Source: a virus
Taxonomy: Duplodnaviria > Heunggongvirae > Uroviricota > Caudoviricetes
Strand: one strand, 5' to 3'
Virus record (IMG/VR): IMGVR_UViG_3300012089_000069
Coordinates: 1 to 6,571 of that record
Length of the DNA stretch: 6,571 nt
Part shown: piece by piece, positions 1 through 6,571 of the stretch
Layout of the letters: the number at the start of each line of letters is the position of its first letter
Numbering within the stretch: the first letter of the stretch is position 1
Translations under genes and position numbers: made by a program
The notes under the pieces: model-generated
What the model was told of the DNA's origin: nothing
What the model saw: the letters and a program-made list of their open reading frames with translations, nothing else
Database searches by the model: none

Positions 1-51
1 AATCGCTTCCGGCAACTCGTGAGTAAAAAGATTCGGTATCAGAAGAGGTGA
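1..51 (+). CDS. 3' end of an upstream gene (partial; 5' end outside window), C-terminal peptide NRFRQLVSKKIRYQKR
   Basis: Frame 1 is open from position 1 to TGA at 49-51. The stop lies 2 nt before the ATG at 54 of the next gene, a coupling-type arrangement. Too short to assign a product. Confidence 0.3.
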   Translation, partial: NRFRQLVSKKIRYQKR

Positions 52-53
52 GT

Positions 54-1124
54 ATGGCTAACGCCTGGCTCAGATTATGGCATGACATGCCAAATGACCC
101 TAAGTGGCGAACAATTGCCAGGGTGTCAGGGCAGCCAATTGCAACAGTGATGGCAGTGTATATCCACCTCCTGGTGAGCGCGTCACGAAATGTCACGCGA
201 GGTCACATTGATGTCACGACAGAAGATTTGGCAAGTGCGCTCGACGTGACAGAAGAGGTAATTGATTCAATTTTGCAGACGATGCAGGGGCGGGTACTTG
301 ATGGTGATTTAATCACTGGATGGGAAAAACGCCAGGTGCTTAAAGAGGACAACGGCAATATTTCGCAAACCGCAAAATCTCCTGCAGAGCGCAAGAGGGC
401 GCAGCGAGAGAGGGAAAGAAAGCGGGAACAAAATGGCGATTGTCACGGCGCGTCACGAAATGTCACGCACATGTCACGACGAGTCACGACAGATAAAGAT
501 ACAGATAAAGATACAGATCAAGAAGATCAAAACACTATGGTCCATGGCGTAAAAAACGCCACGGACCAGGCAGGGGATGTTCAGACCGTCACTCCTGGCC
601 AGCCCGCAGGCACGACACCGGAAGCCGATTCAGCGTATGTGCTGAAAGCCGATTCGGGCGCTGTGCAGCAGGTGATGACCGCAAGGCAGGAGCAATCACA
701 CCAACTTCAGCAGCCTGAAGCCGATTCCGCCATTCAGCGGGAAGCCGATCGGGTAGTCCCGGAAAACACCGGGCAGCCTGTGGGACGAGTGGATTATCCT
801 GATGTGTTCGAACAGGTCTGGCGGGAATACCCGTTGCGTGCCGGGGCAAACCCGAAGAAATCCGCTTTCAGTGCCTGGAAAGCCAGATTACGCGAGGGGG
901 TGCCACCAGAGGCCATGCTGGATGGTGTGAGGCGTTACGCAAGATACCTGGCGGCTACCGGGAAAACGGGAACGGAATTTGTTCAGCGAGCGACGACGTT
1001 TTTTGGACCGGACCGGAATTTTGAAAACCCCTGGCTGCTCCCGGTAAGCGGCACGAACAACCAGCGTTGTGTGAATCATATTTCTGAACCGGATACCGAA
1101 ATTCCACCGGGCTTCAGGGGATAA
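54..1124 (+). CDS. Phage replication initiator / replisome-organizer-type protein with intragenic origin iterons
   Basis: Long ORF; ATG at 54 is preceded by AGAGGTG (the track's GTG at 48 is less likely). The N-terminus (MANAWLRLWHDMPNDPKWRTIA...) resembles phage replisome-organizer N-terminal domains. The C-terminal region (FEQVWREYPLRAGANPKKSAFSAWKARL...FENPW) resembles DnaD-like C-terminal domains of phage initiators. Two iteron clusters sit inside the ORF and translate to the repeated peptide ASRNVT(R/H)...VTT, as with lambda ori inside gene O. Family assignment is from memory, not a search. Confidence 0.7.
   Translation: MANAWLRLWHDMPNDPKWRTIARVSGQPIATVMAVYIHLLVSASRNVTRGHIDVTTEDLASALDVTEEVIDSILQTMQGRVLDGDLITGWEKRQVLKEDNGNISQTAKSPAERKRAQRERERKREQNGDCHGASRNVTHMSRRVTTDKDTDKDTDQEDQNTMVHGVKNATDQAGDVQTVTPGQPAGTTPEADSAYVLKADSGAVQQVMTARQEQSHQLQQPEADSAIQREADRVVPENTGQPVGRVDYPDVFEQVWREYPLRAGANPKKSAFSAWKARLREGVPPEAMLDGVRRYARYLAATGKTGTEFVQRATTFFGPDRNFENPWLLPVSGTNNQRCVNHISEPDTEIPPGFRG
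178..250. repeat. Iteron cluster 1: GTCACG/GTCACA copies starting at 182, 192, 202 and 213, plus an inverted copy CGTGAC at 245-250
   Basis: Direct repeats at 10-11 bp (one helical turn) spacing, read directly from the sequence. The 21-mer GCGCGTCACGAAATGTCACGC at 178-198 recurs exactly at 448-468. Confidence 0.65.
442..488. repeat. Iteron cluster 2: five GTCACG copies starting at 442, 452, 462, 473 and 483 (probable ori core)
   Basis: Five direct hexamer repeats with 10/10/11/10 bp phasing inside the replication gene, immediately followed by an AT-rich tandem repeat. Confidence 0.7.
491..530. repeat. AT-rich tandem repeat (AGATAAAGATAC x2, then AGATCAAGAAGATCAA); candidate DNA-unwinding element next to the iterons
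   Basis: Exact 12-bp tandem duplication at 491-502 and 503-514, then a related A-rich stretch. It translates to the low-complexity linker DKDTDKDTDQEDQ. Confidence 0.5.
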
Positions 1125-1164
1125 GTGTTGATTTCTGGTCATGAGGTAATTTTCAGGAGGACTT

Positions 1165-1587
1165 GTGGCAAAAGTTTTTACACAAGAAGAGCGAGAAAAA
1201 ATTAAAGGGCAGGTTGTTGAACTCGTACGCCAGAGTGGGCGTGAGACGTTACGGCAACTGGAAGTCAAGACAGGTGCGACAAGATATCTGATGAGCGTTC
1301 TCGCAAGAGAGCTGGTTGCCAGTGGCGATGTATACAACTCTGGTTACGGGTTATTCCCGTCTGAACAGGCGCGTAAGGACTGGCAAAATGCCCGTAAAAA
1401 GCTCTCAAGGGCAAAGCCGAAGAAAACATCTGCGGTTGATCCGGACCTTATCTGGTCATTACCAGATGGCGAAATACGCCGCTACGACAGGCGTCTGAAC
1501 ATAATCTGTCTCGAGTGCCGGAAGAGCGAAGTTATGCAGCGCGTACTGGCGTTTTATCAGGGGAATTTTGAGGAGGTGGTGCGGTGA
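1165..1587 (+). CDS. Hypothetical small phage protein (nin-region-like), 140 aa
   Basis: ORF with GTG start at 1165 preceded by AGGAGG (1155-1160). Its TGA stop overlaps the GTG of the next gene (GTGA). No motif recognised. Confidence 0.55.
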   Translation: MAKVFTQEEREKIKGQVVELVRQSGRETLRQLEVKTGATRYLMSVLARELVASGDVYNSGYGLFPSEQARKDWQNARKKLSRAKPKKTSAVDPDLIWSLPDGEIRRYDRRLNIICLECRKSEVMQRVLAFYQGNFEEVVR

Positions 1588-1838
1588 GTGAATCAAAATG
1601 CCAGGTTAATGGCAACAAGATAGAACCATGTGCAGCACTGGCAAAGTCCCTTGAGCATGATGCTGAATACACGATGCGAAAAGGTCTGCTGATATACAAA
1701 ATCTGGAATGAGAGTTTAACTCGCGGTCCTAATTTTGTGATGTTGCGTTCCGGTGAATTTTCTAAATTACCAGTTCGGGTTTCATTTTGTCCGTTCTGTG
1801 GTGAAAGTCTGAAAACGTGGGAGAACAGAAATGAATGA
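1584..1838 (+). CDS. Hypothetical small protein with four Cys (C6, C16, CPFC at 69-72), possible zinc-ribbon
   Basis: GTG start at 1584 overlaps the upstream stop (GTGA); AGGAGG at 1571-1576. Its stop overlaps the next start (ATGAATGA). Confidence 0.55.
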   Translation: MSESKCQVNGNKIEPCAALAKSLEHDAEYTMRKGLLIYKIWNESLTRGPNFVMLRSGEFSKLPVRVSFCPFCGESLKTWENRNE

Positions 1839-2142
1839 AATCAAAGAAATACCAGTAGTACGTGATGAATATGGCTGCTGGACGCATCCTGAATATGAAA
1901 AATTCTGTGACGGTCGGGAATATATTTCAACGGAAGAGTTTAACGCCTGGATGGAGGAAAATAATCTTCAATACGTCCTCTGCTTCAGAGATGAAGGATG
2001 TGCTGACCTTGATGCGTGTGATGCTGATATTTCTGCATGGGAACCGGAACGACCAGAGGGCAATGGATGGTTTATTGGTTCAATACATGACACCGAAGAT
2101 GGCCCGGTTTGTGTATGGCTGAGAAATAAGGCCGAAGCATAA
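1831..2142 (+). CDS. Hypothetical acidic Cys-containing small phage protein, 103 aa
   Basis: ATG at 1831 overlaps the upstream stop by 8 nt. The ORF ends where the AT-rich region begins. No motif recognised. Confidence 0.55.
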   Translation: MNEIKEIPVVRDEYGCWTHPEYEKFCDGREYISTEEFNAWMEENNLQYVLCFRDEGCADLDACDADISAWEPERPEGNGWFIGSIHDTEDGPVCVWLRNKAEA

Positions 2143-2247
2143 AGGCTATAAACCGACTAACAACTAAATACTGAAGATTTAAATCAGAAACGATTTTTAT
2201 TAAATCCTTAACCGGAGGGATTCCTGCACCCTCAAATCATCAGGAGG

Positions 2248-2263
2248 CCGCCCGAAAGGGCGG
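2248..2263 (+). promoter_or_regulatory. GC-rich stem-loop (CCGCCC-GAAA-GGGCGG) immediately upstream of the RBS of the Q-like gene
   Basis: Perfect 6-bp GC stem with a GNRA-type loop. No U-tract follows, so it is not a canonical intrinsic terminator. GGAG at 2265-2268 and ATG at 2275 follow directly. Confidence 0.3.
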
Positions 2264-2274
2264 TGGAGATAATA

Positions 2275-2796
2275 ATGGGAATAACTAAAGAACGATTGTT
2301 GGAAATAGCAAACCTTAGTGATTGGGCATTAAGTGATGAGAGAATTGTTTCTCCTCATGCTTATGAGTCAGTTACAAGTATAGAAATAACAACAATGGCT
2401 AGAATGCTGCTTGGTTATTTCAAAATAGAAAATAAAAAACAGATGGATAGTAATGTTGATATATGTGAGATTTTAGACGATTGGGGGGCTTGGGTTGTGG
2501 CTGGTAATAGTTCTATTGATTGGCAGGAAATAGCTGATAAATATAAAAATGTTGTTCCTCATGGTAAAAAATCACGTCGTCAGTGCAGCAATGATGAAGG
2601 GCGAATTATTGACATTAGTATCCTTATGTTAGAAAGATATAAGCAACAAGAATATGAGTTAATTGTTGCTCATTTCGTGATTGGTTTATCTCTTCGTGCT
2701 ATTGCAAAGCAACAAGGATGTTCAGATGGAACAATTCGTAAAAGATTGCAAAAAGCCTTAGGTTTTTTGACTGGATATATAGCAATTACCAGTTAA
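2275..2796 (+). CDS. Q-family late-gene antiterminator-like protein (phage 21/82-type Q; QuuD-like) with sigma-70 region-4-like C-terminal HTH
   Basis: ATG at 2275 with GGAG 6 nt upstream. The protein has a WGAW motif, SRRQCSNDEG, and a C-terminal GLSLRAIAKQQGCSDGTIRKRLQKALGFL. These match my recollection of E. coli DLP12 QuuD (ERWGAW ... SRPQCCDDD ... CSDGYIGKRLQKAEG). An alternative internal start at 2443 (MDSNVDICEILDDWGAW) would give a QuuD-length protein. The gene is AT-rich compared with the flanking phage genes. Confidence 0.65.
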   Translation: MGITKERLLEIANLSDWALSDERIVSPHAYESVTSIEITTMARMLLGYFKIENKKQMDSNVDICEILDDWGAWVVAGNSSIDWQEIADKYKNVVPHGKKSRRQCSNDEGRIIDISILMLERYKQQEYELIVAHFVIGLSLRAIAKQQGCSDGTIRKRLQKALGFLTGYIAITS

Positions 2797-3434
2797 GAGT
2801 CAGCGGTTTTTTTACCAGTGTAATGGTATAAGGATACTCCCATGTGTCTTACATGATATGGAAGCGCTGTTGCTGGATGCTTTGTGATACTCTTAAAGCG
2901 GAGGGGAGAGCCTTCCGCTTCAATTTCTGCGTCCGAAACGGTCGTAGAGAAAAATTCTTTCCATTCATTGAATTTTACTGCTGATTTGTCAGACTTTATA
3001 TAAATTAGAATTCCTCCATGATCGTCACGTGACGTACCCGTGCCGTAACGTTCGGTTAGCTGAATCCAGCCATTATGAATAGATTTGGGGCCTCTCCATA
3101 ATTTTGCTTCACCGATCCATTCGAATTTTCCGAATTGATGTTTAACTAATAAATCAACGTGACCGCCATGTTGAGTATCATGTTCAACATCATAAAACCT
3201 ACCTTTCAGGAAATTTTTGATCGACGCTGTTAGCTCGTCCTCTCCCCACTTAGCATCTTGATAGAAGTGTTTGTCATTTTCTAAATTCTGAATAGCGTCG
3301 TCTAAATCTTCATAGAGTTGCTTTACAAAAATATTTTTGTCTGCAGCTAATTTTCTTTGAACCATTCCCCTAAATTCAGGATCCATTCTAATTAATGATT
3401 GAAGGTCTGCAGTACAGATGTTTACATCACTCAT
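2793..3434 (-). CDS. Third gene of the minus-strand operon: putative PD-(D/E)xK / Mrr-like restriction-endonuclease-fold nuclease, 213 aa
   Basis: Likely start is the ATG at 3434-3432 (MSDVNIC...), which overlaps the upstream stop as ATGAGTGA. The track's longer N-terminus has no RBS and lies inside the upstream gene. Motif GGHVDLLV-x10-EWIGEAK (D94, E109, K111) fits D...(D/E)xK. The stop codon shares 2 nt with the stop of the convergent Q-like gene. Confidence 0.6.
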   Translation of the reverse strand: MSDVNICTADLQSLIRMDPEFRGMVQRKLAADKNIFVKQLYEDLDDAIQNLENDKHFYQDAKWGEDELTASIKNFLKGRFYDVEHDTQHGGHVDLLVKHQFGKFEWIGEAKLWRGPKSIHNGWIQLTERYGTGTSRDDHGGILIYIKSDKSAVKFNEWKEFFSTTVSDAEIEAEGSPLRFKSITKHPATALPYHVRHMGVSLYHYTGKKTADS

Positions 3435-3855
3435 GCAGACTCTCCAAAAGACTCGAAGGAGTAAAGTATGGATAAAGATACTGGCTAAAATTATCAACCA
3501 ATTCGCCAGTTTCTGGATGGTAAAAACTTCCTGTGTCTAAAGCATAGGAAATAAGATCATCTTCAACTGGTATTGGTTCTTCCGTTAAATTATCAATGTA
3601 TTGAAAATGCATATCCAATAGATGTGCTTTATAGCTAGATAAATAATCAGTTGCTTTTATTAGCAGGATATAGTCATCTTTCGTATCAGTTAGATAGGTT
3701 AAACCATTGATAAGGGTTTTGTATGTAAAGTGATTGATATTTTTAGCATCTTTACTAACCAGAAAAAGAAAAAGATCACGACACACACTGCGAACAGGAT
3801 CATTAAAATCCTGCTCTATTTGCGTGATAATGTCGTGATATATACTCTTTTTCAT
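3427..3855 (-). CDS. Second gene of the minus-strand operon: small acidic protein of unknown function, 142 aa
   Basis: ATG at 3855-3853 overlaps the stop of the upstream gene (ATGA). The protein is D/E-rich with no recognisable motif. AT-rich codon usage matches its neighbours. Confidence 0.6.
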   Translation of the reverse strand: MKKSIYHDIITQIEQDFNDPVRSVCRDLFLFLVSKDAKNINHFTYKTLINGLTYLTDTKDDYILLIKATDYLSSYKAHLLDMHFQYIDNLTEEPIPVEDDLISYALDTGSFYHPETGELVDNFSQYLYPYFTPSSLLESLHE

Positions 3856-4943
3856 TTATGGCCTGATGATCTCGCTCTTCTTTTCTCTTCACAGGACTTA
3901 ACAGAATCCAATATTTTTTCAACAATAAATATAATCGAATCAATGTTGTTACAGTTCTTCGCAATTGCTTCATGCAACCTAATTCTAGGATTATCAAGCA
4001 TTGTCCTTTTTCCTGGTAATATTAACTCTACTGATAAAATATGTGAAGAACTTTGTGGTAAATCCCAAATTTTTCCCAACTTAAACTTTGTCAATATTGG
4101 GCTTGCGGACTCTCCACTATGATGGTAAACATCTTGACGCAAACACTTTTGACTTGGTTTGAGTTTTAAAGAACTTGTATTGCCATCTGAGGTGATAAAA
4201 GATACATGAGAAATTCTGCCATCTACTTTTTCGTAAAGATCTTGTATTGAACCAAATAATTCAAGAGGATTGTTTAAAATAACGCCAGCTTCTTTTTTTA
4301 TAAATTTAGCCACAAGGTATTGTTGAGGCTGTGATTCACTTCTTGGAAGGATAGATAAATCAATCGTAAGAATTAATATTTTTTCTGCAGGCATTAGCAT
4401 GATGGTATTAAAGCATTGCGTGACTTGGCGTGTTTTGCATTTTATTTCTCCACCATTAGCACGTAATTCCATACCCGCATCGCTAAGATGTGTTGGGTCA
4501 AGCTCTATCACTTCAGTGTAATACGCTTTGGATAAAAAAACAGCAGTGTCAATTTGTTTATCACGAATGATATCTTGACGTAGTTCAGCAAAATGCAGCT
4601 CAGTATCAGCAACTAACAGCTCCTCTCTGGATAAAGGAGTTGGGTATTTTTCTGAGAAGGGGCTATTGTCCTTTTTCTGATTTGTGAAAATTGTTTGTAA
4701 TTTTGCTACGTCTTCATCGGTGATTCTATAAATAGAAAGTAATCGATTCCCGCTAAAAATTAAACCTTTCCAGAAATCGTCGATTCTGTCTTTTAGGTCG
4801 GGATTATGCTGAACTACACTATTTACACGTTCAATAAAAAGGGGTAATCCTTGGGCCGTTACACCCAGTGATGAACCAAGAAGCTTACGGGTGTTGCGCC
4901 AGCCAAAGCGTGAATTGATGTTTTTTACTGTTTGCTCAAGCAT
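3852..4943 (-). CDS. :: First gene of the minus-strand operon: 363-aa protein of unknown function, a candidate sensor or specificity component
   Basis: Long ORF. The probable start is ATG at 4943-4941 with AAGGAA 6 nt upstream; the track start at 4949 is a GTG two codons earlier. No Walker A, methyltransferase or obvious HEPN/TIR motif seen. The C-terminus is basic (KRRARSSGHK). Confidence 0.6.
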   Translation of the reverse strand: MLEQTVKNINSRFGWRNTRKLLGSSLGVTAQGLPLFIERVNSVVQHNPDLKDRIDDFWKGLIFSGNRLLSIYRITDEDVAKLQTIFTNQKKDNSPFSEKYPTPLSREELLVADTELHFAELRQDIIRDKQIDTAVFLSKAYYTEVIELDPTHLSDAGMELRANGGEIKCKTRQVTQCFNTIMLMPAEKILILTIDLSILPRSESQPQQYLVAKFIKKEAGVILNNPLELFGSIQDLYEKVDGRISHVSFITSDGNTSSLKLKPSQKCLRQDVYHHSGESASPILTKFKLGKIWDLPQSSSHILSVELILPGKRTMLDNPRIRLHEAIAKNCNNIDSIIFIVEKILDSVKSCEEKRRARSSGHK

Positions 4944-4949
4944 TAACAC

Positions 4950-5100
4950 TTCCTTAATTTTCCCTTAACAATTTAGGGTGCTAAACTTTTTTGCGCAGTT
5001 TACATAAAAAAATAGTGCGTACGCAAAAACTATCTAACATGATGAGCTTTAACCGGGAAATTTGTATATGTTGTGAGCATAAAGTTGGCTGAGAAATCTA
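4950..5100 (-). promoter_or_regulatory. Probable promoter/operator region of the three-gene operon, containing the perfect palindrome TGCGTACGCA (5016-5025)
   Basis: AT-rich non-coding DNA upstream of the first operon gene. Only weak sigma-70-like hexamers can be picked out by eye. The 10-bp palindrome is a candidate operator. Confidence 0.3.
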
Positions 5101-5289
5101 AAACGGGTAGAATGACTGCGGGTGCTTGAGGCTATCTGTCTCAGGCATGAACACCAAAAGGCAGATAGAGAAAAGCCCCAGTTAACATTACGCGTCCGGC
5201 AAGACGCTTAACATTAATCTGAGGCCATATCTATGCTCTACACACGTAGGTTAGCCTCTTACGTGCCGAAAGGCAAGGAGAAGCAGGCT

Positions 5290-5445
5290 ATGAAGCAGCA
5301 AAAGGCGATGCTAATCGCCCTGATCGTCATCTGTTTAACCGTCATAGTGACGGCACTGGTAACGAGGAAAGACCTCTGCGAGGTACGAATCCGAACCGGC
5401 CAGACGGAGGTCGCTGTCTTCACAGCTTACGAACCTGAGGAGTAA
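5290..5445 (+). CDS. hokD: Hok/Gef-family type I toxin (small membrane host-killing peptide), 51 aa
   Basis: Peptide MKQQKAMLIALIVICLTVIVTALVTRKDLCEVRIRTGQTEVAVFTAYEPEE carries the Hok signature (CLT...LVTRKDLCE...EVAVFTAYE). As I recall it, this matches E. coli HokD/RelF. AAGGAG at 5274-5279. The track's upstream in-frame ATG at 5233 is unlikely to be the true start. Confidence 0.85.
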   Translation: MKQQKAMLIALIVICLTVIVTALVTRKDLCEVRIRTGQTEVAVFTAYEPEE

Positions 5446-5513
5446 GAGACCAGGCGGGGGAGAATCCCTCGCCACCTCTGATGTGTCAGGCATCCTCAAC
5501 GCACCCGCACTTA

Positions 5514-5539
5514 ACCCGCTTCGGCGGGTTTTGTTTTTT
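5514..5539 (+). terminator. Rho-independent terminator downstream of hok (ACCCGC-TTCG-GCGGGT followed by TTTTGTTTTTT)
   Basis: Perfect 6-bp GC-rich stem with a TTCG loop and an 11-nt T-rich tract, read directly from the sequence. Confidence 0.75.
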
Positions 5540-5611
5540 CCTGGCATTCTGGTTTACAATTCGCACGCCAGCCTGAACAACTGGCACCTGCTGCGCCAGC
5601 AGAGACAACCG

Positions 5612-5884
5612 ATGGCGCACAAAACCAAATTTCACAATTCTGATACCGCCCTTGCCATCCGGCATGGGCGGCGTTCACACGCATTTAAAACCGACTGGTA
5701 CCAACACCCACCATGTACTGAAGAACAGGCCGAATGGCTAATTCATAACTACCGCAGACGCGGATACGAGATTAAGAAAGCCCTCAGCCTCGATTATCGT
5801 CACTGGATAATCTTCGTCAGGCTCCCTTATTCCGAACGCCCACCGCGTCCGTCCCGCACATTCCAGCAACGCATCTGGAGGTAA
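5612..5884 (+). CDS. Small basic prophage protein, possibly Rem-like (by synteny with the hokD-rem-ydfU order in E. coli Qin prophage), 90 aa
   Basis: ATG at 5612 is more plausible than the track's GTG at 5483, which would overlap the hok terminator. Its stop is 1 nt before the next gene's GTG. Identity is inferred from gene order only. Confidence 0.5.
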   Translation: MAHKTKFHNSDTALAIRHGRRSHAFKTDWYQHPPCTEEQAEWLIHNYRRRGYEIKKALSLDYRHWIIFVRLPYSERPPRPSRTFQQRIWR

Positions 5885-5885
5885 C

Positions 5886-6571
5886 GTGCGGGTATTACTT
5901 CGACCTGTTCCGGTACCGGAACTTGGGCTGGTGGTGCTAAAACCGGGCCGTGAATCCATGCAGGTATTTCATAATCCTCGAGTTCTGGTGGAGCCGGAAC
6001 CGAAAAGCATGCGCGGTCTGCCGTCCGGAGTCGTTCCTGCCGTTCGCCAGCCATTGGCGGAGGATAAATCATTACTGCCATTTTTCAGCGATGAGCGGGT
6101 GATTCGTGCTGCTGGTGGTGCTGGTGCACTGTCTGACTGGCTGTTACGCCACATTAAATCCTGCCAGTGGCCTCATGGTGACTACCATCACAGCGAAACC
6201 GTCATACATCGTTACGGTACCGGTGCAATGGTGTTGTGTTGGCACTGCGACAACCAGCTGCGTGACCAGACTTCCGAATCACTCGGGCAGCTTGCTCACC
6301 AAAATTTGTCAGCATGGATGATTGACGTCATACGCCATGCAATGAATGGCACGCAGGAGCGGGAATTATCGCTGGCTGAATTATCCTGGTGGGCAACCAT
6401 AAATAACGTAGCGGACGCACTACCGGAGACGGTATTACGTCGTTCTCTGGGGTTACGTGCGGAAAAAATCCGCTCGGTGTACCGCGAAAGCGACATCATA
6501 CCGGGAGAGCAGACAGCCACCAGCATCCTGAAACAGCGCACAAAAAATCTTGCGCCGCTGCCTCACGCCCA
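5886..6571 (+). CDS. Cys/His-rich prophage protein, YdfU/DUF968-like (partial; 3' end outside window)
   Basis: Frame is open from GTG at 5886 to the window end (228 codons, no stop). Contains a CQWPHGDYHHSETVIHRYGTGAMVLCWHCDN metal-binding-like cluster. Synteny after hok matches Qin prophage. Not in the ORF track because it has no stop inside the window. Confidence 0.6.
   Translation, partial: MRVLLRPVPVPELGLVVLKPGRESMQVFHNPRVLVEPEPKSMRGLPSGVVPAVRQPLAEDKSLLPFFSDERVIRAAGGAGALSDWLLRHIKSCQWPHGDYHHSETVIHRYGTGAMVLCWHCDNQLRDQTSESLGQLAHQNLSAWMIDVIRHAMNGTQERELSLAELSWWATINNVADALPETVLRRSLGLRAEKIRSVYRESDIIPGEQTATSILKQRTKNLAPLPHA

Follow-up and report, generated by a model that had tools for sequence, protein, structure and literature searches.

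A putative replication origin with two iteron arrays inside the initiator gene of a lambdoid prophage

A candidate origin within the initiator gene

Analysis of the window (the whole stretch of 6,571 nucleotides of phage DNA considered here) suggests that positions 178-568 are probably a theta-type origin at which the replication of a lambdoid prophage starts, located inside the gene that encodes its initiator. The region exhibits the general hallmarks of iteron-type origins, i.e. 4 + 5 regularly spaced direct copies of a short repeat, an adjacent AT-rich element, and repeats that co-vary among relatives. By analogy, the best reading is that it works like lambda ori, the RepA_N origin of pSK41 and oriL of SPP1, and that it lies outside those families. 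The placement of an origin inside the initiator gene is already known from other phages and plasmids; the origin of this particular initiator family, carried here by an E. coli lambda-like prophage, is apparently previously undescribed. Literature searches on GTCACG iterons, on the replisome-organizer origins of lambdoid prophages and on the replication of the phages D3 and Tritos yielded nothing on the initiator family, and none of the public records inspected carries an origin annotation at the module.

The initiator gene (54-1124, plus strand; taken from the list of open reading frames, with the RefSeq start at 54) encodes a 356-aa protein, named "phage replisome organizer" by NCBI, which matches phrog_3729 ("replication initiation protein") with an E-value of 1e-255. 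It is carried by a lambdoid prophage that resembles Qin and Rac. Of 5426 complete E. coli genomes, 2078 (38%) contain the module, sometimes in multiple copies, with as many as four prophages per genome having identical iterons, and it is also carried by prophages of O157:H7. The initiator is the sole replication gene of this type of phage; the complete genome (46,360 bp) of the near-identical phage Tritos contains no helicase or loader gene, and the gene that follows the initiator encodes a DUF977/Ren-like protein, not a P-type helicase loader. Analysis of the genomic neighborhood in the relatives of the window revealed YdaT-family (CII-like) and Cro-like genes directly upstream of the initiator. 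No DnaA boxes (with at most 1 mismatch) were found within 1-1069.

Iteron arrays

Both strands of the window together contain 14 copies of GTCACG, compared to 2.0 expected (mean of 200 dinucleotide-preserving shuffles; sd 1.43, maximum 7), which substantiates the repeats reported in the earlier note. Nine of these copies form two arrays with 10-11 bp phasing, one at 182-218 together with an inverted copy at 245-250, and the other at 442-488. Array 1 (178-220, plus strand) has cores at 182-187, 192-197, 203-208 and 213-218, spaced by 10, 11 and 10 bp, of which the core at 203 reads GTCACA (one mismatch). The "4 copies" previously claimed for this cluster are thus either three exact and one GTCACA core in direct orientation, or four exact cores if the inverted copy is counted. 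The latter (245-250, minus strand) is an exact GTCACG, which appears as CGTGAC on the plus strand and codes for D-V-T. Array 2 (438-490, plus strand) does contain the five copies originally counted, all of them exact, at 442, 452, 462, 473 and 483 (spacing 10/10/11/10 bp), and TRF reports it at 441-491 with a period of 10 and 5.0 copies. The regular spacing confirms for both arrays the phasing at one helical turn that had been proposed. Altogether, the iteron unit is 10-11 bp long, with an asymmetric core of 6-8 bp (consensus (T/G)GTCACG(A/C)) and with the array copies in direct orientation. Genome-wide, Tritos has 25 copies of GTCACG, 9 of them in the arrays, and exhibits no clusters other than these two.

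An exact 21-mer, GCGCGTCACGAAATGTCACGC, is common to both arrays, found as stated before at 178-198 and 448-468, i.e. 270 bp apart, with different bases next to it on both flanks; each copy codes for ASRNVT. Spaced by 10-11 bp, the hexamers are distributed over all three reading frames, which contradicts the former description of the iterons as being "in frame". What holds of the repeated peptide deduced from that description is limited to the 21-mer (ASRNVT twice) and to the 12-bp repeat discussed below.

AT-rich tract and inverted repeat

Array 2 is followed by an AT-rich tract (489-536, plus strand; delimited by its repeats and GC content), purine-rich on the top strand, which we presume to be the DNA unwinding element. 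It comprises 2.9 copies of ACAGATAAAGAT, then CAAGAAGATCAAAAC. The tandem repeat of the 12-bp unit, correctly recognized from the outset, spans 489-523 (95% matches, about 33% GC), adjoins array 2, and codes for TDKDTDKDTD. The GC content of 0.35 at 481-520 and 0.325 at 501-540 is the minimum of the gene, compared to 0.55-0.70 on either side, and the tract includes two GATC sites (516-519 and 525-528).

Beyond the tract lies an inverted repeat with arms of 12-13 bp and an A5 loop (GGTCCATGGCGT AAAAA ACGCCACGGACC, 538-568), identified by folding. As single-stranded DNA it has a predicted energy of -13.1 kcal/mol (z = -6.1; 0 of 200 shuffles fold equally well), and it outscores all control windows of the initiator gene. 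We rejected the hairpin after the AT-rich tract as a family trait, as it is comparably outstanding in only 10 of 46 relatives.

The initiator protein

The N-terminal domain (aa 1-128, encoded by 54-437, plus strand) is presumed to bind the iterons, and is predicted to adopt a winged-helix fold, possibly similar to DnaD-NTD and RepA_N. Array 1 codes for aa 44-56, which join the first helix of the winged-helix motif (residues 29-45) to the next one (56-63). Residues 128-248 have pLDDT values <50 and are hence predicted to form a disordered linker. Array 2 codes for the start of this linker (aa 130-145), and array 2 and the AT-rich tract together for aa 130-160, within the low-confidence segment. 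The proposal that the iterons encode the connection between the two domains is therefore valid for array 2 and the AT-rich tract, but not for the first cluster, which is located inside the N-terminal domain.

The C-terminal domain (about aa 248-356, encoded by 795-1124, plus strand; tail SEPDTEIPPGFRG) was classified as DnaT-like by profile search. Among PDB sequences the search reported 6aep (E-value: 3e-8), 2ru8 (3e-6) and 9zbt (1e-5), and about 100 C-terminal residues align to the C-terminal domain of DnaT, including the terminal SEPDxxIPPGFRG. The sole NCBIfam match of the initiator is a weak one, to the model of DnaT (PRK02854), and covers only the last 24 aa (E-value: 0.0014, score: 18.2 bits versus a cut-off of 201), and the N-terminal oligomerization domain and the PriB-binding linker of DnaT are missing from the 356-aa initiator.

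Searches of Pfam with the whole initiator yielded no match at E<=0.01, including the family of the lambda O N-terminus (presumably the one named Phage_rep_O), and no match to PF06970 (RepA_N). At E<=10 only PF09681 (phage replisome organizer) and HTH_Crp_2 were reported, the former with a score of 16.5 bits versus a gathering threshold of 23.3 (E-value: 0.0085, covering positions 1-119 of the 121 in the model). Judging from this similarity, a remote kinship of the initiator with PF09681 is plausible. PHROG families annotated as "replisome organizer" were matched with E-values of 1e-5 to 2e-4. Typing of the C-terminal domains of the relatives with Pfam was mostly uninformative.

Conservation and co-variation among relatives

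The comparison with phages that encode related initiators, as proposed in the earlier note, encompassed about 55 loci from Gamma-, Beta- and Alphaproteobacteria, Acidobacteria MAGs, and phages, and revealed a common plan, with two arrays at the same positions of the gene (starting near +129 and at +360 to +430), followed by (AGATAA)n-type repeats. In 42 of 46 relatives the AGATWM repeat begins at most 25 nt past the last iteron, and the 45 bp past array 2 have a mean GC content of 0.30-0.38 and a top-strand purine content of 0.67-0.78. Array 1 was undetected in 9 of 53 relatives, 5 of which also lack array 2 according to an exact-word test. Whole-iteron insertions and deletions are found in the loop encoded by array 1.

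The core of the iteron depends on the lineage (GTCACG, GTAACG or CGAACG, with GCAACG in Ralstonia phage Hennie), and one hexamer is dominant in both arrays at 38 of 43 loci, whereas 10,000 trials with permuted array pairings averaged 15.5 such loci and reached 27 at most; locus counts of this kind are inflated relative to independent events because the loci are phylogenetically related, and the independent support comprises only the 3-4 iteron types. The type of the iteron tracks the N-terminal domain of the initiator, while the C-terminal domains and the downstream helicase or loader genes vary. Shigella phage POCJ13, which has only the C-terminal half in common with the initiator, possesses a different N-terminal domain and no GTCACG arrays; this single case is consistent with iterons following the N-terminal domain.

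Third codon positions, analyzed in 22 loci from many genera, are 97% conserved inside the hexamers versus 57% outside (p=2e-5), which indicates that selection acts on the DNA. The inverted copy is retained as CGTGAC in 17 and as GTGAC in 21 of 26 loci of the GTCACG type. Its Val codon was also considered as a possible case of synonymous co-variation between the GTCACG and GTAACG lineages, and was left unused on account of a mixed result.

Alternative explanations

The pattern of repeats could in principle be a by-product of selection for a peptide repeat, or could have arisen by slippage in a low-complexity linker, with no function at the level of DNA. The duplicated ASRNVT, the TDKDTDKDTD sequence, the predicted disorder of the linker and the variation of copy number among alleles would all agree with such a scenario. 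We nevertheless find it hardly credible, since the hexamers do not keep to one reading frame but are spread over all three, their four-fold degenerate positions are 91-100% conserved across genera versus 57% on average for the flanking third positions, and the AGATAA motif occurs also in other frames, repeating every 5 bp at 9 of 42 loci, and specifies different peptides as a result. On the grounds of the reading frames and the conservation of synonymous sites, we rejected a peptide repeat as the source of the pattern. It is also quite unlikely that the arrays are operator or roadblock sites instead of an origin, serving in the autoregulation of the initiator or bound by another early regulator such as YdaT. 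They do lie in transcribed DNA, and a protein bound there would obstruct the transcription of its own gene; the YdaT-family and Cro-like genes are direct upstream neighbors in the relatives of the window, and a weak promoter-like match on the minus strand (466-439) overlaps array 2. However, a single match of this kind corresponds to the chance expectation (0.9), the arrays are always coupled to the AT-rich tract, and the type of the iteron follows the N-terminal domain of the initiator despite differing neighbors (no YdaT gene is annotated in the relatives from Pseudomonas and Ralstonia phages). Besides, autoregulation is compatible with the function of an origin, as iteron-binding initiators often do both.

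A further possibility, which refines rather than replaces the explanation favored here, is that the origin consists only of array 2, the AT-rich tract and the hairpin, and that array 1 is a leftover duplicate or a control element involved in titration of the initiator, handcuffing or a copy-number brake. Four relatives indeed possess array 2 (with at least 3 copies) without array 1, the lambda and SPP1 origins as described are made of iterons adjoining an AT-rich tract, and the common 21-mer could stem from gene conversion between the arrays. We consider this restricted version unlikely, as array 1 occupies constant codon positions across 22 loci from many genera and its synonymous sites are nearly invariant there, and its core switches together with that of array 2, so it has been selected for the same binding specificity. 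Moreover, the origins of Stx phages contain 6 iterons, of which the extra distal ones are needed for replication.

Proposed mechanism and implications

For an origin that includes both arrays, we propose that the N-terminal winged-helix domain would bind the short direct iterons, one per helical turn, which would align the initiator molecules on one face of the DNA, on array 2 as well as on array 1, an auxiliary array located about 260 bp upstream. Their oligomerization, possibly with looping between the arrays, could then melt the purine-asymmetric (AGATAA)n tract (489-536), with the hairpin-forming inverted repeat as the far border of the melted segment. The DnaT-like C-terminal domains, tethered near this segment by a flexible linker whose coding sequence is part of the origin, might bind the single strand and recruit the host DnaB-DnaC, as neither a loader nor a helicase is encoded by the phage.

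The presence of a DnaT-like domain together with the lack of a phage loader suggests a link between the firing of the phage origin and the replication-restart machinery of the host. We speculate, although this is more doubtful than probable, that the initiator is an origin-tethered mimic of DnaT, whose C-terminal domains would assemble into a filament along the exposed strand, either by themselves or with the host DnaT or PriA, so that the origin would fire via the loading of DnaB-DnaC by the restart pathway. If true, such mimicry would account for a complete lambdoid phage without a helicase or loader gene, and the induction of a single prophage would activate the origins of its resident relatives as well, because as many as four prophages with the same iterons can share an E. 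coli genome.

Knowledge of the origin provides a handle on prophage induction and the amplification of prophage-borne genes, on cross-talk and incompatibility between co-resident prophages, and on phage-derived replicons. In addition, the GTCACG, GTAACG, CGAACG and GCAACG iterons constitute a natural series of specificity switches on a highly conserved winged-helix domain, and thus a clean system for studying the evolution of initiator-origin specificity, with the binding sites inside the gene of their binder.

Comparison with known origins

The resemblance to lambda ori suggested by the earlier note concerns the layout in the initiator gene, and this part is strengthened by the conserved plan, the co-varying arrays, the constraint on synonymous sites and the predicted winged helix. 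In lambda, the iterons as well as the AT-rich tract are situated in the middle of gene O. Both origins thus lie inside the initiator gene, have an iteron array directly followed by an AT-rich tract, and code for the connector between the DNA-binding N-terminal domain and the C-terminal domain that recruits the helicase (putatively so in the window). The palindrome of lambda, which comes after the AT-rich tract, resembles the inverted repeat at 538-568. The likeness does not extend to the protein, which is not a relative of lambda O and belongs to a different family (with no Pfam match), nor to the iterons, which in lambda are 19-bp imperfect inverted repeats, in contrast to the short direct units with an asymmetric core in the window. 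Furthermore, the window has an additional array, located 260 bp upstream and within the region coding for the DNA-binding domain, and its phage has no P-type loader gene.

The Rep protein of pSK41 uses a DnaD-NTD/RepA_N-like fold to bind the Rep boxes located centrally in rep, and the part of the protein encoded by the origin is a dispensable linker. The iterons of the RepA_N family are usually semi-palindromic around a poly-A tract. In contrast to pSK41 Rep, the initiator of the window has no PF06970 sequence match, and its C-terminal domain resembles DnaT, whereas that of pSK41 Rep binds the DnaG primase; RepA_N proteins are typical of Firmicute plasmids, and the family described here of proteobacterial prophages. 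The gp38 organizer of SPP1 binds direct repeats beside an AT-rich unwinding element inside gene 38, and the oriL arrangement of direct repeats together with an AT-rich element within the organizer gene is the same as in the window. However, SPP1 has another origin at a distance of 13 kb and encodes both a loader (gp39) and a helicase (gp40), two proteins that have no counterpart in the phage of the window, and the score of the initiator against PF09681, the family of lactococcal phage organizers of the gp38 type, is below the gathering cut-off. In E. coli DnaT, also called primosomal protein I, the C-terminal domain assembles into filaments on ssDNA and also docks to PriA; unlike DnaT, the initiator fuses a DnaT-like C-terminal domain to a predicted sequence-specific origin binder.

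We also considered oriJ of Rac as an equivalent and rejected it, since the corresponding gene of the K-12 Rac prophage is ydaU (DUF1376), a member of another family, and the repeats there are weaker and different; neither of the two papers mentioning oriJ describes an origin at the level of sequence. Finally, the origins of satellite phage P4 (ori and crr) and of the SaPIs consist of 6-8 bp direct repeats in two clusters bound by the initiator, associated in the SaPIs with an AT-rich stretch. Their initiators are primase-helicases and the clusters lie outside the sequence coding for the DNA-binding domain, but these origins have in common with the window the short direct repeats arranged in two separate clusters.

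Iteron arrays inside the initiator gene

The hexamer GTCACG occurs 14 times on the two strands of the window, compared with 2.0 copies expected (sd 1.43, maximum 7) from 200 dinucleotide-preserving shuffles, and 9 of the 14 copies fall in 182-488. The first cluster comprises exact direct copies on the plus strand starting at 182, 192 and 213, with a one-mismatch copy (GTCACA, start 203, plus strand) filling the gap, so that the spacing is 10/11/10, and an inverted exact copy on the minus strand at 245-250. The second cluster comprises five exact direct copies on the plus strand (starts 442, 452, 462, 473 and 483; spacing 10/10/11/10), reported by Tandem Repeats Finder as period 10 with 5.0 copies. 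Both clusters carry the identical 21-mer GCGCGTCACGAAATGTCACGC (178-198 and 448-468), the match stopping exactly at these ends. The second cluster is followed by a tandem repeat of ACAGATAAAGAT (489-523, 2.9 copies), and the GC content reaches its lowest value inside the initiator gene, 0.33-0.35, at 481-540. The two clusters with their 10-11 bp spacing, the shared 21-mer and the AT-rich 12-bp repeat proposed in an earlier note, made from the sequence alone, were thus all recovered. The complete 46,360 bp genome of the near-identical phage Tritos has GTCACG clusters only at the two arrays. The arrays, the AT-rich tract and a hairpin following it (see below) all lie inside a single ORF, 54-1124 (+), of 356 aa.

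Domain organization of the initiator

Along its full length, the product of this ORF matches phrog_3729 "replication initiation protein" (E = 1e-255), and its RefSeq name is "phage replisome organizer". The sole Pfam match given is Phage_rep_org_N (PF09681), full-length but sub-threshold (E = 0.0085); membership in PF09681 or PF06970 is not demonstrable by sequence. Assignment to the lambda O family was rejected, as there is no Pfam match to it, no dyad-symmetric 19-bp iterons and no P gene. The model of the full-length protein is poor, and the very low confidence of residues 128-248 is consistent with a disordered linker. The N-terminal domain alone (aa 1-128, 42-sequence alignment) was modelled at pLDDT 82.5, with helices 4-14, 16-25, 29-45, 56-63 and 67-77 and a β-hairpin at 78-87, and is predicted to be a winged helix; a Foldseek search with this model returned no significant match, the best-placed structures being winged-helix regulators, and fold similarities overall were moderate. 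Searching with a profile of the initiator family picked out the ssDNA-binding domain at the C-terminus of E. coli DnaT (6aep, E = 3e-8; 9zbt, E = 1e-5), in an alignment that takes in the terminal SEPDxxIPPGFRG; in DnaT this domain assembles on ssDNA into a helical filament and also docks onto PriA. The initiator is thus predicted to run from a winged helix (1-128) through a disordered linker to a DnaT-like domain (about 248-356).

The earlier note took the iterons to encode the linker between the domains. This holds for array 2, which together with the 12-bp repeats codes for the first part of the linker (residues 130-157), but not for array 1 (nt 182-218), which codes for residues 44-56 inside the predicted winged helix, joining helices 29-45 and 56-63.

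The linker also contains, upstream of the DnaT-like domain, four copies of GAAGCCGATTC (619-750) coding for "EADS" peptides. Their number varies among E. coli alleles, with P0002, P0005 and P0020 carrying deletions. The motif is shared by POCJ13 and by relatives of 47% identity, and may serve either in interaction, as a short acidic motif, or as a further DNA element. Several metagenomic proteins of about 180-190 aa (P0155, P0173, P0174, P0186, P0210, P0211 and P0218) join an initiator-type winged-helix N-domain to HNH endonuclease domains (PF01844, PF14279), an unexpected fusion for an origin-binding domain.

Conservation of the arrays among relatives

Relatives were found via two conserved peptides of the N-domain, and hence the sample represents that domain family: 58 loci encoding a relative of this domain came from a pattern scan in which each species was represented by one genome, and more were added from phages and metagenomes. 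Hexamer counts covered the initial 700 nt of each gene. As the earlier note had suggested, the comparison was extended to the corresponding regions of these relatives, and the two-array plan recurs almost everywhere at similar gene positions, with the first array near +129, the second near +360 to +430, and a spacing of 10-11 bp. The core itself differs between lineages: GTCACG in enterics, Pseudomonas, Bordetella, Aquitalea, Stenotrophomonas and others, GTAACG in another set of relatives, CGAACG in many Betaproteobacteria and some Acidobacteria MAGs, and GCAACG in Ralstonia phage Hennie. One NNNACG word is present in at least two copies in each array region in 43 of 53 non-redundant loci; by this strict exact-word test, which misses degenerate iterons, four loci have array 2 only and five have neither. 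The same word dominates both arrays in 38 of the 43 loci (random re-pairing: mean 15.5, maximum 27 in 10,000 trials), although these 38 are related and not independent events, with three or four distinct cores each concordant.

Pseudomonas phages phi1 and phita81A share with the initiator only residues 1-138 (69.5% identity) and have GTCACG arrays at the same positions; their C-terminal part is unrelated, and a 609-aa "replication protein P" is encoded directly downstream. POCJ13 is the converse case: what it shares is the C-terminal half alone, and it lacks the GTCACG arrays. The iterons thus appear to go with the initiator N-domain. A dnaB gene lies directly downstream of the relative in Hennie and a DnaC-like IstB_IS21 gene in three metagenomic relatives; the window has none of these three downstream genes.

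The AT-rich tract and the hairpin

In 42 of 46 array-bearing loci the last exact iteron is followed by an AGATWM motif whose start is at most 25 nt away, and in most cases 2-4 nt. Averaged over the 46 loci, the 45 bp following array 2 have a GC content of 0.30-0.38, vs 0.51-0.61 on either side, and a coding strand that is 67-78% purine.

Beyond the tract we found an inverted repeat missed by the earlier note (538-568, arms of 12-13 bp), whose folding energy as single-stranded DNA is -13.1 kcal/mol (z = -6.1), a value reached by none of 200 shuffles. Since only the window and 10 of the 46 loci have such a repeat standing out after the tract, we regard it as local. Together with the TAGTGTTTTG that follows on the minus strand, the hairpin conforms to a simple intrinsic-terminator pattern, matches to which occur at chance expectation.

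No DnaA box (up to 1 mismatch) was found in 1-1069. The tract has, at its distal end, two GATC (Dam) sites 9 bp apart (516-519 and 525-528), in a window otherwise depleted of GATC (14 vs 25 expected), and GATC is also seen at the tract ends in enterobacterial relatives. This hints at Dam/SeqA control as at oriC.

A putative origin of replication

The repeats could be explained as a peptide-level feature or a slippage artefact, and a repeated peptide is indeed encoded by the 21-mer (ASRNVT, twice, 270 nt apart) and by the 12-bp repeat (TDKDTDKDTD). The hexamers as such do not, and the description of the iterons as "in frame" in the earlier note is wrong, because the nine direct hexamers use all three codon phases relative to the gene start at 54 (2, 0, 2, 0 in cluster 1; 1, 2, 0, 2, 0 in cluster 2). 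In a gap-free alignment of codons 1-75 from 22 GTCACG-type loci of many genera, third codon positions have a mean identity of 97% inside the four hexamers vs 57% elsewhere (Mann-Whitney p = 2e-5), and length differences in the array-1 loop and the linker, among alleles and relatives, correspond to whole iterons. These comparisons contradict the peptide-level or slippage explanation and indicate that selection in the arrays acts on the DNA and not on the peptide. The AT-tract repeat looks like a DNA-level feature too, because the GAT of its motif is in frame in 33 loci but out of frame in 9, and certain lineages have GATAA repeats with a 5-bp period that code for other peptides. Two other explanations, that the arrays serve autoregulation or bind a different regulator, or that array 1 is a control element in its own right or a duplicate left behind, are compatible with array 2 functioning as an origin.

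The best-supported reading is that the arrays and the AT-rich tract constitute an iteron-type theta origin embedded in the gene of its own initiator. Lambda O, SPP1 gp38 and pSK41 Rep serve as the analogs for the mechanism: in lambda an O-some forms and the AT tract opens, SPP1 gp38 acts at oriL, and the DnaD-like N-domain of pSK41 Rep binds Rep boxes central in rep, where the ori-encoded segment is a dispensable linker. The winged-helix domain would bind one iteron per helical turn on the same DNA face in both arrays; oligomerisation would melt the (AGATAA)n tract, possibly with looping over the 260 bp between the arrays; and the DnaT-like C-domains would coat the single strand and recruit host DnaB-DnaC while tethered through a linker whose coding sequence belongs to the origin itself. 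The putative origin would work like lambda ori, the pSK41 RepA_N ori and SPP1 oriL, but is set apart by very short direct iterons, one per helical turn, by a second array within the coding sequence of the predicted DNA-binding domain, by a purine-asymmetric hexamer-repeat presumed unwinding element, and by the combination of a DnaT-like effector domain with the lack of a phage loader in the window's lineage. No origin is annotated in the records inspected, including those of E. coli FDAARGOS_536 and Tritos, and we found no paper describing it in a search with partial coverage, which may miss older subscription-journal work on lambdoid origins. Such an origin is no surprise in principle; it is very widespread, has good comparative support and can be tested directly.

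Genomic context

Analysis of the gene order in E. coli FDAARGOS_536 and Tritos (cI-like repressor, cro, a YdaT-family gene, the initiator, a DUF977/Ren-like gene) identifies the neighborhood as a Qin/Rac-like lambdoid early-right operon. Neither the whole Tritos genome nor the part of the window after the initiator (1125-2142) has an annotated helicase or helicase-loader gene. Bases 54-570, encompassing the N-domain, both arrays and the AT-rich tract, are present in 2078 of 5426 complete E. coli genomes, in up to four places per genome. The copies within one genome have an identical iteron core, and they include O157:H7 prophages whose C-terminal domain differs. Prophages that share a host may thus have initiators that activate one another's origins or compete for them.

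Between a Q-like antiterminator gene (2263-2796) and hok/sok, the window carries a cassette of three genes with overlapping ends (2793-4949, minus strand; 234, 142 and 365 aa), for which Pfam gave no match and PADLOC one weak match (PDC-S54, E = 0.002); it may be an uncharacterised moron or defence cassette. The adjoining region 5120-5445 is a hok/sok-type toxin-antitoxin locus, with an Rfam sok match at 5120-5295 (117 bits) and a Hok-like ORF at 5233-5445.

Follow-up and report, generated by a model that had tools for sequence, protein, structure and literature searches.

The minus-strand genes at positions 2793–4943 of the 6,571-nucleotide window (the whole stretch of DNA that was analysed), together with the upstream DNA to about 5106, probably constitute a prophage anti-phage operon that is an orthologue of the experimentally tested system DS-21 and that acts through the three-protein scheme proposed below. 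The genes, here called A, B and C, and the DNA that precedes them are as follows.

Gene A: 3852–4943, minus strand, open reading frame encoding 363 aa, pI 8.8.
Gene B: 3427–3855, minus strand, open reading frame encoding 142 aa, pI 4.6.
Gene C: 2793–3434, minus strand, open reading frame encoding 213 aa.
Upstream region: 4944–5106, minus strand, non-coding region upstream of gene A that travels with the cargo.

As the original prediction had described, the three reading frames are joined by start/stop overlaps: the start of gene B overlaps the stop of gene A by 4 nt (ATGA at 3855–3852), and the start of gene C overlaps the stop of gene B by 8 nt (ATGAGTGA at 3434–3427). Gene A begins at the ATG at 4943, with AAGGAAG just 5′ of it, and the RefSeq protein also has 363 residues; a GTG at 4949 was rejected as the start because it leaves no spacing to this Shine-Dalgarno sequence. 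RefSeq calls a shorter gene C (197 aa, start at 3386), with which the 8-nt overlap would vanish; the long form of 213 aa was favoured because homologues from many genera have N-termini that align with its residues 1–16. An overlap of 4 or 8 nt between B and C is found in gene calls from other loci too, and the A/B junction is more variable: the genes overlap by 4 nt here and by 20 nt in Shewanella, and lie 9–10 nt apart in other relatives. Because the same three genes occur in the same order in every fetched locus with adequate flanking DNA, the arrangement is not due to chance. The evidence supports genes A, B and C as a three-gene cargo module, co-transcribed and carried by a lambdoid prophage.

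The element carrying the trio is a lambdoid prophage of the E. coli E2348/69 type. Between about 2250 and 5100 its GC content is 0.32–0.42, compared with 0.50–0.60 in the flanks; the trio alone, at 0.37, is AT-richer than the flanking phage genes at about 0.5 (0.47 and 0.52 on the two sides), as had been claimed. The AT-rich block takes in the adjoining Q-family gene as well, and even in GC-rich hosts the GC content of the trio lies below that of its flanks. The lambdoid setting and the hok neighbour were borne out, whereas the left neighbour, previously described as nin-like, proved to be a convergent gene of the antiterminator Q family. The two neighbours are the following.

Q-family gene: 2263–2796, plus strand, antiterminator Q family (Pfam Phage_antitermQ, 3e-31; sigma-70 region 4).
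hok/sok: 5120–5445, plus strand, type I toxin–antitoxin locus (Rfam sok, Pfam HOK_GEF, RefSeq hokD).

The Q-family gene is small and AT-rich, and its stop overlaps that of gene C by 4 nt. In the hok/sok locus, the sok RNA occupies 5120–5295 (Rfam, 117 bits) and the hokD coding sequence 5290–5445 (Pfam HOK_GEF, 3e-23). Both neighbours lie outside the system, the Q-family gene marking the left edge of a cargo slot and hok/sok its right edge.

DS-21 (working identifier TOXO) is a prophage operon of an ECOR strain reported in the DefensePredictor study (Science, 2026; PMC13092281), located at 7805–9963 of NZ_QOXJ01000032.1 and encoding WP_001532221.1, WP_021552536.1 and WP_001557682.1. By BLASTP, protein A is 51% identical to DS-21 protein 1 over 359 aa (E 1e-140), protein B is 54% identical to protein 2 over 136 aa (E 1e-47), and protein C is 60% identical to protein 3 over 208 aa (E 2e-92). 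All three matches are full-length; gene order, strand and tight packing are shared, and the protein sizes are alike (365, 140 and 211 aa in DS-21; 363, 142 and 213 aa here). Judged by sequence, the trio is evidently a divergent copy of DS-21 and a member of a recently validated family. In lambdoid prophages of E. coli, the genes for the exact DS-21 proteins lie tail-to-tail with a Q antiterminator gene, in a slot between Q and the holin gene, whereas the trio of the window, flanked by hok/sok and an extra Q-family gene, represents a distinct, rarer lineage (14 of the 5426 complete E. coli genomes). The allele from EPEC strain E2348/69 is a second, divergent one for E. coli, whose phage range could be set beside that of DS-21.

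The DS-21 assay used the predicted native promoter and a low-copy plasmid in MG1655, and the system was scored TRUE both as defensive and as replicated (PMC13092281). Plating dropped by 4.48 log (~30,000-fold) for Bas1 and by 2.0 log (100-fold) for Bas11, and a drop of at least ten-fold was recorded for only two phages of the 24-phage panel (PMC13092281). Bas3, Bas9, Bas67 and T3 are also flagged in the DS-21 table (PMC13092281), which we read as smaller plaques under DS-21. The authors annotated HeH, wHTH/DUF5939 and PDDEXK domains only; DS-21 is not discussed in the main text, no mechanism is offered for it, and no DS-21 mutants were found in the text or tables examined (PMC13092281). The putative defence role of the trio is supported by this experiment on a homologous operon, whose proteins are 51–60% identical to those encoded here. 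The suggestion of an undescribed defence module therefore stands with respect to defence and falls with respect to novelty, since the family had already been cloned, tested and numbered DS-21. The DS-21 family and its defence phenotype are already known, making the finding correct but not new; what is new here is the predicted RdgC-like fold of protein A, the BamHI/BstYI-like protein C, the acidic protein B and the A-B-C order in distant loci.

This order is preserved across 41 viral loci and, among the 24 loci reached through A homologues that are ~20% identical to protein A, in 22. The distant loci come from other proteobacterial classes and from one cyanobacterium, across which the three genes constitute an obligate unit. 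The trio is found at the lambdoid Q–holin junction, in an interval bounded by a CI-like repressor gene and a Phage_GPD tail gene, in one bounded by the terminase and portal genes and, in Shewanella, with resolvase and DUF6538 genes as its neighbours; some loci have no recognisable phage genes nearby. These unrelated contexts, together with a GC content below that of the flanks, indicate that the trio is mobile. Among the sequenced phage isolates of the collection searched, none carried it, and tblastn of protein A against sequenced phages gave only a weak, partial Acinetobacter match. Relative to the STEC308 variant there are nine synonymous differences and one non-synonymous difference, and the trio is, on this substitution pattern, under purifying selection.

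Catalogues of known systems and families returned little. PADLOC-DB v2 (including 3HP, PD-lambda, PD-T4, PD-T7 and the PDC candidates) gave no family for proteins A and B and, for protein C, PDC-S54 only (E 0.0016, 60 residues); the distant homologues of all three proteins gave nothing meaningful in PADLOC. Pfam and NCBIfam scans of A, B, C and their distant homologues yielded nothing usable, with weak PDDEXK_9 matches in 3 of 39 members of the protein C family. The earlier view that the trio falls outside named systems accordingly agrees with the 2020–2023 catalogues (PADLOC, Pfam, NCBIfam), which give no real matches. PHROGs matches were to families of unknown function only (phrog_12777, phrog_11490 and phrog_9664), and searching the literature for the accessions and PHROG numbers produced no match; the Tai tail-interference paper and a domain-centric discovery paper were checked and found to be unrelated to the trio. 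A profile search of PDB sequences returned nothing for protein A, chance matches alone for protein B and chance Rab matches alone for protein C.

Modelling of protein C indicated a restriction-endonuclease-like alpha/beta fold whose nearest neighbours are BstYI, BamHI, OkrAI, BglII and McrC. The catalytic set E65/D94/E109/K111/Q125 is invariant in 29 of 29 homologues, which upholds the PD-(D/E)xK assignment made from D94, E109 and K111. For DS-21 protein 3, HHpred gave 94.7% to LmuA_effector_PDDEXK and 96% to the DpnII-MboI family (PMC13092281). Protein C is thus predicted to be a BamHI/BstYI-like PD-(D/E)xK nuclease that carries a helical extension at its N-terminus, and is the proposed effector. 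Its catalytic fold and motif are common to Lamassu LmuA, Hachiman HamA, CBASS NucC, BamHI, BstYI and BglII, whereas the trio has no counterpart of the SMC-like LmuB, the HamB helicase, the cyclic-nucleotide signalling or the methylase of those systems. The likeness to LmuA is confined to the nuclease core, with no ATPase or SMC domain found in A or B, and no methyltransferase of the type II restriction-modification kind was found in the trio or its immediate flanks. The DS-21 family offers an entry point to the control of a restriction-like nuclease that has neither methylase nor NTPase.

Protein A had been described as lacking any recognisable motif, which did not hold up: the model consists of an N-terminal helical region with a HeH/SAP-like motif, a pair of RdgC-like alpha/beta domains and a long C-terminal helix. 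The best structural matches were RdgC, Iml3, CENP-L and Chl4, and protein A is predicted to have the RdgC-like two-domain fold that has also been reported for lambda RexA. The most conserved segment, residues 253–294, contains a loop that the model could not place. Protein A differs from RdgC (PF04381) by its extra N-terminal helical domain and long C-terminal helix, and no kinship between the two was found at the sequence level. Membership of the RdgC family by sequence was rejected: Pfam, with the RdgC profile PF04381 included, gave no match for protein A or 48 relatives, and hhalign of the A family against the RdgC alignment reached 23% probability over 40 columns. RexA, a component of Rex exclusion, is reported to bear the RdgC/Iml3/Chl4 fold, and both RdgC and RexA bind DNA non-specifically (PMC11077077). 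Like the trio, RexA/RexB are prophage-encoded, and the fold set of RexA coincides with the best structural matches of protein A; however, no sequence homology to RexA was found, the PADLOC scan of protein A returned no family, and A, B and C showed no RexB-like or other membrane-family match. The largest protein of the DS-21 family is now linked to the RdgC/RexA fold. Its proposed role is that of a DNA-binding sensor, where DNA binding rests on the modelled fold and on the weak HeH match (0.64) given for DS-21 protein 1 (PMC13092281).

As had been noted, protein B is acidic (pI 4.6), and it remains so in 15 of 15 diverse homologues (pI 4.4–5.9), which share the motifs YLS..LLDM.F, HP.TGE.V and PYF.P. 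In the loci examined, its gene is flanked by A and C. HHpred of DS-21 protein 2 gave wHTH at 0.8 and DUF5939 at 0.94 (PMC13092281); by HMMER, DUF5939 was absent from 27 protein B homologues. We propose that protein B is an adaptor or inhibitor acting between A and C.

In the scheme, where we infer that A binds DNA as well as what B does, what triggers the system, which substrate C cuts and whether the cell survives, protein A (basic, with a HeH/SAP-like motif and an RdgC-like body) would bind DNA as a dimer and detect a DNA form or nucleoprotein linked to infection, for instance free ends or an intermediate of replication or recombination. Protein B, made in step with C, would silence the nuclease or link it to A, and protein C, once licensed, would cut DNA and halt phage growth. 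The abortive-infection mode and the sensor and small-partner roles suggested earlier for A and B are hypothetical in the same way. A more specific version, in which A is an RdgC/RexA-fold clamp that reads the structure of infecting phage DNA and licenses the nuclease through B, is put forward tentatively, as a possibility that leans towards the unlikely. If it were true, the RexA-type fold would serve widely as an infection sensor, paired with differing effectors (a membrane protein in Rex, a nuclease here), and DS-21-type operons would provide a tractable, soluble model for what Rex-like sensors detect.

The same family might instead form a restriction-like complex that cuts incoming phage DNA directly, with neither infection sensing nor cell death, and we consider this unlikely. 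Such a complex would fit the type II enzymes (and McrC) that are the nearest folds to C, the strong loss of Bas1 plating under DS-21, which goes beyond small plaques, and protein A as a plausible DNA-recognition subunit; a methylase would not be needed if C cut only DNA presented by A, for instance DNA that is modified, has linear ends or adopts a particular structure. Against it stand the absence of a methyltransferase and of an NTPase motor in or beside the operon, the narrow phage range of DS-21 and the lack of any sign of sequence or modification specificity.

Readings in which defence is secondary or absent carry less weight still. A toxin–antitoxin or addiction module that mainly stabilises the prophage, with C as toxin, B as antitoxin, A as regulator and protection as a side effect, is suggested by the acidic B encoded just upstream of the nuclease and translationally coupled to it (4–8-nt overlap in many lineages) and by the adjoining hok/sok; it is nevertheless quite improbable, as A is kept as strictly as B and C in the distant loci (22/24), which is unusual for a two-part module, no toxin–antitoxin family was matched, and the homologue DS-21 has a defence phenotype. 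It is very improbable that the operon is a recombination or replication accessory, an RdgC-like RecA modulator plus nuclease serving the prophage's own lytic growth. True RdgC is indeed common in phages (387 phage records match E. coli RdgC), but the operon lies on the strand opposite to that of the adjacent Q gene and of the phage genes around it, the trio occurs at loci devoid of recognisable phage genes and is missing from the sequenced isolated phages searched, and DS-21 alone protects a phage-free host.

The defence operon, our preferred reading, presumably has its promoter within 4944–5106; no consensus sigma-70 promoter was found upstream on the trio strand, and no convincing terminator was found for the operon. 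Two sequence features lie in this region.

Conserved element TTTTTGCGTACGC: 5029–5017, trio strand, upstream of gene A.
10-bp palindrome TGCGTACGCA: 5025–5016, reported as included in the conserved element.

Each enterobacterial lambdoid locus has a single copy of the element, on the strand of the trio and upstream of gene A (~60–105 nt away in the representatives checked); it also precedes the alternative cargo in locus L002. Comparison with strain 504838 placed the cargo-swap boundary at 5106/5107. A sensor shared with the alternative cargo was considered and dropped, hhalign of protein A against its DUF6731 protein giving 0.1% probability; the alternative cargo also includes a weak RexB match (E 0.0015). 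In all the enterobacterial lambdoid prophage loci examined a Q-family gene adjoins the trio, and that of the window is kept at 82.6% identity beside the different cargo in L002; the trio in these prophages occupies a fixed slot beside a Q antiterminator gene, into which other cargo swaps.

The three genes overlap on the minus strand of the window:

3852-4943, minus strand: gene A, an ORF of 363 aa
3427-3855, minus strand: gene B, an ORF of 142 aa
2793-3434, minus strand: gene C, an ORF of 213 aa

Reading along the minus strand, ATGA at 3855-3852 and ATGAGTGA at 3434-3427 show that the start of B overlaps the stop of A and that the start of C overlaps the stop of B. RefSeq calls a shorter C of 197 aa from a later ATG; the N-termini of homologues in many genera nevertheless line up with residues 1-16 of the long form, and independent gene calls at other loci place the B/C overlap at 4 or 8 nt. 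The GC content of the window is 0.32-0.42 between about 2250 and 5100 and 0.50-0.60 outside this interval. The three-gene structure claimed in the original prediction is borne out by these ORFs and overlaps, and by the A-B-C order at other loci.

Older catalogues miss the trio, in agreement with the original prediction, which had placed it in no named system: Pfam, NCBIfam and PADLOC-DB v2 yielded no real match to A, B or C, PHROGs assigns each of them to a family of unknown function, and profile searches of PDB sequences with the trio proteins were uninformative. The supposition that the operon was undescribed proved wrong. Searching the supplementary tables of the DefensePredictor study (Science 2026, PMC13092281) with conserved peptides of C and A identified DS-21 (working id TOXO), a unit of three genes found in an ECOR strain, whose proteins share 51%, 54% and 60% identity with A, B and C, respectively. 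Judged by these identities, the window operon is a new, divergent member of a family whose validation dates from 2026, and the Q-holin loci described below encode exactly the three DS-21 proteins. DS-21 is absent from the main text of that study (PMC13092281). There, each unit was placed on a low-copy plasmid with its predicted native promoter in MG1655 and assayed against 24 phages; DS-21 was scored as defensive and replicated, and its screen rows record protection from Bas1 (4.48 log) and Bas11 (2.0 log), together with a flag on Bas3, Bas9, Bas67 and T3 (PMC13092281). We read this flag as denoting smaller plaques. Bas1 and Bas11, from the BASEL collection, are T1-like siphophages of the Drexlerviridae. 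The defence role that had been thought likely is upheld through this homologue, and the window operon most likely serves in defence as a member of the DS-21 family. The question at stake for the family is how it works rather than whether it exists, and added here are the link of its largest protein to the RdgC/RexA fold, the strict coupling of the three genes in different phyla and a Q-adjacent slot with swappable cargo.

Among the 41 viral-contig loci found through C, the A-B-C order was observed wherever upstream DNA was present, and it was also seen in loci from Shewanella, Photobacterium and a GC-rich metagenomic prophage. The A family comprises 499 clusters at E<=1e-3, all of about 340-390 aa. 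Using A relatives only about 20% identical to that of the window, 24 distant loci were fetched; they belong to Alpha- and Gammaproteobacteria, to a cyanobacterium and to a MAG that bears the label Flavobacteriaceae. The complete order was found in 22 of them, confirming conservation as a unit, which the original prediction had proposed checking; one exception was ended by the contig end and the other had B and C intact with an insertion between A and B. The A-B-C trio is an obligate unit. Its GC content lies below that of the flanks, GC-rich hosts included, and comparison with the STEC308 allele (97.8% identical) gave 9 synonymous differences and 1 non-synonymous difference. In L069, a locus from an alphaproteobacterial MAG, a stretch of about 2.6 kb (6072-8683) holding a 540-aa ORF parts gene A from B and C and is probably an insertion that split the operon.

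The fold and catalytic residues of C are plain. Its model is very confident (pLDDT 92.8), its structural matches are BstYI, BamHI, OkrAI, BglII, McrC, HamA and NucC, and residues E65, D66, H85, D94, E109, K111, Q125 and Y130 are invariant in 29/29 diverse homologues; HHpred searches by the DS-21 authors assigned to DS-21 protein 3 a PDDEXK domain of the DpnII-MboI type (0.96; PMC13092281). All 15 lineages checked have an acidic B (pI 4.4-5.9), whose conserved motifs lie in the C-terminal half. For DS-21 protein 2 the authors' HHpred gave wHTH (0.8) and DUF5939 (0.94) (PMC13092281); HMMER found no DUF5939 in 27 B homologues, and this link is therefore remote at best.

AlphaFold2 gave a confident model for A (pLDDT 83.8, pTM 0.81), and the top Foldseek matches of this model, among viral models, are phage RdgC proteins (E 9e-7, probability 1.0), with a low TM-score of 0.37. 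Neither A nor 48 relatives matched a Pfam family, hhalign of A against an RdgC alignment gave 23% probability, and the relation to RdgC, as judged from the model, is one of fold level only. In DS-21 protein 1 the authors' HHpred detected a weak HeH/SAP motif (0.64; PMC13092281). Conservation in A peaks at residues 253-294 (window about 4062-4187), where C267, L268, D271, Y273, H274 and G277 are invariant; this stretch contains residues 267-282, the sole part of the model with pLDDT <50. Because conservation here includes a segment that the model cannot place, residues 267-282 suggest a candidate loop for contact with a partner or with DNA.

According to the mechanism that we favour, A would bind DNA via its HeH/SAP-like motif and RdgC-like body and would recognise something specific to infection, B would be made in a fixed ratio with C via the conserved start/stop overlap and would restrain or position the nuclease, and C would then cut DNA. 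Of this, the folds, the catalytic residues, the conserved gene order and the phenotype of the homologue are shown; how A engages DNA, what B does, what triggers the system, what C cuts and whether the cell survives are inferred. Alternatively, the three proteins might form a restriction-like complex and cleave incoming DNA themselves, a reading to which we give perhaps one chance in a few. That the operon is a toxin-antitoxin module, with defence a side effect, seems improbable, and a role as an accessory of phage recombination, which fits the evidence worst of the three, is very improbable indeed.

The window is 99.9% identical to E. coli O127:H6 E2348/69, and its region is a lambdoid prophage adjoining ompW. 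Of 5426 complete E. coli genomes, only 14 have the trio, and it was not found in any sequenced isolated phage of the phage collection. To its left is a small AT-rich gene of the antiterminator Q family, convergent with C and overlapping it by 4 nt, and to its right is hok/sok. Strain 504838 shares these flanks and differs in cargo, carrying genes for a DUF6731 protein and a 159-aa protein, with the swap boundaries at window 2736 and 5106. These shared flanks and boundaries indicate that the trio, with about 160 bp of upstream DNA, is a replaceable cassette within a defined slot. A Q-family gene lies tail-to-tail with the trio in every enterobacterial lambdoid locus, and the relatives that are common in E. 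coli and Salmonella occupy the interval from Q to the holin gene. In other settings the trio is flanked by a gene for a CI-like repressor and one for a tail protein (Phage_GPD), by terminase and portal genes or, in a Shewanella locus, by resolvase and DUF6538 genes.

The slot also contains a short non-coding element:

5016-5029 of the window, minus strand, and about 6066-6080 of L002 (the strain 504838 locus): TTTTTGCG(T/G)AC(C)GC

The palindrome within it is TGCGTACGCA, or TGCGGaCCGCA in relatives. Each enterobacterial lambdoid locus has exactly one copy, on the trio strand and 5' of gene A, at a distance of about 60-105 nt in the representatives checked, and the element is kept across these loci despite proteins that are only 50-60% identical. 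Since the element also precedes the unrelated cargo of strain 504838, it belongs to the slot and not to the trio; perhaps it is an operator or a target site of the Q protein.

L002 4603-6012 is the same slot as window 2736-5106, and the DUF6731 and 159-aa cargo occupies it in other E. coli strains. For the 159-aa protein there are weak matches to PADLOC RexB (E 0.0015) and PDC-M18B, and the pair may constitute a defence system of two genes resembling Rex; no sequence relation links the DUF6731 protein to A (hhalign 0.1%). The prophage has two antiterminator Q genes. The small one adjoining the trio (window 2263-2796, plus strand) encodes a sigma-70 region 4-like helix-turn-helix and is much faster-evolving between alleles, its synonymous and non-synonymous differences numbering 14.5 and 23.5 where the trio has 9 and 1; the second (17111-17800 of locus L001) stands just before the tRNA and lysis region. 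An 84-aa ORF at window 1584-1838 (plus strand; phrog_4030) is intact, and in E2348/69 it is a RefSeq pseudogene with an internal stop. In strain 504838 the block 1589-2198 is swapped for other genes (DUF4406, DUF4752), suggesting that a second small region is variable. At window 1165-1587 (plus strand), a DUF977 protein matches PHROG 142, 'Ren-like exclusion protein' (E 1e-46), and its gene may be another superinfection-exclusion gene of the same prophage.

Follow-up and report, generated by a model that had tools for sequence, protein, structure and literature searches.

The window analysed here, a stretch of 6,571 nt, carries a Q-family gene, a set of convergently transcribed cargo genes and a short invariant sequence motif, which together form a single accessory module. 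The Q gene, at positions 2275–2796 of the + strand (ATG at 2275, TAA at 2794–2796), encodes a 173-aa homologue of the Q21/933W-family antiterminators, here called Q-long, and comparative analysis indicates that it is an intact, selectively maintained member of that family. Q-long most likely acts in trans at a predicted binding site on the far side of the cargo, where it would restart terminator-resistant rightward transcription, and it may in addition block the cargo promoter. We regard this combination of a displaced site and a relay mechanism as the best explanation of the locus, and assign it a probability of about 50%. The family assignment itself is routine and had already been made by NCBI; it is the comparative picture that is new, in particular the grouping of Q gene, convergent cargo and motif into one module, the displacement of the predicted qut site beyond the cargo, and the membership of Q-long in a selected long-form clade with an N-terminal extension of ~60 aa.

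Q-long and its relatives

Membership of the Q family, as put forward in the original prediction, is borne out by a match to PF06530 of 108.2 bits (cutoff 26; E = 3e-31), in which aa 62–171 of Q-long cover profile positions 3–112 of 118. The two hallmarks cited for that proposal are both present, WGAW at aa 70–73 and CSDGTIRKRLQKA at aa 149–161. PF06530 has been named as the Q21/Q933W family (bioRxiv 10.1101/651190), and the proposed label of a "21/82-type" Q is right as regards Q21/933W but not as regards Q82. Q-long is also matched by phrog_79 ("Q-like"; E = 1e-33), and its best PDB match is to the Q21 structures 6P18 and 6JNX (E = 5e-4). The PGAP name for the gene is "antiterminator Q family protein" (WP_000513135.1), and NCBI annotates it in this way in prophages that are 97% identical.

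A GGAG Shine-Dalgarno sequence lies 7 nt 5′ of the ATG at 2275, and there is an in-frame GTG at 2263. Two alternative starts, 2275 and 2443, had been proposed to give a long and a "QuuD-length" form; both ATGs exist, but conservation is lacking at 2443, where two relatives (L021 and L025) have GTA and another (L004) has GTG, and the internal start was rejected as a conserved feature. Because this codon varies and the 60 upstream codons are under purifying selection (dN/dS 0.25–0.42), the short product is unsupported as a conserved form. Purifying selection is seen along the whole gene, with dN/dS of 0.17–0.32 in every segment, the ring-equivalent one included, among copies from E. coli and Salmonella that are 63–96% identical. 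Frameshifts occur in a few copies (L028–L030 and P0122), and one locus (L021) has recombination breakpoints inside Q-long, with a diverged 5′ part and a near-identical 3′ part and cassette.

The Q core (2458–2793, + strand) consists of the WGAW helix, a loop-helix-loop resembling the exit-channel ring of Q21, and a helix-turn-helix (HTH) resembling sigma region 4; it retains the family-invariant residues and is 55–62% identical to late Qs of 113–120 aa. Residues W70-G-A-W73-V74 align with W23–V27 of Q21, and K89 with K42, the roles of W26, V27 and other Q21 residues in RNA polymerase contact being taken from PMC6606751. Long forms are 81% identical to one another in the ring-equivalent segment, for which dN/dS is 0.26. 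For the HTH, the positions compared were the DNA contacts of Q21 (S93, K94 and H95; A124, T125, R127 and R128): S139-L-R141 of Q-long aligns with S93-K-H95, and G152-T-I-R-K156 is the likely equivalent of A124–R128, though phmmer left it unaligned. Long forms and their shorter relatives have the HTH signature SLR...C(S/A)DG.(I/V)RK in common. An AlphaFold2 model of Q-long, built from a 63-sequence alignment, is poor (mean pLDDT 58.8; below 50 in the N-terminal extension), and the top two Foldseek matches to this poor model are Q21 structures, at non-significant E values of 0.35–0.5.

The Q protein of phage 21 (6P18, 6P1A, 6JNX) is like Q-long in belonging to PF06530 and in having an alignable WGAW helix, ring loop-helix-loop and, in part, sigma-R4-like HTH (PMC6606751; bioRxiv 10.1101/651190), but only ~25% of the aligned residues are identical; Q21 has 162 aa and no 60-aa extension, recognises two TGAGCA direct repeats and directly precedes its own pR′ and late genes. 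The Q of 933W (AF125520; Sakai Sp5) is of the same family and ~38% identical to Q-long, but differs both in its HTH signature (ETFM...CSDTCIGK) and in its palindrome (ACGATCGT); its gene adjoins the promoter, and it is the sole late regulator of 933W. The short-form Qs, which are found in mEp460, the Stx1a phage Stx1_499, Klebsiella phages and ~600 IMG/VR contigs, share with Q-long the core, the HTH signature and, before a common 12-mer motif, AT-rich and mostly convergent cargo. Unlike Q-long, they are limited to 113–120 aa, lack the extension and are the only Q of their phage.

The extension itself (aa 1–61; 2275–2457, + strand) matches phrog_3323 (E = 6e-15) and is missing from late-gene Qs. 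Long-form proteins are 170–185 aa in length, and a HMMER search of 1.84 billion representative proteins found, outside the clade, only one unrelated protein of 193 aa with homology to the extension. Two candidate sources of the extension were considered, a small ORF located before Q in Stx1_499 and an O157 gene with the same 5′ junction; it resembles neither.

An accessory module in the early-right region

The module, which takes in Q-long, the convergent cargo and the motif region (2274–5106), is delimited by homology breaks and by low GC. Homology with three sister prophages that have no Q-long gene (L032–L034) ends at 2264–2273 and resumes at 5107, and the AT-rich block described around the Q gene is evident as a GC content of 0.32–0.42 at ~2250–5100 versus 0.50–0.60 in the flanks. 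Q-long marks the left end of the module, which sits in the nin part of the early-right region of a Rac-like prophage of E. coli. The module occurs in 68 of 5426 complete E. coli genomes.

The Q gene had been placed upstream of a hok/YdfU-like block, and hokD/sok (sok at 5120–5295; Rfam sok, Pfam HOK_GEF) and a DUF968/YdfU-like gene do follow downstream of the module. Beyond the motif the order is hokD, DUF968, RusA and then, in sister prophages, another Q, with no immediate late genes. Q-long is a second Q, as had been suggested: sister prophages with the module have a separate late Q beside the lysis genes, which belongs to the Q82 (PF06323), Q-lambda (PF03589) or DUF1133 type. Q-long is found together with convergent cargo and is missing from three sampled sisters that have only co-directional nin genes; in L032 a convergent PD-Lambda-2-like gene occupies the same spot without Q-long. 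The Q-less sister prophages evidently express their own late Q without the module, and because of this, and of the unaccompanied convergent gene of L032, a relay by Q-long would not be obligatory.

The cargo consists of three genes on the − strand. Cargo gene A (2793–3434, in an ORF spanning 2793–3497) encodes a product with a restriction-endonuclease-like fold (PD-(D/E)xK), which upholds the description of the convergent neighbour as a nuclease. Its stop codon, TTA at 2793–2795 and read as TAA on the minus strand, overlaps the Q-long TAA by two bases, as had been observed. Tail-to-tail abutment of Q and cargo is usual in related loci (spacer −4 to +39 nt) and not peculiar to the window. Cargo gene B (3427–3855; 142 aa) matches phrog_11490 (E = 8e-61) and has no match in Pfam, PADLOC or NCBIfam. 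Cargo gene C (3852–4943; ~363 aa), the first gene of the leftward operon, matches phrog_12777 (E = 3e-147) and has no sequence match in the PDB; its PGAP start is at 4943 and is preceded by an AAGGAA Shine-Dalgarno sequence.

A leftward cargo promoter is predicted at 4997–5026 (− strand), with a −35 of TTGCGT (5026 to 5021) that falls inside the motif, an 18-nt spacer and a −10 of TAAACT (5002 to 4997). This geometry recurs in 30 of 38 distinct flank classes (long-form, 7 of 9), as compared with 6.3 classes on average, and never more than 14, in shuffled controls. Long-form loci hold five unrelated cargo types between Q and motif, and the Q-to-pR′ gap of the Q subfamily as a whole accommodates at least 25 cargo classes, mostly convergent. 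The cassette has homologous three-gene cargo in both contexts, the nin-region module and the Stx1a Q–pR′ gap.

A predicted Q-binding element beyond the cargo

The original prediction had held that the overlapping stops leave no intergenic room for a late promoter and qut site unless these are embedded in coding DNA. That objection falls away, for the predicted site and its −10 are intergenic (5017–5040) and lie 2.2 kb downstream. The predicted Q-binding element is an invariant 12-mer, GCGTACGCAAAA (5017–5028, + strand), situated 2220 nt past the Q-long stop and beyond the three convergent genes. Judged by its counterparts in related loci, the "missing" qut is displaced, not absent, and the predicted site is in the next intergenic region beyond the cargo.

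All 33 long-form loci that extend far enough have a single copy of the motif past the Q gene, on the + strand. The same holds for 75 of 80 short-form loci, the other five being truncated (that is, for 75 of 75 that are sufficiently long), at distances of 21–2649 nt after Q. In short-form "empty" sites it comes as close as 21 nt to the Q stop, and displaced copies (630–2649 nt) are common among short-form phages. The Q-less sister prophages L032–L034 lack it, and in long-form loci the flanks around it are otherwise unalignable. The preceding base, a T at 5016, completes a 10-bp palindrome, TGCGTACGCA; this base is T in 9 of 9 long-form classes, which makes the palindrome perfect, and C in 26 of 29 short-form classes. 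An integron-like insertion was considered but is not supported: besides the minus-strand reading of the palindrome, no further copy of the motif (≤2 mismatches) occurs in the window.

The position of the motif corresponds to that of a binding element within a pR′ promoter. It aligns with a palindrome located between the −35 and −10 of the annotated 933W pR′/qut/terminator, where 933W has 8 bp of palindrome followed by an A-run (ACGATCGTAAAAA) in place of the 12-mer of the window. The Q21 binding element also sits between −35 and −10 (PMC6606751). In the window, the motif would lie at about −30 to −19 relative to a predicted rightward start near 5047, and 6 nt past it is TAACAT (5035–5040, + strand), the candidate −10 of a rightward pR′-like promoter. 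The stretch 5017–5046 closely resembles the pR′ cores of two loci (L091 and L098), and the window retains ACTATC-TAACAT-GATGAG, which is near the short-form pR′ cores. For Stx phages, dRNA-seq has placed a pR′-type start 258 nt before tR′ (PMC7547250), and the Sakai start was located through this published distance.

Short-form loci have the motif in a fully conserved pR′–leader–tR′ unit with the late genes next: TAnnnT follows exactly 7 nt past the motif in 38 of 38 classes, 28 of 38 have an intrinsic terminator within 120 nt, and leader and terminator are 90–97% identical to those of Stx phages. The long-form loci differ. A −10-like nAnnnT is found 5–6 nt past the motif in 5 of 8 classes and a terminator-like site within 300 nt in 1 of 8; a nearby tR′ is missing, and two features of short-form pR′, the upstream element CTAAC and the initial transcribed region GTTAAGAGTGGTTAC, have been lost. 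In the window, tR′ is missing, hokD comes next and, going by the sister prophages, a second Q of another family is located downstream; there is no convincing sigma-dependent pause element, and no clear −10-like element past 5047. Going rightward from the motif, the + strand has its first strong terminator after hokD, an intrinsic one (5513–5540; stem AACCCGC-TTCG-GCGGGTT, then a T-rich tail) that lies ~480 nt past the predicted start, as compared with 258 nt for the mapped Stx leader.

Across these loci, the comparisons show that Q and motif are strictly coupled and that the motif region is homologous to pR′. The complete phages mEp460 and Stx1_499 have the same layout of Q, cargo and motif as the window, and in Stx1_499 a homologous convergent three-gene cassette separates Q from the motif and stx1. 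Because this is the only Q of Stx1_499 and the cassette stands before the motif, action in trans across cargo would, on comparative grounds, be the normal mode for the Q subfamily.

A proposed relay, possible repression and the origin of the module

In the mechanism that we favour, prophage induction would lead to translation of Q-long from the early-right transcript, and the protein would then bind in trans to the motif, its putative cognate site, in the divergent promoter region just upstream of hokD. There it would load onto RNA polymerase starting at the rightward pR′-like promoter (−10 TAACAT), and the resulting terminator-resistant transcription would continue past the hokD terminator towards DUF968, RusA and eventually the true late Q. 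In this way, the early operon would be re-started beyond a polar, convergently transcribed insert. Because the leftward −35 is inside the motif, binding of Q-long there would probably silence the cargo as well.

The same overlap of −35 and motif allows a different reading, to which we would give perhaps half the weight: that Q-long has been exapted as a plain DNA-binding regulator, which no longer antiterminates but represses the leftward cargo promoter in the lytic phase, for example to protect the induced phage from its nuclease cargo or from convergent transcription. The leftward promoter is well placed in most flank classes, the palindrome is perfect in every long-form class (symmetric binding could come from dimerisation through the N-terminal extension), long-form loci have degraded rightward pR′ features but an invariant 12-mer, and Q-long accompanies convergent cargo, being missing where the sampled sisters have co-directional nin genes only. 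Yet the ring-equivalent segment and the WGAW helix would be dispensable for DNA binding alone and are nevertheless constrained like the HTH, and the window-type locus keeps a pR′-like −10 in the right place. No Q protein is known to us as a simple repressor, which counts against repression as the sole function; repressor and antiterminator functions are, moreover, not mutually exclusive.

It is also conceivable, but unlikely, that the Q and pR′ pieces are hitch-hiking flanks, brought along when the cassette moved from a short-form lambdoid Q–pR′ gap into the nin region, and that Q-long has no current role in the prophage. The layout shared with mEp460 and Stx1a phages, the homologous cassette in both contexts, the breakpoints inside Q-long in L021, the occasional frameshifted copies and the rarity of the module would all accord with such a history. 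They have to be set against purifying selection on the whole of Q-long in both E. coli and Salmonella, the gain of a conserved 60-aa extension, and a 12-mer that is invariant across five cargo classes and too short for a recombination arm. Least probable is that Q-long is the prophage's own late-gene antiterminator, or else an ECF-sigma or LuxR-type regulator misread as a Q. Its relatives at 55–62% identity are indeed late Qs, but the gene is in the early-right region, ahead of hokD, DUF968 and RusA, and a distinct late Q stands directly before the lysis genes in sister prophages. The HTH does resemble sigma region 4, with scores of 25.1 bits for Sigma70_r4_2 (aa 128–163) and 34.3 bits for TIGR02937 (aa 118–165), but these are below the curated cutoffs of 25.7 and 42.9 and concern region 4 only, and profile searches of Q-long found no match to sigma region 2 or GerE. 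The check proposed at the outset, whether an ECF sigma or LuxR-type model matches better, thus found none above cutoff, and the Q model scores four times higher.

The relay mechanism can be extended, more speculatively, into a toggle. In the lysogen, the cargo promoter would fire, and its transcripts would run antisense into Q-long, with no terminator between the overlapping stops; upon induction, Q-long would occupy the site, silencing the cargo and at the same time launching terminator-proof transcription beyond the insert. We put forward only tentatively that such a relay and toggle lets a lambdoid prophage carry a convergent defence cassette within its early operon, and that the Q-to-pR′ gap is a promoter-equipped landing pad for anti-phage cargo. 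Lambda N is a processive antiterminator that acts before the late-gene switch, although it is RNA-directed and unrelated to Q-long. Further precedents for processive antitermination before the late switch or on other regulons are the Q-like antiterminator in the immB region of the telomere phages N15/PY54 (PMC4488713) and P. aeruginosa AlpA (PMC7969949); these belong to different protein families or contexts, and none of the three is known to bridge an island of convergent cargo.

A literature search on the motif, on two-Q prophages and on a defence hotspot between Q and pR′, with many subscription papers outside its reach, found nothing relevant. The locus points to a separable protein–site pair, in which a Q subfamily and a 12-bp site stay strictly coupled across up to 2.6 kb of highly variable cargo. 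The Q–pR′ gap would accordingly represent a cargo hotspot of lambdoid phages, undescribed in the literature searched and defined by a simple sequence rule, that could be mined for new defence systems. The long-form copy shows a late-gene antiterminator that has gained a second place, in the early region, by duplication, together with a new N-terminal domain. Should Q-long work as a relay or silence the cargo, this would account for the ability of prophages to withstand polar, convergent inserts in essential operons and would show how defence cargo gets switched off upon lytic growth of the phage.

The long-form Q gene and its relatives

On re-reading of the window sequence, the description in the original prediction proved accurate. 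The long-form Q gene (Q-long) runs on the plus strand from ATG 2275 to TAA 2794–2796 and encodes 173 aa, with WGAW at residues 70–73 and CSDGTIRKRLQKA at residues 149–161, and it lies in an AT-rich block (GC 0.32–0.42 across ~2250–5100, against 0.50–0.60 in both flanks). Because the stop of the minus-strand ORF 2793..3497 is the reverse complement of 2793–2795, two bases are common to both stop codons. GGAG lies 7 nt ahead of the ATG, and there is an in-frame GTG at 2263. Directly before this ribosome-binding site is a stable hairpin at 2247–2262 (GCCGCCC-GAAA-GGGCGGT; 7-bp stem, GNRA loop), which resembles a boxB-type nut hairpin, has CCCTCAAA 10 nt upstream and is not followed by a T-run; it belongs to the conserved backbone, the query's first 65 nt being present in ~2600 of 5426 E. 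coli genomes.

The profile searches bear out the assignment to Q: PF06530 (Phage_antitermQ) matches residues 62–171 (E=3e-31; 108 bits, cutoff 26) and PHROG 79 ('anti-termination protein Q-like') matches at E=1e-33, while the sigma-factor models touch the C-terminal HTH only and stay below their cutoffs (Sigma70_r4_2, 25.1 against 25.7; TIGR02937, 34.3 against 42.9). Of the proposed 21/82-type, the Q82 part falls away, since Yin, Kaelber and Ebright (bioRxiv 10.1101/651190) identify PF06530 with the Q21/Q933W family. The closest solved structure is phage 21 Q (6P18, 6JNX; E=5e-4), in an alignment that spans the WGAW helix and the first HTH helix. The assignment is already annotated and hence not new: E. 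coli E2348/69 has a prophage at ompW that is 97% identical to window positions 1062–6571, and there PGAP names the Q-long counterpart 'antiterminator Q family protein'. An 84-aa ORF of the window (phrog_4030; 1584–1838) is intact; its counterpart in E2348/69 contains an internal stop and is annotated as a pseudogene.

Within the phage collection, Stx1a phages, mEp460 and Klebsiella phages encode 113–120-aa Q proteins that share 55–61% identity with the last 110 residues of Q-long and have nothing corresponding to its first 61. A search of 5.8 billion proteins recovered a long-form clade from E. coli and Salmonella (170–185 aa, 63–96% identical over the full length) and, apart from it, short forms at most 62% identical to Q-long. 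The N-terminal extension matches phrog_3323, a PHROG without assigned function; among 1.84 billion representative proteins it was found only in the long-form clade and in one unrelated 193-aa protein. With dN/dS of 0.25–0.42, the extension is translated and constrained, and the alternative start proposed at 2443 is not supported as a conserved one, as the internal ATG reads GTA or GTG in other members.

Across nine long-form genes, dN/dS is 0.29 in the extension, 0.32 in the WGAW helix, 0.26 in the Q21-ring equivalent, 0.21 in H3–H4 and 0.17 in the HTH. The Q21 ring inserts in the RNA exit channel (residue roles from PMC6606751), and the equivalent segment is 81% identical among the nine genes; together with the dN/dS range of 0.17–0.32, this argues that the parts of Q-long predicted to engage RNA polymerase are not decaying. 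Synonymous divergence is far lower in the 5′ half of the genes, and in one locus (L021) the window is matched almost exactly by the 3′ half and the cassette but not by the 5′ half; recombination breakpoints therefore fall inside the gene. In L021–L023 (7001–9675) the cassette is 99.6–100% identical to the window and Q-long only 88%, the differences lying mostly in the 5′ half. L028–L030 and protein P0122 appear frameshifted.

The long form is carried by 68 of 5426 complete E. coli genomes. In every carrier examined it lies in the early-right region, downstream of replication, DUF977 and nin-type genes, and a different late Q lies further downstream, immediately ahead of the lysis genes: Q82-type (PF06323) in E2348/69, L016, L017 and L120, Q-lambda-type (PF03589) in L118, and DUF1133 in the Salmonella loci, L116 and L117. 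Of the suggested second or orphan Q, it is the second Q that is favoured; it rests on the separate late Q of sister prophages because the window stops within DUF968.

A 12-mer coupled to Q

The original prediction saw no intergenic room for a late promoter and qut site unless these were embedded in coding DNA. A candidate lies past the convergent genes: the 12-mer GCGTACGCAAAA, which occurs once in the window, at 5017–5028, and is coupled to Q in 33/33 long-form loci that extend far enough (the two loci without it end within 1.4 kb). The motif-bearing loci carry five unrelated cargo types, and their flanks are otherwise unalignable. Three other loci have a Q of the same subfamily, then convergent genes, then the identical 12-mer. 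The motif is absent from L032–L034, sister prophages with the same backbone and no Q-long, and their homology to the window breaks off at 2264–2273 and restarts at 5107; Q-long, the cargo and the motif thus form a single accessory module (~2274–5106). At the same nin-region site, L032 (3945–5580; E. coli ST866) holds a PD-Lambda-2-like pair without Q-long or motif, namely a sce7726/cll-like gene and a 'beta family' gene matching PD-Lambda-2_C (E=2e-41); in other sister prophages it is occupied by small co-directional nin genes only. This position is a general hotspot.

Among the short-form IMG/VR loci, the exact 12-mer lies downstream of Q in 75 of 80, the remaining five being truncated. In a survey of L035–L114 (IMG/VR), L002 (3836–5385) and L003 (3842–6050), the distance from Q stop to 12-mer falls into ~25 discrete classes, from 21 nt ('empty' sites, L057–L059) to 2649 nt. 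This DNA is AT-rich (25–43% GC) with ORFs mainly on the minus strand, and the gap looks like a cargo or defence hotspot.

The 12-mer is a predicted pR′ element. In the short-form loci a TAnnnT hexamer follows it after exactly 7 nt in 38/38 sequence classes, then a conserved GTTAAGAGTGGTTAC... leader and, in 28 of the 38, an intrinsic terminator at most 120 nt downstream. Many Stx phages have a leader and terminator 90–97% identical to these, among them 933W, whose record annotates the aligned segment as pR′ (−35 TTTACG, −10 TATCAT), qut and terminator. For the 933W-type pR′, dRNA-seq in Sakai Stx phages placed the start 258 nt ahead of the tR′ 3′ end (PMC7547250); the same distance from the annotated second terminator of 933W gives a start 7 nt after TATCAT. 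An 8-bp palindrome ACGATCGT plus A-run, at ~−31 to −19, there takes the place of GCGTACGC plus AAAA in the short- and long-form loci; Q21, too, has its binding element between −35 and −10 (PMC6606751). Long and short forms share SLR...C(S/A)DG.(I/V)RK at the HTH positions that align with the DNA contacts of Q21, whereas 933W Q has ETFM...CSDTCIGK, paralleling its different palindrome.

Promoters and cargo of the window

In the window the motif is followed by ACTATC-TAACAT-GATGAGC, with a −10-like TAACAT at 5035–5040, close to short-form pR′ cores such as that of L091 (ACTATCA-TAACCT-GATAAGAG). Homology to the short-form pR′ ends after this core, and there is no tR′ near the motif. Downstream come the hok promoter (−35 TTGGCT, 5085–5090; −10 TAGAAT, 5108–5113), sok/hokD (sok 5120–5295, Rfam) and a strong terminator (5513–5540). 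A correctly spaced −10-like hexamer is present in 5/8 long-form classes, and neither the conserved leader nor the CTAAC element ahead of the motif is retained; the motif itself is thus stronger evidence than its rightward promoter context. The right boundary of the module (5107) cuts the hok promoter, leaving the −10 in the backbone and a module-supplied −35 that varies with cargo type, so hok expression may depend on the insert present.

Read on the minus strand, the motif is TTTTGCGTACGC. With TTGCGT as −35, a −10-like hexamer (A2, T6 and at least 4/6 matches to TATAAT) lies 16–18 nt away in 30/38 distinct flank classes (shuffled controls: mean 6.3, maximum 14), and the cargo genes begin 20–60 nt beyond it. 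The window's predicted sigma70-like cargo promoter has TTGCGT at 5026→5021 and TAAACT at 5002→4997, followed by an AAGGAA Shine-Dalgarno and ATG 4943. The base preceding the motif is T in 9/9 long-form classes, giving a 10-bp palindrome TGCGTACGCA, and C in 26/29 short-form classes. A motif-bound protein would mask the cargo promoter's −35.

For cargo gene A (2793–3497, minus strand), the start options are TTG 3497 (234 aa), PGAP 3386 (197 aa) and ATG 3434 (213 aa), and family alignment supports the 213-aa form; following the PHROG alignment, modelling of the protein began at residue 22 of the longest ORF (2793..3434). The AlphaFold2 model is confident (pLDDT 92.8) and invariant residues include H92, D94, E109 and K111, so the nuclease called in the original prediction is supported at the fold level. 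Proteins B (3427..3855) and C (3852..4943) have no recognisable domains.

In the searchable literature we found no description of the long-form clade, of the strict link between the 12-mer and this Q subfamily, of a cargo hotspot in the Q-to-pR′ gap or of a shared divergent promoter at the motif.

A predicted relay and its rivals

We give about even odds (0.5) to a relay in which Q-long, acting at 5017–5028, restarts terminator-resistant rightward transcription. Upon induction, Q-long would be made from the early-right transcript, bind the motif and modify RNA polymerase as it initiates at the neighbouring rightward promoter; the modified polymerase would read through the hokD terminator to DUF968, RusA and the late Q, bridging an otherwise polar convergent insert of 2.2 kb. 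As a likely by-product, binding would occlude the cargo promoter. Counting against the relay are a relaxed rightward promoter context in the long-form loci, the Q-less sister prophages that manage without the module, and L032, which has a convergent PD-Lambda-2-like gene at the same spot with no Q-long. The main rival, that Q-long keeps its DNA-binding and repressor function only, is possible but a good deal less probable. More doubtful still is that Q-long and the motif are a hitch-hiking remnant, which fits the module origin but not the selection on both gene and motif. That Q-long is the late Q, or a sigma factor, is disfavoured.

In the Stx1a phage Stx1_499, a convergent three-gene cassette separates Q from the motif, tR′ and stx1AB, two of its proteins being 34% and 27% identical to the window's first two cargo proteins, and there is no second Q within its 49 kb. 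With a sole Q and cargo ahead of the motif, this layout argues that action in trans across inserted cargo is the normal state for this Q subfamily.

Follow-up and report, generated by a model that had tools for sequence, protein, structure and literature searches.

We suggest, with about an even chance of being right, that a nuclease-based cassette for defence or exclusion, made of three proteins and hitherto undescribed, travels as cargo on prophages, satellites and plasmids, and that its DNA-binding subunit is protein A, encoded by the first gene of a three-gene operon in a Rac-like lambdoid prophage of Escherichia coli. Directly shown are the order and conservation of the three genes (A, B and C), the folds of A and C as modelled, the catalytic site of C and the residence of the cassette on mobile elements. 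The stretch of DNA analysed here (the window) is 6.6 kb long (6,571 nucleotides), and its features are listed in Table 1. It is 100% identical to the sequence of the O145 strain RM9154-C1 and 99.9% identical to that of the enteropathogenic E. coli (EPEC) strain E2348/69, in which the prophage adjoins ompW. All three minus-strand ORFs between the Q-like gene and hok/sok carry the RefSeq label 'hypothetical protein'.

Table 1. Features of the window in order of position (aa, amino acids).
Feature	Position	Strand	Remarks
Replication-initiator gene	48-1124	+	
DUF977 gene and two small ORFs	between the replication-initiator and Q-like genes	+	
Q-family antiterminator-like gene	2263-2796	+	Pfam PF06530, E 3e-31; convergent with C
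Gene C	2793..3434	-	213 aa; predicted PD-(D/E)xK (BamHI/BstYI-like) nuclease, proposed effector
Gene B	3427..3855	-	142 aa; acidic, proposed adaptor or inhibitor
Gene A	3852..4943	-	363 aa; predicted RdgC-like fold, proposed DNA-binding sensor or loader
Non-coding region upstream of the operon, within the island	4944..5107	-	
hok/sok type I toxin-antitoxin locus, complete	5120-5445	+	directly right of the island; sok at 5120-5295

Gene A had been described in the initial annotation as encoding the largest protein of an AT-rich island, and both the length of its ORF and its base composition agree with this: the GC content is 0.364 for gene A and 0.360 for the island (2265-5107), compared with 0.496 and 0.536 for the flanks. 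Homology to sister (i.e., other Rac-like) prophages ends on the left at ~2264-2292, where the Q-like gene begins, and on the right at ~5107, just before sok; the inserted block therefore consists of the Q-like gene, C, B and A. In the sister prophage of strain AVS0536, the slot between a 103-aa ORF and hokD is filled by eight unrelated small ORFs, and the whole cassette is present in only 14 of the 5426 complete E. coli genomes. The slot accommodates variable cargo, of which the cassette is a rare kind. The adjacent hok/sok locus is well recognised (Rfam sok, 117 bits; HokD, Pfam HOK_GEF, E 3e-23) and is followed on its right by further nin-region genes on the plus strand; of the query sequence, it is the sok/hok leader region that occurs in 4516 of the 5426 E. 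coli genomes. Left of the island, an 84-aa ORF (1584-1838, plus strand) is intact in the window, and its counterpart in E2348/69 (L001, 10885-11139) has an internal stop and carries a pseudogene annotation. E2348/69 itself is therefore excluded as the source of the window, in keeping with the 100% identity to RM9154-C1.

Gene A reads on the minus strand from ATG 4943 to a stop codon at 3852-3854. Its mechanical ORF opens two codons earlier, at GTG 4949; a Shine-Dalgarno sequence (AAGGAAG, 4955-4949) lies 5-7 nt ahead of ATG 4943, and the same start is used by RefSeq (WP_000893384.1). Shine-Dalgarno and RefSeq start thus agree, and the earlier placement of A at the head of an operon stands: there are three minus-strand genes, of which A is the first and the largest. 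The stop codon of A overlaps the start codon of B in the sequence ATGA, and 8 nt (ATGAGTGA) are shared between the end of B and the beginning of C; the three genes are translationally coupled. For C, RefSeq (WP_001380433.1) uses a start at 3386, 16 codons later than ATG 3434, which gives a protein of 197 aa. We use ATG 3434 because of the 8-nt overlap with the stop of B, the match to PHROG 9664 and the conservation of the N-terminus among homologues. At the other end of the operon, the stops of the convergent gene C and Q-like gene overlap by 4 bp.

No sigma-70 promoter for the operon was called by a consensus scan of the region upstream of A. Weak promoter-like hexamers (TTAGAT, 5037-5032, and TATTTT, 5014-5009; 7 of 12 consensus matches) could represent the operon promoter, and there is an 8-bp inverted repeat at 4988-4995/5022-5029. 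Furthermore, an element TTTTTGCG[G/T]AC(C)GC lies ~80 nt 5' of A in all eight lambdoid-prophage loci read (the window, within 4988-5037, and L002, L009, L010, L016, L032, L037 and L047) and in none of nine other contexts. The element contains the palindrome GCGTACGC or GCGGnCCGC, its version in the window being the 10-bp palindrome TGCGTACGCA at 5016-5025. It could be an operator/promoter of the cassette, or else a Q-binding or late-promoter element of the opposite strand.

Protein A itself appears to belong to no described sequence family. Pattern searches revealed no Walker A, methyltransferase, DEAD or HNH pattern, and no family of Pfam, NCBIfam or PADLOC matched, in agreement with the initial annotation, which had reported the lack of P-loop, methyltransferase and helicase signatures; the only family match is PHROG 12777 ('unknown function'). 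Scans of 87 diverse relatives against Pfam, NCBIfam and PADLOC gave nothing usable, PHROGs matches were to 'unknown function' families only, and A-family profiles matched PDB sequences at chance level only. The protein is nevertheless not the orphan that it had been taken for. A word-indexed search retrieved 32 clusters at 90% identity (all from Enterobacterales and all 'hypothetical'), and a profile built from these 32 clusters and run against 1.84 billion representatives retrieved 499 clusters (50% identity) at E <= 1e-3, 290 of them at E <= 1e-10. Nearly all are 335-402 aa long (about 350) and match over their full length; neither fusions nor domain shuffling were found among the 499 clusters. 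A search for related loci with the A profile yielded 34 IMG/VR loci and one species-representative genome, and tblastn with A against isolated phage genomes gave two weak Acinetobacter matches only.

Conservation within this family is uneven. The C-terminal tail of A is indeed basic, as had been noted (pI 9.6 over the last 25 aa), but residues 356-363 are missing in 80-93% of the 87 diverse members; the basic tail is therefore specific to the lineage of the window rather than a feature of the family. Lysine or arginine is conserved at positions 12, 19, 39, 67, 260, 262, 269, 288 and 343, a pattern compatible with nucleic-acid binding. The most conserved segment family-wide comprises residues ~237-278 (~4110-4235 of the window) and includes Y237, G242, T251, R269, H274 and G277 as well as the basic positions 260, 262 and 269. 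In the structural model, residues ~250-280 are the least confident part (pLDDT 60-65), and the segment 237-278 is possibly a mobile finger or an interface with a partner or DNA. The family-wide invariants include D195 and H274, which a pure DNA-clamp model does not explain. A helix-turn-helix reading of residues 17-46 was dropped, as the motif is not conserved across the broad family.

In the confident AlphaFold2 model of A (27-sequence alignment; pLDDT 84.3, pTM 0.82), the N-terminus forms a three-helix segment (residues 1-63); two alpha+beta halves come next, and a long helix makes up the C-terminus. A Foldseek search with this model against the viral models of BFVD returned RdgC of Serratia phage JS26 as the best match (E 8.7e-7, probability 1.0, 379 aligned columns), followed by other phage 'recombination-associated' proteins; Foldseek with BFVD served as a second, independent method and library, and RdgC came first in both. 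The modelled fold of A is that of the RdgC/RexA/Iml3-Chl4 group of DNA-binding proteins, with the base and centre domains of RdgC present. RdgC, Iml3 and Chl4 are structural relatives of lambda RexA and have been grouped with it as a shared DNA-binding scaffold, in which RdgC encircles DNA as a ring, Iml3-Chl4 sits on centromeric DNA as a horseshoe, and the non-specific DNA binding of RexA follows a conformational change (PMC11077077). Part of RexA also resembles a Cas2 domain (PMC11077077). Distant relatives of A gave scattered weak PADLOC matches (1-2 of the 87 members per model), e.g. to Cas2 (best E 2.5e-4); these may be coincidence or a faint echo of a shared half-domain.

Neither A nor any of the 87 diverse relatives matched the Pfam models for RdgC (PF04381) or RexA at E <= 0.01, and hhalign of the A-family profile with an RdgC alignment (15 sequences of 22-93% identity, from E. 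coli and 11 phage RdgC proteins) gave a probability of 1.3%, i.e., no homology signal. Protein A is thus predicted to have the RdgC fold, yet it falls outside the RdgC family by sequence. The remote-homology check on a predicted structure that had been proposed for A thus recognised an RdgC-like fold; since the likeness is at fold level only and the same fold occurs in RexA, the sensor of lambda Rex exclusion, it does not place A in a characterised family of unrelated function.

The fold could also be taken to mean that the cassette is a recombination or replication accessory of its element, in which an RdgC-like A modulates RecA or replication restart, C is a recombination or processing nuclease and immunity plays no part. 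Phages commonly carry RdgC homologues (387 phage records), which have recombination-associated annotations, and A shares their fold in the model. However, true phage rdgC genes are sense-oriented and lie in early or recombination modules near genes for SSB and exonucleases, whereas the triad is antisense to the phage genes, AT-rich, rare and also found outside phages. Furthermore, A has no sequence relation to RdgC, and the prophage of the window already possesses its own recombination genes. We consider this explanation highly improbable and prefer that of a defence or exclusion cassette.

The model of C (33 homologues; pLDDT 91.9) shows a predicted restriction-endonuclease-like alpha/beta core similar to BamHI/BstYI. 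Residues E65, D94, E109 and K111 are invariant in the 33 homologues and are kept in six further distant orthologues; they make up the canonical E...D...ExK site and lie on the expected secondary-structure elements. At the sequence level, the family of C is matched by PHROG 9664 and, weakly, by Pfam PDDEXK_9 (3 of 33 homologues), and the C profile matched PDB sequences at chance level only. C belongs to the PD-(D/E)xK superfamily and is an active-looking nuclease.

None of the three proteins contains a methyltransferase motif or a Pfam methyltransferase domain, and no methyltransferase gene is conserved beside the triad across the loci read. Only the Kosakonia loci have one nearby: in Kosakonia-type prophages (L010/L011, 4253-5323), a gene for an N6_N4 DNA methyltransferase is located between the holin genes and A. 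As it is absent from the other loci, it probably represents phage cargo of its own rather than a cognate methylase. A nuclease of this kind could act in a type IV-like, methyltransferase-free restriction, a sub-case of defence in which A would slide on or clamp DNA, read modified bases and deliver the BamHI/McrC-like C. This version is weakened by the fact that the triad possesses neither an NTPase nor a modified-base reader, and it appears unlikely to us. We keep to the more general reading of A as the DNA-binding subunit of a nuclease-based cassette.

The genomic context of A was read in 15 lineages besides the window. These are Salmonella, Yersinia, Erwinia, Kosakonia, Shewanella, Photobacterium, the Enterobacter kpr-6 locus, plasmids of the cyanobacterium Calothrix (385 kb) and of Moritella (19 kb), and six metagenomic lineages with 18-25% identity to A. 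In 14 of the 15, A is followed by a gene for 130-164 aa and then by one for 192-248 aa, usually with overlapping junctions; in the remaining one (P0150), the contig ends inside the third gene. The neighbours were confirmed as homologues of B and C with phmmer and hmmsearch. An arrangement in which A is a swappable sensor combined with varied effectors was not seen: all lineages with complete downstream DNA have the same two partners. Identities to A, B and C of the window are 50, 53 and 58% for Salmonella and 32, 33 and 44% for Shewanella. The three proteins diverge together, and the triad is the unit of selection.

In lambdoid prophages of Salmonella, Erwinia, Kosakonia and Enterobacter, the triad is located between the Q antiterminator and holin genes and runs antisense to the genes of the phage; the last gene of the triad has a 4-bp overlap with the Q stop. 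The interval between Q and holin genes is a classical moron position. The Yersinia triad occupies a different phage region. Other neighbours include VspR and helicase genes, an element with a P4-like primase and an excisionase, and resolvases; one triad is found within a cluster of toxin-antitoxin genes (PIN, MNT/HepT, YhaV, ParE). The triads of Calothrix and Moritella are plasmid-borne, and parA adjoins the triad on the 19-kb Moritella plasmid. Among E. coli pathogens, the prophage with the cassette is present in EPEC E2348/69 and in Shiga toxin-producing E. coli (STEC) O145, and the Salmonella variant occurs in very many Salmonella Typhimurium genomes (it is present in 2006 collection blocks). 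Being patchily distributed, AT-rich, tied to mobile elements and a transcription unit of its own, the cassette resembles defence or addiction cargo.

A Q gene is found at the same place in all lambdoid loci of Enterobacterales, and Q and C are always convergent there, with overlapping stops. The identity of Q tracks that of the cassette (53-59% for Q at 75% for A; 31-38% for Q at 50% for A), which suggests a long-term linkage of Q to the triad in lambdoid prophages. In three loci (L017, L022 and L024), the cassette is 100% identical and Q only 88-89%, which points to recombination at the junction. No Q gene is present beside the triad in the Yersinia, Shewanella, Photobacterium, plasmid and metagenome loci. 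The Q-like gene lies inside the inserted island (its GC content is 0.343) and is not a conserved component of the triad. Possibly it is a hitch-hiker, or else it acts on a promoter in the vicinity. Note that the island Q has ~65 additional N-terminal aa compared with the 121-122-aa Q flanking the triad in Salmonella, Erwinia and Kosakonia, and that, in the E2348/69 prophage, another Q of the canonical type precedes the lysis genes (entry coordinates L001 16611-17300).

Protein B is acidic (pI 4.6; median pI of the B family, 4.9) and has no Pfam or PDB sequence match. Its homologues come after A in every lineage examined, and T44, L72, L80, G109, H113 and P114 are invariant, the last three forming the motif G109...H113-P114 ('G.FYHP'). 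A gene for a small acidic protein directly upstream of, and overlapping, a nuclease gene is reminiscent of an addiction or toxin-antitoxin module by which the mobile element is stabilised, with C as toxin, B as antitoxin, A as a third, regulatory or chaperone-like part and phage defence as a by-product. The location of the triad beside parA on the 19-kb plasmid and inside the toxin-antitoxin gene cluster points in the same direction, as does the lack of a methyltransferase or another self-protection gene in the triad. Against it, A is the largest protein, is well conserved and is present in all intact loci, an unusual situation for a two-part logic, and B matches no known antitoxin family. We regard a toxin-antitoxin module as rather unlikely; it would in any case be compatible with defence by abortive infection, so that the two readings are not exclusive.

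Two IMG/VR copies from E. coli (L036 and L046) have a disrupted gene A, with tblastn spans of 222 or 188 aa at 98-100% identity, and intact B and C, and a truncated A of 219 aa (P0008) represents 74 member sequences. The nuclease C is apparently tolerated without full-length A. The disrupted copies fit the defence and the toxin-antitoxin models alike.

For the defence or exclusion cassette, we infer that the three proteins form a complex and that A binds DNA, and likewise the part played by B, the trigger and an anti-phage function; the following sequence of events can be envisaged. Expression from one translationally coupled operon would provide A, B and C in fixed proportion, and the three would form a complex. 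A, with its predicted horseshoe-shaped two-domain RdgC fold, would dimerise and bind or encircle DNA and, like RexA and RdgC, would recognise a DNA structure (free ends, recombination or replication intermediates) rather than a base sequence. The acidic B may couple A to C, or may silence one of them (C or A) as long as the cell is uninfected. Once recognition has occurred, the BamHI-like PD-(D/E)xK nuclease C would cut DNA, so that the phage is stopped or the infected cell is killed. The operon would then be a defence system and A its sensor. The initial annotation had proposed A as the likely trigger-recognition or specificity component, should the operon be a defence system, and a role in sensing or specificity is plausible; the fold, however, suggests DNA or DNA-protein intermediates as the trigger and not a particular phage protein. 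Tentatively, the triad could even be a widespread anti-phage or anti-plasmid immune system, distributed from Gammaproteobacteria to Cyanobacteria, in which an RdgC-fold clamp senses invading or replicating DNA and licenses a nuclease via an acidic adaptor.

As an immune system, the triad would add a family of at least 499 clusters (50% identity) that escapes current defence finders. The RdgC/RexA fold would then be a recurrent immune DNA sensor that is combined with effectors of different kinds, namely a membrane channel (Rex) or a nuclease (the triad). This would link two old puzzles, namely the role of the RdgC fold outside recombination control and the recognition of infection by Rex-type sensors; 60 years on, the trigger of RexA is, to our knowledge, still not known. 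With a soluble nuclease as the read-out of an RdgC-fold sensor, reconstitution should be far simpler than for RexAB, and the sensing step would become directly testable. Furthermore, the cassette may shape phage susceptibility and the outcome of phage therapy in EPEC, STEC O145 and Salmonella Typhimurium.

How does the triad compare with known systems? RdgC is a ring-shaped homodimer with a central pore, which binds DNA non-specifically and inhibits RecA. RdgC (PF04381; PDB 2OWL) and A are alike in their predicted fold and have no detectable sequence similarity; A has the additional N-terminal three-helix segment (residues 1-63), and rdgC stands by itself, whereas gene A invariably has B and the nuclease gene downstream. 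RexA of lambda RexAB is a DNA-sensing exclusion protein of the same fold group as the model of A. Its partner RexB is a membrane channel with four transmembrane helices. The triad has no RexB-like membrane partner, the maximum Kyte-Doolittle values (19-residue window) being 0.57 for B and 0.16 for C, compared with 3.07 for the hok control; the peak of A (1.74) falls in confidently modelled beta-strands. Hachiman (HamA/HamB), Shedu and McrBC combine a sensor with a PD-(D/E)xK nuclease output, as proposed here for the triad, but the triad has no helicase or GTPase partner and possesses an RdgC-fold protein and an acidic protein of 140 aa instead. It differs from type II restriction-modification systems in that the cognate methyltransferase is missing. 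In PADLOC-DB 2.0.0 (2023), A and B have no match, and C matches only weakly the candidate family PDC-S54 (E 0.002). Another system of three hypothetical proteins from an E. coli prophage, Rst_3HP ('hp + hp + hp', P2 hotspot), has been validated (Rousset et al. 2022, PMC9122126). Its proteins (333, 359 and 227 aa) are unrelated to A, B and C, and identity of the two systems was rejected, as hmmsearch of the A, B and C profiles against the published Hp1, Hp2 and Hp3 gave at most 5.8 bits. No published description of the cassette was found, the literature covered including papers on lambdoid hotspots, DefensePredictor (text and supplements) and a paper on domain-centric discovery. Apparently, we are dealing with a conserved, widespread and undescribed cassette that combines an effector of a known type with an unusual partner of the RdgC fold.
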